NCBI GenBank assembly: GCA_918262735.1
Contig: CAKJYJ010000005.1
Coordinates: 73,099-137,098 of the forward strand
Source of the DNA: Clostridiales bacterium
Lineage (GTDB): Bacteria; Bacillota; Clostridia; Christensenellales; UBA1242
Reading direction: 5' to 3'
DNA length: 64,000 bases
Shown in pieces: positions 1 through 64,000 of this stretch (its first letter is position 1; each line of letters starts with the position of its first letter). The position numbers were made by a program, and so were the translations under genes. A model generated the notes under the pieces. The model ran no database searches. It was not told where the DNA came from and saw nothing but the letters and a program-made list of their open reading frames with translations.

Positions 1-285
1 GACCTTGGAAAAAATCTTTGCAGTGCAATTGGAACCGTTTATGCAAATGACAAGGTTGGTCCAAGATATTTGAACTTAGCCGAAGGTTACATCACCAAAC
101 TTGCATTAGATGAAAATAACGAAATAATCGGTTATGAGTATGTTAATGTTGGTGCATTAATGAAATCACTTGAGGCTGGAACGCCATATGAAGAAGCAAG
201 ACAAAAATCTCAAAAGGTTTATGGGAGATTTAATGAAGCAGTAAAAGTCGTTAATCCAAGGAGTTGGTCACATGATGGAAAATAG
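1..285 (+). CDS. hypothetical protein, C-terminal fragment (5' end outside window)
   Basis: Frame +1 is open from base 1 (DLGKNLCSAIGTVYAN...) to TAG at 283-285. It overlaps the next gene by 14 nt. No family recognised. Confidence 0.5.
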   Translation, partial: DLGKNLCSAIGTVYANDKVGPRYLNLAEGYITKLALDENNEIIGYEYVNVGALMKSLEAGTPYEEARQKSQKVYGRFNEAVKVVNPRSWSHDGK

Positions 286-1249
286 AGTTGAAGAAACATT
301 AAAAAAATATGGATTTAAGAATATGGAAGACGTTTTCAACTGTTGTCTAAACGCAGGCATTAATGTTGAAGAAATTGTTCGTGGTGTTCAACCAATTTGC
401 TTTGATGACGCAGTAAACGCATATTCACTTGGTTGTGCAATTGCACTTAAATGTAAGGTTAAAAGTGCCGAAGAAACCGCAAAACTAATTGGTGAGGGTC
501 TGCAAGCATACTGCAAACTTGGTTCGGTTGCTGATGAACGTCAAATCGGTATTGGGCATGGAAATTTGGCAAGTAAACTTCTAAATGAGAACACAAAATG
601 TTTCTGTTTTTTGGCAGGTCATGAAAGTTTTGCTGCTGCGGAGGGTGCAATGGGCATTGCAAGAACGGCAAACAAAGTTCGTAAAACCCCACTAAAAGTA
701 ATATTAAACGGACTTGGAAAAGATGCTGCATATATCATTGCAAGGATAAATGGTTTTACCTATGTTGACACCACTTATGACCACATTACCCACACATTAA
801 AAGTTAATTATGAAAAACCATTTTCAACATCTGAAAGAGCCGCAGTTAAAGTTTATGGTGCTTATGATGTTCCTGAAGGTGTTGAAATAATGAAACTAGA
901 AAAAGTTGATGTTTCAATCACGGGAAATTCAACAAATCCAGTTCGTTTCCAACATCCAGTTGCTGGAACATATAAAAAATGGTGCTACGATAATGGTAAG
1001 GAATACTTCTCGGTTGCTTCTGGCGGTGGTACCGGAAGAACCCTTCATCCAGATAATGTTGGCGCCGGCCCAGCATCTTATGGGTTAACCGACACAATGG
1101 GAAGAATGCACTGTGATGCACAATTTGCTGGTTCGTCTTCCGTTCCTGCACACGTTGAAATGATGGGATTTATTGGAATGGGAAACAACCCTATTGTTGG
1201 TGCAACAGTTGCACTTGCAGTAAGCACAGCAATCGCAAATAATAAGTAA
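272..1249 (+). CDS. GGGtGRT family protein (function unknown)
   Basis: 325 aa containing the eponymous motif SVASGGGTGRTLHPDN. AGGAG lies 8 nt upstream of the ATG, and the gene is translationally coupled to the upstream ORF. Confidence 0.7.
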   Translation: MMENRVEETLKKYGFKNMEDVFNCCLNAGINVEEIVRGVQPICFDDAVNAYSLGCAIALKCKVKSAEETAKLIGEGLQAYCKLGSVADERQIGIGHGNLASKLLNENTKCFCFLAGHESFAAAEGAMGIARTANKVRKTPLKVILNGLGKDAAYIIARINGFTYVDTTYDHITHTLKVNYEKPFSTSERAAVKVYGAYDVPEGVEIMKLEKVDVSITGNSTNPVRFQHPVAGTYKKWCYDNGKEYFSVASGGGTGRTLHPDNVGAGPASYGLTDTMGRMHCDAQFAGSSSVPAHVEMMGFIGMGNNPIVGATVALAVSTAIANNK

Positions 1250-1260
1250 GGAAAAAATAT

Positions 1261-1695
1261 ATGAGAGCAATTGTTCAAAGAGTTAATCATGCAGCACTAT
1301 CTGTTGATGGCAAAGAAGTTTCACACATCAGCCGTGGGTTTATGGTGCTTCTTGGTATTTCTTGCACAGACACCGAGCAAGACGCAAAATACATTGCAGA
1401 AAAATTACCTAAACTTAGAATATATGATGATGACCAAGGAAAAATGAATTTAAGCCTTTTAGATATTGGTGGTGAAATTTTAATTGTTAGTAACTTTACC
1501 CTATATGCAGAAACAAAAGGAACAAACAGACCAAGTTTTTGTAAGGCAGCAAATGCAACACTGGCACAACCTCTTTATAATTTGGTTGTGGATTTATTAA
1601 AGCAAAAACTACCAACAAAAACTGGAGTGTTCCATGAACATATGCATATTGATATGGAGGCAGATGGACCAGTTACAATTGTAATGGATTCTTAA
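1261..1695 (+). CDS. dtd: D-aminoacyl-tRNA deacylase
   Basis: 144 aa. MRAIVQRV...GFMVLLGI...SNFTLYAE...RPSF pattern typical of Dtd. AAGGA RBS. Confidence 0.9.
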   Translation: MRAIVQRVNHAALSVDGKEVSHISRGFMVLLGISCTDTEQDAKYIAEKLPKLRIYDDDQGKMNLSLLDIGGEILIVSNFTLYAETKGTNRPSFCKAANATLAQPLYNLVVDLLKQKLPTKTGVFHEHMHIDMEADGPVTIVMDS

Positions 1696-1724
1696 TTAAT
1701 ACAGCATTTTAACAAAAAAATAAC

Positions 1725-1764
1725 AAAAAATTGGCAAAATTAATGAAATTCTGCCAATTTTTTA
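1725..1764. terminator. bidirectional intrinsic terminator between dtd (+) and mnmA (-)
   Basis: ATTGGCA (1730-1736) pairs with TGCCAAT (1752-1758), flanked by an A-run and a T-run. Confidence 0.6.
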
Positions 1765-1787
1765 ATAATTTTATTAATTTTTTATTT

Positions 1788-2873
1788 TTATTTGAACACT
1801 TTGTCTATAACCGCACCACCCAAGCAAACACTGTTTCCATCTGACAAGTTGTTATATAAAACAACATATTGACCAGGGGTAACTGCCCTTTGTTTTTCAT
1901 AAAATGTTACCTCAATATTATCTCCCAAAACCTTAACATGAACTTTTTGGTCTGGCTGACGATATCTAAATTTTGCATAGCAATCAAATTCGGTTTCTTG
2001 TGGTTTTTCCGGAATCCAATTAAACTTTTCAGAAATCATTGAACTAGAAAATAGTTCCTCTCCTTCCCCTTGTGAAACATATAGAATATTATTTTGCAAG
2101 TCTTTTGAAATAACAAACCATCTTTCTCCATTGCTATCAGATCTTCCACCAATTCCAAGCCCACGGCGCTGACCTAGTGTGTAATACATTAATCCATCGT
2201 GCGTGCCAACCACTCTGCCATCAAGGGTCATAATTTTGCCTTTTTTTGCTGGTAGGTATTCGCTTAGAAATTTTTTAAAATTTCTTTCACCAATAAAGCA
2301 TATTCCCGTGCTATCTTTTTTATTTGCATTAACCAACCCTAATTTTGTTGCAATTTCTCGAACTTTTGGTTTTTCAATGTCCTCTAGTGGAAACAAAACA
2401 CTTTTCAATTGTTCCTGCGAAAGCTGATTAAGAAAATATGATTGATCTTTATTTAAGTCCTTTGCCTTGCAAAGATAATACTTTCCATCTTTTTCAATTT
2501 TTTTACAGTAATGACCCGTTGCAATGTAATCTGCACCAATTTTTTTTGCAAATTCTAAAAACGGTCCAAATTTTATTTCCCTATTACACAAAACGTCTGG
2601 ATTTGGAGTTCTGCCCTTTTTGTATTCGTCCAAGAAATATTTGAACACTCTGTCGTAATATTCTTTTGCATAATTAACACTGTAGTAAGGTATGCCAATT
2701 GCATTGCAAACTCTTTTAACATCTTCGTAATCTTGTTCAGCAGTACAATTAACCGAATCCTCTTCCCAATTTATCATAAAAAGCCCAATAACCTCATGGC
2801 CCTGTTGCTTTAACAAATACGCTGCAACCGAAGAGTCAACACCACCACTAACACCAACAACAATCCTTGCCAT
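1788..2873 (-). CDS. mnmA: tRNA 2-thiouridine(34) synthase MnmA
   Basis: 361 aa. N-terminal PP-loop [11 protein letters not shown] and full-length MnmA-like sequence. Confidence 0.92.
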
Positions 2874-3349
2874 TATTTCTTATCTCCTTCCATAAAATCA
2901 ACAGCAACTGGAATTCTATACTTACTTATTGCTCCATCAATAAAATCCCACAACCATATTATTGTGTTTATTCCAATTGGAACGCTAAAATACGACATAA
3001 CCTTATCTAAATTTGGAATAATAGAACTGGTTGCGACTAAAATTATTGTTATTAACCCAAGTATTAATGCAATCACTGCTTTTACATACCTTCCAACATA
3101 AAAGTTATGTGCCCCCCAAAAACCAAGGAACCCGCACAACAATAAGAACTTTTTCTTACTTACATCCTTAGGAAATTGTTTTGCCTTAACGGTTTCATCA
3201 CCCTTTCCTGCAAGTATTAATTGTTTCGCCAGCATATTACTACCATTCTCTACTCTAGAAAAAATCAGCCCACAAGACGAGCATCTGTAAGCCGTGTAAT
3301 CATTTTTTGTGTCGCACCTAGGACACCTTTTTGTGTAATTTCTTCTCAT
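2873..3349 (-). CDS. zinc-ribbon / TM2 domain membrane protein
   Basis: CPRCDT...CSSCG zinc ribbon followed by a TM2-like [20 protein letters not shown]. Start moved to ATG 3349 ([12 protein letters not shown]); the 36-codon upstream extension in the ORF track reads through AT-rich promoter-like sequence. The stop overlaps the mnmA ATG by 1 nt. Confidence 0.7.
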
Positions 3350-3489
3350 TGTGAAAATTGTATCACATTTACACTTTATTGTCAAAAAAACAGTGAGTAT
3401 TAACAAAAAATATATAAATATATGTAAAAAATCAAAAAAAACAATTAAAAATATCACATTTTTATGATATACTTAAATGGAGGTTACAT

Positions 3490-3975
3490 ATGATAACATA
3501 TAGAATTGCAACCCAAGAAGACTTGGAAAAAATATGGAATAAAGATATTGCTAAAAACAATAATGATGAACTATGGATACGTTGGAAGGACCAATACATT
3601 TATTATAACAAAACAGGTATGGCAACAACTTTTGTTGCTAAAAATAATGATGAACCCATTGGGCAAATTACAGTTTTATTCTCGCAGGATTGTTCCGCCG
3701 TTAAGAATAGACCAATGCTTTGCGATGGTAAAACAACAGCAAATATGAACGCATTTAGAATCGATAAAAAATACGAAGGACAGGGACACATTTCAAACTT
3801 GGTAAAAATGGCAGAAAAATATGCAAAACAAAAAGGGATAGAATATTTAACAATTGGTAGCGAAGCAAAAGAAAGTAGAAATCTAGCGATATATTTGCAT
3901 TTTGGCTACTTAGAATTTGTAACAAGTTTTGTTGAAGATGATGAGCTTGTGCTATTTTATAAAAAAAGGATTTAA
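3490..3975 (+). CDS. GNAT family N-acetyltransferase
   Basis: 161 aa. Acetyl-CoA binding-type segment RIDKKYEGQGHISNLV. GGAGG RBS upstream. Confidence 0.75.
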   Translation: MITYRIATQEDLEKIWNKDIAKNNNDELWIRWKDQYIYYNKTGMATTFVAKNNDEPIGQITVLFSQDCSAVKNRPMLCDGKTTANMNAFRIDKKYEGQGHISNLVKMAEKYAKQKGIEYLTIGSEAKESRNLAIYLHFGYLEFVTSFVEDDELVLFYKKRI

Positions 3976-3990
3976 CATTAAGGAGAAAAT

Positions 3991-4290
3991 ATGAAGGTTG
4001 TAACAATTTGTGGAAGTATGCAATTTGCAAACGAAATGCAAACAATTTCCAGAACTCTCGCAAAAGATAATGGTTGGTGCGTTCTTCAATGCGTTTATGG
4101 TATTGACCCCTCCAAAACAAGCAAAGAACAGTTTGATTTATTAAAAAAAGAACACTTAAAAAGAATTGATTTGTCAGATGCTATTTATGTTGTTAATATC
4201 AATGGTTACATTGGAGATTCAACAAAATTTGAAATTGAATATGCGCAAAAAAATAAAAAAGAAATAATCTATCACGAAAGAGTAAATTAA
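3991..4290 (+). CDS. small nucleoside 2-deoxyribosyltransferase-like (NDT superfamily) protein
   Basis: 99 aa. N-terminal VTICGSMQF and C-terminal GYIGDSTKFEIEYA (Glu-containing) resemble the NDT/DNPH1-like fold. AGGAG RBS. Family assignment from memory only. Confidence 0.4.
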   Translation: MKVVTICGSMQFANEMQTISRTLAKDNGWCVLQCVYGIDPSKTSKEQFDLLKKEHLKRIDLSDAIYVVNINGYIGDSTKFEIEYAQKNKKEIIYHERVN

Positions 4291-4316
4291 AAAACCACCA
4301 AGCCTGGTGGTTTTTT
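4291..4316. terminator. bidirectional intrinsic terminator
   Basis: AAAAA-CCACCA-agcc-TGGTGG-TTTTTT between convergent genes. Confidence 0.85.
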
Positions 4317-4331
4317 AACAATAAATGTTAA

Positions 4332-4817
4332 TTAAAACTCTAAATAACTACTATTTTTGAAATGTTCTTCTCTTCTCTTTACTTCTTCTGTTTGCTGTAA
4401 GATTGGTTCTGCCAATTTTGTTGCAGCAACAATGTCACTCGTTGACATGTATTGATAGACATCTATTTCTGGATAATCGTATGGTGAATAATCGCAATGA
4501 TTATCATCTTTATAATATTTTTTTAGTGCCTTTTCAACTTGCTTTGCTTCACCTTTTAAAGATACGAATGCCCTTGTTCCTGCAATTCCATATATCTTGT
4601 TAAAATCGTATTGAATATAATCTTTTGTGTTTAGTATTTTTTTATAATCAATTCTAAACTCAACTCCGTAATCGCCACCGAGTTTTGGAATATCACACAC
4701 CTCGCCAGTCATAAGATTTTTTAATCTTGACCCATTTGTGTTTTTAACAAAAACTGATAGTTTTCGTCGCTGTAAATCATAAATCCAGCACAGCTCGCAT
4801 AACATAAAGCTTTCCAT
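4332..4817 (-). CDS. hypothetical protein
   Basis: 161 aa from ATG 4817 (MESFML...), which has a GGGAGGGG RBS 5 nt upstream. No family recognised. Confidence 0.6.
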   Translation of the reverse strand: MESFMLCELCWIYDLQRRKLSVFVKNTNGSRLKNLMTGEVCDIPKLGGDYGVEFRIDYKKILNTKDYIQYDFNKIYGIAGTRAFVSLKGEAKQVEKALKKYYKDDNHCDYSPYDYPEIDVYQYMSTSDIVAATKLAEPILQQTEEVKRREEHFKNSSYLEF

Positions 4818-5028
4818 AATTACCCCTCCCATAAAACACTAATATTGTACAACACATTTTTGCCGACGTCAATATGTGTTTTGTAATGATTTTTCAAGAT
4901 AGTATAAATAATAATATCTTCAAAAGTATTCATTTATTATTATCCATAAATCAGAAAAGTATTAAATAATACTCTGACTCTTTCTAATGGGTTATGGTAA
5001 AATAAACATTGTTTTGCGATTGGCCAAC

Positions 5029-6129
5029 TCACAATAAATCATTGATTATATAATTCAGTTGATTAAGACATGTTTCTTTAGAATACTTTTTTAACACATC
5101 CTCCCTAGCATTTGTTCCAATTTTTTTCAATATTTTTGGATCATCAATTTCATTAATACACCTTGCAAGGTCTTCGGCATCATATGTGTTAATCAAAAAA
5201 CCATTCTCTCCATTTTCAATCATCTCCTTAGGCCCAGTTGGGCAATTTGTTGAAACGACTGGCATGCCCAAAGCCATGGCTTCAAGCAGTGCATTTGGAA
5301 AACCTTCATATTTGGAAGATAAAACAAACAAATCATAATTTATCTCAACACTAAATATTTCATGAGTTTTCCCTTTTAATATTATTTGATTTTGAAGGTT
5401 TTTATTCTCAATGTATTCTTTTAATTTCGTCTTATAACGGCCATCACCATAAATATGCAAATTAATTGTTTTCCCATATTTATTTTTTAATATCTCAACA
5501 GCATCTATAAGCATTCTTTGATTTTTCTGTTCACAAAGTCTACCAATTGAAATAATATTCTTTATACTAGAATAACTTTCTTTTTTCATATTTTCAATTG
5601 CTGGGTTTACAAGATTACACACAACATAAGATTTTACATTTTTAAAATGTTTAAAATATGTTGTTTGTTCTTCATTTTGGACAATAACTACTTTACGTTT
5701 TTTTATAAGATGATTTAACAGTTTTCTAATTATTATGTTACGTTTATTTGGCTCATGCCAAGGGCTGTTTCTTATTGTTTGTGCAACAACTGTTTCCTTG
5801 GGAGCAGCAATAGCACACAAAAGATCTGAGTATACTAAAAATGGAATAATAATATCTTGTGGATTTTTATTTAGATACTGCTTTAAAATTTTACACTTCT
5901 TAAGAAATCTAACCAGCCCACTCTTTTTCTGGTAGTCTGTTAGCGATGAATATAAATAAGCCCTTTTCACATTGCTGCTTAACGGATATTCATCTTCGGT
6001 GGGATAATATGATAATAATGTTACTTCATAGCCATCATTATCGAGTAAATTTGCCCATAAACTAGCAGCTCTTTCTGCACCACCGCCACAAGCAATAACT
6101 CTTGAAACAATCATTATTCTTTTTTTCAT
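5029..6129 (-). CDS. glycosyltransferase family 4 (GT-B, GT1/GT4-type)
   Basis: C-terminal EGFPNALLEAMALGMPVVSTNCPTGPKEMI motif. Start set to ATG 6129 (MKKRIMIVSR) with GGAGA 8 nt upstream. Confidence 0.85.
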   Translation of the reverse strand: MKKRIMIVSRVIACGGGAERAASLWANLLDNDGYEVTLLSYYPTEDEYPLSSNVKRAYLYSSLTDYQKKSGLVRFLKKCKILKQYLNKNPQDIIIPFLVYSDLLCAIAAPKETVVAQTIRNSPWHEPNKRNIIIRKLLNHLIKKRKVVIVQNEEQTTYFKHFKNVKSYVVCNLVNPAIENMKKESYSSIKNIISIGRLCEQKNQRMLIDAVEILKNKYGKTINLHIYGDGRYKTKLKEYIENKNLQNQIILKGKTHEIFSVEINYDLFVLSSKYEGFPNALLEAMALGMPVVSTNCPTGPKEMIENGENGFLINTYDAEDLARCINEIDDPKILKKIGTNAREDVLKKYSKETCLNQLNYIINDLL

Positions 6130-6311
6130 AACAAATCTCCAATCTAAGGATAGCATAATCCTTGTTTAAAAGCAACAAAACACATTAGAATAATACAAAA
6201 ATAAAACCATTTTGGGACTTATAAATATTTTTATTTTTATTTGTTACAATGCACAAAAATAAGAATATCAAGACAATAATAAAAATCTTCCTCGCCATTC
6301 AGAATTGTTAC

Positions 6312-6369
6312 TGAAGATGTTCAGTGAGCAAGGAAAGCGCTGATAGGCTCCAGCGCAAATGAAATTTGC
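6312..6369. repeat. repeat core A (most diverged copy)
   Basis: Minus strand reads GCAAATTTCATTTGCGCTGGAGCCTATCAGCGCTTTCCTTGCTCACTGAACATCTTCA. Confidence 0.8.
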
Positions 6370-6424
6370 GTTTAATTTTGCAAAGCAAAATTAAAAACCT
6401 TCTTACAGGCTACAAGGGAGCCAA

Positions 6425-6482
6425 TGGAGCTGTTCAGTGAGCGGAGCGAACGCTGATAAGCTCCAGTGCAAACGTTGTTTGC
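6425..6482. repeat. repeat core B
   Basis: Minus strand reads GCAAACAACGTTTGCACTGGAGCTTATCAGCGTTCGCTCCGCTCACTGAACAGCTCCA. Confidence 0.8.
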
Positions 6483-6536
6483 TTTTGGTTTTGTAACCTA
6501 AAAATTAAAAAATCTTCTTACAAATTGCAAGAGGGT

Positions 6537-6594
6537 TGGAGATGTTCAGTGAGCGGAGCGAACGCTGATAAGCTCCAGTGCAAACGTTGTTTGC
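6537..6594. repeat. repeat core C
   Basis: Same as B except for one base near the 3' end (ACATCTCCA). Confidence 0.8.
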
Positions 6595-6648
6595 CTTTAT
6601 TTTTGCGATAATATAATAAAAATCTTCCTCGCAATTCAGAATTGTTAC

Positions 6649-6706
6649 TGGAGATGTTCAGTGAGCAAAGCGAACGCTGATAAGCTCCAGTGCAAATATT
6701 ATTTGC
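6649..6706. repeat. repeat core D
   Basis: Hairpin GCAAAT-AAT-ATTTGC (compensatory change relative to B and C). The core is followed by the GTAAC trailer, as is the tRNA. Confidence 0.8.
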
Positions 6707-6728
6707 ATTTAATTTTGCGATGCAAAAT

Positions 6729-6755
6729 TAAAAAAACTCTTGCAAAGCAAGAGTT
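6729..6755 (-). terminator. intrinsic terminator downstream of tRNA-Thr
   Basis: Minus strand: AACTCTTGC-TTT-GCAAGAGTT followed by TTTTTTT. Confidence 0.8.
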
Positions 6756-6757
6756 AC

Positions 6758-6832
6758 TGGAGCTGATGGCGGGAATCGGACCCGCGACCACCACCTTACC
6801 AAGGTGGTGCTCTACCCCTGAGCCACATCAGC
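6758..6832 (-). tRNA. tRNA-Thr (anticodon GGT), CCA encoded
   Basis: Manual cloverleaf: acceptor GCTGATG/CATCAGC, D arm GCTC-AGGGGTA-GAGC, anticodon arm CCACC-TTGGTAA-GGTGG, variable loop TGGTC, T arm GCGGG-TCCGATT-CCCGC, discriminator T, then CCA. 75 nt. Confidence 0.9.
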
Positions 6833-6893
6833 AAAATATTAAATAGTTATTGTTTTTTTTGAAAACATATCTTTTCAAAACAACAACGGTGTT

Positions 6894-6922
6894 AGTATAA
6901 TATTAATAACACTCATTGTCAA
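6894..6922 (-). promoter_or_regulatory. sigma-A type promoter for tRNA-Thr
   Basis: Minus strand: TTGACA (6922-6917), 17 nt spacer, TATACT (6899-6894), about 60 nt upstream of the tRNA 5' end. Confidence 0.6.
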
Positions 6923-6974
6923 GCAAATTTTGATTTTGTCAACTTTATAAAACCCATTTTTGCGTAATAAATAA

Positions 6975-7006
6975 AACAAAGGGCAAAGATTTTCTTTGCT
7001 CTTTAT
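6975..7006 (-). terminator. intrinsic terminator after wecB
   Basis: Minus strand: AGAGCAAAG-aaaat-CTTTGCCCT followed by a T-rich tract, immediately after the wecB stop. Confidence 0.6.
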
Positions 7007-7009
7007 TTT

Positions 7010-8140
7010 TTATTCTAAAATATCTTTGAATGCTTCAATTATGCTATCAGCGATTCGTTTGCTTGCAAGACCATCTCCATATGGATTTTGGGCAACGCTC
7101 ATTGCATTATATAACTCATTGTCGGTTAATAACCTTTTTGTTTCGTTATATATTGTTTCTTCATTTGTTCCAATAACTCTAAGGGTTCCAGCATCAACGC
7201 CCTCTGGACGCTCGGTTGTGTCCCTTAAAACTAAAACTGGTTTACCAAGGCTTGGAGCTTCTTCTTGAACCCCTCCACTATCGGTTAAAATTAAGTATGC
7301 CTTTGCCATAAAATTATGAAAATCAATTACTCCAAGTGGTTCAATTAATTTTATTCTATCGGCATTTTCATCATTGGTGAACATTTCGTATGCAAGGTCT
7401 CTAACAATTGGGTTAAGATGAACGGGATAAACAATTTTTATATCCTTAAATTCCTTTAACACCCTTTTTATTGCATTAAAAATATGCTTCATTGGTTCTC
7501 CCCAATTTTCCCTTCTGTGAGCGGTTAAAAGAACCATTCTGCTTCCCTCTGCCCAATCTAGTATTTCATTGCTGTATTCAGATGTAACTGTGTACTTTAA
7601 TGCATCTATGGCTGTGTTGCCGGTAACATAAATTGACTCTGGATTTTTTTGTTCATTTATTAAATTCTGCTTACTTAACTCTGTTGGTGAAAAGTTCATG
7701 TCTGCAAGCACTCCAACAAATTGTCTGTTTGCCTCTTCTGGGAATGGTGATTGAAGGTTATATGTTCTAAGCCCCGCTTCAACGTGCCCTATTTTTATTT
7801 TGTTATAAAACCCCGCAAGTGCACCAACAAAACTAGTTGTTGTGTCGCCATGAACTAAAATAATGTCTGGCTGAACTTCTTTTATAACCGTGTCTAACTT
7901 AACCAAAACACGGCTTGTGAGTTCGGTTAATGTTTGACCCTTTTGCATTATGTCTAAATCATAGTCTGGAACAATTTTGAAAATTTCCAAAACTTGGTCT
8001 AACATTTCTCTATGTTGCGCAGTTACACAAACAATTGTTTCAACTTCTTTTCTTTGTTTTAATTCAAGAACAAGAGGAGCCATTTTAATTGCTTCTGGTC
8101 TTGTTCCAAAAATTGTCATAACTTTAATTTTTCTTCCCAT
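7010..8140 (-). CDS. wecB: UDP-N-acetylglucosamine 2-epimerase (non-hydrolysing)
   Basis: 376 aa. MTIFGTRPEAIKMAPL...HVEAGLRT...DSGGVQEEAPSLGKPVLVLRDTTERPE, the classic WecB/MnaA signature. Confidence 0.92.
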   Translation of the reverse strand: MGRKIKVMTIFGTRPEAIKMAPLVLELKQRKEVETIVCVTAQHREMLDQVLEIFKIVPDYDLDIMQKGQTLTELTSRVLVKLDTVIKEVQPDIILVHGDTTTSFVGALAGFYNKIKIGHVEAGLRTYNLQSPFPEEANRQFVGVLADMNFSPTELSKQNLINEQKNPESIYVTGNTAIDALKYTVTSEYSNEILDWAEGSRMVLLTAHRRENWGEPMKHIFNAIKRVLKEFKDIKIVYPVHLNPIVRDLAYEMFTNDENADRIKLIEPLGVIDFHNFMAKAYLILTDSGGVQEEAPSLGKPVLVLRDTTERPEGVDAGTLRVIGTNEETIYNETKRLLTDNELYNAMSVAQNPYGDGLASKRIADSIIEAFKDILE

Positions 8141-8141
8141 A

Positions 8142-9536
8142 CTATTCCTCTGTTCCCTGTTGGTAATCTAAAACTTTATCACTGTCATTATATAATACTT
8201 CTTCGCACTCCATCTTCGTTACTTTGTGCGATGTCTTTTTCCAAGTTTTTTGATTGTGACATTTGAATAAACCAATTACTGTTATAGGTATGTAGGTAAA
8301 CGTATAAAAGATATAAGCAATCTCATCTGGTATTAATGAAATTAAAACTCTCTTTTTCTCCCACATTTTACCATCATATAAAGATGACAAAGGAACAAGT
8401 ATGTAGTAAAATAAAGTAAAATAAAATGCAATTTGTCTTATTATATACGGAACAGAATTAATTTCTAACCTAGGCATTCCTGCAATATTTCTTATAATGT
8501 TTGAAATGTCAAGACCTAGACCAATTAATAACATTACAACACCTAGGGTTAAAAATATAACCGAAGCCAAGCAGAGCATATTGTCAATCTTCCTGAATAC
8601 AGATTTTACTTTTTTTATATTAAATAAACTTAGGAATAATCTCCATTCGTACTTAAACATACAGAACCAATAGCCCTGCGCCCACCTAATCCTTTGAACG
8701 AAAGATTGTTTTACTCCCGTTGGCTTTTCATCATAAATTCTTGCGTTATAATTAAATGTTATTCTCTTTCCTTTTATGGTTGCCTGCGTTTGAATTTCTA
8801 GGTCCTCTGTAAGAGATGTGCAATGATATCCCCCAATTTCTTTTAAGAAAGATGTTGTCGTTGCAAAACCAGTTCCTCCAATACAAGCGTTCAATCCTAA
8901 TTTTTGTCTAGGATTTTGTAAAAAACCATTTGACATTCTGTAACTAACATAATACCCTCTTGCAACAATATTATTTCTATTTTTGCTATCCAAGTAACAT
9001 TGAATAAGTTCTGGTCTTTTACCCTCTTTATAACTCAAATATTGGCTGTTGATATGCTCCAATATGTTTGAATCAACAAAATTGTCTGCGTCAAAAATAA
9101 CAAACATATCGTATTTATTGTAGAACTTATCTTCTGCTTCTAACTTCTCTATCGCCCATTTTAATGCATGTGGTTTACCCTTTTTCTTTGGGTCGTTCAC
9201 ATTTCTTTCCAGAGCATAAAAATTGCTAAGCCCAAGTTCACTAATTCTTTTATTAATTTCACCAACAGTATTGTCTGCACAATTGTCTGCAATGAAATAA
9301 ACATCAAACAAATCTGGATTATATGTCATTTTTGCCAAATTATCAACTGTTGCTGCAATAACTTTTTCCTCATTGTGACATGGTACAAAAATACAAAATT
9401 TTTGTTGGTCTTTAACCAATTTATATCTTTGACGCCTTGGAAGCAATCCAATAATCATCAAAAACAAATTATATGCAATATATACAAACGTTATATAAAA
9501 TAAAACGCGATAAATACCTATAAGCACGTTAACCAT
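8142..9536 (-). CDS. membrane-embedded processive family-2 glycosyltransferase (PgaC/IcaA/cellulose-synthase-like)
   Basis: 464 aa. N-terminal TM helix, GT2 core (FVPCHNEE, FDADNF, TEDLE), the QRIRWAQG (QxxRW) motif, and about 4 C-terminal TM helices. The stop lies 1 nt from the wecB start. Confidence 0.8.
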   Translation of the reverse strand: MVNVLIGIYRVLFYITFVYIAYNLFLMIIGLLPRRQRYKLVKDQQKFCIFVPCHNEEKVIAATVDNLAKMTYNPDLFDVYFIADNCADNTVGEINKRISELGLSNFYALERNVNDPKKKGKPHALKWAIEKLEAEDKFYNKYDMFVIFDADNFVDSNILEHINSQYLSYKEGKRPELIQCYLDSKNRNNIVARGYYVSYRMSNGFLQNPRQKLGLNACIGGTGFATTTSFLKEIGGYHCTSLTEDLEIQTQATIKGKRITFNYNARIYDEKPTGVKQSFVQRIRWAQGYWFCMFKYEWRLFLSLFNIKKVKSVFRKIDNMLCLASVIFLTLGVVMLLIGLGLDISNIIRNIAGMPRLEINSVPYIIRQIAFYFTLFYYILVPLSSLYDGKMWEKKRVLISLIPDEIAYIFYTFTYIPITVIGLFKCHNQKTWKKTSHKVTKMECEEVLYNDSDKVLDYQQGTEE

Positions 9537-9636
9537 TTACTATTTCTCCTAAATACGCAATTGCTATTATTACACTTATGTCGAAAAATGTCAAGGTTTA
9601 ATGGAAAAAATATATATTTCTAATATATATACAAAA

Positions 9637-9674
9637 ATATTATGCATCACAAAAACTGATGTGATGCATAATAT
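9637..9674 (-). terminator. strong hairpin / terminator after the CotH-like gene
   Basis: 15-bp perfect stem: ATATTATGCATCACA (9637-9651) pairs with TGTGATGCATAATAT (9660-9674). A T-rich tract follows on the minus strand. Confidence 0.65.
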
Positions 9675-9752
9675 TGCCATGAATAATAATCTCTAATAAT
9701 ATTTGTTTTTGGTAAAAACTCATATTTGTAAGCAAATTTCAATTAAAAAACC

Positions 9753-11267
9753 TTATTCTTGTATTGTTATAACTTCCTCGTCTTGTTCGTCCGTTATAAA
9801 GTGAGAGAATAAAAAGTCCCTTCTTGCTTCCAAAAATTCAACAAGCCAATCTGCAGCTTCTTTTTGCGTCTTTGCGTTTTTATATTCTTGTGATGTATGT
9901 TCTTTATCCGCATATGTTAAACATTTTTTCCACTTAATATAATTTCTTTCAAATAAGGTTGAACAAACATTAGAGTATGTATCAACCAATTGTATTGCGC
10001 CCTCAAAAACTTCTTCATTTTTGATATCATTTATTCTTTCTTTTACCAAATCCATAAACCAATTCTGATTACAGAACAGTATTAACCACGGATTAATGTT
10101 TTTAATAACATATTCATTTTGCTTAGCACACGTATAGAACCCATCCAAATTGTACTTGCCTTGACCAAAAGCCCAATCAAAATCCCAAGGTGCTTGGAAT
10201 GTTAATTTTTTGTTTCCTCGGGCACCAAAATCAAATGACATATAAAAACTAGACCAGCCAACATCAATATCTTCGCATATTTCATGAAGAATAAACATAT
10301 CCACTAATGAATTTACATCAATAATGTTACCAACCGCATCAAACACTGACTGGATGTTGCTATCTTCAACAATTTCGTTATTTTCATTAATTGTTAAATA
10401 TGCCTCGTTCGTGTGGTCGTTAAACACCGCATCATAGACAACATCCCAAACGTTTTGAAGATAACTATTGGCAAACTGTTTTTGTTCTTCCGAATATATA
10501 TCCGATTTAATAACATAATGCTTTTCAAAATCTTCCAATCTGGCAGTTTCTCCGCCAATAAATTGCAAATTGTCATACTCTATTTCAAAATAGTTTTCCT
10601 CATCAATGTAATATGTGTCCATTTCCAAGAGATACCCGATATCTGTTCCCTCATAATTTTTTTCTGGCTCGGTGATGTTTACTCTCTTTTTATTAACCTG
10701 TTGTTGTTCGGCAAGTAAGTATATTCCTTGATAAAAATTATTAATGTAAACTTCAACAAATTTATAGTCGCTAACATAATACCCATTGGTTCCTAAAATT
10801 TGTTGTGCCAAGTAAAATGCGGTTGCATTTTTTAACATTGATTTATCTGTGTACTCTGCAAGCAAAACCCAACTTTTTGCCTTTAGATTATCATTTAGCC
10901 CAAGCATTGATTGTTTTTGGTCGAATTTTATTCTATATGGCTTTTTATCGTACCTGGCAGTACCATTACCGCGAACTTTAATTTGTGCACTGGCATCGGT
11001 TATATTCTGCTCTTCCACGTTTGATATAACCGATATTTCACATGTTGAATATTCTGCTGTAATTGCTTCCTCTTGAGTTTTAACACTTACAATCGGAAAA
11101 GATAAAAATCCATCCTCGTTAATAATTAAATCAATATTTTCTGTTCGAGCATCCGTCCATGTGTGCTCAAATATATCTCCAATATTGTATTGTGCTTTTT
11201 CACAGCCGGCAAAAAGAGTAAAAACTGATATTAGCATTATTATTAAAAAATTTCGAGATTTTTTCAT
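9753..11267 (-). CDS. CotH kinase-family lipoprotein
   Basis: 504 aa. Lipobox LFAG|C at residue 22. CotH-like block DKKPYRIKF...WVLLAEYTDKSMLKNATAFYLAQ...VEVYINNFYQGIYLLAEQ. Confidence 0.7.
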   Translation of the reverse strand: MKKSRNFLIIMLISVFTLFAGCEKAQYNIGDIFEHTWTDARTENIDLIINEDGFLSFPIVSVKTQEEAITAEYSTCEISVISNVEEQNITDASAQIKVRGNGTARYDKKPYRIKFDQKQSMLGLNDNLKAKSWVLLAEYTDKSMLKNATAFYLAQQILGTNGYYVSDYKFVEVYINNFYQGIYLLAEQQQVNKKRVNITEPEKNYEGTDIGYLLEMDTYYIDEENYFEIEYDNLQFIGGETARLEDFEKHYVIKSDIYSEEQKQFANSYLQNVWDVVYDAVFNDHTNEAYLTINENNEIVEDSNIQSVFDAVGNIIDVNSLVDMFILHEICEDIDVGWSSFYMSFDFGARGNKKLTFQAPWDFDWAFGQGKYNLDGFYTCAKQNEYVIKNINPWLILFCNQNWFMDLVKERINDIKNEEVFEGAIQLVDTYSNVCSTLFERNYIKWKKCLTYADKEHTSQEYKNAKTQKEAADWLVEFLEARRDFLFSHFITDEQDEEVITIQE

Positions 11268-11314
11268 TTTTTTCCTTTTTCTTTAGTATTTGTTTTTAAT
11301 TTTATGAAATTCAA

Positions 11315-12616
11315 TTATAGTACGTATTTTTTAAGATCGTGCGATTTTATATTATCTTTGAATATATTTTCAACATATTTTTTATCAATTTTTATTGTTT
11401 GAAGTGGATAATCACCGCTCGCATTAAACGAAATTTCTTCAAGTAGCCTTTCCATAATTGTGTGTAATCTTCTTGCACCAATGTTTTCTGACGTTTCGTT
11501 TTCTTGTGCTGCAATTGTTGCTATTGCGTCTATTGCACTATCGGTAAATTCCAATTCAATATTATCAACCCTGAGCAAATTTGAATATTGGAAGATAATT
11601 GAATTTTTTGGTTCTTTTAATATTCTTTTGAAATCATTTTTTGTTAAGCTATTAAGTTCAACAACAATTGGAAAACGTCCTTGAAGTTCTGGAATCATGT
11701 CTTCAATTTTTGAAACATGGAAGGCACCAGCACAAATGAATAGTATAAAGTCGGTTTTAACATTACCAAATTTTGTGTTGATTGTGCTTCCTTCAACAAT
11801 TGGAAGAATATCCCTTTGCACACCCTCTCTTGAAACATCTGGACCACTTCCTGCAGATTTTCCAATAATTTTATCCATTTCGTCAATAAAAATTATTCCC
11901 TCTTCTTCTGCACGCCTTATGCCCTCGGCATTAACGGCATCGTTGTCAATTAATTTTTCTGCTTCTTCATCAATTAATACTTCTCTTGCTTTTGCAACTG
12001 TGTATTTTTTTCTAATTTTTCTGTTTGGAAACATTCCTCCAAATATTCCACCAATATTTATTTCGCCAGCGCCCTCAATAAGCCCTAGTTGTTTTGGCTG
12101 TTCGGTTACTTCAACCTCTATTACCTCTTTGTCATATTTACCATCGTAGTAATCCAACTTTATTTCTTCTAGGGTTTTGCCCTCACCATTTTCGCCACGT
12201 TCTTGATTTCTATATAAAATGTCACAAATTTTGTTTGCAACACCAATCCCCGCCTTGTCTTGAACCTCTTTTATTTTTTCATCCTTAACCATTCTAACTG
12301 CAACGGCAACTAGGTCTCTTACCATGCTTTCAACATCACGGCCAACATAACCAACTTCTGTGTATTTTGTTGCTTCAACCTTAACAAAAGGAGCACGAAC
12401 AAGTTTTGCAAGCCTTCTTGCAATTTCGGTTTTACCAACACCTGTTGGACCTTTCATTATGATATTTTTTGGTGTTATTTCTTCCCTTACTTCTTTTGGA
12501 AGTTGACTCCTTCGGTAACGATTTCTAAGCGCAACTGCAACCGCCTTTTTTGCCTCATCTTGCCCAATAATATATTTATCTAATTCATTTACAACTTGTT
12601 TTGGTGTTAATTCCAT
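11315..12616 (-). CDS. hslU: ATP-dependent protease ATPase subunit HslU
   Basis: [34 protein letters not shown] and Walker A GPTGVGKTEIARRLA. Confidence 0.95.
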   Translation of the reverse strand: MELTPKQVVNELDKYIIGQDEAKKAVAVALRNRYRRSQLPKEVREEITPKNIIMKGPTGVGKTEIARRLAKLVRAPFVKVEATKYTEVGYVGRDVESMVRDLVAVAVRMVKDEKIKEVQDKAGIGVANKICDILYRNQERGENGEGKTLEEIKLDYYDGKYDKEVIEVEVTEQPKQLGLIEGAGEINIGGIFGGMFPNRKIRKKYTVAKAREVLIDEEAEKLIDNDAVNAEGIRRAEEEGIIFIDEMDKIIGKSAGSGPDVSREGVQRDILPIVEGSTINTKFGNVKTDFILFICAGAFHVSKIEDMIPELQGRFPIVVELNSLTKNDFKRILKEPKNSIIFQYSNLLRVDNIELEFTDSAIDAIATIAAQENETSENIGARRLHTIMERLLEEISFNASGDYPLQTIKIDKKYVENIFKDNIKSHDLKKYVL

Positions 12617-12617
12617 A

Positions 12618-13157
12618 CTACACCTCCTCCACTGTTATATGATGGTTTGTAAAAACGCAAATATCACCAGCAATATGTAATGCCCTAATTGCTATGTCTT
12701 TTGCCGACATGTCTGTGTTTTCTTTTAACGCTTTTGCCGCAGCAAGCGCATAGTTTCCACCGCTACCAATTGCACAAACATCATCTTCGGGTTCAATAAC
12801 ATCACCCATTCCAGAAACCATTAATAATTTTTCTTTATCAGCAACAATCATCATTGCCTCTAAGCGCCTTAATGCCTTATCCATTCTCCAAAGAGAAGCA
12901 AGCTCAACTGCAGATTTCATAAGATTTCCAGAATATTTGTTTAGCATTCCCTCAAACCTTTCGCTTAAACTAAAGGCATCTGCAACAGAACCAGCAAACC
13001 CAACAACAACCTGGTCATTATAAAGCCTTCTAACCTTTACCGCATTGTTCTTAAAAATAACACTCTGCGACATTGTTACCTGACCATCGCCACATATCAC
13101 GGTTTTACCATCTTTTTTAACCGCACATATGGTTGTTCCCTTAAACATACTTTCCAT
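12618..13157 (-). CDS. hslV: ATP-dependent protease subunit HslV (ClpQ/CodW-like)
   Basis: 179 aa. [11 protein letters not shown]...GDGQVT. 7 residues (MESMFKG) precede the catalytic Thr. Confidence 0.92.
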
Positions 13158-13158
13158 A

Positions 13159-14478
13159 TTAATTCTCCTTTATTTTTTCCAAAAATCTATCAATTTCTTC
13201 CATAGATTTTTCATATATGTTCTTTTTTTTCTGTTCTTTATCTCTTATATTTTCTGCATCAACAATCCCATAATTAGCATTCATTGGTTGAAAATTCTTT
13301 TCGCTTGCAGAATATATATAATTTTCAATTGCACCTAGTACTGTTGTGCTTGGAAGACTTAATTGCTTTTTTCCGTTTAACAATCTATACATATTAATTG
13401 CACAGTAAAGTCCGCTTGCCATGCTTTCAACATAACCCTCAACACCACTTAATTGCCCAGCAACAAAAATGTTTGGATGTTTTTTTAGGCTTGAAAATTG
13501 ATTTAGTGCTTTTGGTGCATTAATGTAACTATTTCGATGCATGGTTCCATACCTCAAAAACTCCGCATTTTTAAGTGCTGGAATTAGTCCAAAAACACGC
13601 TTTTGTTCACCAAACAATAAATTTGTTTGGAACCCAACTAAATTTAGTGCACTAGCCATTAAGTTTTCTTTTCGGAGTTGAACAACGGCGTATGGTTTTT
13701 CATCATACCTTTCATCACGAATTCCAACCGGCTTCATTGGTCCATATCTAAGAGCATCCTCGCCTCTTTTTGCAAGAATCTCAACCGGCATACACCCTTC
13801 AAAAACTTTTAATTTTTCAAACTCATGTAATTCAACAGTTTTGGCATTAATTAGTTCGTTGTAAAACTTTAAGTATTCTTCTTTTGAAAGTAAACAATTA
13901 AGATAATCGGCAGTTTCGCCTTTATTATATCTATTCCCCCAATATGCTCTGGTCATATCAATACTTTCTTCTGTTACAATTGGTGCAATTGCATCATAAA
14001 AATAGCATGAATCCTCTCCAATAATCTCATTCAAAAATACAAATAATTTTTCTTCAATTAATGGACCGGCACAAACAATTGTAGGACAAGACAAGTCAAA
14101 ACTATCAACTTTTTCATCAATTATTTCAATATTATTGTTATTTTTTATTAATTCTGTTACATTTTTTGCAAATTTTTCCCTATCAACCGACAAGGCCCCA
14201 CCGCTTGGAACCCTGCAGTCATTTGCAACTTTTAGAAGTGTTGAACCAAGTTTAAGCATCTCACATTTAAGAAGCCCGCTCGCAGATAAAATGTCATTTG
14301 ATTTCAAACTGTTTGAACAAACAAGTTCTGCAAAGTCATCCATTTTTTGTGCTGGAGTCCTCTGCACTTTTTTCATTTCATACAGTTTAACTTTAACACC
14401 AAGGTTAGCCAAATATAAGCTTGCTTCACAACCGGCAAGCCCCGCACCAATGACAACAACTTCTTTATTTGTTACCAC
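13159..14478 (-). CDS. trmFO: methylenetetrahydrofolate--tRNA-(uracil54-C5)-methyltransferase TrmFO
   Basis: [16 protein letters not shown]-binding motif and full-length TrmFO/Gid similarity. Start moved to GTG 14478 (AAGGAG 7 nt upstream); the ATG at 14514 would overlap topA by 50 nt. Confidence 0.88.
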
Positions 14479-16543
14479 CTTTACACTCCTTGTTGCTACA
14501 AATAACAACTTCATTATCGTTTATTTTCTTTTTAATAAGTGGCTCTCCACAAATTGGGCATTTTTCTCCAGTTGTTTCATCCCAACTCATAAACTTACAA
14601 GTTTTATAGTCTTCACAAGAATAATATGTTTTACCAGCCTTGCTTTTTCTTTCTATCATTCTTTTACCACACTTTGGACATATACCTTTATATATGGTTT
14701 CAGTTTGATTTAATGGTTTCATATTTCTACATGCAGGAAAATTTGAGCACCCAAGGAATTTTCCAAATCTTCCCTCTCTTATTAACATAAAGTGCCCACA
14801 CTTTTCACAAATAATATCTGTTTTTTCTGGTTCTGATTTCATTTTTTCGCCGTCATTAGCATTTGTTAGTAATGGTTCCAAAAAACGCCAGAATTTACTT
14901 ATAACCTTATGCCAATCGGCACTACTCTCCGCAATTTCGTCAAGCTTTGCTTCCATATCTGCCGTGAAGTCAATATTGAATACTGCTTCAAAATATTTTT
15001 GCAAGAAATCTGTAATGGTATTGCCCATTTCTGTTGGAACTAAATATTTGCCATCATGACCAGTGTATTCCCTATTAATTAAAAGGGCAATTGTTGGGGC
15101 ATATGTTGCAGGACGACCAATACCTTTTTCATCCATTGCTTTAATTAATGTTCCTTCTGTGTATCTTTGTGGTGGCTTGGTGAATTTTTGTTCCTTCTTT
15201 ATTGAGTTGAAATGTAATTTTTCGCCCTCTGTTACAGGAGGTAGTTTATCAGTTGTTTCCTCATCTTCTGCCTTTTCTTCAGTATGTTTATATGCAACCG
15301 TCCACCCAGCAAATGTTTGAGTTTTACCTGTAACTCTAAATGTTAAATCATTTGCGTCAATATCTAGCGAAACATTATCATATTCACAAGGAGACATTTG
15401 ACTCGCCAAAAATCTTTCGTATATTAATTTATATAGTTTATAGGTGTCTGGTTGCAAACTTGCCTTAACATTTTCTGGTTTTCTGTTTAATGAAATTGGT
15501 CTTATTGCCTCGTGTGCGTCTTGTGCATCTTTTTTAGTTGTGTATATGTTTGGTTTTGCTGGAATATAGTTCTGACCATATTCTTTCAATATATACTCTT
15601 TTGCCATTGCTCTAGCGCCATCAGACACCCTGGTGCTGTCGGTTCTTATGTATGTGATTAGTGGAACCTTACCCTCGCCAGCAATTTCAACGCCCTCATA
15701 CAGCGTTTGTGCTGCTCTTGAACATTTAGCACTGGTTAGACCAGCCCTTGCAAGAGCCTCTTGTTGCATTGTTGAGGTTGTAAATGGAGCAGGGGCATGT
15801 GAACTTGTTTTGCTTTTTTTAACAGATTTAACAACACAATCTGCCATTTCAATACCGGCGGTTGCAATTTCAACCTCTTCTGCATTTTTTAGCTTTATTT
15901 TTTTACCCTTATATTTAACTGCTAAAGCATTAAAATTAATTGGGTTTTCAAATTTATTAAGATTAACAGAAACATTCCAGTATTCTTCTGGCTTAAAATT
16001 CTGTATTTCTCTTTCTCTATCAACAACCAATTTAAGAGCAACCGATTGCACACGTCCCGCACTTAAATTTGGTTTAATTTTTTTACATATAATTGGTGAA
16101 ACCTTATAACCAACAAGCCTATCTAGAATTCTTCTTGCTTGCTGAGCATTAACTAGGTTTTCATCTATTGTTCTTGGCTTTGTTAACGCCTCTTGAACCG
16201 CAGTTTTAGAAATTTCGTTAAATGTTATTCTGCATTTATCCTCTGGCTTAAACCCTAAATAATATGCAATGTGCCAAGCAATTGCCTCCCCTTCACGATC
16301 GGGGTCGGAAGCAATGTAAACACTTTCTGCCTTTTGGGCTTCACGTTTAATTCCTTCAACAATTGCCTTTTTGTCTGGCATTGTTACATACTCTGGTTCA
16401 AAATTGTTTTTAATGTCAACACCAAAACTTTTTTCTGGAAGGTCTCTAACATGGCCCTTACTTGCCATTACTTTAAACCCTTCTCCCAAATACTTCTTTA
16501 ATGCTTCACTTTTATTTGGTGATTCAATTATAACTAGTTTCAT
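14465..16543 (-). CDS. topA: DNA topoisomerase I
   Basis: 692 aa. TOPRIM domain MKLVIIESPNK...DPDREGEAIAWH, active-site region ITYIRTDS, and C-terminal CxxC zinc ribbons. Confidence 0.95.
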   Translation of the reverse strand: MKLVIIESPNKSEALKKYLGEGFKVMASKGHVRDLPEKSFGVDIKNNFEPEYVTMPDKKAIVEGIKREAQKAESVYIASDPDREGEAIAWHIAYYLGFKPEDKCRITFNEISKTAVQEALTKPRTIDENLVNAQQARRILDRLVGYKVSPIICKKIKPNLSAGRVQSVALKLVVDREREIQNFKPEEYWNVSVNLNKFENPINFNALAVKYKGKKIKLKNAEEVEIATAGIEMADCVVKSVKKSKTSSHAPAPFTTSTMQQEALARAGLTSAKCSRAAQTLYEGVEIAGEGKVPLITYIRTDSTRVSDGARAMAKEYILKEYGQNYIPAKPNIYTTKKDAQDAHEAIRPISLNRKPENVKASLQPDTYKLYKLIYERFLASQMSPCEYDNVSLDIDANDLTFRVTGKTQTFAGWTVAYKHTEEKAEDEETTDKLPPVTEGEKLHFNSIKKEQKFTKPPQRYTEGTLIKAMDEKGIGRPATYAPTIALLINREYTGHDGKYLVPTEMGNTITDFLQKYFEAVFNIDFTADMEAKLDEIAESSADWHKVISKFWRFLEPLLTNANDGEKMKSEPEKTDIICEKCGHFMLIREGRFGKFLGCSNFPACRNMKPLNQTETIYKGICPKCGKRMIERKSKAGKTYYSCEDYKTCKFMSWDETTGEKCPICGEPLIKKKINDNEVVICSNKECKGGNK

Positions 16544-16562
16544 TTATTCTCCATTTTGCATT

Positions 16563-17669
16563 TTAACAAAGAATATATGTATTCCCTGCCAATTTTTTAA
16601 TTATTCCACGAATTTCTAAAGTTGTCAAATTGTAATTTAATATTTGTGTGGAAAATCCTGTTTTAATTTGTAAATATTCAAAACCATGCTCGCCATTTTC
16701 AAGTTCAGAAACAATGGCTGTTTCCTCTATTGTTAACTGTTCTTGTGATGATTTTGCTTCTTTTTTTGCTTTTTTATTAATATTGATTCCAAGATCAACA
16801 AGAATATCGTTTGGTGACGTTGTGCAGCCGGCGACGCCTTTTTTGATTAAATCATTAGTTGCAAATGACTTTTCACTCGTTATATTCCCTGGCACACAAT
16901 AAGAATCTATACCCACCTCATCTGCATGTTCCTTTGTGTAAAGACTGCCACTGCCATCTCCAGCTTCGGTTATTAAAACCGCAGAAGAAAGCCCGGCAAT
17001 TATTCTATTTCTTGTTGGAAAGGTATACTTTGTTGGTTTTATGGTTACATAATACTCTATGATAATTAAACCGCTTTTTGCAATCTCTCGTGCTAAATTT
17101 ATGTTCATTGCTGGATAAATATTATCAAATCCACCGCCAAGCACAGCAATTGTTTTACCGCCTACTTCTAATGCACCCTCATGAGAAATTTTGTCAACAC
17201 CACTTGCAAGCCCAGAAATTATTGTAACACCATTTTTTGCAAGTTCTTTTGCATATTTTTCGGTTACCACTTTGCCATAGCTTGTTGGGTTTCTTGTTCC
17301 AACAATTGCCACACACTTTGTTTTTAGAAGTGATATGTCACCACAATAGAACAACACGTATGGTGGATTTTTTAGGTTTAACAATCTGTCTGGGTAGTTT
17401 TGAGACATTATTGTTATGAAATAAATATTTCTTTTTTCAAGTTCGTAGAAGAAGTTTGAATTGTTGTATTTACAAACACCATCCAAAAACACTTCGTAAT
17501 TATCACCAAGAACATCTTTTAATTTGAAAAGCTTGTCAGCGCTTTCTGTAAAAATATCTTTTGGGTATTCAAAAATCTCTAATATTTGAGCAAACTTTGC
17601 ACTTGTCATAAATTCATATTGGCTTAAATACGCAAGTGCTTTTTCGTTTTCATTATACATCATAACCAA
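16563..17669 (-). CDS. dprA: DNA-processing protein DprA
   Basis: 368 aa. VAIVGTRNPTSYG...ISGLASGVD...FPTRNRIIAGLS motifs. Exact start among M1/M3/M4 uncertain. Confidence 0.9.
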   Translation of the reverse strand: MVMMYNENEKALAYLSQYEFMTSAKFAQILEIFEYPKDIFTESADKLFKLKDVLGDNYEVFLDGVCKYNNSNFFYELEKRNIYFITIMSQNYPDRLLNLKNPPYVLFYCGDISLLKTKCVAIVGTRNPTSYGKVVTEKYAKELAKNGVTIISGLASGVDKISHEGALEVGGKTIAVLGGGFDNIYPAMNINLAREIAKSGLIIIEYYVTIKPTKYTFPTRNRIIAGLSSAVLITEAGDGSGSLYTKEHADEVGIDSYCVPGNITSEKSFATNDLIKKGVAGCTTSPNDILVDLGININKKAKKEAKSSQEQLTIEETAIVSELENGEHGFEYLQIKTGFSTQILNYNLTTLEIRGIIKKLAGNTYILC

Positions 17670-19201
17670 TACTTCCTATCAAGTGATCTATATTGTATTG
17701 CCTCGGCAATATGTTCTGGCAATATTTCCGCACTTCCAGCAAGGTCGGCGATTGTTCTTGCAACCTTTAATATTCTGTCATGTGCCCTGGCAGATAACTT
17801 CAATTTGTCAAAAGCGTTTTTAACAAGAGCCTCTGCATCGGCACTTAAATTACAGTACTTTTTTGTTTGAACAACATTCATTTTTGCATTTGAAAAAATC
17901 TTCGAATCCTTAAAACGCTCCACCTGAATTTGTCTTGCCTTATTAACCCTATTTTTAATGTTAACCGAACTTTCTTCTTCCCGCTTGCTTGTTAAATCAT
18001 CATAACTTACCGAATCAACTTCAACGTGAAGATCAATTCTATCCATTATTGGTCCGCTTAGTTTACTTAAATACTTATGTATTTGATTTTGCGTGCAGGT
18101 ACATTTTTGTGTTTTACTTCCATAATTGCCACAAGGGCATGGATTCATGCTTGCTATAAGGGTAAACGATGCCGGATATGTTATTGTTTGACTAGCTCTG
18201 GCAACGGTGATTTGACCATCTTCCAATGGTTGCCTTAACGTTTCAATAAATTGACGATTATATTCCGGCAATTCATCTAAAAATAAAACTCCATTGTGTG
18301 CAAGGCTTATTTCTCCAGGCTTGCTATTTTTTCCACCACCAGCAAGTGCAACCGTTGTTGCTGTGTGGTGTGGTGACCTAAATGGTCTGTTTGTTATTAT
18401 TCCACGCCTTTCATCAAGTTCACCAGCAATGCTGTGTATTTTTGTTACCTCTAACGCCTCTTCAAATGTCATTTCCGGCAAAATACCAGGAAAACATTTT
18501 GCAAGTAGTGTTTTACCACTTCCTGGTGGTCCAATCATTAGTATATTGTGCCCGCCCGCAGCAGCGATTTCAAGTGCACGTTTTGCACTTGCCTGCCCCT
18601 TAACGTTTTTCATGTCTATAACACCAGCAAGCTCTTCTTGCTGAATTTCATTAAAATTAGAGGTTTTAACTTTAACAATTGGGTTTTCTTCAGCATTAAC
18701 AAAGTGATTAACAATTTGAGTTAAACTTTTTACAACCCCAACACTAATTCCGTCAATAAAACTAGCCTCATTTGCATTTTCTTCTGGTATAATAAAATTC
18801 TTATAACCCTTAGCTCTAGCAGAAATTAAAATCGGTAATATTCCATTAACTTTTTTAACTTGCCCATCAAGCGATAGTTCTCCAATGAAAATAATATTTT
18901 TAACTTTGTTATAATTAATAGTTCCGTTTGCACAAAGAAGAGCAACAGCAATGGGAAGGTCGTAAAGTGGACCTTCTTTTTTCTTGTCAGCAGGTGCGAG
19001 GTTTATTGTTATGGCATCAATCGGATATTGATACCCTGAGTTCTTTATTGAAGCCTTAACCCTGTCTTTACTCTCTTTAACTGCTGTGTCGGCAAGGCCA
19101 ACGATATCAAATTTACTGAGTCCGCTTTGAATGTCCGCCTCAACAGTAACAGGGTACCCCTCAATTCCATTTAGACCATAACTTAAAACCTTTGCTAACA
19201 T
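17660..19201 (-). CDS. comM: YifB/ComM family Mg-chelatase-like AAA ATPase
   Basis: 513 aa. Lon-like N-terminal domain, Walker A GPPGSGKTLLAK, GVLFLDELPE, and a C-terminal ChlI-like region. Confidence 0.9.
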   Translation of the reverse strand: MLAKVLSYGLNGIEGYPVTVEADIQSGLSKFDIVGLADTAVKESKDRVKASIKNSGYQYPIDAITINLAPADKKKEGPLYDLPIAVALLCANGTINYNKVKNIIFIGELSLDGQVKKVNGILPILISARAKGYKNFIIPEENANEASFIDGISVGVVKSLTQIVNHFVNAEENPIVKVKTSNFNEIQQEELAGVIDMKNVKGQASAKRALEIAAAGGHNILMIGPPGSGKTLLAKCFPGILPEMTFEEALEVTKIHSIAGELDERRGIITNRPFRSPHHTATTVALAGGGKNSKPGEISLAHNGVLFLDELPEYNRQFIETLRQPLEDGQITVARASQTITYPASFTLIASMNPCPCGNYGSKTQKCTCTQNQIHKYLSKLSGPIMDRIDLHVEVDSVSYDDLTSKREEESSVNIKNRVNKARQIQVERFKDSKIFSNAKMNVVQTKKYCNLSADAEALVKNAFDKLKLSARAHDRILKVARTIADLAGSAEILPEHIAEAIQYRSLDRKYWL

Positions 19202-19330
19202 AAATTCTCCTTGTGCTAGTATACAATAAAAATGATAGAATGCAAAACGATTAAACTAAATATTAGTAATAAAAATATTTATATATGAGTTAAAGGTAGT
19301 TAAATATACCAACAGCCATGACACAAGTAA

Positions 19331-19361
19331 AATAAAAAATCCCAAAACGAATTTTGGGATT
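19331..19361 (-). terminator. intrinsic terminator after pnuC
   Basis: AATCCCAAAA-(4 nt)-TTTTGGGATT 10-bp stem followed by a T-run on the minus strand. Confidence 0.8.
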
Positions 19362-19366
19362 AATAA

Positions 19367-20194
19367 TTAAGCCGTTTCTGCTGATAATTGTTTATTATGT
19401 TCTGCTTGTATTGTTTCTTGTTGCTTATCTTTTATGTATTTTGTCCATTTAATATAGCCATAAGTGGTGTTAGTGAAGTATCCCGCCTTAAGCGAAAGAA
19501 GAATCCATTGACCAGCAATAATATTTATGGCTGTTTCCAATAAAGCTTCAATATACCAAGCAATCCACTGCTCTCTGAATCGAAACAGAATAAATAATCC
19601 ATTTGCAATTCCAACAACACTCGCACATGCATCAAGATAACACACGACATTTTCAAGCACAGGGTTATCCGCCAGAATGCCGTATTCAACATCTATTAGT
19701 GTTAATAAATATCCAACACCAATAGTCCAAACAATAATTCCAAGAATAACCAACACCTCTTGCCAACCCGTAAGTTTTCTAACAACTGTCAATTTGTCAT
19801 CATTGTTATCCTTGTGTCTGTTCCAGTTTATAAAACTAATTATATCAACCGGAATCCAGAAGAAAAGTGTTGTTGCCATGGTTGCAAACCTATATGCACA
19901 AACAATGCAAATTGCAATTTCGGTTACTTCAACCACCAATGAAACAATAAAATTCCACTTACTTTGTTTCGATATTAAAAGCTCACACAAAATGTTTGCA
20001 AGAATATCAACTAAATATAGGGTTAGAATTATCCATCCATTAACCCCGCCAACGTCTTCTTCAGGGAAAATGATGGCAAGCACAACCGCCAAAACAGCAA
20101 TGCTAATAAACCAAATTTTTTCATAAGTTGAAAAGTAATTCCACAAATTTTTAAGTTTAGTTAAAAAGGTTTTCTTTTCTATTGTTTCTTCCAT
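19367..20194 (-). CDS. pnuC: nicotinamide riboside transporter PnuC family
   Basis: 275 aa, about 7 TM helices. Pattern EKIWFISIA...ELLISKQSKWNF...FFWIPVDIISFINW typical of PnuC. Confidence 0.7.
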   Translation of the reverse strand: MEETIEKKTFLTKLKNLWNYFSTYEKIWFISIAVLAVVLAIIFPEEDVGGVNGWIILTLYLVDILANILCELLISKQSKWNFIVSLVVEVTEIAICIVCAYRFATMATTLFFWIPVDIISFINWNRHKDNNDDKLTVVRKLTGWQEVLVILGIIVWTIGVGYLLTLIDVEYGILADNPVLENVVCYLDACASVVGIANGLFILFRFREQWIAWYIEALLETAINIIAGQWILLSLKAGYFTNTTYGYIKWTKYIKDKQQETIQAEHNKQLSAETA

Positions 20195-20249
20195 AGTAAA
20201 TCCTCACAGAAGAAATAATACACCCAATTAAAGCTTAAAGCAAACAAAA

Positions 20250-20474
20250 TTAAAAAAAAGAAGATATATAATTTATTGCCGAAGTAACATAATCATATAA
20301 AAAAACATTGACTAAAATACCGCCTATTATTGTTCCAACCATAAACATAACCAGTCTGTCAATTTTGGTAAAACTACCAATCACCCATAGTCCACCCATA
20401 AGTAAAAAAACAATTAAAAACACAACCTTTACTATTAAATTGGAATTCTTATAAACCCCAAAAAACTTGGCCAT
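20250..20474 (-). CDS. small membrane protein, unknown function
   Basis: 2 predicted TM helices. Start set to ATG 20474 (MAKFF), which has GAGGG 8 nt upstream. The ORF track extends to 20504. Confidence 0.5.
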   Translation of the reverse strand: MAKFFGVYKNSNLIVKVVFLIVFLLMGGLWVIGSFTKIDRLVMFMVGTIIGGILVNVFLYDYVTSAINYISSFF

Positions 20475-20654
20475 AACAACAACCCTCAAAATGATTGTTG
20501 ACATAATAATAAAAAAATAATCAAATATTATTTTAATTAATTAAAAAAATAATTAAATTATTTAATTAAATTGTTTAATAATAATTATCAATCCCTTATT
20601 TTTCAAAGGAATAAATATTTTAATAATATATTTATTTAATTAATTATTTTATAA

Positions 20655-20948
20655 TTATTTATTATTATTTGGAGCATTTAATACATATGAATTATTATCA
20701 CTTTTATTGTCACTAATTGCCTCAACCAAGATGGTGTCAACCCCTATCTTTAATATCTGCCCAAACGGAATAAATGCTTGCTTGCTAGAGCCAAACAAAT
20801 TAAATCCGCTCTGTTTTATTGGAACAACTAGCCCTTTAATTTTCCCACTTGGAAGTTCAAAAACAATATCAACAATGTGTCCAAGTTTTTTCCCGTCGCA
20901 CACATTTATAACATCTTTACATCTTAGCTCTAAAAAAGAATTCTCCAT
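20655..20948 (-). CDS. YlmC/YmxH family (PRC-barrel) sporulation-associated protein
   Basis: 97 aa. LRCKDVINVCDGKKLGHIVDIVFELPSGKIKGLVVP matches the YlmC/YmxH pattern. Confidence 0.8.
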   Translation of the reverse strand: MENSFLELRCKDVINVCDGKKLGHIVDIVFELPSGKIKGLVVPIKQSGFNLFGSSKQAFIPFGQILKIGVDTILVEAISDNKSDNNSYVLNAPNNNK

Positions 20949-21009
20949 TTTAATTATATTATATGTTTGGGTATTAAAAAATGAGTACAGTTACATTTAT
21001 TTGTACTCA

Positions 21010-21561
21010 TCATTTTTTACTTTCTAAATAATCAATAACCCTTGGTGCACACATCTGAAACCAAGTGGCATATTTTTCTTTATGTTTATTGAGGTCTTTT
21101 TTTAGCCAAGAGATGTCAACCCATTTCATCTCCGCTATTTCCTCTTTATTAAACTTGAAATCATAATCTTCTATTTGACCAAGCAAAACATGATCGTACT
21201 CATGCTCGTAAAGATTATCATTATACTTTGAGAGATATACAAATTTGAACAGTTCTTCAAGTTTAATTTTTTCTTCTATCCCCAATTCAAAACGTAACCT
21301 ATCATAAACACTATCCATAAAATCTCTGTTTGCCCGCGGGTGACTACAACAAGAGTTTGCCCAAAGACCACCAGAGTGATATTTTTCCACGGCCCTTTTT
21401 TGAATTAACATATTGTTATTATTTACCAAAAAAACTGAAAACGCCCTGTGGAGAAATGGTTTTAAGTGCGCCTCCATTTTATCCATTGTTCCAATTTGGT
21501 TATCATTTTCATCAACTAAAATTACATCTTCCATACCATTTATCTTAATTATTTTTGACAT
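21010..21561 (-). CDS. idi: isopentenyl-diphosphate delta-isomerase, type 1 (Nudix)
   Basis: HLKPFLHRAFSVFLVN...QKRAVEKYHSGGLWANSCCSHP...YEHEYDHV. Start ambiguous (21570 TTG, 21561 ATG or 21534 ATG); no clear SD for any of them. Confidence 0.8.
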   Translation of the reverse strand: MSKIIKINGMEDVILVDENDNQIGTMDKMEAHLKPFLHRAFSVFLVNNNNMLIQKRAVEKYHSGGLWANSCCSHPRANRDFMDSVYDRLRFELGIEEKIKLEELFKFVYLSKYNDNLYEHEYDHVLLGQIEDYDFKFNKEEIAEMKWVDISWLKKDLNKHKEKYATWFQMCAPRVIDYLESKK

Positions 21562-21640
21562 GATTGTCAAATAAGATATTACATTTGTTTTAACAATTAT
21601 TCATTTCATATCTTCCACAAACAAATCAAAAAAACAGCAT

Positions 21641-21675
21641 AAAAAAACTTAATCGATTTTCGGTTAAGTTTTTTT
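21641..21675. terminator. intrinsic terminator after rplT
   Basis: ACTTAATCG / CGGTTAAGT 9-bp stem flanked by an A-run and a T-run. Confidence 0.75.
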
Positions 21676-21688
21676 AATTCAATTAAAC

Positions 21689-22036
21689 TTATGCATTTTT
21701 TGCTGTTTCAACAAGTTTTGCAAAACCTTCAGCATCATTAACAGCCATATCTGCAAGAACTTTTCTATTAAGAGTTATGTTTGCTTTCTTTAAGCCAAAC
21801 ATAAATTTGCTGTATGAAATATCATTAATTCTGCATGCAGCATTGATTCTTTGAATCCAAAGAGATCTAAAATTTCTCTTTTTGAGTCTTCTGCCGATAT
21901 ATGCATATTGTCCGCTTTTCATAACGGCTTCACGAGCAACTCTATATAATTTTGATTTTGCTCCTCTATAACCTTTTGCTTGTTTTAATATTGCTCTTCT
22001 TTTTTTGAGAGCATTTACAGATCTTTTAATTCTCAT
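21689..22036 (-). CDS. rplT: 50S ribosomal protein L20
   Basis: [26 protein letters not shown]... canonical L20 sequence. Confidence 0.97.
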
Positions 22037-22056
22037 TTTCTTTCCTCTCCTTTACC

Positions 22057-22251
22057 TTACGCATTTATCATTCTTTTAATATTTTTGGCTTGAGTTTTAG
22101 AAAGAACGCCACCTCTTCTTAATTTTCTCTTTCTAGATTGGCTTTTTTCTGTTAAGAAATGCCCTCTGTCTGTTCTGGCAAACATAACTTTACCAGATTT
22201 TGTTACTTTGAATCTTTTTTTAGCACCGCTATGTGTTTTTTGTTTTGGCAT
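22057..22251 (-). CDS. rpmI: 50S ribosomal protein L35
   Basis: MPKQKTHSGAKKRFKVTKSGKV. Start at ATG 22251; the ORF-track start at 22272 adds 7 non-conserved residues. Confidence 0.95.
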   Translation of the reverse strand: MPKQKTHSGAKKRFKVTKSGKVMFARTDRGHFLTEKSQSRKRKLRRGGVLSKTQAKNIKRMINA

Positions 22252-22318
22252 AATAATCCTATCTCCTTTCATTTTGTATCTATTTCATTGTTTTTTGTGG
22301 GGTCAACTCCCCAATATG

Positions 22319-22828
22319 TTATTTCTTAGGTGAAACAATCACAATTACGTTTCTTCCAACAACCTCTGGCTCTTTGTCTGGAGCACCCTTTTCAGCAACC
22401 AATTCACAAAAATTTTTAACAACTTCTTTTGCTCTATCAGAATACGCCTGTTGCCTACCACTCATTCTTAAACTAACCTTAAGTTTGTTCCCCGCAGACA
22501 AAAATTCAAAGCCTCGTTTTGCTTTAATTTCCAGGTCTCGCCTATCAATTGTCATTGAAAGCTGAATTTCTTTAACCTCGGTTACCTTTTGGTTCTTTTT
22601 TAATTCCTTTTCTTTTTTGATTGCGTCAAACTTATATTTTCCGTAATCCAACATTTTACAAACCGCAACTCCGCCACCAGCAGACATCATAACAAGGTCT
22701 AGCCCTTCTTTTTCTGCTTCTGCCAAAGCCGCTTCTTTTGAAATGATGCCAAGTTGTTCGCCGTTTGCTCCAATTAACCTAACCTCTTTGGCTGTGATTT
22801 GCTCATTAATTAAAAGTTCCTTAAAAAT
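22319..22828 (-). CDS. infC: translation initiation factor IF-3 (non-ATG ATT start)
   Basis: (I)FKELLINEQITAKEVRLIGANGEQLGI... aligns with IF-3 N-termini. AAGGGGGA RBS 7 nt upstream of ATT 22828, giving the expected ~170 aa. The ORF-track start at 22903 lies in the leader. Confidence 0.88.
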   Translation of the reverse strand: MFKELLINEQITAKEVRLIGANGEQLGIISKEAALAEAEKEGLDLVMMSAGGGVAVCKMLDYGKYKFDAIKKEKELKKNQKVTEVKEIQLSMTIDRRDLEIKAKRGFEFLSAGNKLKVSLRMSGRQQAYSDRAKEVVKNFCELVAEKGAPDKEPEVVGRNVIVIVSPKK

Positions 22829-22990
22829 GATTGTATCCCCCTTTAATATTTGCACCCACTCAAAAAATGAAATGAGTGGATTTACATAGAAAAATCCACC
22901 CATTCCATCAAAAAAAATGAAAAGAACAAAACTCCGCAGTCAAACTGTTTTTCGACTGGTGAGAAGTGGAAACTTCTACTCGATAACGCA
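22829..22990 (-). promoter_or_regulatory. infC-rpmI-rplT leader, candidate L20-responsive leader
   Basis: ~160-nt 5' UTR with hairpins AGAAGT-TTCC-ACTTCT, CAGTC...GACTG and GTGGATTT...AAATCCAC followed by a T-rich tract. Firmicute infC operons carry an L20 leader. Not verified by a covariance model. Confidence 0.4.
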
Positions 22991-22993
22991 CAT

Positions 22994-23022
22994 ATTATAT
23001 CAAACGCTTCCACCATTGTCAA
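22994..23022 (-). promoter_or_regulatory. consensus sigma-A promoter of the infC operon
   Basis: Minus strand: TTGACA (23022-23017), 17 nt spacer, TATAAT (22999-22994). Confidence 0.75.
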
Positions 23023-23136
23023 CATATTTTTTAATTTTGTGAATAATTTGAATGTTTTTTAACAATTGCTCAAACCCACTAGAAAACAAAAAGCAAGGGT
23101 TGTCCTTGCCTTTTGAAAAATATTTGTAAAATAAGA

Positions 23137-24897
23137 CTATTTTTTCTCTTCGATTTCTTTTTTCAGCCTTGCAATAAAGTCTTCTAGACTAATGTCCGCA
23201 ATGTTTTCATTACCCCTACCACGAACCGAAATTGTTCCTTTTTCTTTTTCGCCGTCACCAACAATAATCATGTATGGAATTTTGCTTGTTACTGCCTCAC
23301 GAATTTTGTAACCAATTTTTTCGTTTCTTAAGTCAACAAAACTTCTAAAACCATTTACTAATAACTTGTTATTAATTTCTTTTGCATATTCTGCACTTGA
23401 ATCAGATATGTTGAGAACTTTAATCTGTTCGGCAGAAAGCCATAATGGAAGTGCTCCTGCATATTTTTCAAGAAGATATGCAAGTGTTCTTTCATAACAA
23501 CCAAGTGATGTTCTATGAATAATATATGGTAATTTCTTCTCACCATTTTCGTCGGTATAGAACATTCCAAAACGTTCTGCAATTTGGAAGTCTATTTGAA
23601 TTGTTATTATTGTGTCCTCTTTACCATGAACATTTTTTATTTGAATGTCAAGTTTAGGGCCATAGAATGCAGCCTCACCGTCTGCTTCAAAGTAGTTAAT
23701 TCCAAGGTCGTTTAATATTCTTCTCATTTCGCCCTGAACTCTTTCCCACTCTTCTTTGCTACCAATATATTTTTCTTTATTATTTTCGTCCCACTTTGAA
23801 AATCTAAAAGAAACATCCTCATATAATCCAACAGTTTTAAGCATAAATGTTGCAAGGTCTAAACAGCCCTTAAACTCATCTTCTAATTGGTCTGGCCTTA
23901 CCATAAGGTGCCCTTCAGAAATAGTGAATTGTCTAACTCTAATAAGCCCATGACACTCTCCACTTGCCTCATTTCTGAACAATGTTGACGTTTCTGCCAA
24001 CCTCATTGGTAAATCTCTATATGAACGAAGCTTGTTTAAGTATACTTGATACTGAAATGGACAAGTCATTGGTCTAAGGCAAAATACTTCTTTATCTTTT
24101 TCTTCGTCACCAAGAATAAACATAGAATCTTTATAATGATCCCAGTGTCCAGAAATCTTAAATAAATCATTTTTGCTCATAAATGGAGTTTTGGTTAATA
24201 AATAACCCCTCTTTTCTTCCTCGTCCTCAACAAATCTTTGCATAATCTGAATTGTTTTTGCACCTTTTGGAAGCATAATTGGAAGCCCTTGTCCAATGTA
24301 GTCAACGGTTGTAAAGTATTCAAGTTCTCGACCAATTTTATTGTGATCTCTTTTCTTAGCTTCTTCAATTTGTGCAACATAATCAGCTAATTGTTTTTTG
24401 TCTGCAAAAGCATAAACATATATTCTTTGAAGCATTTTATTATGCTCGTCACCCTTCCAATATGCACCACTAACACGGCTGATTTTGTAGGCATACGATT
24501 GTAGCTTTGACGTGTTTTCAACATGAGGCCCACGACAGAGGTCAACAAAATCATCACCAAGATAATAAACAGAAATAGTTTCGCCTTCTGGAAGGTCGTT
24601 AATTAGTTCTTTTTTATATGGTTCATCTTTGAACATTTCTAATGCCTTTGCCCTTGAAACTTCTTCCCTTCTAAATTCCTGATTGCTATTGATGATATTT
24701 CTCATCTCTTTTTCAATTTTATCAAAAACATCTGGGGTTATGCTTGGCATGTCAAAATCATAATAAAACCCATTGTCTATTGCTGGACCAATAGCCAACT
24801 TAACATCATTGCCAAAAATATTTTTAACGGCCTTTGCAAGCACGTGAGATAATGAGTGCCTGCTCATTTGTAATTTTTCTAATTTTTCATCTTCCAT
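23137..24897 (-). CDS. thrS: threonine--tRNA ligase (lacks N-terminal TGS domain)
   Basis: 586 aa from ATG 24897 (AAGGAG 6 nt upstream). RHSLSHVLAKAV...AIGPAIDNGFYYDFD and CRGPHV (editing domain), class II catalytic core, and an anticodon-binding domain. Confidence 0.93.
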   Translation of the reverse strand: MEDEKLEKLQMSRHSLSHVLAKAVKNIFGNDVKLAIGPAIDNGFYYDFDMPSITPDVFDKIEKEMRNIINSNQEFRREEVSRAKALEMFKDEPYKKELINDLPEGETISVYYLGDDFVDLCRGPHVENTSKLQSYAYKISRVSGAYWKGDEHNKMLQRIYVYAFADKKQLADYVAQIEEAKKRDHNKIGRELEYFTTVDYIGQGLPIMLPKGAKTIQIMQRFVEDEEEKRGYLLTKTPFMSKNDLFKISGHWDHYKDSMFILGDEEKDKEVFCLRPMTCPFQYQVYLNKLRSYRDLPMRLAETSTLFRNEASGECHGLIRVRQFTISEGHLMVRPDQLEDEFKGCLDLATFMLKTVGLYEDVSFRFSKWDENNKEKYIGSKEEWERVQGEMRRILNDLGINYFEADGEAAFYGPKLDIQIKNVHGKEDTIITIQIDFQIAERFGMFYTDENGEKKLPYIIHRTSLGCYERTLAYLLEKYAGALPLWLSAEQIKVLNISDSSAEYAKEINNKLLVNGFRSFVDLRNEKIGYKIREAVTSKIPYMIIVGDGEKEKGTISVRGRGNENIADISLEDFIARLKKEIEEKK

Positions 24898-24949
24898 ATT
24901 TTTCTCCTTTTCCTTTAATTCTAATGCACGCAAACACAAACATTAGTCA

Positions 24950-25185
24950 AATGCAAAAAACGCCCTTTGCACTAATGCAAAGGACGATTAAAATAACCGT
25001 GGTTCCACCTTTATTACCAAATTTTTTTGGTCACTTATTTAAACCAGTATCGAACTGGCGGTCGCTAAATTAAAAAGTGGTTTCATTATCCAATAGATGT
25101 TTGTTGCTTCCAGCCTAAGGCAACTTCTCTGGTAACACCAGCATGGTAACTACTTGTCTTTTTATCACATTTAGATTAAAGATGC
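24950..25185 (-). promoter_or_regulatory. T-box riboswitch leader (Thr, ACC specifier) with terminator
   Basis: Stem I elements (CCAGAGAAG AG-bulge-like, GGCTGGAAGC distal loop-like). GAA-ACC-A specifier candidate (ACC = 25081-25079). T-box sequence AAAGGTGGAACCACGG. Terminator CGTCCTTTGCA-TTAG-TGCAAAGGGCG followed by TTTTTT (24955-24986). Confidence 0.8.
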
Positions 25186-25189
25186 CCAT

Positions 25190-25218
25190 ATTATATTAAA
25201 TATTTTTAGCAATGTCAA
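25190..25218 (-). promoter_or_regulatory. consensus sigma-A promoter of thrS
   Basis: Minus strand: TTGACA (25218-25213), 17 nt spacer, TATAAT (25195-25190). Confidence 0.75.
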
Positions 25219-25232
25219 CACTTTTTTATTTT

Positions 25233-26003
25233 TTACAAGCTTGAAATCCCATCTACATTCAAAAAATTAATTCTTTTATCAAAAATTTGCTTTAACAAAT
25301 GAACAAGGTTGTTGTTAAAACTGTCCGCACAATAAATATTCACATTTCTTGGAGCAAGTGCAATCAGACTAGATATTATTGTGCTGTCTATATCTTTTTC
25401 TGAAATATCATTCTGCCCAAGAAGATTAAAATTGGTGTCGTAGAAAAGTAGTTTATTATCCTTCTGCATTAAATTAACCGCCTCGCATTTAAGCTCCAAA
25501 TTATCAACCAAAAATTTAAGGAGTTCAACCAACGTGTCGTTTGATGAAAGATAAGCTTTGTTGTCATTGGCAATTTTAACAAGTTCTTTCCATTTTTCGC
25601 GAAGACTGGCAAGTTTAAAAAAATAAAAAGCCTCAACATCTATGGATTTTTCTAAATCTAATTGTTCTTCAATTATGTATCTATCCGACTCCTTATCAAA
25701 ACTAAGTAGTGCCTGCAAAAACGCATTCTTACTGACCGTGTCTAAATTTGGAAGTGTTAAGTTCTCTTTTAGGTAATTCAACTTAAAGTCAACACATATT
25801 ATTTCGCTTATTAATTGCCCAATATAGTGCTTAATTCGCATTTCATCGCATTTTTCACATGAAACTAAAATAGAAATACTATCGCACCTTTCATATGTTG
25901 TAACAATACCATTAAAATCCTTACAAAAGTCTTTTAATGCTAAATATATCTTTTTTGAAGCGGAAATATTTTTGTCCGATAAATTAATGCAAAACTCCCA
26001 CAT
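25233..26003 (-). CDS. YtxC-like protein (putative sporulation protein)
   Basis: 256 aa. Its position immediately upstream of thrS matches ytxC-thrS synteny in Bacillus and Clostridia. The sequence-level assignment is weak. Confidence 0.45.
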   Translation of the reverse strand: MWEFCINLSDKNISASKKIYLALKDFCKDFNGIVTTYERCDSISILVSCEKCDEMRIKHYIGQLISEIICVDFKLNYLKENLTLPNLDTVSKNAFLQALLSFDKESDRYIIEEQLDLEKSIDVEAFYFFKLASLREKWKELVKIANDNKAYLSSNDTLVELLKFLVDNLELKCEAVNLMQKDNKLLFYDTNFNLLGQNDISEKDIDSTIISSLIALAPRNVNIYCADSFNNNLVHLLKQIFDKRINFLNVDGISSL

Positions 26004-26153
26004 AAAATCTCCTCGGTATGTATTTTATGCAAGAAAAATAAAAATATAAATTTTTAATTTATGATTTTTTGTTACAATTTATTTGACTTTTTTTAGAAAA
26101 ATATATAATACTATTACTATAAAAATATAGCAATTTTACCTTTGGGAGTTTAT

Positions 26154-26960
26154 ATGAAAAACAAGTTTTTATCAATAATGGTTGCTACCCTGCTTTTCTT
26201 TTTTAGTTTTGCACTTTGTGCCTGCGGAGAAACATATCAAAAGTATGATGTTTCTGCATATGTTTTTGGGGCAAGATACGGAGATGTTGTTGGTGGAAAT
26301 GACACATATTTAGAAGGAACGCGTGTAACAATTAAAGCCATTCCCAAAAACACACTTTCACAAACACCAAACAAATTTATTTGTTGGGTTCATGATGACA
26401 AGGTTGTTTCAACCGAGGCAGAATATTCATTTATTGTTAACCTAAAAAATGCTGGGATATACATCGCATTATTTGAATGCCCTGACCTTGAATATGTTTC
26501 ACTTGGCAGTATTGATTTTGACTATGGAACAAATGATTATAGTGGTGACACATCACTAACTGAATTCACATTAAAACTTGGATACAACGAACGAGAAACA
26601 AGCATTGTTTATTCTTTAGATGAAGATACAATTGGAAAACTATCACAACCAATTCAAAAAGAAGACATATACGAAGCCGATGACTTGCCATTTGCTTTTG
26701 ACAAAACGGAAGATTTGTATGCAGTTGTTGAACTAACCTACACAAGAGGTGACCTTATTTACACATCAACAACAACAATTAAAATTAATGCAATAGAAGT
26801 TGGCACAGATATGGCAAAGGTTGAAAATAAAGAATTAAATGCTCCATCATTAAGCGGTGGAATGTCTTATCTTGAATTCACCGAAAATCCTTCAATCTCC
26901 TTCTCTTTTGAAAAGTTAACAAACCTAATAGTTCAAGAATCTGAAGAAGATGAAGAATAA
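26154..26960 (+). CDS. lipoprotein with a divergent InlB B-repeat-like (Listeria-Bacteroides repeat-like) domain
   Basis: Start at ATG 26154 (GGGAG 5 nt upstream). Signal peptide plus lipobox FALCA|C. Segment GTRVTIKAIPKN...FICWVHDDKVVSTEAEYSFIV...YIALFE resembles B-repeat domains. Acidic C-terminal tail. Confidence 0.6.
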   Translation: MKNKFLSIMVATLLFFFSFALCACGETYQKYDVSAYVFGARYGDVVGGNDTYLEGTRVTIKAIPKNTLSQTPNKFICWVHDDKVVSTEAEYSFIVNLKNAGIYIALFECPDLEYVSLGSIDFDYGTNDYSGDTSLTEFTLKLGYNERETSIVYSLDEDTIGKLSQPIQKEDIYEADDLPFAFDKTEDLYAVVELTYTRGDLIYTSTTTIKINAIEVGTDMAKVENKELNAPSLSGGMSYLEFTENPSISFSFEKLTNLIVQESEEDEE

Positions 26961-27142
26961 AAATATCATTTAATGCGTTTTTTATGGGTTTTATTTCCAA
27001 TTTTATTGCAATTTATTTTATTTTTTGATTTTCGCACAAATAATTTTATGTTAAAAATCCAACTGCGTTTTGACGGATATATGAGCGTCCATTCATATTT
27101 TAACAGCATGTAAGCAATAAATTAAGTTTCAACATTTAGCAT

Positions 27143-27178
27143 AAAAAAACCAGGCACGAATTTGTGCTTGGTTTTTTT
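27143..27178. terminator. bidirectional intrinsic terminator (lipoprotein gene / clpX)
   Basis: AAAAAAA-ACCAGGCAC-gaattt-GTGCTTGGT-TTTTTTT. Confidence 0.85.
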
Positions 27179-27186
27179 ATTGTTTA

Positions 27187-28467
27187 TTATTCGTTAACGG
27201 CTGAATCTAATTGTTCCTCGCTTGCCCTTATTATTATTGGCTGTTCGTTGTCAACAATAACACTTGGGGTTACAACAATTTTCTTAATTGATTTATCTTC
27301 TGGTGCTTTGTACATTATGTTTAACATATGGTCTTCTAATATGGTTCTAAGACCCCTTGCCCCAGTCTTCAATTCTATTGCTCGTCTTGCAACGGTTTTA
27401 ATTGCTTCTGAGTCAAACTCCAATTCAATATTGTCCATTTCCAAAAGTTTTTTGTATTGTTTTATTATTGCATTTTTAGGTTCTGTTAATATTCTAACCA
27501 GTGAAGATTCATCTAAATCGTTTAATCCAACAAAAACCGGTAATCTTCCAACAAATTCAGGAATTAAACCATATTTAATAAAGTCTTGTGGTTGAACTTG
27601 CTTAAAGTAATCCTCTAATTTTTCTTCCTTTGCGTTTTGTAATGAACCATTAAATCCAAGTGACGAAACGCTTAATCTGTTTTTAATAACTTTTTCCAAA
27701 CCAACAAACGCCCCACCACAAATAAATAAAATGTTTGTTGTGTCAATTTGAATATTTTCTTGTTGTGGGTGTTTTCTTCCGCCCTGTGGAGGAACGCTCG
27801 CAACTGTGCTTTCAATAATTTTTAGTAGTGCTTGCTGAACCCCTTCGCCAGACACGTCTCTTGTTATTGAGGTATTTTCTGATTTTCTTGTTATTTTATC
27901 TATTTCATCAATATAAATAATACCTCTTTCTGCCTTTTTTATATCAAAATCGGCATTTTGAATTAGCTTTAAAAGAATGTTCTCAACATCATCTCCAACA
28001 TAACCCGCCTGAGTTAACGTTGTTGCATCCGCACAAGCAAATGGCACCTGCAATATTTTTGCAAGCGTTTTTGCTAAAAGTGTTTTGCCACAACCAGTTG
28101 GGCCAACCATTAAAATATTACTTTTGTCTAGTTCAACATATTCATCACTTTTTTGCGCTTCTTTGGTGTTGCCGTGTTCTAGTTTATAGTTAATTCTTTT
28201 GTAATGGTTATAAACCGCAACAGAAAGCACTTTTTTGGCCTCATCTTGACCTATGATATATTTATCTAGTTCCTTTTTTAATTCTTCAGGAACGGGAAGA
28301 TCAATTTTACCAAGGTCTTTTGATGGAACCGCTTCATGCATAATATCTCTGCATATTTCAATACACTCATCACATATATATGCGTCTGCATTAGGGCTTG
28401 ATATTAATTTTTTTGCTATTCTTTGTGGCCTACCACAAAATGAGCAACGTAATTCTTTATTCTCCAT
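27187..28467 (-). CDS. clpX: ATP-dependent Clp protease ATP-binding subunit ClpX
   Basis: N-terminal zinc finger CSFCGR...CDEC, Walker [24 protein letters not shown]. Confidence 0.97.
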
Positions 28468-28475
28468 TAAAAATC

Positions 28476-29057
28476 TTACTTCCTCTTATCAAAAATTTTA
28501 TCAATTAAACCATATTCAAGGGCTTCTTTTGCAGACATATAATTATCCCTATCGGTATCCTTTTCAACCTTTTCTAATGGCTGATTTGAGTTTTCACTTA
28601 ATATTTTGTTAATCTTATCCTTAATTCTTTTAATATGATTAGCCTGAATTTCAATATCGCTTGCCTGACCTTGTGCGCCACCTAAAGGCTGATGAATCAT
28701 AATCTCACTATTTGGAAGAGCAAATCTTTTACCCTTTGTTCCGCTAGAAAGCAAAAACGCACCCATTGACGCTGCAAGCCCAACGCAAATTGTGGTTACA
28801 TCACATTTAATAAAGTTCATTGTGTCGTATATTGCAAGCCCTGCACTAACACTTCCTCCAGGACTGTTGATATATAATGAAATGTCTTTTTCTGGGTCTT
28901 TACCCTCCAAATAAACAAGCTGTGCAACAACACTATTTGCGGTCTCATCGGTTATTTCGCCAGACAGAAAAATTATTCTATCCTCTAATAATCTTGAATA
29001 AATATCATATGACCTTTCACCATTGCCCGTTTGGTCAACCACCATTGGTATTAACAT
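28476..29057 (-). CDS. clpP: ATP-dependent Clp protease proteolytic subunit ClpP
   Basis: [29 protein letters not shown]...[11 protein letters not shown]...MIHQPLGG. Confidence 0.97.
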
Positions 29058-29147
29058 ATTATCTCCTTAATATTAATGGCAAAAAGCATTTCTACCTTTT
29101 GCCAGTGCTTTGTATTATTTATTATACACTATTTTCAAAAATTTAAT

Positions 29148-30434
29148 TTAGGCAATAGTGTTGTTTTTTGTAAGAAAATCTACAAGTTTATCCATTAAAA
29201 GTTCATTTTTAATATACGCAATATTGTTATCATTTAACGATTTTTTATGTTCTTCTAATGTTTTATTATATTTCTTTGCTGTTTCTTCGAGTTTTTCGTT
29301 TAATTCCTCTTCAGTTACATCTAATTTTTCTTTTTTGATTATTTCTTCCAAAACAAGTCTTGTTTTAACAGCCTTTGCTGCTTGGTTACGATAACTATCA
29401 CGAAGAGCCTTAACATCTGAATTTGTGTATTTTAAGTAGTCATCTAATTTTAATCCTTGATAGCTAAGCCTTGTTTCAAAATCACGAATAAACATATCTA
29501 ATTGTCTTTCAACAAGTGCATCTGGAATATCAATTGTTGCGTTATCAACACACTTGTCTAAAAGGCGATTCTCATTTTCTCTTTTAACCCTTTCATCTAA
29601 TGATTCTTGCATGTGTTTTCTTATGTCTGCCTTATACTCTTCTAATGTTTCAAATTCTGAACAGTTTGAAGCAAACTCATCATTTAATTCTGGAAGTTCT
29701 TTATTTTCAAGTTTGTTTAGTTTGATTTTGAAAACTGCAGGTTTACCTTTTAATTCTTCTGCTGGATAGTCTTCTGGAAAATTAACATTAATGTCTTTTT
29801 TATCTCCAACCTTCATTCCAACAATTTGGTCTTCAAAATTATCTATAAAACTGTGTGAGCCAAGTTCCAATCTGTAGTTTTCTGCCTTACCGCCTTCAAA
29901 CTCTTTTCCATTAACAAAACCTGTGAAATCTATTGTTGAAAAATCGCCAAGTTTTGCCGTTGCATCTTCCCCCGCCTCAACATATCTTGCAAGACGTTCT
30001 CTCTCTTGATTTAATTGTTTTTCAACCTTTTCTTCGTTTAGTTCTTCTTTGTATGCCTCAACTGTTAACCCTTTGTAATCTCCAAGTTTAACCTCTGGAA
30101 GAAGTGGAACCTTTGCGGTGAAAACCAAACCTTCTTTGCCTAACTTTTCAATTGAAACAGAAGGTTGATCAATTATTTGTAATTCTTTATTTACATCTAA
30201 AAATGCGCCATATTCATCAGCAAATGCTAGGTCTAGAGCCTCATCATAAAAAACTCCTTCCCCATAATTTTTTTCAATAATTTTTCTTGGGGCTGCACCT
30301 TTTCTAAAACCTTGAATTGCAAATTTACCCTTATTTGCCTGATATGCTTTTTCAATATATGTGTCCCATTTTTCTGCATCTAAAGTTATTTTGATTTCAA
30401 CTTCATTTTTCTCATTTTTAACTATTTCGTACAT
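29148..30434 (-). CDS. tig: trigger factor
   Basis: 428 aa. FRKGAAPRKIIEKNYG motif, a PPIase-like middle domain, and tig-clpP-clpX synteny. Confidence 0.93.
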   Translation of the reverse strand: MYEIVKNEKNEVEIKITLDAEKWDTYIEKAYQANKGKFAIQGFRKGAAPRKIIEKNYGEGVFYDEALDLAFADEYGAFLDVNKELQIIDQPSVSIEKLGKEGLVFTAKVPLLPEVKLGDYKGLTVEAYKEELNEEKVEKQLNQERERLARYVEAGEDATAKLGDFSTIDFTGFVNGKEFEGGKAENYRLELGSHSFIDNFEDQIVGMKVGDKKDINVNFPEDYPAEELKGKPAVFKIKLNKLENKELPELNDEFASNCSEFETLEEYKADIRKHMQESLDERVKRENENRLLDKCVDNATIDIPDALVERQLDMFIRDFETRLSYQGLKLDDYLKYTNSDVKALRDSYRNQAAKAVKTRLVLEEIIKKEKLDVTEEELNEKLEETAKKYNKTLEEHKKSLNDNNIAYIKNELLMDKLVDFLTKNNTIA

Positions 30435-30621
30435 TTTGCTTGCTCCTTTGTTTTTTATACAATACTACGTTGTGTTTTTAACACAAATTTGTTTAACAAA
30501 ATGAAATAAAAACACTTTGTTTTAACTAACCATAATCTTAACATATTTGTAATTTTTTTACAAATAAAATTAACATTTTGCATAAGATTAAATATATTTT
30601 TTAATCAGTTACAAAAGCCAT

Positions 30622-30646
30622 CAAAAAAGGTGAAAGTTTATTCACC
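30622..30646 (-). terminator. intrinsic terminator of the PHP-gene operon (overlaps stop codon)
   Basis: Minus strand: GGTGAA-TAAACT-TTCACC followed by TTTTTT. Confidence 0.65.
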
Positions 30647-32398
30647 CTTTTCCTTTTCTTTAATTGTGATTGTTGCAATTTTATCAATATATGTTTTATT
30701 TTTTCCATACCTTTTACCAAGTTGTTTTTGAAGCCTTGAAACAAACTTGGGGTCTTTTTCTAAAACTTTCAAATACTTACTGTGAATGTGCTTTGTTAAC
30801 GTTACAACCTGCTTATATAGTTCTGGATCAATGATATCGCTTGCGTTTCGTACAATTTTTTCAATATTCTGAATTCCGTTATATATATTCTTTGCAAATT
30901 TATCTAGCCTTAACATAACCTTGGTGTAGTCTCTATGCTCTGACATTCTTTCCAATATTTCATCAAACATTTCTTCAACATGAACAAGATTTCTAATTCG
31001 CTCTTCAAATGTTGCCTTAATTGTGTTCGTTGGGTTTTCCGTTTCAAATGGCGTTGCTTTTTCTGCCATTGATTTAACATTGATTTTATTAATATCGTCA
31101 ATTATCTCATCTAGTTTTCCCCACTCAATAACCTTACCCTTATCATTAATAAATTTTGCATGACTGACATCGCTTACCGGAATTCTTGAAACAAAATAAT
31201 CCGCTCCTGAAATATTTGCAACACGAATAAATAATTCTCTTGCTTTTAGTATTCCTTCATTTTTAATATACTGATTTTGAACGCCATGTTGGAAAACCGA
31301 ACCAATTGTTTTGTGTGTTGGAAAATGCTCGCCGTGGTAGTCACTTCCGCACGTTTCAAACATTTTTCGTGAACGGCATGTTTCATGAACTATTTTATCG
31401 AATCTATTAATAAAATTCATCGAATAATATGTTTCCAAACCATCAATTTTGGTTCCACATACTTGTTCTGCACCATCCAACAACTCATTCAAAAGTAGTT
31501 TTGCATAGTGGCATCTAATAAGTTCCATCGTTTTTTTATTTTTCTTATTTGAAGTATTTATTTCTAATAGTGCCTGCCTTTCATCTCCCCCGTGTTTTTT
31601 TACAACTTTAGGAATTAAACTTACATTTGCACTAATTAATCCTGGGTGAGCAAATACAACTTGTCCGCCTGCTTTTTTTACCATTCTTACTGCTTCTGAT
31701 AATTTTAATCGTCCCATACCACAGGCTGACGGGTTATATGTAACTTGATATCTGTAATCGCCTTTATATTTTTCTGGTGTTTGAACAATATATTCATTAA
31801 GAATATTCATCACATCATTTCTATTAAATTTTATTTTGTTGTTTCTACAATATTCAGTAAATAAGTCCAAAAATTCTTGCTTAAAATTAGAATACTGCCC
31901 CATAGAAGCAAGTGGTTCTAAGGCGGTGAAAGGAACTGTTATTCCCAACTCCTCGCTAATTGCCCGCCTACCAGCACATATTTGCAATCCAAGGTTATCC
32001 TCTTTGGTGAAATGAAGGTGTGTTATTTTGCTATATGCAATTAATTCTGGATTTTTTTCATCATAGTTGAACCCATGCATATGACAACGGGTAAAAAGCT
32101 TTTTTCCATCATAAAATTTAGAAAGCTCGGTAAGGTCAATTGTAAATTCACAACCATTAACGTATTCAACATTTGGATATTTCCCAGTTCTAAGAAGCCT
32201 TTGAGCCTCAACGCTAGAAAGAATTGTGTTATGATCTGCAAAACTGATCAAACACTTTGCGTTTGTGTTATTGATTCTATTATATTTTTCAACATATGCC
32301 TGAACCTTGCCCAAAATATGTTCTGGGGTCTCATCACACAATTCCTCATCAGAAAATATTGTGTGCAAATGTTGATCAATAAAAGCATAGTCCGCCAT
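30638..32398 (-). CDS. PHP-domain metal-dependent phosphoesterase with ~210-aa C-terminal extension of unknown function
   Basis: 586 aa. PHP ligand pattern DQHLHTIFSDE, FADHN, CHMHGF, VFAHPG, GSDYHGEHF (TrpH/YciV-like layout with large inserts). C-terminal helical region unrecognised. Confidence 0.7.
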   Translation of the reverse strand: MADYAFIDQHLHTIFSDEELCDETPEHILGKVQAYVEKYNRINNTNAKCLISFADHNTILSSVEAQRLLRTGKYPNVEYVNGCEFTIDLTELSKFYDGKKLFTRCHMHGFNYDEKNPELIAYSKITHLHFTKEDNLGLQICAGRRAISEELGITVPFTALEPLASMGQYSNFKQEFLDLFTEYCRNNKIKFNRNDVMNILNEYIVQTPEKYKGDYRYQVTYNPSACGMGRLKLSEAVRMVKKAGGQVVFAHPGLISANVSLIPKVVKKHGGDERQALLEINTSNKKNKKTMELIRCHYAKLLLNELLDGAEQVCGTKIDGLETYYSMNFINRFDKIVHETCRSRKMFETCGSDYHGEHFPTHKTIGSVFQHGVQNQYIKNEGILKARELFIRVANISGADYFVSRIPVSDVSHAKFINDKGKVIEWGKLDEIIDDINKINVKSMAEKATPFETENPTNTIKATFEERIRNLVHVEEMFDEILERMSEHRDYTKVMLRLDKFAKNIYNGIQNIEKIVRNASDIIDPELYKQVVTLTKHIHSKYLKVLEKDPKFVSRLQKQLGKRYGKNKTYIDKIATITIKEKEKGE

Positions 32399-32406
32399 TT
32401 TTCCTC

Positions 32407-33099
32407 CTAATCACCTAGCACTGTGAACATATAATCTTTCAAATCTTTTGAAATTGTCATTTTTCTGCACATTTGATCAAATAACATTGATGCCTCTGCC
32501 CTTTTACCAAGAGCAACAAGATTTTCAATATATATTAATTTTAAGTAAACATTTTTTGAGGTAACAAATCCATAATAATAATCAATTTGTTTGCGATTAA
32601 TTTCTATGCTTTCTTTAATTAGCATGTCAAGTTCGTCATACTCATCATCATTTTCTTCTTCGCCAGAAAGCTCGTCCTGAGAACGTCTATACATTTTTGC
32701 CATCATAAGCTTTAATTCAATGCATCTAAACAAAACGCGAATTAGTTTTTCATAATCGCCAGATTTGATTAAAACCTGAGCATACGCCTCATACATATTT
32801 GCTGGAACGTTCTCTGAATGCCTTTCGTATAAATCTTTATCTAAACCTTTAAGATATGCATAGTTATAAACTTGCTTATACTCATATGTGTTCTTTTCTC
32901 CGCCAAATAAAACACCTTCTTCATTTGTTATGTCGGTTGAAATAAAACCACAATTTGGACATTCGTAAATAAATATATCTTTATACTTTTTATAATTAAC
33001 TAAATTTTTAACTAGTAAGCTATAATCATCATCGCCATATTTATATTCGCCATAGGCTCCACAACTAGTACAGAAACCCTCGTCTTCTAATATTTTCAT
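32407..33099 (-). CDS. zinc-ribbon plus helical-repeat protein (DUF2225-like architecture)
   Basis: 230 aa. CTSCG...(41 aa)...CPNCG followed by a TPR-like helical region. Lies 8 nt upstream of the PHP gene. GAAGGGG RBS. Confidence 0.5.
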   Translation of the reverse strand: MKILEDEGFCTSCGAYGEYKYGDDDYSLLVKNLVNYKKYKDIFIYECPNCGFISTDITNEEGVLFGGEKNTYEYKQVYNYAYLKGLDKDLYERHSENVPANMYEAYAQVLIKSGDYEKLIRVLFRCIELKLMMAKMYRRSQDELSGEEENDDEYDELDMLIKESIEINRKQIDYYYGFVTSKNVYLKLIYIENLVALGKRAEASMLFDQMCRKMTISKDLKDYMFTVLGD

Positions 33100-33156
33100 T
33101 AACTTACCCCTTCATTTTTATAATAACACACTCGGCCATAAAAAACAATAGATAAT

Positions 33157-33195
33157 TAAAAAAATATGGGAGAAATAAAATACTAACTCCCATAT
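33157..33195 (-). terminator. intrinsic terminator after the 1234-aa lipoprotein gene
   Basis: Minus strand: ATATGGGAG-(14 nt)-CTCCCATAT followed by TTTTTTT. Confidence 0.8.
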
Positions 33196-33210
33196 TTTTA
33201 TTATTTTATA

Positions 33211-36200
33211 TTAGTTATTTGCAACAACAATGATTGTTATCTCAACAGGTTCTGCATAATGTGTTAAATTGTAGTTCCCTGTGGTATTGAATTCAAATAC
33301 GTATTTCCAAGTGTATTCACCTTCGGCATAACCGCTAAGTCCTCTACCACCAATTACTTTTACATCTTTATCAGTGTAAAGTGTCCACGCCCCTTCCGTG
33401 TAAACGGTTGATGGAACTATATATGGAACTTCTATTTCATCTGTACCTTGCAACTGTATTGTTCTTGCTGTTTCATCGTTGATTACTGCATTAATATCTG
33501 TGTAATAGCTATTTGGTATTGTGTAGTAGAAATTAACATAAACTATAACTTCCGCTTCTGCATATAATTCATTCGTTGGAACAAATCTGAATGTCCACGC
33601 AAAACTACCCGTCGAATTAACTGTAATAACATCTCCCGCTTCTCTCTTGTTACCGTCACCGTCATATAATTCCCAATGTCCTTCTGTTGTGTGTGATGTT
33701 TGAGGAATTAATGCAGTAGGAATTGTTACAGTGTTGCTATTATTTTCTAAATAAATGTAGTATATGTAATTGTCATAATCGTTTTTATAACTGTTCAAAT
33801 CGTCGATAACAATATTAACGTTGTATCTTGTTTGAATAACAATGTCTATAGTTGCTTCAAAAGTGTCATACAACTCATTATTTGGTATAAACTTGTATGT
33901 CCAGTTTTCATGACCTGGTGCTGTTCTGGTCTGTTGTGAATTTGCAAATAGTACTATCTCACCATTATTGTCATATAATTCCCAATGACCATAAGTGTTG
34001 TATGTGTTATTTGGGAATAATGCAGTAGGAATTGTTATTACGTCATTTTCAATAGTAAGGGAATATGTATATTCTGTTCCATTCCACAAATTGTTCAAAT
34101 CATTAGCAACTGGAACTGGTAAATCACTTTGAATTATAAGTTTAAAGAAATATTTATTCTCTGCATAATTTGTGTCTGTTGGAACAAATAAGAAGTACCA
34201 ACCATACTCGTAGGCGACGGCTGTTCTTGTTAGTTCATCACCCGCTTGAACCTCATTACCATCTTCGTTAAATAGTTTCCATTCACCCAAATCTGTGTGC
34301 GTGTTTGTTGGAATTAACCCTGCTGGAATTGTTATTTTATTGTTAACAATCTTTAGTGTATACTCATAATTGTAACCACTTTGTTCGCTTTCGTAACACT
34401 CTAAATCATCTGATACATCTTCAGTAAATGGAACTTGAACAATAACATTAAGAGTTACCTCAAACCCTCGATATATTCCACCCTTTTGTGGTTCAAATTT
34501 TAATGTCCACTCTCCTGGTCCAGTCACAACAACACGTTGATAATCATATGATTCTGAATTTATTGACCAATTTATTCCATTTTGGTCATATAAACGCCAA
34601 TCACCATACTCACTATAATCGGTTGTTGGAACAATTGATTCTGGAACCTTTAATGTGTAGTTATCACCACTATACAAATGGTAAAGTAGTTTATGTGTTG
34701 TTTGCGTAAGAACCTCTAAATCGGCACTTATATCATTGGCAACTGGTAAATCTTTATGGATTAATTCCAAAATAAACACTTTGTCCAAAACGTTATAAAT
34801 ATCTGATAATGTTGGAACAAAACTCAATGTCCAACTAAATGTGTCGCCCGCACTTGAAGAACCATTCACACTATCTCCAACGTTCTTAACATCTCCGTAT
34901 GTGTTTTTCAAAACCCAAGTACCTTGAGAAGAATAACTGTTTGTTGGGAACATGCTGGCTGGCACGGTGAATTGATCATTATTATCAGCACTCAACTGTA
35001 CTGTTTCTGGGTAACTATTTAATTGTGCTTGAATTTCCGTTGCATTTGGAAGCTCTGCTTTAACAACGCCAAATTGGAATGCAATGGTTGAATCTTCTGT
35101 TATATTCTCAATATCACCAAATGGTTCAAAATTGCTATCTCCAGTGTTTGCAAGATAAACACATAAAGACCCACATTCTGTTACATTTATTTTATTTAGT
35201 CTACTGTTTTGTGTTTCTGAATGTAGTAGGGTTCCATTACCCGTTGATGTTGAATCATCATGCAAGAATGCCCAATACCAGTTTGTTGTTGCTGGACGAA
35301 TAATGTTTTCATCATCATAAACAATTTCAATATCAATACCGCCGTTATTGTTATACCAAGCAGTTTCACCACCACTATAGTTGCTGTTATTAAATTCGCC
35401 AGAGGCATTTTTTACTTTAACTCTAAAACCGGTTTGATATGCTTTGTTTATTTTCCAAACAAAGGAGGCAGTATTATTTGTGGTATTAAACTCTCCATAA
35501 TTGTAGCCTTCGGACAAATATCTATTATCCCATTCAAAAAACTCTGGTTCTTTAATGGAAATAACGGAAGTATATGTGCCCGCATTTGTTTTGGTTGCAT
35601 TTGTTATGCTTGATAATGTGTTAGAATAATATTGAAGTTGTTCTGTGAAATTAATTTCACTCCCATTATATGTGGTTTCATAATCAATATCTTCATAAGT
35701 CCCATAAACACAAGGACGAGAAATTGCGTATTTGTTTATTACTACAGGAATTTGAATTGATGGCAATGTGTTATAGTTATTTTGATATTCTTCATTCAAA
35801 ACAAAATCAACTGATTGAAGATTATTCCCTATGCCTTTAATCTTTGTTTCTGGAGAACTAAAAACGTAATTCCCAAAATATGAAAGTGGCGTATCTCCAA
35901 AATATAAACCTGGATTATCGTCTTGGGTATAATCAATTGTTGAAATTGTTACGTCTGCAAGTGTAAGTGTTTCGCTGTCCCAGTCTGCACTACTATAGTT
36001 GTTCCAAACATCAAATTCACCCTTTAATTCAAAATTCCCAACAGTTGAAACGATTATTGTTCCTTTTTTAACAACAACTCTAACCGGGTTGGTGTAACAT
36101 GTTGAGTAATTTCCCATTGAGTAAACATATGTGAAGAAATAATATGTGCCAACATCTAATGAGCCGGTCATTATTCTTCCATTTTCATCGGTTGAAACCC

Positions 36201-36915
36201 AATTATCAATATTGTTACCGCTCATAATATTGCTTAAATATTCTTGTTTTGCAACAAAAGTATCTTCACATTGTGAATACTCTTCATATTGTGCTTCTGT
36301 CAAATAATAAACTGAAGAGAAATTATCATTGCTAATATTTTGATTGTTTGCATCTTTAACACTCACAACAACATCATCTTCTGTGTTATAAGCATATGTG
36401 TTGTCTTCAGTTTCACCAGCAGATTTAACAACAAATGAATAGTTTGGATCCTCACTTGTGTTTTGTTCAACATAAAAACTGATTTCTGCTGTTTGTTGCT
36501 GGTATGTAATAACAATTAAATAACTACCAACATCTGGCGTTTCTGGAATTGTTTGAATTGGCGTGCGAACCTCACCACCATCAGAATAGCTCTTCATAAA
36601 ATACTCTATGGTTAGGTCTGGATTATTTTTATCAATTTCTAAATTGGGATTCTTTCTATAGTTTGCAATTATTTTATAATTATGAACCTCAGAAACATCC
36701 TCACCATATTCAAAATTGGTTGAAAACCAATAGTTTTGCTGTTTTTCTTCATCTCCATATTGAACATAAATTCCGTACAGTGTGCCTAAATTGGATGGTG
36801 TTCCGCCACCGGGGTTATTTCCTCCACCATTATCTGTTTCTCCACATGCAAAAAACATAAATGCCGCAGGAACAATAAAAATCAATACCAATAGATATTT
36901 TATAATTTTTTTCAT
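33211..36915 (-). CDS. very large surface lipoprotein with six C-terminal tandem ~100-aa modules
   Basis: 1234 aa. Signal peptide plus lipobox FFA|C (Cys24), then a Gly/Asn-rich linker. Rich in N/T/Y/S. Repeated motif (T)IP..L.P.....T..G.W.LYD..G. Confidence 0.85.
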   Translation of the reverse strand: MKKIIKYLLVLIFIVPAAFMFFACGETDNGGGNNPGGGTPSNLGTLYGIYVQYGDEEKQQNYWFSTNFEYGEDVSEVHNYKIIANYRKNPNLEIDKNNPDLTIEYFMKSYSDGGEVRTPIQTIPETPDVGSYLIVITYQQQTAEISFYVEQNTSEDPNYSFVVKSAGETEDNTYAYNTEDDVVVSVKDANNQNISNDNFSSVYYLTEAQYEEYSQCEDTFVAKQEYLSNIMSGNNIDNWVSTDENGRIMTGSLDVGTYYFFTYVYSMGNYSTCYTNPVRVVVKKGTIIVSTVGNFELKGEFDVWNNYSSADWDSETLTLADVTISTIDYTQDDNPGLYFGDTPLSYFGNYVFSSPETKIKGIGNNLQSVDFVLNEEYQNNYNTLPSIQIPVVINKYAISRPCVYGTYEDIDYETTYNGSEINFTEQLQYYSNTLSSITNATKTNAGTYTSVISIKEPEFFEWDNRYLSEGYNYGEFNTTNNTASFVWKINKAYQTGFRVKVKNASGEFNNSNYSGGETAWYNNNGGIDIEIVYDDENIIRPATTNWYWAFLHDDSTSTGNGTLLHSETQNSRLNKINVTECGSLCVYLANTGDSNFEPFGDIENITEDSTIAFQFGVVKAELPNATEIQAQLNSYPETVQLSADNNDQFTVPASMFPTNSYSSQGTWVLKNTYGDVKNVGDSVNGSSSAGDTFSWTLSFVPTLSDIYNVLDKVFILELIHKDLPVANDISADLEVLTQTTHKLLYHLYSGDNYTLKVPESIVPTTDYSEYGDWRLYDQNGINWSINSESYDYQRVVVTGPGEWTLKFEPQKGGIYRGFEVTLNVIVQVPFTEDVSDDLECYESEQSGYNYEYTLKIVNNKITIPAGLIPTNTHTDLGEWKLFNEDGNEVQAGDELTRTAVAYEYGWYFLFVPTDTNYAENKYFFKLIIQSDLPVPVANDLNNLWNGTEYTYSLTIENDVITIPTALFPNNTYNTYGHWELYDNNGEIVLFANSQQTRTAPGHENWTYKFIPNNELYDTFEATIDIVIQTRYNVNIVIDDLNSYKNDYDNYIYYIYLENNSNTVTIPTALIPQTSHTTEGHWELYDGDGNKREAGDVITVNSTGSFAWTFRFVPTNELYAEAEVIVYVNFYYTIPNSYYTDINAVINDETARTIQLQGTDEIEVPYIVPSTVYTEGAWTLYTDKDVKVIGGRGLSGYAEGEYTWKYVFEFNTTGNYNLTHYAEPVEITIIVVANN
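33214..35058 (-). repeat. six tandem protein-coding modules (aa 620-1234) within the lipoprotein gene
   Basis: Module boundaries (nt): 34756-35058, 34435-34755, 34129-34434, 33829-34128, 33523-33828, 33214-33522. The modules are diverged at DNA level but share VP/IP...FP/IP/VP...G(H/E/D/T/A)W.L(Y/F/K).....G and ...W...F.P/FEF blocks. Confidence 0.8.
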
Positions 36916-37026
36916 TTTGACTCCTTTTTTAATTTAGTATTACCCGCAAAATACAAAAATACAACATTCTAAATAAATCAATGTTAAGTAGATTGTTGTA
37001 AATTTTTGTTTTATTTTTTTTAATCT

Positions 37027-37317
37027 TTACCAAGGCATAAAGCAAAGGGCTAATAACAAAATGCCAGCGTTAAGGACTAACTCCAATGTTGGTTTTTTGT
37101 TTCTAACGTATGCCCAAACCGTGCCGCAAAATGTTAGTGAAAAAATAAGCAGACTCATTATGCCTGTAAACACACCAGGTGCCACACCAAAACTAACGCA
37201 AACACGAGTAATAATCCAAAGTATTAAAGCAATAACACCAAGCATTGCATTTAAGAATTGGCTTGTTAACCTTAATTCAACTGCGCCTTGTTTTGCTTCT
37301 TGTTCATTATTTTCCAC
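37027..37317 (-). CDS. small membrane protein (3 TM), unknown function
   Basis: 96 aa, hydrophobic helices. GGAGGAG-type RBS (AAGGAGGAGAAGGTGG region) upstream. Confidence 0.6.
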   Translation of the reverse strand: MENNEQEAKQGAVELRLTSQFLNAMLGVIALILWIITRVCVSFGVAPGVFTGIMSLLIFSLTFCGTVWAYVRNKKPTLELVLNAGILLLALCFMPW

Positions 37318-37537
37318 CTTCTCCTCCTTACCAAATCTGTTTTTATTATATCATACTGATCAGAAAAAATAAAATAATTTACCAAAAAAAAATATTTTTT
37401 ATATTTTTATATGAAATTGTAAAAAATAAGTTGCAACTTTTATGTTTTTTTGAAAAAATGATATTTTTTTGTTAATTAAATAAACTATATGTGTGATTTT
37501 TTGTGCTACGCAACATCATTTTGTTTGTTTGAATCTT

Positions 37538-37578
37538 AAAAAAGATAGCGAAGAAATCAGTTCTCGCTATCTTTTTTT
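37538..37578. terminator. intrinsic terminator after the 402-aa gene
   Basis: AGATAGCGA (37543-37551) pairs with TCGCTATCT (37564-37572), flanked by A and T runs. Confidence 0.75.
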
Positions 37579-37592
37579 ACACAATTAATCTG

Positions 37593-38801
37593 TTAGTTTG
37601 TTTCTCTGTTAGTTTCTGTGTTTGCCGTTAATTCTTTACTTTTCTTATATAAAGAAACATACAAATCTATTATTTTATCTTGGTCAACCCTCTCCATTTC
37701 TGTAAAGGATTTCTTTTCTTCTCCAAAACACTTTTCCCTTGCCTCTAAAACAAGTTTTCCAGTTTTGCCTTTTGAATCTTTGCCAAGACCTTTTTTTATT
37801 ATATCTTGAACTTCTTGTGCAAATTTATAATATGAATACTGTTCGTTTTCGCTCATTCTTGACATATCTTTGCCATCTTTCTCCGCAGCAAGTTTTGCCA
37901 ATTGATAGTTTTCATACGCTTTATCGAATCTTTTATCAAATAGGCCCCTTACACCATAAAGACCATATGTTGGTTTACCGCTAATCATATCATGCATTAT
38001 TTCTTTTGCGGATGTTTCTTGATATTGCAAATCATCATAATATTTGTCGTAAATAGCTGCAAGTTTAAAACGAAGATAATTCCCGGCAGTTGCTTTAATA
38101 TTTTTCACCGCCTCGCCCTTTTCAGTGATTAAACGCATTCTTTCTTTGCGAGCTTCTTCCATTTCTGTTTCATATTTTGTATAGGCACTTTTTAAATTTC
38201 CAGATGCTTTTAAGGCTATCGAAAGTTTTATATATTCACCAACACTTTCTTTTGATTTTGTTAATCTGGATTCTAAACCTTTTGCCCTAATTCTATCAAA
38301 AAGACGAGTGGAGTTCTTAATTCCTTCATGTTTTTCACTTAAAGATAAGTATTTTTTTACTTTCTTGTCGTTTTCTAATGATTGTGCTCTTTTTGTTGCG
38401 TTTTCTAACAACCTAGACCTAATGTCTTCAGGTGTCATATTGGTATCACTCAAAAACTCAGAAGCAATACAATCCGAATTATAAAACAACATAAAATCGT
38501 GGTCTGAATCAAAATCCCTTGTGTTGTATGGTGTGTGCTCAATATGCTTAAATTCAAAACCCAAATCTTTTTCTACACCCTCAATAGACTCATCCAATGC
38601 AACAATATGTTTTCCATTTTCAACCAAAGCACCTTCCATGTTATTAAAGTCCGTAAGATTGGCTTGAAGATTTTTATCGCCCATCTTCCCTATAAACTTT
38701 TCGGCACATTCACTAAAGCCGGCATCATATTCGCTCATGGTTACCAACGTAAAATCAACATTGTCTAAATCTTTTTTTAATTCTTCCAAAACATTTTTCA
38801 T
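37593..38801 (-). CDS. hypothetical cytoplasmic protein, Lys/Glu-rich helical C-terminal half
   Basis: 402 aa. No signal peptide or TM helix, and no motif I recognise. GAGG-type RBS (AAGAGGTAAAAAAAATG). Confidence 0.6.
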   Translation of the reverse strand: MKNVLEELKKDLDNVDFTLVTMSEYDAGFSECAEKFIGKMGDKNLQANLTDFNNMEGALVENGKHIVALDESIEGVEKDLGFEFKHIEHTPYNTRDFDSDHDFMLFYNSDCIASEFLSDTNMTPEDIRSRLLENATKRAQSLENDKKVKKYLSLSEKHEGIKNSTRLFDRIRAKGLESRLTKSKESVGEYIKLSIALKASGNLKSAYTKYETEMEEARKERMRLITEKGEAVKNIKATAGNYLRFKLAAIYDKYYDDLQYQETSAKEIMHDMISGKPTYGLYGVRGLFDKRFDKAYENYQLAKLAAEKDGKDMSRMSENEQYSYYKFAQEVQDIIKKGLGKDSKGKTGKLVLEAREKCFGEEKKSFTEMERVDQDKIIDLYVSLYKKSKELTANTETNRETN

Positions 38802-38885
38802 TTTTTTTACCTCTTAGTTTTATTATAACACAAGTTTTTTTTATTGTAAATACCTTTTTCGCACAGGCATTAAAAAATGGAGCAT

Positions 38886-38926
38886 TAAAAAATGCAGTAA
38901 TCCTGTTACATCATTACTGCATTTTT
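38886..38926. terminator. intrinsic terminator after rpoC
   Basis: AATGCAGTAAT (38891-38901) pairs with ATTACTGCATT (38913-38923), with a flanking T-run. Confidence 0.8.
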
Positions 38927-38935
38927 ATTATTTAT

Positions 38936-41900
38936 TTAACCAACAAAAACATCTTCTTCTGTTGTTTCTTCTAAATCCTCTCGTTTTGTTTCAACCTCTT
39001 TTGGATAGATATCTCTATATTGTTTTAAGCCCGTTCCTGCTGGAATAAGTTTACCTATAATTACGTTTTCTTTTAATCCACGTAAATGATCAACTTTTCC
39101 TTTTAATGCAGCATCAGTTAAAACTCTTGATGTTTCTTGGAATGATGCAGAAGATAAGAAGCTTTCGGTTGAAAGTGCGGCTTTGGTTATACCAAGAAGC
39201 ACACGTTTTGCTGTTGCTGGAACGCCACCTTCAGATAAAACCCTCTCGTTTTCTGCTTCGTAATCAAACACATCAATAACATCGCCAGGAAGAAGATTGG
39301 TGTCTCCACTGTTTTCAATTTTAACTCTCTTTAACATCTGACGAATAATAACTTCAATGTGCTTGTCGTTGATTGTAACATCTTGACCTTTATATATCAT
39401 TATAACTTCTGAAAGCAAATAGTCCTGAAGTCCTTTTAAACCTTTAATTCTAAGAAGGTCGGTTGGGTTAATTGAACCTTCAGTAAGTTGTGCACCTGGT
39501 TCAACAACGTCTCCATCTTTTGCTTTTAAGAATACTGGTTTTTTAACTTCATAAACTGCTTCATCTTCAGCATTTTTAACTGTTAATATATATTGTCTTG
39601 GTTCTTCATGAACGCTTAATTTACCTGCAATTTCTGAAATAACAGCTTGACCTTTTGGCCTTCTTGCTTCAAATAATTCTTCAACACGAGGCAAACCTTT
39701 TGTTATATCTGCCGCAACGGCAACACCGCCGGTGTGGAAGGTACGCATTGTAAGCTGTGTTCCTGGCTCACCAATTGATTGAGCTGCAATAACACCAACA
39801 GCTTCACCAACATTAACAATGTTTTTACCTGACATATTTTTGCCATAACATTTTGCACAAACACCATTTTTGCAACGACAATTCAAAAGATTTCTAATTT
39901 GAACACGTTTAATTCCTGCTTTTTCAACAGCCTTTGCTTGTGCTTTTGTTACCATTGTGTTTGCTTCAACAATAACTTCACCGGTTTTTGGATCAACAAC
40001 ATTATCAACAACAAATCTGCCTTCAATTCTGTCGCCAAGTCCCTCTAAAACAGCTCCGTCTTGAACAAGTTCTGAAACATATGCTCCCCTAACTTTTTCG
40101 CCAAGGTCTGCAAAACAGTCTTCCGTTGTTACAACAACATCGTGAGAAATATCAACTAATCTACGTGTTAAGTAACCAGAGTCTGCAGTTTTAAGAGCTG
40201 TATCGGTTAAGGTTTTACGTCCACCACGAGCAGAAATAAAATATTCAAGTGGAGTTAAACCACCACGGAATGATGATTTAACTGGCACGTCAACCTTTTG
40301 ACCAGATGAGTTAGCCATAATTCCACGCATTCCGCAAATTGAGTTTAACTGAACGTTGGAACCACGGGCACCAGAATAAACGAACATTTTGATTGGGTTG
40401 TAATCATCCAAATATTCTAGAACTGCGTCTTGAACCTTGTTTGTTGTTTCTGTCCAGGTTGTAATATTTGCTGTTAATTTTTCATCTAGGGTTATAAGGC
40501 CTCTTGCAAGAAGTTTTTCATTTTCTAGTATCTTCTTTTGAGCATCTGCAACAATATCCGCTTTCTTTGGTGGCTCTTTCATATCAAAAACATTGATTGT
40601 AAGACCAGAAAGTGTTGCATGTTTATATCCCATATTCTTAATTCTATCAACCATTTCAGAACATTCTGTTGTTCCCAAAACATCAAAACACTTAACAACT
40701 AAGTTTTTAAGGTCTTTTTTAATAACTGGACTATTGATTTCAAAATCACAATAATTTTCTGGATTTGTTCTATCAACATATCCCAAGTTTTGTGGAATTG
40801 CTTGATTGAATATTATTCTACCAACGGTGGTTTTGAATTTTTTAGAATATTGTTTTCCATCAACCACACAGGTTCTTCTTAGCAGTATTTCTGCATTAAT
40901 GTCAACAACCTTTGTTTGATATGCAATAATTGCCTCGTCCTCTGAAGCAAAGTACATTCCCTCACCTTTTGCACCCGGCTTAACAAGTGTTAAATAGTAG
41001 CAGCCAAGAACGATATCAAGACCAGGGTTAACAATTGGTTGACCATCTGAAAGTTTAATAATGTTATTAGATGCAAGCATAAGGTTTCTTGCCTCTGTTC
41101 TTGCGTCAATTGAAAGTGGAACGTGAACTGGCATTTGGTCACCATCGAAGTCGGCATTAAATCCGGTACAAACCGATGGGTGAAGTTTAATTGCTCTACC
41201 TTCAACCAAAACTGGTTCAAATGCTTGAATTGAAAGTCTGTGAAGTGTTGGTGCACGGTTTAGAAGAACTGGGTGGTCCTTAATAACCTCAGCAAGAACA
41301 TCCCAAACAACTGTCTTTTCTTTTTCAATAATTCTTTTTGCCGTTTTGAAATTGTTACATTCATTTAATTCAACCAATCTTTTTATTACAAATGGCTTAA
41401 ACAATTCAAGTGCCATTTCTTTTGGAAGACCGCATTGATACATTTTTAATTCTGGGCCAACGGCAATAACTGAACGACCTGAATAGTCAACACGTTTACC
41501 AAGAAGGTTTTGACGGAAACGGCCTTGCTTACCAGTTAAGATTGCGGTTAAAGATTTTAAATCTTTTTGTTTTGCACCTTGAACTGCTCTGCCTCTTTTA
41601 CCATTATCTATTAATGCGTCAACGGCCTCTTGAAGCATACGCTTTTCGTTTCTAATAATAACATCTGGTGCACCAAGCTCAATTAATTTTTTTAAACGAT
41701 TGTTTCTGTTGATTACTCTTCTATACAAATCGTTCAAATCGCTTGTTGCAAAACGTCCACCATCTAATTGAACCATTGGACGAAGTTCTGGTGGAAGAAC
41801 AGGAAGAACATCTAAAACCATCCATTCTGGTTTGTTATCACTCTTTAAGAATGATTCAACGATGTTAATTTTTTTAATAGCTTTAATACGTTTTTGTCCT

Positions 41901-42499
41901 TTTGCAGTTTTAAGCACTTCCTTAAGCTCTTCACTCTCTTTCTTTAGATCAACTTGAGAAAGGAGAATTTTAATAGCCTCAGCACCCATTCCTGCAACAA
42001 AACTACCATATCCGTATTTTTCAATGGCTTCTCTATATTCTTTATCTGTGATAATTTGTTTATATGTGAAATCTGTTTGTTTAGGGTCTATAACAATATA
42101 GTTCACATAATAAACAACTTGTTCAAGTGTTTTTGGAGTTATATCTAAAAGAGTTCCAATTCTTGAAGGAACCGATCTAAAAAACCAAATGTGAGTAACG
42201 GGACAAGCAAGTTCAATGTGTCCCATTCTTTCACGACGAACTTTAGAACGAGTAACTTCAACGCCACATTTATCGCAAACAACGCCCCTATATCTTATGC
42301 GTTTATATTTACCGCAATGGCATTCCCAGTCTTTTTTAGGTCCAAAAATCTTCTCACAGAAAAGGCCATCTTTTTCTGGCTTTTGTGTTCTGTAATTAAT
42401 TGTTTCTGGTTTGGTTACTTCACCGTAAGACCATTCTCTAATTCTTTCTGGTGATGCAATACCAATTTTAATTGAATCAAAATTGTTTAATTCAAACAT
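38936..42499 (-). CDS. rpoC: DNA-directed RNA polymerase subunit beta'
   Basis: 1187 aa. Zinc-binding [20 protein letters not shown] and the NADFDGDQM catalytic motif. Confidence 0.98.
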
Positions 42500-42533
42500 A
42501 TATTTTCTCCTATACTTTTATTTTTGGTTTATT

Positions 42534-45500
42534 TTACTCGTCTAAATCTTCAAAATCGCCATATAATTCAGCGGTTGGATCAACCGATGCATTTGCGATA
42601 TCTTCATCAGTAACACCAGTTTCTGTTAAATCTGATAATGATTGAGATAGCAATTCGTCAAAGTTAATAGAAACGTCTTTAAGTTCTTGCTCAACCTCTG
42701 CCCCAAGGTTAGGAGCAACATCCATTTCATCATTAGATAGTTCTGCAATTGAAACTTCTTGGTTGTCTTCTGTTAAAATCTTCATATCCAAACCAAGAGA
42801 TTGAAGTTCCTTTACCAAAACTTTGAATGATTCTGGAATGCCAGGTTCAGCAATAGGCTCACCCTTAACAATTGCCTCATATGTTTTAGTTCTACCAACA
42901 ATATCGTCAGATTTAACTGTAAGCATTTCTTGAAGAAGTGCTGAAGCACCATAAGCTTCAAGTGCCCACACCTCCATTTCACCAAATCTTTGGCCACCAA
43001 ACATTGCTTTACCACCAAGAGGTTGTTGAGTAACAAGGCTGTAAGGTCCAGTTGAACGGGCGTGCATTTTACTATCAACCATGTGGTCTAGTTTTAACAT
43101 ATATTTGTAACCAACTGTTGCTTTGTGGTCGAATGGTTCACCAGTTCTACCATCATACAATTGAATTTTACCATCTTCTGGGAATCCATTAGCAACAAGT
43201 AAATCTCTAACAATGTCTGGAGTTGCACCATCAAATGCTGGAGTTGCAACCTTCCAGCCAAGGCTTTCTGCAACTAAACCTAAATGAACTTCCAAAACCT
43301 GACCAATATTCATACGAGATGGAATACCAAGTGGGTTCAAAACAAGGTCTAAAGGTCTACCATCGGCAAGGAAAGGCATATCTGCTTCTGGAAGAATTCT
43401 AGAAACAACACCTTTGTTACCATGACGACCAGACATTTTATCACCAACTGAAAGTTTACGACGTTGTGCAACGTAAACTTTAACAAGCATGTTAACGCCT
43501 GGATCCAATTCATCTTTATTCTTTTTAGAAAGAACTTGAACATCAACAACTGTTCCACCACAACCGTGTTTAACACGAAGTGATGTGTCTCTTACTTCTC
43601 TTGCTTTATCGCCAAAGATTGCACGAAGAAGCCTTTCTTCTGGAGTTAATTCCGTTTCACCCTTTGGTGTTACTTTACCAACTAAAATATCACCAGGTCT
43701 AACTTCTGAACCAACCCTAATAATACCATTTTCGTCTAGGTTTTTAAGAGCATCTTCACCAAGATTTGGAATATCTCTTGTGATTTCTTCATCACCAAGT
43801 TTTGTGCTTCTACATGGCATTTCAACATCTTTTAGGTTAATTGATGTGTAAACGTCATCTTTAACAATTCTCTCTGAAATTAAGATAGCATCTTCGTAGT
43901 TATAACCCTCCCAGTTCATATATCCAACTAGGACGTTCTTACCAAGTGCAAGTTCTCCGTTCTTGGTTGAGAAACCATCTATTAGAACATCACCTTTTTT
44001 GACCTTTTGACCCTTTTTAACTGCAGGCTTTTGGTTTTGACAGGTGTATGCGTTTGTTTTATCAAATTTAATTAATGGGAATGAATATAATTTTCCTGAT
44101 TTTCCCATAAAATCAACATGAACAGATGAAACGTATTCAACAGTTCCGTCTTCTGGAGCAGATACAATTGCACCACAATCTTTAGCAATTGGACGTTCCA
44201 TACCAGTTCCAACGATAGGAGCTTCTGGTCTTAAAACGGGAACAGCTTGACGTTGCATGTTTGAACCCATAAGTGCACGAGCTGAGTCGTCGTTTTCAAC
44301 AAATGGAATAAGTGATGCTGCCGCAGAAATTAATTGTCTTGGAGAAACATCCATATAGTCAACTCTTGAGGCAGGAACTTCCAAGATTGATGAACCATGA
44401 CGGCAAATAACACGTTTGTTAACAAATTTGCCTTCTTCATCAAGTGGCTCTGTTGCTTGGCAAATGTATGCTTTGTCTTCAATATCTGCCATATGATATT
44501 CTGCATGGTTTTCAACCACGCCAGTTTCTTTGTTTACTTTTCTATAAGGGGTTTCCAAGAATCCATATTCATTTACTTTTGCATAAGCTGCAAGTGTTGA
44601 AATAAGACCAATTGATTGACCTTCTGGCGTTTCAATAGCACATATTCTACCATAATGAGTGTAGTGAATATCACGAAGTTCGGCAGATGCTCTTTCTTTT
44701 TTAACACCACCAGGGCCGACTGCAGAAAGTCTACGTTTTTGCGTTAACCCAGAAAGTGGATTAATTTGATCCATAAATTGAGAGAGTTGTGATTGAGCAA
44801 TAAAATCTTTCAAACTCTTATTCACAGGTCTTGGATTAATAATTTGTGAAGGTGTTACCTCTGCAAGTTCTTTACCTTGCAACGTTTCTTTGATGTTGGC
44901 ACTTAATTTTTTGATACCAGAACTAAATGCATTTCCTAATAACTCACCAACAGAAACAACACGTTTATTTGATAAATGGTCAATGTTGTCAATTTCTCCA
45001 ATTCCATCACATAAATCCAAGTAGTATGAAACCGTTGCTAAAATATCGTCCATTGTTAATGTTGTTATTAACAACTCTTTAGCATTGTTTCTAATTGCTT
45101 CAAGTCTTTTTTCTTTTGTTTTGTTTTCTTTAAGAATTTGACAAAGAGTTGGATAGTAAACTTCTTCCAAAATACCAAGTTCTTTTTCATCACATGGGAA
45201 GACTTTTGAAAGTCTTACTCTATTATTACCTCTAATTAAATGACGTTCGCCATTTGCAAGAATGTAAACCTCATTAATTCCTGCGTCCTGAATTCTTCTT
45301 GCAACGTCATAAGTGAACTCTTCACCAGCCTTAACAACAATTTCATCATCAATTGCAATATTGTCTGCTGAAATATGCCCAGTTATTCTGTTTGCAATAG
45401 AAAGCTTTAAGTTCATTTTATAGCGACCAACACGATTGATATCGTAATATGCATCACTAAAGAATAGCAAGTTGATATAGTTTCTTGTGCTTTCTGCTGA

Positions 45501-46247
45501 TGGAACATCTGCTGGTCTTGTTTTACGAGCAAGTTCAATCAAGGCTTCTTCTTGTGTTGTTTGAGGTTCTTTTTCAAGAACGTTCTTTATTAATCTGTGG
45601 TTACCAAAAAGGGCCATAATATCTTCATTGGTGTAACCAAAGCATTTTAAGAATAATCCAAGAGTGATTTTATGCGTTCTATCTAAAACAACTTTTAATA
45701 GTTCATTCGCACCCTGCTCTATTTCAACCCACATACCATGACTTGGATATAATTGACCTTTAAGTGTTGAATTATCATCTTTATCGCGGGTGAAATAAAC
45801 ACTTGGAGAACGAGTTACCTGGCTAACAATAACCCTCTCTGTTCCGTTAAACACAAAAGAACCCTGTGCTGTCATATATGGAATATCGCAAAGGTATATG
45901 TCGTTTTGTTCAATGGCTTCACCGCTATCTTCCAAAACGAGCCTTGCGTTAACCTTTAATGGCACGCTATATGTTCCTCTTCTGATTTTATATTCTTTGA
46001 TTGATTGTTTTGGTTTATCACCGAAACTGATTCCGGTGAAATATAGTTTAACCTTACCGCTATAATCAGTTATTGGTGAAAGCTCTTGTAAAATTTCAAG
46101 AATACCAGTTTCAAGAAACTCTTTATATGTGTCTTTTTGTATTTCTAGTAAATCTGGCAATTCACAAGTGTTATCTAATTTTGAGAAAGAATATCTCTCT
46201 GTTGTTCCGTACATAACCTTTTTTAATGTAGGCATTTTTTCTTGCAT
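42534..46247 (-). CDS. rpoB: DNA-directed RNA polymerase subunit beta
   Basis: 1237 aa. Conserved blocks [14 protein letters not shown] and [18 protein letters not shown]. Confidence 0.98.
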
Positions 46248-46440
46248 AAAATGTGCTCCTTAAAATTTTATTATTCGGTTTTACTTATAATTTGAACAAA
46301 AAGTGTTCAAAATCATTTAAGCGTGAAAAGAGCAAGCAACAACCCTAGCCCATGTTATAGCTCGTTTTTGCTTGCAAAATGTATAAATTTTATATAGAAT
46401 AAGACCCTATTTTCAACACTTAAAAATAATTCCTTGTGTC

Positions 46441-46469
46441 ATTATATCAACAATCACTTAAAAAGTCAA
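46441..46469 (-). promoter_or_regulatory. sigma-A promoter upstream of rpoB
   Basis: Minus strand: TTGACT (46469-46464), 17 nt spacer, TATAAT (46446-46441). Implies a ~190-nt leader. Confidence 0.65.
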
Positions 46470-46606
46470 CATATTTTTCAAAATAATTATTGACAATTAT
46501 TACATAATAATTAGAAATTTTTTGCAAAAATAATAAAAATTACCTCTTGATTTTAATATGCATTTCTGTTATCATATAGGTGAAAAACAATTTTGAGAGG
46601 TTATTT

Positions 46607-46867
46607 ATGACATTGGAAGAACTAGAAGAGGAATATAAAACACATATTCATTTGGCAAATAAATTAATAGAAGAAACCAACACCGCAATTAAATGTGGAT
46701 GCCTTTCTGATGCAAAAAAAAGATGTACAAATGCCATTGACCACTACAAAAAAGCATTGGCAATTGCGGAAAAGTGTCAATTCGATTCAATTGATGACTT
46801 AAAAAAGCATATCACCTACTGCGAAAAAACAATGCAACATATTTTATCAAAAGAAAATAATAAATAA
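46607..46867 (+). CDS. small helical hypothetical protein
   Basis: 86 aa from ATG 46607 (GAGAGG 6 nt upstream). No family recognised. Confidence 0.5.
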   Translation: MTLEELEEEYKTHIHLANKLIEETNTAIKCGCLSDAKKRCTNAIDHYKKALAIAEKCQFDSIDDLKKHITYCEKTMQHILSKENNK

Positions 46868-46916
46868 TTTGAATCAATTGTCTTTAATATAACACATAAT
46901 CCGTTTTGTAAACACA

Positions 46917-46946
46917 CAAAAAAAACACAGGGCTCCTGTGTTTTTT
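46917..46946. terminator. bidirectional intrinsic terminator
   Basis: AAAAAAAA-CACAGG-gct-CCTGTG-TTTTTT between convergent genes. Confidence 0.8.
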
Positions 46947-46984
46947 ACTTTTTGTTAGATTGTTTTTATAACATCCCACAAAAC

Positions 46985-48457
46985 TTATTCTTCGTCTGGT
47001 TTGAAAATATCTTTTAACTCGCCCATATCAACATTTTCTTCCTGTTCTGGTGGAATATTACCATACTGGTTGTCATCAACAACTCTAATTCTATTTTCAT
47101 CTTTACGAATCTGTGGGCGCCTATCTTTATCAACAAAAGTTGTGTATTCTCCAATCCATCTAAGTTTTATGTCTTTTAGTTCACCATTACGATGTTTTGC
47201 AATAGATAATGTACATATCCCTGGCTCATCTTCACTTACAACATCATTATAATTGTCTGGTTTATAGATGAACAAAACAATATCTGCATCTTGCTCAATT
47301 GAGCCGGATTCACGCAGGTCAGAAAGCTGTGGCTTATGATCACCCTTTCTTTGCTCAACAGCACGTGAAAGTTGTGATAAAACAATTACCGGAACGTTTA
47401 ATTCCCTTGCCGCAATTTTTAAGTAACGAGTCATTTCTGAAACTTCATTTTGACGGCTTTCAACCTTGTCTTTACCGGTTGACATAAGTTGAAGATAGTC
47501 TATCATAACAAGATCTAGCCCAGATTCTCTTTGAAGGCGTCTACACTTACCTAAAATTGACATTGGCGTATTCATTGAAGAATCATCAATATATATACCA
47601 CTTTCAGAAAGCTGTTTGTTTGCCGTCCATAAACTCTTCCATTCATCAACCGTTAAGTCGCCCTTTAGTGCCTTTGACATTGAAACAGAAGCGACCGAAC
47701 ATATTGCACGCTGAGCGATTTGGGTTATTGGCATTTCAAGACTGAATATTGCGCATTTCTTCTTTTCTTTTATTGCAGCATTTGTTACCATATTCATAGC
47801 AAGAGAGGTTTTACCAACACCTGGTCTTGCGGCAAGCAAAATTAAGTCTGAATTTTGAAGACCATTAGTAACCGCATCAAAATCTTTAAATCCCGTTGCA
47901 ATACCCTTGATACCGTCTTTATTTTTTGATAACATATCAAATTTTTTAATAACTTCACCCAATGCACCATTAATATGGGTTAATGAGCTCTGCTCTTCAT
48001 TCTTGCCAATTTCAAACATTAATTGTTCTGCATAGTCTATTGCCTTCTCTTTGTCGGTTGCATCATATGTGTTTTCAATAATGTCTTGACTTGCTCTAAT
48101 TATTTTACGTAAAACAGAATCCCTTTTAACAATATCTAAATAAACTCTAAAGTTTGCAGCACCAGGCAATATGTTCGTTAAATTTGTTATGTATTCCAAA
48201 CCACCAACCGACTGTAAAAGATTCTCATTTTCTAATTCATCGGTTAATGTTACATAGTCTATTGGTTGATTTTTTGAAAATATAACAAACATTGCACCAA
48301 AAATATCTTGGTGTGCCCCCAAGTAAAAATCGTCATGTTTTAAGCTATTCATTATTGAAGTTGCAGCATCATCATCAATTAAGCATGCCCCCAAAATTGC
48401 CTGCTCTGCCTCAACACTATGTGGCATAACTTTGACGCCATGTTCTTTTTTATCCAT
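46985..48457 (-). CDS. dnaB: replicative DNA helicase DnaB (DnaC in Bacillus nomenclature)
   Basis: PHSVEAEQAILGACL, Walker A ARPGVGKTSLAMN, IDYLQLM. About 45-aa acidic C-terminal extension. Start at M1 or M11. Confidence 0.95.
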   Translation of the reverse strand: MDKKEHGVKVMPHSVEAEQAILGACLIDDDAATSIMNSLKHDDFYLGAHQDIFGAMFVIFSKNQPIDYVTLTDELENENLLQSVGGLEYITNLTNILPGAANFRVYLDIVKRDSVLRKIIRASQDIIENTYDATDKEKAIDYAEQLMFEIGKNEEQSSLTHINGALGEVIKKFDMLSKNKDGIKGIATGFKDFDAVTNGLQNSDLILLAARPGVGKTSLAMNMVTNAAIKEKKKCAIFSLEMPITQIAQRAICSVASVSMSKALKGDLTVDEWKSLWTANKQLSESGIYIDDSSMNTPMSILGKCRRLQRESGLDLVMIDYLQLMSTGKDKVESRQNEVSEMTRYLKIAARELNVPVIVLSQLSRAVEQRKGDHKPQLSDLRESGSIEQDADIVLFIYKPDNYNDVVSEDEPGICTLSIAKHRNGELKDIKLRWIGEYTTFVDKDRRPQIRKDENRIRVVDDNQYGNIPPEQEENVDMGELKDIFKPDEE

Positions 48458-48475
48458 ATGAAACCTCTTTTATAT

Positions 48476-48736
48476 TTAATCTTTGAATGGGTCGAATTTT
48501 TTTGTTCCTTGTTGCCTTTGTTTTTTCTCTTTTATTTTACCATAAATCAGTATTTCCAAAAGAACAACAGCTCCGCCCACGACCACATTGCAAACCATTA
48601 TTACCCACAATTGAGCTTTAACAATCGTTAAAACCGTTGCAACAATAAGCACAAATGGTGCTGCAATGAGCAAATATATAACCCCTCGTTTCACCGTTTG
48701 TTTAACATCATACGGTGTTTGATCTAAGTAACCCAT
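48476..48736 (-). CDS. small membrane protein (2 TM)
   Basis: 86 aa, two hydrophobic helices, basic C-terminal tail. Confidence 0.5.
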   Translation of the reverse strand: MGYLDQTPYDVKQTVKRGVIYLLIAAPFVLIVATVLTIVKAQLWVIMVCNVVVGGAVVLLEILIYGKIKEKKQRQQGTKKFDPFKD

Positions 48737-48853
48737 AATATCCTCAACATAAATATATCATTAATCGTTTTGAAAAGTAAAATAATTTTTTGATTTTGCA
48801 ATCCATAATCTCAAAATTAATTAACTTTACTGAAATTACTAAAAAATAAACAT

Positions 48854-48890
48854 AAAAACAGGCTTTTTTAATATATTTTGCCTGTTTTTT
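48854..48890. terminator. intrinsic terminator after typA
   Basis: AAAAACAGGC...GCCTGTTTTT stem with flanking T-run. Confidence 0.75.
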
Positions 48891-48902
48891 ATAAAATATT
48901 TG

Positions 48903-50744
48903 TTAGTCGACCGTGATTTCGCCCCTTAAAATTTTACCTCTTTCTCTCATGCGCATATTGTGATCTAAAATCTTTTTTCTAATTCTGATTGATTTTGGAG
49001 TTACTTCCAAATACTCATCCGGTGCCAAAAATTCAATACAATCTTCCAAACTCATAATTCTAATTGGAACAAGTCTTAGTGCCTCATCTGCACCAGACGA
49101 TCTACAGTTTGACAAGTGTTTTGTTTTACAAACATTAACACAAATGTCATCACCTTTTGGATTTTGGCCAACAACCATTCCTCCATAAACAGGAACTCCG
49201 GCGCCAATAAACAAATCGCCCCTCTCTTGAGCGTTGAATAGCCCATAAACAACCGACTCTCCGGTTTCAAATGCAATTAGCGAACCGTATTCCCTTGCAT
49301 CAATTTCGCCCTTGTATGGTTCATAGTCATAGAACACAGAACCCATAATACCTTCACCTTTTGTGTCGGTTAAAAGTTCACTCTTAAAACCAAACAATCC
49401 TCTTTCTGGAACATAGAACTCCATCTTCATACGGCTACCCTTTGGCGTCATTCCAATAAGTTCGCCCTTTCTTATGCCCATTTTATTCATTATTGTTCCA
49501 ACACTATCTGCCGGAACATCAATTGTTAATATATCTACTGGCTCGCATTTAACACCATTGATTTCTTTATATCTAACCCTTGGATTGCTAACCTGAAACT
49601 CATAGCCATCACGACGCATATTTTCAATTAGAATACTAAGGTGCATTTCTCCTCTTCCGCAAACGGTAAATGCATCACTAGTTTGTGTGTCTGAAACTCT
49701 TAAAGATAGGTCTTTAACTGCCTCTTTATATAATCTGTCTCTAAGATGCCTGCTTGTAACATATTTTCCTTCTTTGCCCGCAAATGGAGAATCGTTAACC
49801 AAAAATGTCATTTCAACACTTGGTTCGGCTATTTTAACAAATTCTAATGGTTCAACTCTTTCTGGGGCGCAGATTGTGTCGCCAATCATTGTGTCGTCTA
49901 TTCCAGCAATACAGCAAATATCTCCAACTGAAACTTCTTTTGCTGGGTTCCTTTTTAAACCATCAAATGTAAAAAGCTGAACAATCTTTCCCCTAACTTT
50001 TTTATCTGGTTCATGATAGTTGCAAACAACAATGTTGTCGTTAACATGAAAAGTTCCGCTTTCAACCTTTCCAATTGCAAGCCTTCCAACATAATCGTTC
50101 TGCTCCGCTGATGATATTAACATTCTTGCAGGAGCTTTATCGTCACCCTCTGGGGCAGGAATGTGCTCTAATATTGTTTCAAATAATGGAACAAAATTTG
50201 TGCCCGTTTCATTTGGATTTTTTGAGGCAACCCCCGTTCTTGCAGACGCAAAAACAAATGGACTATTCAACTGGTCATCATTTGCATTCAAATCCATTAA
50301 TAACTCTAACACTTCGTCTTGAACCTCACCAAGCCTTGCGTCAGGTTTATCAATTTTATTTACAACAACAATAACCTTTAGACCAAGTGAAAGGGCCTTT
50401 TCTAACACAAACCTCGTTTGAGGCATGGTTCCTTCATATGCGTCAACAACTAAAAGTACGCCGTCAACCATCTTTAATACCCGCTCAACTTCACCACCAA
50501 AATCAGCATGTCCAGGAGTGTCGATAATATTTATTTTAACCCCGTTAAACTCACAACTTGTGTTTTTGGCAAGAATTGTTATTCCTCTTTCTTTTTCAAG
50601 AGCATTAGAATCCATTACCCTATCTTCAACAACCTGATTATCCCTAAACACATTGCCCTGTTTTAACATCTCGTTAACCAAGCTTGTTTTACCATGGTCA
50701 ACGTGAGCAATTATTGCAACATTTCTTATTTTTTCGTTTTTCAT
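48903..50744 (-). CDS. typA: translational GTPase TypA/BipA
   Basis: MKNEKIRNVAIIAHVDHGKTSL...DTPGHADFGGEVER. Start at ATG 50744 (GAGG 5 nt upstream); the ORF-track start at 50789 adds 15 non-conserved residues. Confidence 0.95.
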   Translation of the reverse strand: MKNEKIRNVAIIAHVDHGKTSLVNEMLKQGNVFRDNQVVEDRVMDSNALEKERGITILAKNTSCEFNGVKINIIDTPGHADFGGEVERVLKMVDGVLLVVDAYEGTMPQTRFVLEKALSLGLKVIVVVNKIDKPDARLGEVQDEVLELLMDLNANDDQLNSPFVFASARTGVASKNPNETGTNFVPLFETILEHIPAPEGDDKAPARMLISSAEQNDYVGRLAIGKVESGTFHVNDNIVVCNYHEPDKKVRGKIVQLFTFDGLKRNPAKEVSVGDICCIAGIDDTMIGDTICAPERVEPLEFVKIAEPSVEMTFLVNDSPFAGKEGKYVTSRHLRDRLYKEAVKDLSLRVSDTQTSDAFTVCGRGEMHLSILIENMRRDGYEFQVSNPRVRYKEINGVKCEPVDILTIDVPADSVGTIMNKMGIRKGELIGMTPKGSRMKMEFYVPERGLFGFKSELLTDTKGEGIMGSVFYDYEPYKGEIDAREYGSLIAFETGESVVYGLFNAQERGDLFIGAGVPVYGGMVVGQNPKGDDICVNVCKTKHLSNCRSSGADEALRLVPIRIMSLEDCIEFLAPDEYLEVTPKSIRIRKKILDHNMRMRERGKILRGEITVD

Positions 50745-50809
50745 ACTAACCTCTAAATTACAAGTGAGTATTGTAGCACAACCACACATAACTTTTCAAG
50801 AGAAAAATT

Positions 50810-50835
50810 AAAAAATCTCACAAAATTTGTGAGAC
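50810..50835 (-). terminator. intrinsic terminator after the DivIVA-domain gene
   Basis: Minus strand: TCTCACA-(5 nt)-TGTGAGA followed by TTTTT. Confidence 0.65.
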
Positions 50836-50869
50836 TAAATATAAAGAATAATAATTGTTAACAAATTGA

Positions 50870-51703
50870 TTAACCGTTTTGCTCAAAAAAGTCAAAACTT
50901 TTCATAATTTCTTCCAAATCCTCTTTAGGATTAACTGCTTCTTTTAGGTCAAAACCACTTTCGTTTACGTCTGGCATTGCACCAACCTTGGCGGTTAATT
51001 TGCTTGCATATGCAGAATCAACACTTGCATCTTCGGTTAAAAACTTATCAACAAGCGATTCATATTTCTCGCCATCTTTTAGTTTTGCATCATAAATTGG
51101 CTTTATCATAGTTGTCTTTTCTTCCAACCTGTTTAGCTCACTTTGCTTTGTTTGCATGTCCTTTGGAATTGGTTTTCTTGGCCTTTGCGCCACCCTACTG
51201 TCAACACCATTAGACAACTGCTTGTCTAACCCCGAATTCATTTTTAATAACAGTTGTCTCATAGGGTCTGTTGAGGTTGTGTTTACAGCCGTCGCCGTAA
51301 ATCTAAAATCCTCTTTTATGCTATTTTTAATTGCGTTTTTAAAATCTACCATCAGCCTTTTAACATTATCTTTTTCATCAAGCGCTGGATATTTTTCCAC
51401 AATTTCGTTCAGTATTCGTTCGTATCTTGCATAAAGAATTTGTAATTCTTGAAGCTTTAATTTATAAACATTTGAACTACTCTTTTCAATTTGTTTTGCT
51501 CTTTCAACCGCGGTTGTTAAGGCAACGGAAATATTGTTTTCTTTTTCCTTCATTTCTTTTTCTCTCATCCTGTAGCCAACCAACTCTTTATTAAGCATGG
51601 TTATTTGATTTCTGCACCCCGCCAATTCTTTTTCAATTCCCAACACGTATGCATTTACTTCTTCTTTGTTATAACCATTTTTTGAAGTCTGAAATTCTTT
51701 CAT
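50870..51703 (-). CDS. DivIVA domain-containing protein
   Basis: N-terminus FQTSKNGYNKEEVNAYVLGIEKEL (DivIVA motif) followed by coiled-coil. Confidence 0.8.
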   Translation of the reverse strand: MKEFQTSKNGYNKEEVNAYVLGIEKELAGCRNQITMLNKELVGYRMREKEMKEKENNISVALTTAVERAKQIEKSSSNVYKLKLQELQILYARYERILNEIVEKYPALDEKDNVKRLMVDFKNAIKNSIKEDFRFTATAVNTTSTDPMRQLLLKMNSGLDKQLSNGVDSRVAQRPRKPIPKDMQTKQSELNRLEEKTTMIKPIYDAKLKDGEKYESLVDKFLTEDASVDSAYASKLTAKVGAMPDVNESGFDLKEAVNPKEDLEEIMKSFDFFEQNG

Positions 51704-52197
51704 CTATTACCCCTTAAATTTTTTCTTACTCTTAGTAGAACATTAATTAAAATAGCAACCAAATAAACCCCATTTACAAGCATTAACAAAAGAAAACTAA
51801 TATGGTTTGCCTTGTAATACATTAGTAGTATAGCCTCAAAAAAGAGAATTGTAAATATTTTAATATGAATAAATTGTCGAAATCTTACGAATACTGCAAA
51901 ATGTGCAATTGAAACGCATAAAACATACACTGGATAAAAATACCCAAAAGAAAATAAATTTAAGTATTGAAATATCGAACACGCCCCAATTAGTAGTAAT
52001 GCACTCCCATACAAAAAACTTGAGTCAAGATTATATAAATGAGAATAAAAAAGGGAAAATCCCCCTATTGATATGACCAATGCGCTAAACCACAAATTAT
52101 GTATGTAAAAATCGTTTATCTTAATAAATAACAAAAAAATGAGCAGTGCCAATTCAAGCAAAGCAAAAATAATTAGACCCCTACTCTTGTTTTCCAT
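51700..52197 (-). CDS. polytopic membrane protein, unknown function
   Basis: 165 aa, about 5 TM helices. 4-nt overlap with the downstream DivIVA-like gene and 17-nt overlap with lgt. Confidence 0.6.
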   Translation of the reverse strand: MENKSRGLIIFALLELALLIFLLFIKINDFYIHNLWFSALVISIGGFSLFYSHLYNLDSSFLYGSALLLIGACSIFQYLNLFSFGYFYPVYVLCVSIAHFAVFVRFRQFIHIKIFTILFFEAILLMYYKANHISFLLLMLVNGVYLVAILINVLLRVRKNLRGNR

Positions 52198-52960
52198 TCA
52201 CTCCTCGCCTAGATTTAGTATAAATCCAAACAAGGCTAATTATTCCAGCAAGAACTGCAATCGCACTCGTTAAACTGCTTAGCTTTAACCCAAAAAGCAT
52301 TAGGTTGTACTCTTGTTCTCTAAGGGGTTCAAGCAAAAATCTTATGGCTCCATACATAACAAGATACAGCCCCATAACATACCCTCGAGTTTTTATTCTT
52401 CTAATTAAAACAAATAAAACTGCAAATATTGCTAGGTTAATTAAAAATTCATAAAAGAATAATGCGTAATGCCACTCTCCATTATCTAATAAAACCGCAA
52501 AAGGAAACCATTGCATTGAAGGATTTTCAACAATGTGCCCGTATACTTCTTGATTAAAAAAGTTTCCCCACCTTCCAATTGCTTGACCAAGAGCAAGCGA
52601 AACTGCAGCGACATCAGCAAGGTCAAGAAAGTTTTTCTTATATATGATGCAATAAAGCGCAACGCCAATAGCACCGCCAATTATTCCACCATAAATTGAC
52701 ATGCCCCCTTCCCATGTCTTAAATATTTCCCAAAAAGTATAACTTCTGTCTGCACCCAAAACAAAAAACAACCTTGCCCCAATTATTGCAAGAGGAAGAA
52801 CAAACAGGGCAAGAACATAAATGTTGTCCGCAACCATATTCCTATATTTTGCATTCTTAATACCCAAAATAATGCCAACAAGCATTGCAGTTGCCATTAG
52901 CATTCCATAAAATCTTACATTAATACCTAAAAAAACAAATCCGTTTGGTAAACCTTTCAT
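52181..52960 (-). CDS. lgt: prolipoprotein diacylglyceryl transferase
   Basis: GGMSIYGGIIGGAIG and GRWGNFFNQEVYG signatures. Start at 52960 or 52981. Confidence 0.92.
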   Translation of the reverse strand: MKGLPNGFVFLGINVRFYGMLMATAMLVGIILGIKNAKYRNMVADNIYVLALFVLPLAIIGARLFFVLGADRSYTFWEIFKTWEGGMSIYGGIIGGAIGVALYCIIYKKNFLDLADVAAVSLALGQAIGRWGNFFNQEVYGHIVENPSMQWFPFAVLLDNGEWHYALFFYEFLINLAIFAVLFVLIRRIKTRGYVMGLYLVMYGAIRFLLEPLREQEYNLMLFGLKLSSLTSAIAVLAGIISLVWIYTKSRRGVNGKQE

Positions 52961-53035
52961 GCTTAATATTATATACAACAAAAATAAAAAAGTAAAACAA
53001 ATACTAAACTATTCTCAAGTGATGCCTATATGTAT

Positions 53036-54169
53036 TTATGGGTGTGTAATATTTACAACTCCATATCCTTCTGCATAATTTATGTTCCGTATGGATTTCG
53101 CATTGTGAAGTAAATATCTTTTTATTTGATCAGGCGTTGAATTGGGGTATTTTTCTTTTATTATTGCAACAAGCCCCGCAACCATTGGTGTGGCAACACT
53201 TGTTCCACTCATCTGTTTGTATTCTCCATGACTGTTACATGATGTTATATTAACGCTTGGAGCAATTAAGTCTGGTTTAATTCTCCCAAATGCTGGCCCT
53301 CTTGAAGAAAAGTCCGCAACTTCAAACTTATCAAAACTAAAAGTTCCGTCTAATTCCCGTTTGTCATCAAAACCACCAACAGTGATTATTCTTTTGCTAA
53401 TGCCGGGACTTTTAATTGTTTCTCTTTGGGGTCCAGAGTTGCCAGCAGCACAAACAACAACAATTCCACTTTGCCATAATTTTTCTGCGCCCTTCATTAT
53501 TGGGTCAAAACTACCAAGAGGTTCACTTCCAAAACTCATACAAACAATATCAATGTTATATTTTGTTTTGTTGCTGTAAATCCAATCCATGCTTTCTAAA
53601 ATGGTAACAGCATTTGCTTCTCCTTTTTCATTAAGAGCTTTTAAAGAAATGATATTTGACCCGGGTGCAATTCCACCATATTTTCCATTTGAAATGGTAC
53701 CCGCTCCACTTGCGACCCCACTAACAAATGTTCCATGACCATTGTCATCATATGGGGTTTTTACGCCATTCACAAAATCACAAAATTTTATTATTCTATT
53801 TCTTTTAAGACAAAAGTCCAAATGCTGATTTATGCCAGTATCTATGTATGCAATAGAAACTCCCTTACCAGTGTATCCCAAATTATTTATCCCTAAAATG
53901 TTTTTTGATACGTCCATAAGAGCAAAAACATTTGAAACCGATGAAATAAAATAAACATAGTTTAGTGATGCAACTTTTAATATGTTTGTTGAGTTGAACC
54001 TAACAATAAAAGCATCTAAAAAATCTAAATCCTTAACAACTTCAATATTATTTTTATAAAAAAAATCTTGAATTTTAGATTTGTTGCTGTAGTATACAAC
54101 ACAATCAAAAATGCACTCTTTTTTGCTTAAAATAACAAAATTTAATAGTTTTTTATCAATTTTTTGCAT
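53036..54169 (-). CDS. S8 family (subtilisin-like) serine peptidase, no signal peptide
   Basis: Catalytic triad contexts AYIDTGI (Asp), HGTFVSG (His) and GTSVATPMVAG (Ser). N-terminal I9-like propeptide region. Confidence 0.88.
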   Translation of the reverse strand: MQKIDKKLLNFVILSKKECIFDCVVYYSNKSKIQDFFYKNNIEVVKDLDFLDAFIVRFNSTNILKVASLNYVYFISSVSNVFALMDVSKNILGINNLGYTGKGVSIAYIDTGINQHLDFCLKRNRIIKFCDFVNGVKTPYDDNGHGTFVSGVASGAGTISNGKYGGIAPGSNIISLKALNEKGEANAVTILESMDWIYSNKTKYNIDIVCMSFGSEPLGSFDPIMKGAEKLWQSGIVVVCAAGNSGPQRETIKSPGISKRIITVGGFDDKRELDGTFSFDKFEVADFSSRGPAFGRIKPDLIAPSVNITSCNSHGEYKQMSGTSVATPMVAGLVAIIKEKYPNSTPDQIKRYLLHNAKSIRNINYAEGYGVVNITHP

Positions 54170-54182
54170 AAATTACACTTTT

Positions 54183-54455
54183 TTATTGTATTTTTTTTAA
54201 TATCTCTTTAATTCTTATTCTTTGCTCATCAGACAAAAATGGACTCATTTTTTCAATCATTTTAACCAAAGCCTCATAATTAAATTTTCCTTCTTTTTTT
54301 TGTAACTCAACATTTTTTAATAATTCAAACAAAAGCTCGTCTTCATTTTTATCTTTATATTTGTTATATAAATCTTCCACCTTTTCTTCGGCAATTTTTG
54401 AATTGTCTTTGTTTCTTTCTGTATCGTTACCATTGCAATATTCCTTAAACCCCAT
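54183..54455 (-). CDS. small hypothetical protein (helical, Lys/Glu-rich)
   Basis: 90 aa. No family recognised. Confidence 0.5.
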   Translation of the reverse strand: MGFKEYCNGNDTERNKDNSKIAEEKVEDLYNKYKDKNEDELLFELLKNVELQKKEGKFNYEALVKMIEKMSPFLSDEQRIRIKEILKKIQ

Positions 54456-54502
54456 TTTTACTCCTTTTTTGTTTATATGAAAAAAATAAACTATTTGTTA
54501 AT

Positions 54503-54931
54503 GTGACAATTAGTTATTATTTATCATATATATTCATAATGAATAATTCCTTGCTTAATATGTTAATAAAAATGATTTCTGGCAACGATACAGATAATCT
54601 ATCTCCCAACAAAAACAATCAAACACACTATTATCCAGATGTGTTTTTTACTCAATCATACATGAATGGCAATAAAACCACAACAAACACACAAACAAAT
54701 AATGAAACGTTTAGAAACACACTCTCGCCAGAGATAATAAAAAAAATCTTGCCCATTCTTTTAACAAAGGGCAAGAAAATTGACATGGCCGAATTATTAT
54801 CAATGGTAAATCCTCAGCTTGCAGAAATAATGTCTTTAACTAAATCATTTAAGGAAGATAACAAATCTGAGCATGATAATAATAACAAAGCTTCTTTAAT
54901 TGATATGTCAGAGTATACTGAAATCTCTTAA
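54503..54931 (+). CDS. hypothetical Asn/Thr-rich protein
   Basis: 142 aa ORF. More likely starts at ATG 54539. Low-complexity middle region and no clear RBS. Confidence 0.35.
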   Translation: MTISYYLSYIFIMNNSLLNMLIKMISGNDTDNLSPNKNNQTHYYPDVFFTQSYMNGNKTTTNTQTNNETFRNTLSPEIIKKILPILLTKGKKIDMAELLSMVNPQLAEIMSLTKSFKEDNKSEHDNNNKASLIDMSEYTEIS

Positions 54932-54943
54932 TAAATATTTCAA

Positions 54944-55687
54944 TTACACATTGGCTATTTTTGCAAACTCTTCTGCAACCAGTGATGCACCGCCAACCAA
55001 AAGACCATTAATTCCCGGAATTGAACTAAATGTTTTTGCATTCTGAGAGTTTATGCTACCGCCATATAGAATTTTAATGTTCTTACTAGCAGTTTCCGAA
55101 TATTCCTGTTTTATTTCATTCCTTATGATTCCTGAAACCTGCTCAACTTCCTTCTGAGTTGGCAATTTCCCAGTTCCTATTGACCATATCGGTTCGTAGG
55201 CAATTATAATATTTTTAAGTTCGTTTTCATAAAGCCCCCTTAGAGCCTCTGAAATTTCCCTTTCTAAAACTTGCTTAAATTTCTTTGACTGACGTTCATA
55301 TTTTGTTTCTCCAACACAAAGAACAACCTTAAGCCCCTGACCAAGCGACTGTTTAATTTTTGTGTTTATTGCGTCATTCTTTTCTAAAAATAATTTACGC
55401 CTTTCACTATGTCCAATAATAACATAACTCACACCAACAGCTTTCAACATCTCTGCAGAAACTTCCCCTGTGTATGCTCCATATGGCTCACTGTAAACAT
55501 TTTGTGCACCAAGAAGAACCTTTGACGCTGTTAATTTTTGCTTGGCAAACATTAAATTAACAAAACTTGGAAAAATTGCTACCTCATTTCTACTTGCTGA
55601 CACCAAAGGTAAAAACTTTTCAATATAGATTTCTATGTCTTTTAGCGTCATATTCATTTTCATGTTACCGAATATATATTTTTTCAT
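54944..55687 (-). CDS. tpiA: triose-phosphate isomerase
   Basis: GNMKMN, IIGHSERR, AYEPIWSIGTG, GGASL motifs. Confidence 0.96.
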   Translation of the reverse strand: MKKYIFGNMKMNMTLKDIEIYIEKFLPLVSASRNEVAIFPSFVNLMFAKQKLTASKVLLGAQNVYSEPYGAYTGEVSAEMLKAVGVSYVIIGHSERRKLFLEKNDAINTKIKQSLGQGLKVVLCVGETKYERQSKKFKQVLEREISEALRGLYENELKNIIIAYEPIWSIGTGKLPTQKEVEQVSGIIRNEIKQEYSETASKNIKILYGGSINSQNAKTFSSIPGINGLLVGGASLVAEEFAKIANV

Positions 55688-55689
55688 AA

Positions 55690-56880
55690 TTAACCCTCAA
55701 CATTAATTTCTGTAATAATATCAACGCCCGGCAAACTTTCTCCCGCCATTAGCTTTAGACTTGCACCACCACCAGAAGAAACGTGATATATTCTTTTTAT
55801 GTCTCCAGCCTTTTTGATTGCAGCAACACTATCGCCACCACCAACGATTGCCTTTCCCTTAAATTTTATTACAGCCTTTGCAATCACTGCAGTTCCCCTT
55901 GCAAAGTTCTTAAACTCAAAAACTCCAAGAGGGCCGTTCCAAATTAGAGATTTTGCCTTCTTGATTTCTTTTTTGAACAGTTTTATGGTTTTTTTGCCAA
56001 TATCCATTCCTTGAAGATCGGCAGGGATATCACCATCAATTTTAATTGCTTTTGCATTTGGACTAAACTCCTCGGCACACATGTAATCACAAGGTAAAAC
56101 AATATTCACACCATTTGCCTTTGCCCTTTCTAGTATTTCTTTTGCAATATCTAACTTTTCATCATCCACCAAAGATTTACCAACGCTAACACCATTTGCT
56201 TTTAAAAATGTAAATGCCATGCCACCGCCAATTAATAATGTTTTACACTTACCCATAAGGTGATTAATAAGCCCAATTTTGTCTCCAACCTTTGCCCCAC
56301 CAAGAATGGCAACAAGAGGTTGTTCTGGATTGTCTATAAGCGACCTAATTGCATTAATCTCTCTACCCATCAAAAAGCCAACGGCATTAGGTAACAGTTT
56401 TGCAACGCCATATGTTGATGCGTGTTTTCTATGAGCAGTTCCAAAAGCGTCGTTAACATAAATATCTGCTAAATTTGCCAATTTTTGGGCAAAAACACTA
56501 TCATTTTCCTCTTCTTCCTTGTGAAAACGTAAATTTTCAAGTAGCAAAACATCTCCATCTTTTAGTTCTTCTACCTTCTTTTCCGCCTCTTCACCAACAC
56601 AATCGCTAACAAAATAAACTTTTCCCACCAATTCTTTTACTAAATATTTCGCAACAGGAAGCAAAGAATATTTTGGATTTACATCGCCATCTGGCCTGCC
56701 AAGATGTGAACAAATAATTACTTTTGCATTATGCATAATTAAATATTTTATTGTTGGTAATTCCACTTTAATTCTTGTGTCGTCCGTTATGATTCCATTT
56801 TCATCAATTGGAACATTAAAATCAACTCTAAGCAAAACCCTTTTGCCAGCAACATCAATATCCTTAATTGTTCTTTTCAT
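55690..56880 (-). CDS. pgk: phosphoglycerate kinase
   Basis: KRVLLRVDFNVP...SHLGRP...GGGDS. Start at ATG 56880 (AAGGGGGA RBS). Confidence 0.96.
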   Translation of the reverse strand: MKRTIKDIDVAGKRVLLRVDFNVPIDENGIITDDTRIKVELPTIKYLIMHNAKVIICSHLGRPDGDVNPKYSLLPVAKYLVKELVGKVYFVSDCVGEEAEKKVEELKDGDVLLLENLRFHKEEEENDSVFAQKLANLADIYVNDAFGTAHRKHASTYGVAKLLPNAVGFLMGREINAIRSLIDNPEQPLVAILGGAKVGDKIGLINHLMGKCKTLLIGGGMAFTFLKANGVSVGKSLVDDEKLDIAKEILERAKANGVNIVLPCDYMCAEEFSPNAKAIKIDGDIPADLQGMDIGKKTIKLFKKEIKKAKSLIWNGPLGVFEFKNFARGTAVIAKAVIKFKGKAIVGGGDSVAAIKKAGDIKRIYHVSSGGGASLKLMAGESLPGVDIITEINVEG

Positions 56881-57026
56881 AAATCCCCCTTTTCTACACA
56901 CCTACATTTTAACATATATATATTTGAAAACAAAATAAAAATGCAGTCAAAAATAAAAAATTGTAATTATCTGGCTTAATTTACCATAAGATATAATGTA
57001 TACTCTTGAAACAAGGAACTTTCGTT

Positions 57027-57797
57027 ATGTTAATTAAAAAACATAAGAATTTTTATACTAAAATATTTGCTATGGCCACCATAATCGTTTCTTTTTGTTT
57101 AATGCTAAGCCTTGCCGATTTATTTTCCAGTTTAATCACGGTTGGTGGTTTTTCTTTCACCAGTGATGAAATATCACTGCCACAATATAAAGTTTATGCA
57201 GTTTGCACATCAAGCTACCAAACAAAAATTCAGGCGGACGAGGGTGCACAGCAAATACAAATGCAAGGTGGCGCCGGATATGTTTTAATGGATAATAACG
57301 AATACGTTCTTATTGCAAGTATATACGACAACCCTTCCGATGCAAAAAAAGTTCTTGAGCAAATAGCAAATAATAAACCTAATGCAAAAGTTGTTGAAAT
57401 ACAGATAAATTCAATAACAGTTAGTAGCAATATGGACTCTTCTGAAAGAGAATCATTAATTAAAACTTTAGAGGTTTTTAAGAATACATATAAACGACTC
57501 TATGACATTTCTGTTAGCCTAGACACCTCGGTAATAAAGGAAATAAATGCCAGACTTTCCATTAACGACTTAAACAGTGAAATAAACAAAACAATAAGTA
57601 ATCATAACACTTTTTTTGGAAACCAAGCATCCTTATTTCTAATAAACATAAACAATTCGCTATCCTCGCTATGCAAAATTATGCAAGAGTTAATTGATGA
57701 TAATTATAACCCTTACACCTCTAAAATAAAACTTGCATACACAAAAGTTATTCTTGAGTATAGAACTTTAGCAGATAATCTTACTATTATGTCTTAA
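57027..57797 (+). CDS. membrane-anchored SPOR-like domain protein
   Basis: N-terminal TM helix. YKVYAVCTSSYQTKIQADEGAQQIQMQGGAGYVLMDNNEYVLIASIYDNPSDAKKVLEQI resembles a SPOR repeat. Start at ATG 57027 (AAGGAA 8 nt upstream). Confidence 0.55.
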   Translation: MLIKKHKNFYTKIFAMATIIVSFCLMLSLADLFSSLITVGGFSFTSDEISLPQYKVYAVCTSSYQTKIQADEGAQQIQMQGGAGYVLMDNNEYVLIASIYDNPSDAKKVLEQIANNKPNAKVVEIQINSITVSSNMDSSERESLIKTLEVFKNTYKRLYDISVSLDTSVIKEINARLSINDLNSEINKTISNHNTFFGNQASLFLININNSLSSLCKIMQELIDDNYNPYTSKIKLAYTKVILEYRTLADNLTIMS

Positions 57798-57831
57798 AAA
57801 AAGGGCAATGCCGGCCACGCCGACATTGCCC
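57796..57831 (-). terminator. GC-rich intrinsic terminator
   Basis: GGGCAATG-(CGGC..GCCG)-CATTGCCC nested hairpin followed by TTTTTTT on the minus strand. Confidence 0.8.
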
Positions 57832-57838
57832 AAACATT

Positions 57839-58402
57839 TTATTTTTTTCTTAATTCTTCCAAAACTTTATCAACCGCCGCATCAATCGACCTGTCAAATC
57901 TTCTCATAATAAGAGTGCTGAATGGCAAATAGACAGCCTTACTCTTTGACAATTCTAATGGGTCAATATGCATATCTTCAACAACAAATTGACAAATTAA
58001 TTTTCCTAGAACATATTGATAATTAAATTCATTTATATGATTACGCGCACTAATCTTTCCGAAGTCTGCAACGTTAATAATTCTGTCAAATGTATAACCA
58101 AAATGGAGTTTTAACCTATCTAACGAAAATTTATTTCCATTTGAGCCTGCAAGTATGAGCCATTTGTTAGAAAACTCAATATTCTCTGGAACAATCTGGT
58201 TTCCATTCCTGTACCACTCCGCCAAAACATCCTGAGCTATTGGGTCACCCATTGTTGCATCTTCGCATAACTTATCGTACTCTTCAAATAGCACTTTTTC
58301 TGCAGATAATGAACCAAGTTTGGCAACCTTTGCATATATTTTTTCTCTTCTTCTTGCAAACTCATCCTTAAAATCCATGCTAGACATTGCTTCGTAATCC
58401 AT
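57839..58402 (-). CDS. hypothetical protein (possible Sel1-like repeat)
   Basis: 187 aa from ATG 58402 (GAGAGG RBS). GDPIAQDVLAEWYRNG...NKWLILAGSNGN is weakly Sel1-like. Confidence 0.5.
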   Translation of the reverse strand: MDYEAMSSMDFKDEFARRREKIYAKVAKLGSLSAEKVLFEEYDKLCEDATMGDPIAQDVLAEWYRNGNQIVPENIEFSNKWLILAGSNGNKFSLDRLKLHFGYTFDRIINVADFGKISARNHINEFNYQYVLGKLICQFVVEDMHIDPLELSKSKAVYLPFSTLIMRRFDRSIDAAVDKVLEELRKK

Positions 58403-58457
58403 ACAACACCTCTCATCGTTAAGTATACAAAATTTATCAAAAATGTGCAAATAATTT

Positions 58458-59186
58458 TCATAATTCTTTATTTTGTGTTTTTGTTGTCTTTTTTGATTTA
58501 ACTCCGCTTACCAAATTTTTCTGCGAATTCGCTTTTATTGTTAAATAAACATTAGTTAACCCAAGTTCAAAATATGGAACAATAAAAATAAACAAAACAA
58601 ACAAATATGAGATGCTCATTGAAACAATTGGTATCCAATAATTAATATCAAAACTAAGTTTTATGGCACACCCGATAGCACCAAAAATACAAAGGAATAT
58701 TAACGACACCAAGAAGTAACTAAGATACACTATAAAAATTTGAAAACGATAACCATAAACCATCTTTTTGGATTTTATCATAGCTTCTAATGAATTAACA
58801 CTGTCATCTTCTGCCATAATGAACGATGCCATTGAATAGTTAAGTGCAGAAACAATACCTGGCACAATAAACACAATTGACCACAAAAAAGAAATTAAAA
58901 CCATTGAAAATTTTAAGCAAAACGCCTTGACACATATTTTCCATTTTGAAAAAATATCTTCAATTTTTGCGTATTCATCACAAGCAACGGCTATCAAATA
59001 TTTCTTAATTCCTAAACACAAAAAACACGATGCAAATATAGAAAGAGCAATGCCCATTACCGGAAATAAGAATAACAAAAATAAAGTTCCCACACCCAAC
59101 GCAACCGCAAGTATACATTCAAATCCCCTTTCGCAAAATTGTTTTGATGTGTTGTTAATGTATATGTTATAATCCAATTTTTGCAT
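58458..59186 (-). CDS. polytopic membrane protein (DUF975-like?)
   Basis: 242 aa, about 5-6 TM helices, basic C-terminal tail. Confidence 0.55.
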   Translation of the reverse strand: MQKLDYNIYINNTSKQFCERGFECILAVALGVGTLFLLFLFPVMGIALSIFASCFLCLGIKKYLIAVACDEYAKIEDIFSKWKICVKAFCLKFSMVLISFLWSIVFIVPGIVSALNYSMASFIMAEDDSVNSLEAMIKSKKMVYGYRFQIFIVYLSYFLVSLIFLCIFGAIGCAIKLSFDINYWIPIVSMSISYLFVLFIFIVPYFELGLTNVYLTIKANSQKNLVSGVKSKKTTKTQNKEL

Positions 59187-59290
59187 AAAAAATACCCCTT
59201 TATAGAGGTATTTTTAACATTTTTCATTGATTTATTCTTTATTTTTTTAATATTTGGTGCCAAGGCTTGCCTATTTTTTTCTTGTGAGCA

Positions 59291-59315
59291 TAAAAAAAGA
59301 AAACCGAAGTTTTCT
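59291..59315 (-). terminator. intrinsic terminator after rplS
   Basis: Minus strand: AGAAAAC-TTCG-GTTTTCT followed by TTTTTTT. Confidence 0.8.
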
Positions 59316-59323
59316 TGTTTTTA

Positions 59324-59671
59324 TTAATTGTTGTCTGCAGATTTAATTTTTGCAGCCTTTCCTGTGAGCTCTCTAACATAGTAAAGTTTTGCTCTTCTTG
59401 GTTTACCAGCTCTAACAACTTGAACATGGTCGATTAATGGTGAATGAACAGGGAATGTTCTTTCAACACCAACACCGTTTGAAATTCTTCTAACGGTGAA
59501 TGTTTCTCTAACACTGCCGTTCTTACGAGCAATAACAACACCTTCATAACCTTGAAGCCTTTCTTTGTCACCTTCCTTAATTTTAACAAACACCTTAACG
59601 GTGTCACCAACGTTAAACTTAAGTTCATCTGCTCTCAAATTTTCTTTTTCAATTTGATCAATAACGTTCAT
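59324..59671 (-). CDS. rplS: 50S ribosomal protein L19
   Basis: [13 protein letters not shown]...FNVGDTVKV...[25 protein letters not shown]. Confidence 0.97.
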
Positions 59672-59808
59672 TTGACTCTCCTCCTATATATTTTTACCAA
59701 GTGTTCATATCCCAAAGTTGATTGGACAATAACTGCAAATCTAACAAACGGGAGTGTTTGTTTTACGTTTGCTGGCCACAAAAAAGATAGCGGACCACCC
59801 GAAGTCTG
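59672..59808 (-). promoter_or_regulatory. rplS 5' leader, candidate L19 autoregulatory leader
   Basis: ~135-nt UTR that is GC-rich relative to its surroundings (GCAGACTTCGGGTGGTCCGC, AAACAAACACTCCCGTTTGTT hairpin). Firmicute rplS genes carry an L19 leader. Not verified. Confidence 0.4.
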
Positions 59809-59813
59809 CACAC

Positions 59814-59842
59814 ATTATATCACACGGCAATAAACAATGCAA
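59814..59842 (-). promoter_or_regulatory. sigma-A promoter of rplS
   Basis: Minus strand: TTGCAT (59842-59837), 17 nt spacer, TATAAT (59819-59814). Confidence 0.7.
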
Positions 59843-59934
59843 GCACTTTTTCAAAATAATAACTATATTTTTAATATAGCAAAACCATACTGAACCATCT
59901 ATTTGCAAATTATATAAAACATAAATATATTCAA

Positions 59935-61143
59935 TTATAATTTGATGCCATTTTTTTGCAACAAAACCCTTGCACTTTCAACCGAGTCAACACCAGTTTT
60001 GTTTTTTATTGGTGCAAATTCCCTTTCTCTTTCAACCTCATAAGGAAGACACGAACTTGAAAGTTCAACCATATCAACGCATAACATTTCAAATTTGTGC
60101 CCGTTTGGCTGTTCAGGTTTAATTGCGTTGCCATTTTCGTCCAAACACTCAATCTTTTTTGTTACCACATGAATTGGTAGTTTATCATCTTTTATTTTAT
60201 ACAATAAATCAACATTGAATAAATAATTTAAAATAACACCAAAGTTATACAATCTTTCACCATCTTCACCAGTTTCATGCGCCATTTCATCACTTAAGTC
60301 CATATATTCAATAACCGATGGCCTGCCATTTTTATTGCACATAACACCAACTTTTTCATATGGGTCAACCTTTCTAATTACCTTTGCCCCAACTTCAGCT
60401 CCAGATTTAATTGTTGCCCCAACAAAAACTGGGTCTGCCACCTTTTGCAAAACATTATCAACGGCAAAAACATTAATCCATTTCAGGTTAAAATCTTCAA
60501 GCATTTTTTTGGCCTCGGCATTATTTAGAAGAGAATTAAACCAACCACCATTACCATTTGGAGATGTTGCAATTCTGTTTTTCTTATCTAAAAGAATTTT
60601 ACCATTTAGGTCGGTGCATGGAGCCATTTCTTGAATAAAGAACTTAATGTATTTTTCATCATAACCAAAATAGTTTTTTTCGCGTAAAAAGGTTTTTGTT
60701 TTTTCATCATTAACGTCGCTTGTCATAATAAAAAATGGAATCATTACCCCCGCCTCTTTAACAACCCTTAACGCTTCATTAAAAAGACACTCAAAAATAT
60801 ATAAATTGTGGGTTAGTCCAACATTATACATACCCTTAGGGTCATTTGAACCAAGGCGGGTTCCCATTCCCCCTGCCAAAAGAAGCATACCAACCTCACC
60901 CCTTTTTATTGCCTCTAGCCCAATTTTTTTATATTCATTTTTATTTCTGTTTATCTCGTTAATTGTTAGGGCTTTTATTGGTGTAATTTGAATTTCCTTT
61001 TTTTCTTCTTTTTTGTTAAAACATTCAAGATACGAGAAATCCAAAGTTTCAATTTGATTATATAGTTCTTTTTTTTCATTAGCATTTAATTCTTGCTCAT
61101 ATTTTAATATGTGCATTTGATTATACTTTTTTAATTTGTCCAT
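59935..61143 (-). CDS. UDP-sugar pyrophosphorylase, UDPGP (UAP1/eukaryotic-type) family
   Basis: 402 aa. LLLAGGMGTRLGSNDPKGMY nucleotide-binding loop typical of the UDPGP family. Confidence 0.75.
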   Translation of the reverse strand: MDKLKKYNQMHILKYEQELNANEKKELYNQIETLDFSYLECFNKKEEKKEIQITPIKALTINEINRNKNEYKKIGLEAIKRGEVGMLLLAGGMGTRLGSNDPKGMYNVGLTHNLYIFECLFNEALRVVKEAGVMIPFFIMTSDVNDEKTKTFLREKNYFGYDEKYIKFFIQEMAPCTDLNGKILLDKKNRIATSPNGNGGWFNSLLNNAEAKKMLEDFNLKWINVFAVDNVLQKVADPVFVGATIKSGAEVGAKVIRKVDPYEKVGVMCNKNGRPSVIEYMDLSDEMAHETGEDGERLYNFGVILNYLFNVDLLYKIKDDKLPIHVVTKKIECLDENGNAIKPEQPNGHKFEMLCVDMVELSSSCLPYEVEREREFAPIKNKTGVDSVESARVLLQKNGIKL

Positions 61144-61271
61144 GACTTACTCCTCAATTACTATTATTTATACATATGCAAAATATAAGATTTATTCACT
61201 AAATCATAATTATTTTTTCGAAATTTGCTGTTTTTTTTGATAATTTTTATGTAATTTTTATATTTCAATAT

Positions 61272-61314
61272 TAAAAATGAGTGATGGTCAAATATATTAT
61301 TTGGCTGTTCACTC
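61272..61314 (-). terminator. probable terminator after valS
   Basis: Imperfect long hairpin GAGTGA...TCACTC followed by a T-rich tract on the minus strand. Confidence 0.45.
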
Positions 61315-61322
61315 ACCCATTT

Positions 61323-63728
61323 TTATAGAATAAAATTACCTATCTCAACATCAGTTCCATTTGTTATATTTATATTCTTTATGCTCATAACTGCTGTTAT
61401 ATCTTTCTCGCACGCTTTAACAAAATCAACATATTTTGTTCCAATGTTAACGTTTTCAATTTCCGTTTTTAATGAAACTTTTGCCTCAGATTTACTTTGA
61501 CGAATTTTTGAAACAATTGCAACAACCTCGTCACCCATTGGTAATATTTCTTTATCTTCATAATCTCCAATTTTTGCGATTTCTAATTTATGAATTGAAA
61601 TTCCTCCAACAACATCTTTGAATGTGTTTTGATATATTTCTTCGGTTACGTGTGGCATATAAATTGCAAACATCTTTAGCATTCCAAGAAGGGCATTATA
61701 ACAAACAAATTGTGCAGATTCTTTTGCTTTTTCTCCATATATTTCAGGCTTGTATAATCTGTTTTTAACAATTTCAACATAGTTGTCACAGAAGTTCCAG
61801 AAAAATGCCTCAAGTTCTCCCATTGCAAGACCAACTTCATACTTATCAAAGTATCTAACAAAATTATCAAACATTGCATTAAACTTGCAAAGAAGCCACT
61901 TATCCATTGGTAAAAGCTCAACGTCTTTTGGTGTGTAGCCTTCAACAAATTGCCAAACAAACTTGCTTGCGTTATATAGTTTGTTTAATAATCGTTGACC
62001 ATTCTTAAATTGCTCATCGCCAAATATAATATCTCTACCCAAACTACCAGTTGCTGTCCAATATCTAGTAACATCGGCACTATACATATCTATTAATGCA
62101 AGTGGGTCGCTCTTGGCATTGTTTTTGCTCTTTGATATTTTTTCTCCAGCACTAGCCATAATAAACCCAGAAATCATTATGTTATCCCATGGCTTAATCC
62201 CACTATGATAGAATGATTTAACAATTGTGTAAAAATCCCACGTTCTAATAATGTCGTGTGCATTTGGCCTTAGGCTCATTGGCATTAATTTGTTGTATGT
62301 CTCGTCATCAACATTCCACTTACAATTAATTTGTGGCGTAACAGAACTCGTTGCCCATGTGTCTAAAATGTCGGTTTCTGGAACAAATTGGGTTCCACCG
62401 CATTTTGGACATGGGTGTTTTGGATTTGTTGAAATTGGATTAACCGGCAAGTCCTCATTATCCGCAACAATTATTTCGCCACAATCCTTACAGTACCAAA
62501 CAGGGAAAGGTACGCCAAAGTATTTTTGTCTGCTTATGCACCAATCCATCATTAGGTTTTCAACCCAGTCGTTATATCTTGCCTGCATAAATGCTGGATA
62601 CCAAGTTATTTCATCACCCTTTCTTCTCCACTCGTCTTTATTTTCTAATGTTTTAATAAACCATTGTTTTTTTAGATTTATTTCCATTTCAGTTCCGCAT
62701 CTTTCGTGAACAGAAACTTGGTGAACAAGTGGGTCTTGCCCTATTAAAAGCCCGTTTGTTTTTAAGTCTTCAATAATAGCTTCTCTTGCCTCTTTTGATT
62801 TCATCCCAGCATATTTTCCTGCCCTTTCGGTCATTCTGCCAGCATCATCAATTGCAACTTTATACTCTAGGTTATACTTTTTGTACCATTGTGTGTCAGT
62901 TTGGTCACCAAACGTACAGCACATAACAGCACCAGTTCCCTTATCCATTTCTGCCTTATCATCAGTCATAATTGGAACATAAAAATCGTATAATGGCACC
63001 CTAACATTTTTACCAACTAAGTGTTTATATCTTTCATCATTTGGATTAACAAAAACACAATCACAAGCACACAAAAATTCGGGTCTTGTTGTTGCAATTT
63101 CCAAGTACTCATCACTGTTTTCAACAAAGAATTTTAAGTGGTTAAATGTTGTTTCAATTTCCTTTGTTTCGAGCTCAGACTGTGCAATTGCAGTGCGGCA
63201 CTTTGTGCACCAAAGTGCTGGAGCCTCCGCATAATATACCTTACCCTTTTTATATAAATCTAAAAATGACATCTGGCTGGTTTTTTGCGCATCTGGACTA
63301 ACCGTGTGATACCTTAAACTCCAATCGGCAGAATTCCCAATTTTTATAAACAAGTTCTTAAATTCGTCAACATATTTATTTACAACTTCCATGCAAATAT
63401 TGGTAAACTCTTCTCTTGGCATTGAATATGCCTTAATACCTCTTTCTTTTTCAACCAAAAGTTCTGTTGGAAGACCATTATCGTCAAAGCCAAATGGGTA
63501 AAAAACATTATACCCCCGCATACGTTTATACCTCGCAACAAACTCGGCTTGCGAATAACTAAAAATATGACCAATATGAATTTTACCACTAACCGTTGGG
63601 GGTGGTGTGTCTATTGAATAAATTGGTTTTGTTTGATTTTCTCTATCAAACTTATAAACTCCTTTTTCTTGCCAAAAGTCTTGCCATTTTTTTTCTGATG
63701 AATGATAATCGTATTTATTATCTAACAT
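61323..63728 (-). CDS. valS: valine--tRNA ligase (short, archaeal/actinobacterial-like type without C-terminal coiled coil)
   Basis: 801 aa. DTPPPTVSGKIHIGH (HIGH), FGFDDNGLPTE, DWCISRQ, KISKSK (KMSKS), plus a CxxC...CxxC insert. Confidence 0.75.
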   Translation of the reverse strand: MLDNKYDYHSSEKKWQDFWQEKGVYKFDRENQTKPIYSIDTPPPTVSGKIHIGHIFSYSQAEFVARYKRMRGYNVFYPFGFDDNGLPTELLVEKERGIKAYSMPREEFTNICMEVVNKYVDEFKNLFIKIGNSADWSLRYHTVSPDAQKTSQMSFLDLYKKGKVYYAEAPALWCTKCRTAIAQSELETKEIETTFNHLKFFVENSDEYLEIATTRPEFLCACDCVFVNPNDERYKHLVGKNVRVPLYDFYVPIMTDDKAEMDKGTGAVMCCTFGDQTDTQWYKKYNLEYKVAIDDAGRMTERAGKYAGMKSKEAREAIIEDLKTNGLLIGQDPLVHQVSVHERCGTEMEINLKKQWFIKTLENKDEWRRKGDEITWYPAFMQARYNDWVENLMMDWCISRQKYFGVPFPVWYCKDCGEIIVADNEDLPVNPISTNPKHPCPKCGGTQFVPETDILDTWATSSVTPQINCKWNVDDETYNKLMPMSLRPNAHDIIRTWDFYTIVKSFYHSGIKPWDNIMISGFIMASAGEKISKSKNNAKSDPLALIDMYSADVTRYWTATGSLGRDIIFGDEQFKNGQRLLNKLYNASKFVWQFVEGYTPKDVELLPMDKWLLCKFNAMFDNFVRYFDKYEVGLAMGELEAFFWNFCDNYVEIVKNRLYKPEIYGEKAKESAQFVCYNALLGMLKMFAIYMPHVTEEIYQNTFKDVVGGISIHKLEIAKIGDYEDKEILPMGDEVVAIVSKIRQSKSEAKVSLKTEIENVNIGTKYVDFVKACEKDITAVMSIKNINITNGTDVEIGNFIL

Positions 63729-63821
63729 ATTTTCTCCTTAAAATGTTTCGTAATTAACCAAAGGTTTGTGAGTATTGCTAAATATTGTGATTTTTTCTTT
63801 AACTTGCTCTGCGTTTTGTAT

Positions 63822-63850
63822 TAAAAAATCAAGTGGACGTGCCACTTGAT
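63822..63850 (-). terminator. leader terminator/attenuator upstream of valS
   Basis: Minus strand: ATCAAGTGG-CACGT-CCACTTGAT followed by TTTTTT, about 95 nt upstream of the valS ATG. Confidence 0.6.
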
Positions 63851-63883
63851 TTTAATAACAATTTAATGGCACACAAACAAACT

Positions 63884-63901
63884 GTGTGAATTAATTCACA
63901 C
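63884..63901. promoter_or_regulatory. perfect 18-bp palindrome matching Rex / CRP-FNR type operators
   Basis: GTGTGAATTAATTCACAC fits both TGTGA-N6-TCACA and TGTGAA-N4-TTCACA. Confidence 0.4.
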
Positions 63902-64000
63902 TATTTTTTGTTCACGACCACCACCAAAACTTCCTTCATGTGCTCAAGTTTAACACAAAATATATGGTGATGTCAAATGTCAAACAATATTTATTCTTTA

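Follow-up and report, generated by a model that had tools for sequence, protein, structure and literature searches.

Organization of the tRNA-Thr array

The window analysed here, a stretch of 64,000 nt from a Clostridiales bacterium, carries a tRNA-Thr(GGT) gene whose 3′ end is followed by a tandem array of four modules (Table 1). The flanking genes encode a GT4 glycosyltransferase (Pfam), a UDP-GlcNAc 2-epimerase (precomputed Pfam and source names) and a putative GT2 protein, as judged by reading of its ORF and by Pfam hits to its homologue in locus L032. Tandem Repeats Finder reported a period of 112 with 4.1 copies (6280-6734, score 426). The array announced by the original prediction is real: four 58-nt blocks lie exactly where it had placed them, with offsets of 113, 112 and 112 nt, and the 3′ end of the tRNA comes another 109 nt on. 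They are in register with the tRNA gene as located by ARAGORN and Infernal. The blocks are GC-rich as described, with a G+C content of 0.43-0.53 compared to 0.26-0.35 in the spacers and 0.33 in the window.

Copies B and C share an identical run of 52 nt. The proposed spacer homology was also recovered, with 35 of 36 positions identical between the X flanks of units A and D and with the Y flanks likewise homologous, and the trailer GTAAC that follows CCA is common to A, D and the tRNA, as shown by direct reading of the sequence. Although these flanks are nearly identical, cores A and D differ at 10 of 58 positions. Alignments show homology among the spacers and between these and the tRNA trailer; in another locus, L002, two spacers are identical. 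While the 58-nt blocks exist in the window, they are not conserved as a single core across genomes, where the conserved unit consists of a 43-nt palindrome and a separate small hairpin (P3). Read on the tRNA-sense strand, a module is composed of a terminator-type hairpin, an AT-rich hairpin, P3 and then the 43-bp palindrome ending CAGCTCCA(G). Across loci, modules measure ~64-134 bp, are non-coding and share no conserved ORF; those of the window contain no gene remnants.

A 35-nt degenerate core pattern with 3 mismatches allowed gave 4 matches in the 64-kb window against 0 expected, all in the array, and no further core copy was found in the window by model search. Nor is the 3′ part of the tRNA found a second time in the window, as would be expected at the far end of an island.

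Table 1. Features of the tRNA-Thr array and its surroundings in the window
Feature	Position	Strand	Description
Whole array	6276-6757	.	4 modules of ~112 nt, in the order D, C, B, A from the tRNA; TRF and alignment
Core A	6311-6353	.	most distal and most degenerate copy; covariance model R1, 54.6 bits
P3, unit A	6355-6369	+	GCAAAT-GAA-ATTTGC; scored terminator-like on plus strand
Third hairpin, unit A	6371-6395	.	stem as in D; loop AAA, not GAT
Core B	6424-6466	.	43-nt palindrome; R1, 69.3 bits
P3, unit B	6468-6482	+	followed by TTTTGGTTTT; terminator-like on plus strand
Core C	6536-6578	.	43-nt palindrome; R1, 66.5 bits
P3, unit C	6580-6594	+	GCAAAC-GTT-GTTTGC followed by CTTTATTTTT; terminator-like on plus strand
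Spacer X, unit D	6613-6647	.	35/36 identical to unit A 6276-6311; homologous to tRNA trailer and terminator, hairpin degraded
Core D	6648-6690	.	tRNA-proximal 43-bp imperfect palindrome; R1, 70.7 bits
P3, unit D	6692-6706	.	GCAAAT-ATT-ATTTGC
Third hairpin, unit D	6708-6732	.	AT-rich, TTTAATTTTGC-GAT-GCAAAATTAAA; folding and alignment
tRNA intrinsic terminator	6735-6755	-	AACTCTTGC-TTT-GCAAGAGTT followed by T7; terminator scan
tRNA-Thr(GGT)	6758-6832	-	array anchor; ARAGORN; Rfam RF00005, 69.1 bits
Promoter-like site for tRNA	6894-6922	-	TTGACA-17-TATACT; only strong promoter match oriented into the array

Both arms of the core palindrome resemble the end of the tRNA-Thr gene

The core is a 43-bp imperfect palindrome, CTGGAGCTGTTCAG-N15-CTGATAAGCTCCAG. 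Every core repeats the tRNA-Thr 3′ end, ...ATCAGCTCCA, in both of its arms. Each arm agrees with the final 11 bp of the gene at 10 of 11 positions, and the palindrome amounts to two inverted near-copies of this end around a variable centre. The elements of the array are therefore linked to the tRNA by sequence, in keeping with the original prediction. The core ends (A)CAGCTCCA and the tRNA (T)CAGCTCCA, i.e. 8-9 identical nt, and units start and end at CAGCTCCA(G). The end of the core, also written as CAGCTCCAG, occurs as CATCTCCA in C and D and as CATCTTCA in A. It is the same as the tRNA acceptor 3′ strand, discriminator base and CCA, and is tRNA-like in this respect; within the core, the CCA pairs with an internal UGG inside one hairpin.

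When folded, the core forms an outer stem of 8 bp, then a 2x2 internal loop, a stem of 6 positions, one of which (column 17) takes all four bases, and an 11-nt tip. The arms (~14 bp) are conserved in sequence and the centre is variable; the conserved bases include the internal loop and most of the apical loop. In the alignment of cores, covariation was observed at no pair except the outermost. Core identity between loci is inflated, since the search pattern fixes 19-24 of the 42 positions compared. Minor-allele counts by core column modulo 3 are 33, 10 and 8, a periodicity (chi-square p ~0.02) that rests on ~25 events counted by hand. The hairpin loops are hypervariable. Neither this 3-periodic variation nor the hypervariability of the loops is explained by the reading favoured below.

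The modules are found only next to tRNA-Thr

Core-pattern scans identified 21 copies in 10 loci, every one of them in uncultured Clostridia or on a metagenome contig. Besides the window, a collection of 185,579 species genomes yielded 3 of these loci and a metagenome collection 6 true ones. In 9 of the 10 loci, a tRNA-Thr(GGT or CGT) gene, or a displaced 3′ half of tRNA-Thr at a prophage junction, has its 3′ end no more than ~150 nt from a core; the contig of the tenth, L005, ends too soon to show its tRNA-Thr context. Linkage to tRNA-Thr is thus exclusive among the loci found. The module is not a generic REP-like repeat spread over the genome, as the copies of the window are confined to the array and each of three MAGs has a single core locus. 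The tRNA-proximal module (103-127 nt) is homologous between loci with different isoacceptors, the tRNAs themselves being only ~75% identical, e.g. L003 (CGT) and L014 (GGT).

In four loci (L001, L014, L015 and L023), prophage-type junctions within the anticodon loop of tRNA-Thr are flanked by modules, which also adjoin true displaced 3′ halves of tRNA-Thr. In L015, a pair of modules is located between two prophage-type elements, as expected if modules travel on the arm of an element. A 1.3-kb remnant lies between modules in this locus and holds a Bro-N pseudogene and a second ORF, which by reading we take to be NUDIX-like. Four scans of IMG/VR viral contigs, for the strict core, for a looser core, for the prophage junction and for the 3′ part of the tRNA, gave no match. 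The array as a whole likewise had no blastn match in INPHARED phages or PLSDB plasmids, and no intact parent element carrying the core at its end was found in these three collections. Nothing relevant to tandem hairpins linked to tRNA-Thr emerged from a search of the literature.

The genes next to the arrays differ in every locus and encode a GT4 protein, an SDR-like gene product, an LRR protein, a metallo-beta-lactamase-fold protein and what is presumably an Hsp20 by reading. No recombinase gene was present beside the arrays in the window flanks, L002 or L003, and no intI among the flanking genes examined (window 2873-11267, with Pfam on four of these ORFs).

Insertion, turnover and distal decay

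Two loci, L037 and L038, provide an empty site. Both carry tRNA-Thr(GGT) followed by the GT4 glycosyltransferase gene, with a spacer of 171 nt and no core, compared to a spacer of 601 nt in the window. Since a relative with the same gene order has no module, the array is an insertion. The module is also absent from a strain whose neighbouring gene is 99% identical. For synteny, homologues of the upstream epimerase at 99%, 89% and 86% identity were informative; those at 72-73% were not, as no tRNA-Thr lies downstream of them. The alignment of the window with L028/L029 ends 4 nt past CCA and, more generally, divergence between strains starts 0-5 nt after CCA (window versus L028/L029; L002 versus L026).

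Distal copies are usually the most decayed. Model scores drop from the tRNA-proximal to the distal copy in the window, L001, L002, L015 and L023, and L001 and L018 have truncated distal copies. The gradient does not hold in L026.

Hairpins, terminators and RNA-type tests

P3 displays the compensatory change noted in the original prediction (GCAAAC/GTTTGC to GCAAAT/ATTTGC), and such changes occur at 4 of its 7 pairs. Compensatory changes in short perfect DNA palindromes may also arise by template switching between the arms. For most copies the P3 stems are weak (-5 to -9 kcal/mol), many being followed by no T-run. It had been proposed that every core is followed by a hairpin and a T-run on the minus strand and by a hairpin and a T-rich tract on the plus strand. 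On the minus strand, the scan retained the tRNA terminator alone (6755-6735), which sits where degraded hairpins follow each core in the slot alignment; on the plus strand, a terminator-like P3 was detected for A, B and C, and for these three only. Folding z-scores ranged from -3.9 to -4.9 for three of the four units.

The absence of a recognised RNA family was confirmed, as Rfam at gathering score returned only the tRNA over the whole window. In E-value mode, the region 5900-7200 and seven other loci gave only chance-level hits, none centred on the cores. The suggestion that the repeats are tRNA-like found no support: no cloverleaf was found, ARAGORN finds only 6758-6832, and cmscan at E <= 10 gave no tRNA-clan hit on the repeats. 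That of a tandem small-RNA family fared no better, as judged by the lack of a conserved promoter upstream and of core covariation, by core spacings of only 21 nt in some cases and by distal decay. In particular, no conserved -35/-10 was observed at a fixed distance upstream of the 21 cores.

The two strands of the core do not fold equally. In 19 of the 21 copies, folding is better for the plus strand, which is antisense to the tRNA. Over all copies, standard pairs number 267 of 294 (23 G-U) on this strand, compared to 247 of 294 (3 G-U) on the minus strand; the sense strand has C-A mismatches where the plus strand has G-U. Better folding and more G-U on the strand antisense to the tRNA would not be predicted by a purely double-stranded site.

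Alternative explanations for the array

This asymmetry, together with the terminator-like P3 and T-rich tail in A, B and C, the compensatory changes in P3 and the folding z-scores of three units, would be expected if the modules encoded plus-strand sRNAs of ~60-70 nt per unit, antisense to the tRNA. The 43-nt hairpin would then be followed by P3 as an intrinsic terminator and its 5′ arm, UGGAGCUG, would be complementary to the tRNA-Thr 3′ end. We regard these sRNAs as unlikely, since no promoter is conserved at a fixed upstream distance, units of L002 lie 21 nt apart and have no P3, the core does not covary, distal copies decay, and the P3 stems are weak and in many cases have no T-run. The opposite strand may instead be transcribed, as part of the tRNA trailer. 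Transcription running on from the tRNA promoter would give hairpins which, after tRNA-type end processing, would be minihelix mimics of tRNA-Thr, their 3′ end ACAGCUCCA imitating the acceptor end (G1-C72, C2-G71, U3-A70, discriminator U and CCA). The only strong promoter indeed points in the sense direction, each core fills a tRNA-equivalent slot (followed by the tRNA trailer GTAAC in units A and D), and a terminator-type hairpin homologous to that of the tRNA comes after the core in every unit. The core centre holds a T-loop-like AGCG-TTCGCTC-CGCT, and G-to-A variants at the centre keep G-U on the sense strand only (window A and D, L003 and L018). Nevertheless, a good terminator stands between the tRNA and the first core, folding is poorer for the sense strand with its C-A mismatches, no tRNA model matches, and the T-arm-like pairing and the TCAG/CTGA helix are mutually exclusive. 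Such mimics are, in our judgement, improbable.

The sequence-level conservation of the site, with its arms of ~14 bp and variable centre, and the dense hairpins and bidirectional terminator-like elements are also consistent with a protein-binding palindrome whose host function would be unrelated to mobility (operator, insulator or roadblock behind a highly expressed tRNA gene) and which slippage between the short direct repeats would have multiplied. The module is dispensable, however, being absent from a syntenic relative and from the strain with a 99% identical neighbouring gene; moreover, the downstream genes vary by locus and homologous modules lie behind different isoacceptor genes. A host role of this kind seems rather doubtful. 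The 3-periodic variation, for its part, could point to a coding remnant or micro-ORF, the core reading GAYQRSLRSLNSS on the tRNA-sense strand or a 10-codon ORF on the plus strand (NTG GAG CTG TTC AGN GAG CGR AGC GAR CGC TGA TAR). In the sense frame the frequent changes are all synonymous (GCT/GCC, CGT/CGC, CTT/CTC/CTG, TCN with all four bases and AGC/AGT), but this frame has no start codon or conserved extension. The 'start' of the plus frame varies (ATG, TTG, CTG, GTG, TGG or GAG) and has no consistent ribosome-binding site in front of it. A motif of GAYQRSLRSLNSS in triplicate searched against 5.8 billion proteins gave nothing at E <= 10, and the events behind the periodicity are few and counted by hand. 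We regard a coding origin as very improbable.

Relationship to known systems

CIMEs are decayed cis-mobilizable elements that form tandem accretions at att sites (review PMC5704250). The arrays described here resemble them in their location at the 3′ end of an integrase target gene, in units bounded by direct repeats of the gene end, and in their tandem arrangement, decayed members, strain-to-strain turnover and lack of own recombination genes. They differ in that units are only 64-134 bp, with no gene remnants in the window, in that the att-like repeat is inside a 43-bp palindrome, and in that no cognate integrase or parent element was identified. Displaced tRNA 3′ fragments of the attR type, found where genomic islands and prophages have their far end, similarly constitute a partial tRNA 3′ copy downstream of an intact gene; in contrast, the core shares only 8-11 nt, twice and in inverted orientation, and, instead of decaying as a copy of the local tRNA would, it is conserved from genome to genome.

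A likeness to integron attC sites is seen in imperfect palindromes stacked beside one fixed site, with the same short sequence at every junction, and in strand-asymmetric conservation; it extends, in form only, to a layout in which an unpaired 2x2 spacer lies between an outer and an inner stem, the inner one having a single position that does not pair, and in which the tip is variable. The R box consensus of attC, RYYYAAC paired with GTTRRRY (PMC5027507), is absent from the core: no AAC in the opposite arm faces the GTT at columns 11-13, and CTGGAGCT/AGCTCCAG make up the outer stem. Unlike in integrons, the 'cassettes' here have no ORFs, the flanking genes examined include no intI, the anchor is the end of a tRNA gene and the hosts are Clostridia. 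In addition, attC sites measure 57 nt or more, compared to 43 nt for the core.

Other repeat families were compared with the array. As in REP/BIME and MITE elements, the palindromes are imperfect, intergenic, GC-richer and sometimes tandem downstream of genes, but they occur at one locus per genome and always at tRNA-Thr, have no dispersed copies in the 64-kb window, and the unit has no terminal inverted repeats. Listeria LhrC1-4 also form head-to-tail units of ~110 nt with a hairpin and a terminator-like hairpin; membership of such tandem multicopy sRNA genes was rejected given that there is no conserved promoter per unit, that some units have no terminator hairpin and that the main hairpin does not covary. 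The spacers are homologous, not unrelated as a CRISPR array needs, and no conserved toxin gene follows as in type III toxin-antitoxin RNA repeats (ToxI-like), the neighbours being different in every locus. The dif/Xer site, LexA (Cheo) box, k-turn and sarcin-ricin motif were dropped, their defining features, as we understand them, being lacking in the modules.

The modules as possible att-site-like DNA inserts

Taken together, the module resembles a DNA insert linked to recombination more than it does a group of small RNA genes. We tentatively favour, at somewhat less than even confidence, the view that the repeats are att-site-like mini-modules acting at the DNA level, accreted and amplified at the tRNA 3′ end. 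The 3′ end of tRNA-Thr is a classical target of integrases. The view is based on the linkage to tRNA-Thr only, the match of both arms to the gene end, the empty site, the turnover starting at CCA and the homology of modules across isoacceptors, and further on distal decay, the prophage junctions, the conservation of the core at the sequence level, in which RNA-type covariation is absent, and the lack of a conserved promoter. Of the three options of the original prediction, recombination sites best fit the comparative evidence, namely the empty site, the divergence right after CCA and the prophage junctions at tRNA-Thr.

The module is not ancestral to the locus and was inserted at the tRNA-Thr 3′ end. 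The end of the tRNA and the end of the core form a short direct repeat, which could allow tandem addition or amplification of modules behind the tRNA, older distal copies decaying as modules stack up. We infer this order of events, as well as recombinase binding and mobilisation in trans: the palindrome would be a functional DNA site, most likely for binding or synapsis by a site-specific recombinase supplied in trans by tRNA-Thr-specific integrative elements, and each unit may be a cis-mobilizable att-type element in an extremely reduced form, or a scar left by such an element. Against this stand the absence of an adjacent recombinase in the window, L002 and L003 and of the core in viral, phage and plasmid collections, the exception of L026 to the decay gradient, the strand asymmetry of folding and the inflated core identity; the 3-periodic variation of the core is not accounted for either. 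Slippage in replication between short direct repeats could also build arrays without a recombinase.

A bolder version of the att-site-like model would make the arrays a previously unrecognised site-specific recombination platform of Clostridia that relies on hairpin or palindrome sites. The tRNA-Thr 3′ end would act like integron attI. A recombinase encoded elsewhere would insert mini-cassettes ending in an attC-like palindrome that mimics this end, and would stockpile them with the most recent one closest to the tRNA. We consider this a long shot.

tRNA genes are the main landing sites of prophages and genomic islands, and to our knowledge the small non-coding debris around them is rarely examined. 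If transcribed, the modules described here would represent a new RNA family tied to tRNA-Thr. If the palindrome is instead a recombinase site, each module would be the smallest cis-mobilizable unit observed so far at a tRNA gene, and its core would offer a sequence by which to track down the cognate integrases in Clostridia of the gut or the environment.

The tRNA-Thr gene takes the place of a core in the array

The original prediction described phased GC-rich blocks leading up to a tRNA-Thr gene, and the array was recovered at that location by Tandem Repeats Finder (see table). The sole tRNA, as identified by ARAGORN and Infernal, is tRNA-Thr(GGT). Recounting by script gave offsets of 113, 112 and 112 nt between units and then 109 nt to the tRNA end, an identical run of 52 nt in B and C, G+C fractions of 0.43-0.53 in the blocks and 0.26-0.35 in the spacers (window, 0.33), and 35 of 36 identical positions in X, the spacers before cores A and D, all as predicted. 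A degenerate 35-nt core pattern matched the window four times, with 0 matches expected. Each core is followed by sequence homologous to the trailer and terminator of the tRNA itself, so that the tRNA occupies the slot of a core, as had been claimed. A short palindrome, CAATTC-A-GAATTG, is also present in the spacers before cores D and A.

The T-loop of this tRNA carries a C at position 55, which to our knowledge is almost universally U (pseudouridine 55). L028 and L029 share this C. In L002, L003, L018 and L038, tRNA-Thr has TTCG or TTCA there, as is usual.

Features in the window and in related loci (R1, covariance model of the 21 cores)
Feature	Locus	Position	Remarks
Tandem repeat	window	6280-6734	4.1 copies, period 112 nt, score 426
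Core A	window	6311-6353	R1 54.6 bits
Core B	window	6424-6466	R1 69.3 bits
Core C	window	6536-6578	R1 66.5 bits
Core D	window	6648-6690	R1 70.7 bits
Short palindrome before A	window	6293-6308	one mismatch
Short palindrome before D	window	6630-6645	perfect
Unit A as compared with D	window	6270-6402	
Unit D as compared with A	window	6607-6740	
tRNA-Thr(GGT)	window	6758-6832	minus strand
T-loop	window	6774-6780	TCCGATT; position 55 is plus-strand 6779
DNA in the array's place	L028	2026-2738	
Right half-core	L018	~1075-1110	minus-strand view
Prophage-like element	L001	1-440	in tRNA-Thr anticodon loop
Prophage-like element	L014		in tRNA-Thr anticodon loop
Prophage-like elements	L015	8690-10020 and from 10270	in tRNA-Thr anticodon loop
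Prophage-like element	L023	8690-11100	in tRNA-Thr anticodon loop
5' half of tRNA-Thr	L030	~1606-1644	
Region without tRNA-Thr	L031	1476-1761	follows epimerase gene

A conserved module is linked to tRNA-Thr

A scan of one genome per species returned core loci L001-L003, all in uncultured Clostridia MAGs, and one metagenome scan yielded six true loci (L005, L014, L015, L018, L023 and L026) amid chance matches in GC-rich contigs. Together with the window, these loci provide 21 core copies. The 58-nt core proposed originally does repeat where indicated, but the unit conserved across genomes is a 43-nt imperfect palindrome, which cross-genome comparison defines as CTGGAGCTGTTCAG-N15-CTGATAAGCTCCAG on the window plus strand, together with a separate hairpin, P3. 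Each arm of the palindrome is a near-copy of the final 11 bp of tRNA-Thr: this stretch reads CTGGAGCT-GA-T in the gene, CTGGAGCT-GT-T in the left arm and CTGGAGCT-TA-T in the reverse complement of the right arm.

P3, previously noted as a GCAAAC/GTTTGC hairpin within the core, lies immediately after the palindrome and is absent from three copies. The compensatory change reported for it is upheld, its stem varying among loci with pairing kept (GCAAAC/GTTTGC, GCAAAT/ATTTGC, GCGAAC/GTTCGC, GACGAAT/ATTCGTC, CATGAAAA/TTTTCATG and GCAAGAG/CTCTTGC). Nine loci share a layout of 103-127 nt comprising the tRNA end, a terminator hairpin, an AT-rich hairpin, P3 and the nearest core. In 9 of 10 loci, namely all those with enough flank, the modules follow either a tRNA-Thr gene (GGT in the window, L002 and L026; CGT in L003 and L018) or a displaced tRNA-Thr 3' half.

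In agreement with the view that no recognised family was involved, Rfam gave no match at gathering score or in E-value mode for the window and seven other loci. Nor is this a dispersed genome-wide repeat, as R1 detected no extra copy in the window or any fetched locus; there is one core locus per MAG. Searches of phages (INPHARED), plasmids (PLSDB) and viral contigs (IMG/VR) were all negative. REP/BIME repeats, CRISPR arrays, type III antitoxin arrays and LhrC-like sRNA clusters were considered and each fails a defining feature. The element family is genuine, conserved, previously uncatalogued and tied to tRNA-Thr in uncultured Clostridia.

Strain turnover of modules starts at the tRNA 3' end

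In L037 and L038, tRNA-Thr(GGT) is likewise followed by GT4, a glycosyltransferase that shares 64% identity with that of the window. The spacer there is 171 nt long and contains one terminator and no core, compared with 601 nt in the window. In a close strain of the same species, represented by L028 and L029 (neighbouring epimerase 99% identical, flanking DNA 95.6%), the tRNA is the same, homology stops 4 nt past the CCA and unrelated DNA replaces the array. The tRNA and the DNA upstream of it are identical in L002 and L026, but from 4-5 nt after the CCA their modules differ in kind and order. These three comparisons show that the array is not an ancestral feature and that divergence sets in where the tRNA ends. 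Furthermore, homology between the tRNA-proximal modules of L003 (CGT) and L014 (GGT) runs from end to end, although their tRNAs are only ~75% identical; the whole module, not the palindrome alone, is therefore shared.

In the array's place, L028 and L029 carry another terminator, repeated tgcatataaattgcata motifs and an opposite-strand DEDDh exonuclease-like ORF. This unrelated DNA is possibly an element that integrated at the 3' end of the tRNA; the contig stops short of the far junction.

The displaced 3' halves (L001, L014, L023 and, twice, L015) abut a foreign junction in the anticodon loop. The DNA found there belongs to related prophage-like elements, with a Bro-N protein and, further in, an IS3-type transposase. 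The junction reads ...CCTTACCAAGA joined to ACGAGCCCT..., then direct repeats TTGACAGCAA and the Bro-N gene; the IS3-family transposase is inside the L023 element, and L015 has two such junctions in tandem. L015 has two modules and a tRNA 3' half sandwiched between what is left of one element and the arm of the following one. This arrangement would be expected if an element carried the modules on its arm, and it lends partial direct support to the explanation favoured below. L023 resembles the L015 locus with the DNA between repeated modules deleted.

L030, which holds an epimerase homologue 89% identical to that of the window, has the 5' half of tRNA-Thr alone; the gene breaks off immediately past the anticodon loop and unrelated sequence follows, possibly marking a further integration junction or a break in the assembly. 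L031 (epimerase homologue 86% identical) has no tRNA-Thr after its epimerase gene, so the tRNA-Thr gene itself may be a variable insert between cell-wall polysaccharide genes.

R1 scores drop from the tRNA-proximal to the distal copy in the window, L001 (71.9, 63.4 bits) and L002 (73.3, 73.3, 72.7, 68.9), with the same trend in L015 and L023 and an exception in L026. The distal copy of L001 has no left arm. A right half-core (CGCTGATAGGCTCCAG plus degraded P3) lies a few bases past the stop codon of the neighbour gene in L018, presumably a short-chain dehydrogenase gene; its breakpoint is near the palindrome centre. Intact sense-strand terminators occur only beside the tRNA.

DNA site or RNA

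A tRNA identity of the repeats was rejected, as no tRNA model matches them. Compensatory change is lacking in 13 of the 14 core pairs, both sides varying only in the outermost one. Conservation extends to the internal loop and to most bases of the apical loop. No common promoter elements were found upstream of the 21 cores, some of which are just 21 nt apart. These features disfavour an RNA gene, and the tRNA-like RNA reading originally advanced is not supported. In short perfect DNA palindromes, compensatory changes can also come from template switching between arms.

Two observations speak for some single-strand role. Folding is better for the plus strand, which is antisense to the tRNA, in 19 of 21 copies, and on this strand P3 with its T-rich tail is terminator-like in A, B and C. 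Standard pairs number 267/294 on the plus strand, including 23 G-U, and 247/294 on the other, including 3. This G-U asymmetry stems from a small number of independent changes, at column 38 (A/G), at column 17 and in the outermost pair.

Core variation is 3-periodic over all 21 cores (minor-allele counts 33, 10 and 8 by column mod 3), with p ~0.02 from a hand count of about 25 independent events. The tRNA-sense strand reads GAYQRSLRSLNSS, every frequent change being synonymous, and the plus strand has in the same phase a 10-codon ORF with two stop codons, TGA-TAR. As to a coding reading, there is no usable start codon, no extension of the frame and no support from the protein database. Units A and D differ at 9/17 hairpin-loop positions versus 5/105 elsewhere, unpaired spacer included (Fisher p = 3e-6 over three hairpins). 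Between core and terminator, the hairpin-bearing part of the proximal modules, L014, L015 and L023 differ at four positions, one in every hairpin loop. Either the whole unit except the loops is constrained, or the loops mutate faster. Neither the periodicity nor the A/D loop differences are accounted for by the origin proposed below.

Proposed origin and known systems

We tentatively propose that DNA-level modules entered at the tRNA-Thr 3' end and were then stacked or amplified. Amplification would use an 8-9-nt direct repeat, CAGCTCCA(G), common to the tRNA end and the core end, and the palindrome would be the putative recognition site of a trans-acting recombinase. In this scheme, the binding of a recombinase, the mobilisation in trans and the order in which things happened are inferred. 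No recombinase gene lies next to the arrays in the window flanks, L002 or L003, and no parent element was found in the phage, plasmid and IMG/VR collections; slippage between short direct repeats could amplify modules without any enzyme.

Entry at the tRNA followed by stacking has the same tandem-accretion logic as CIMEs, decayed integrative elements that accrete in tandem (PMC5704250), with units here reduced to ~100 bp. Integron cassette arrays (attC features from PMC5027507) are alike in form: hairpin sites pile up beside one fixed site, the same short sequence recurs at every junction, and each hairpin combines an unpaired spacer with a single non-pairing position and a tip that varies. 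However, the arrays have neither attC consensus nor ORFs, and the flanking genes examined include no intI, so the likeness is analogy and not membership.

Taken together, we consider the elements most likely to be DNA linked to recombination rather than genes for tRNA-like RNAs.
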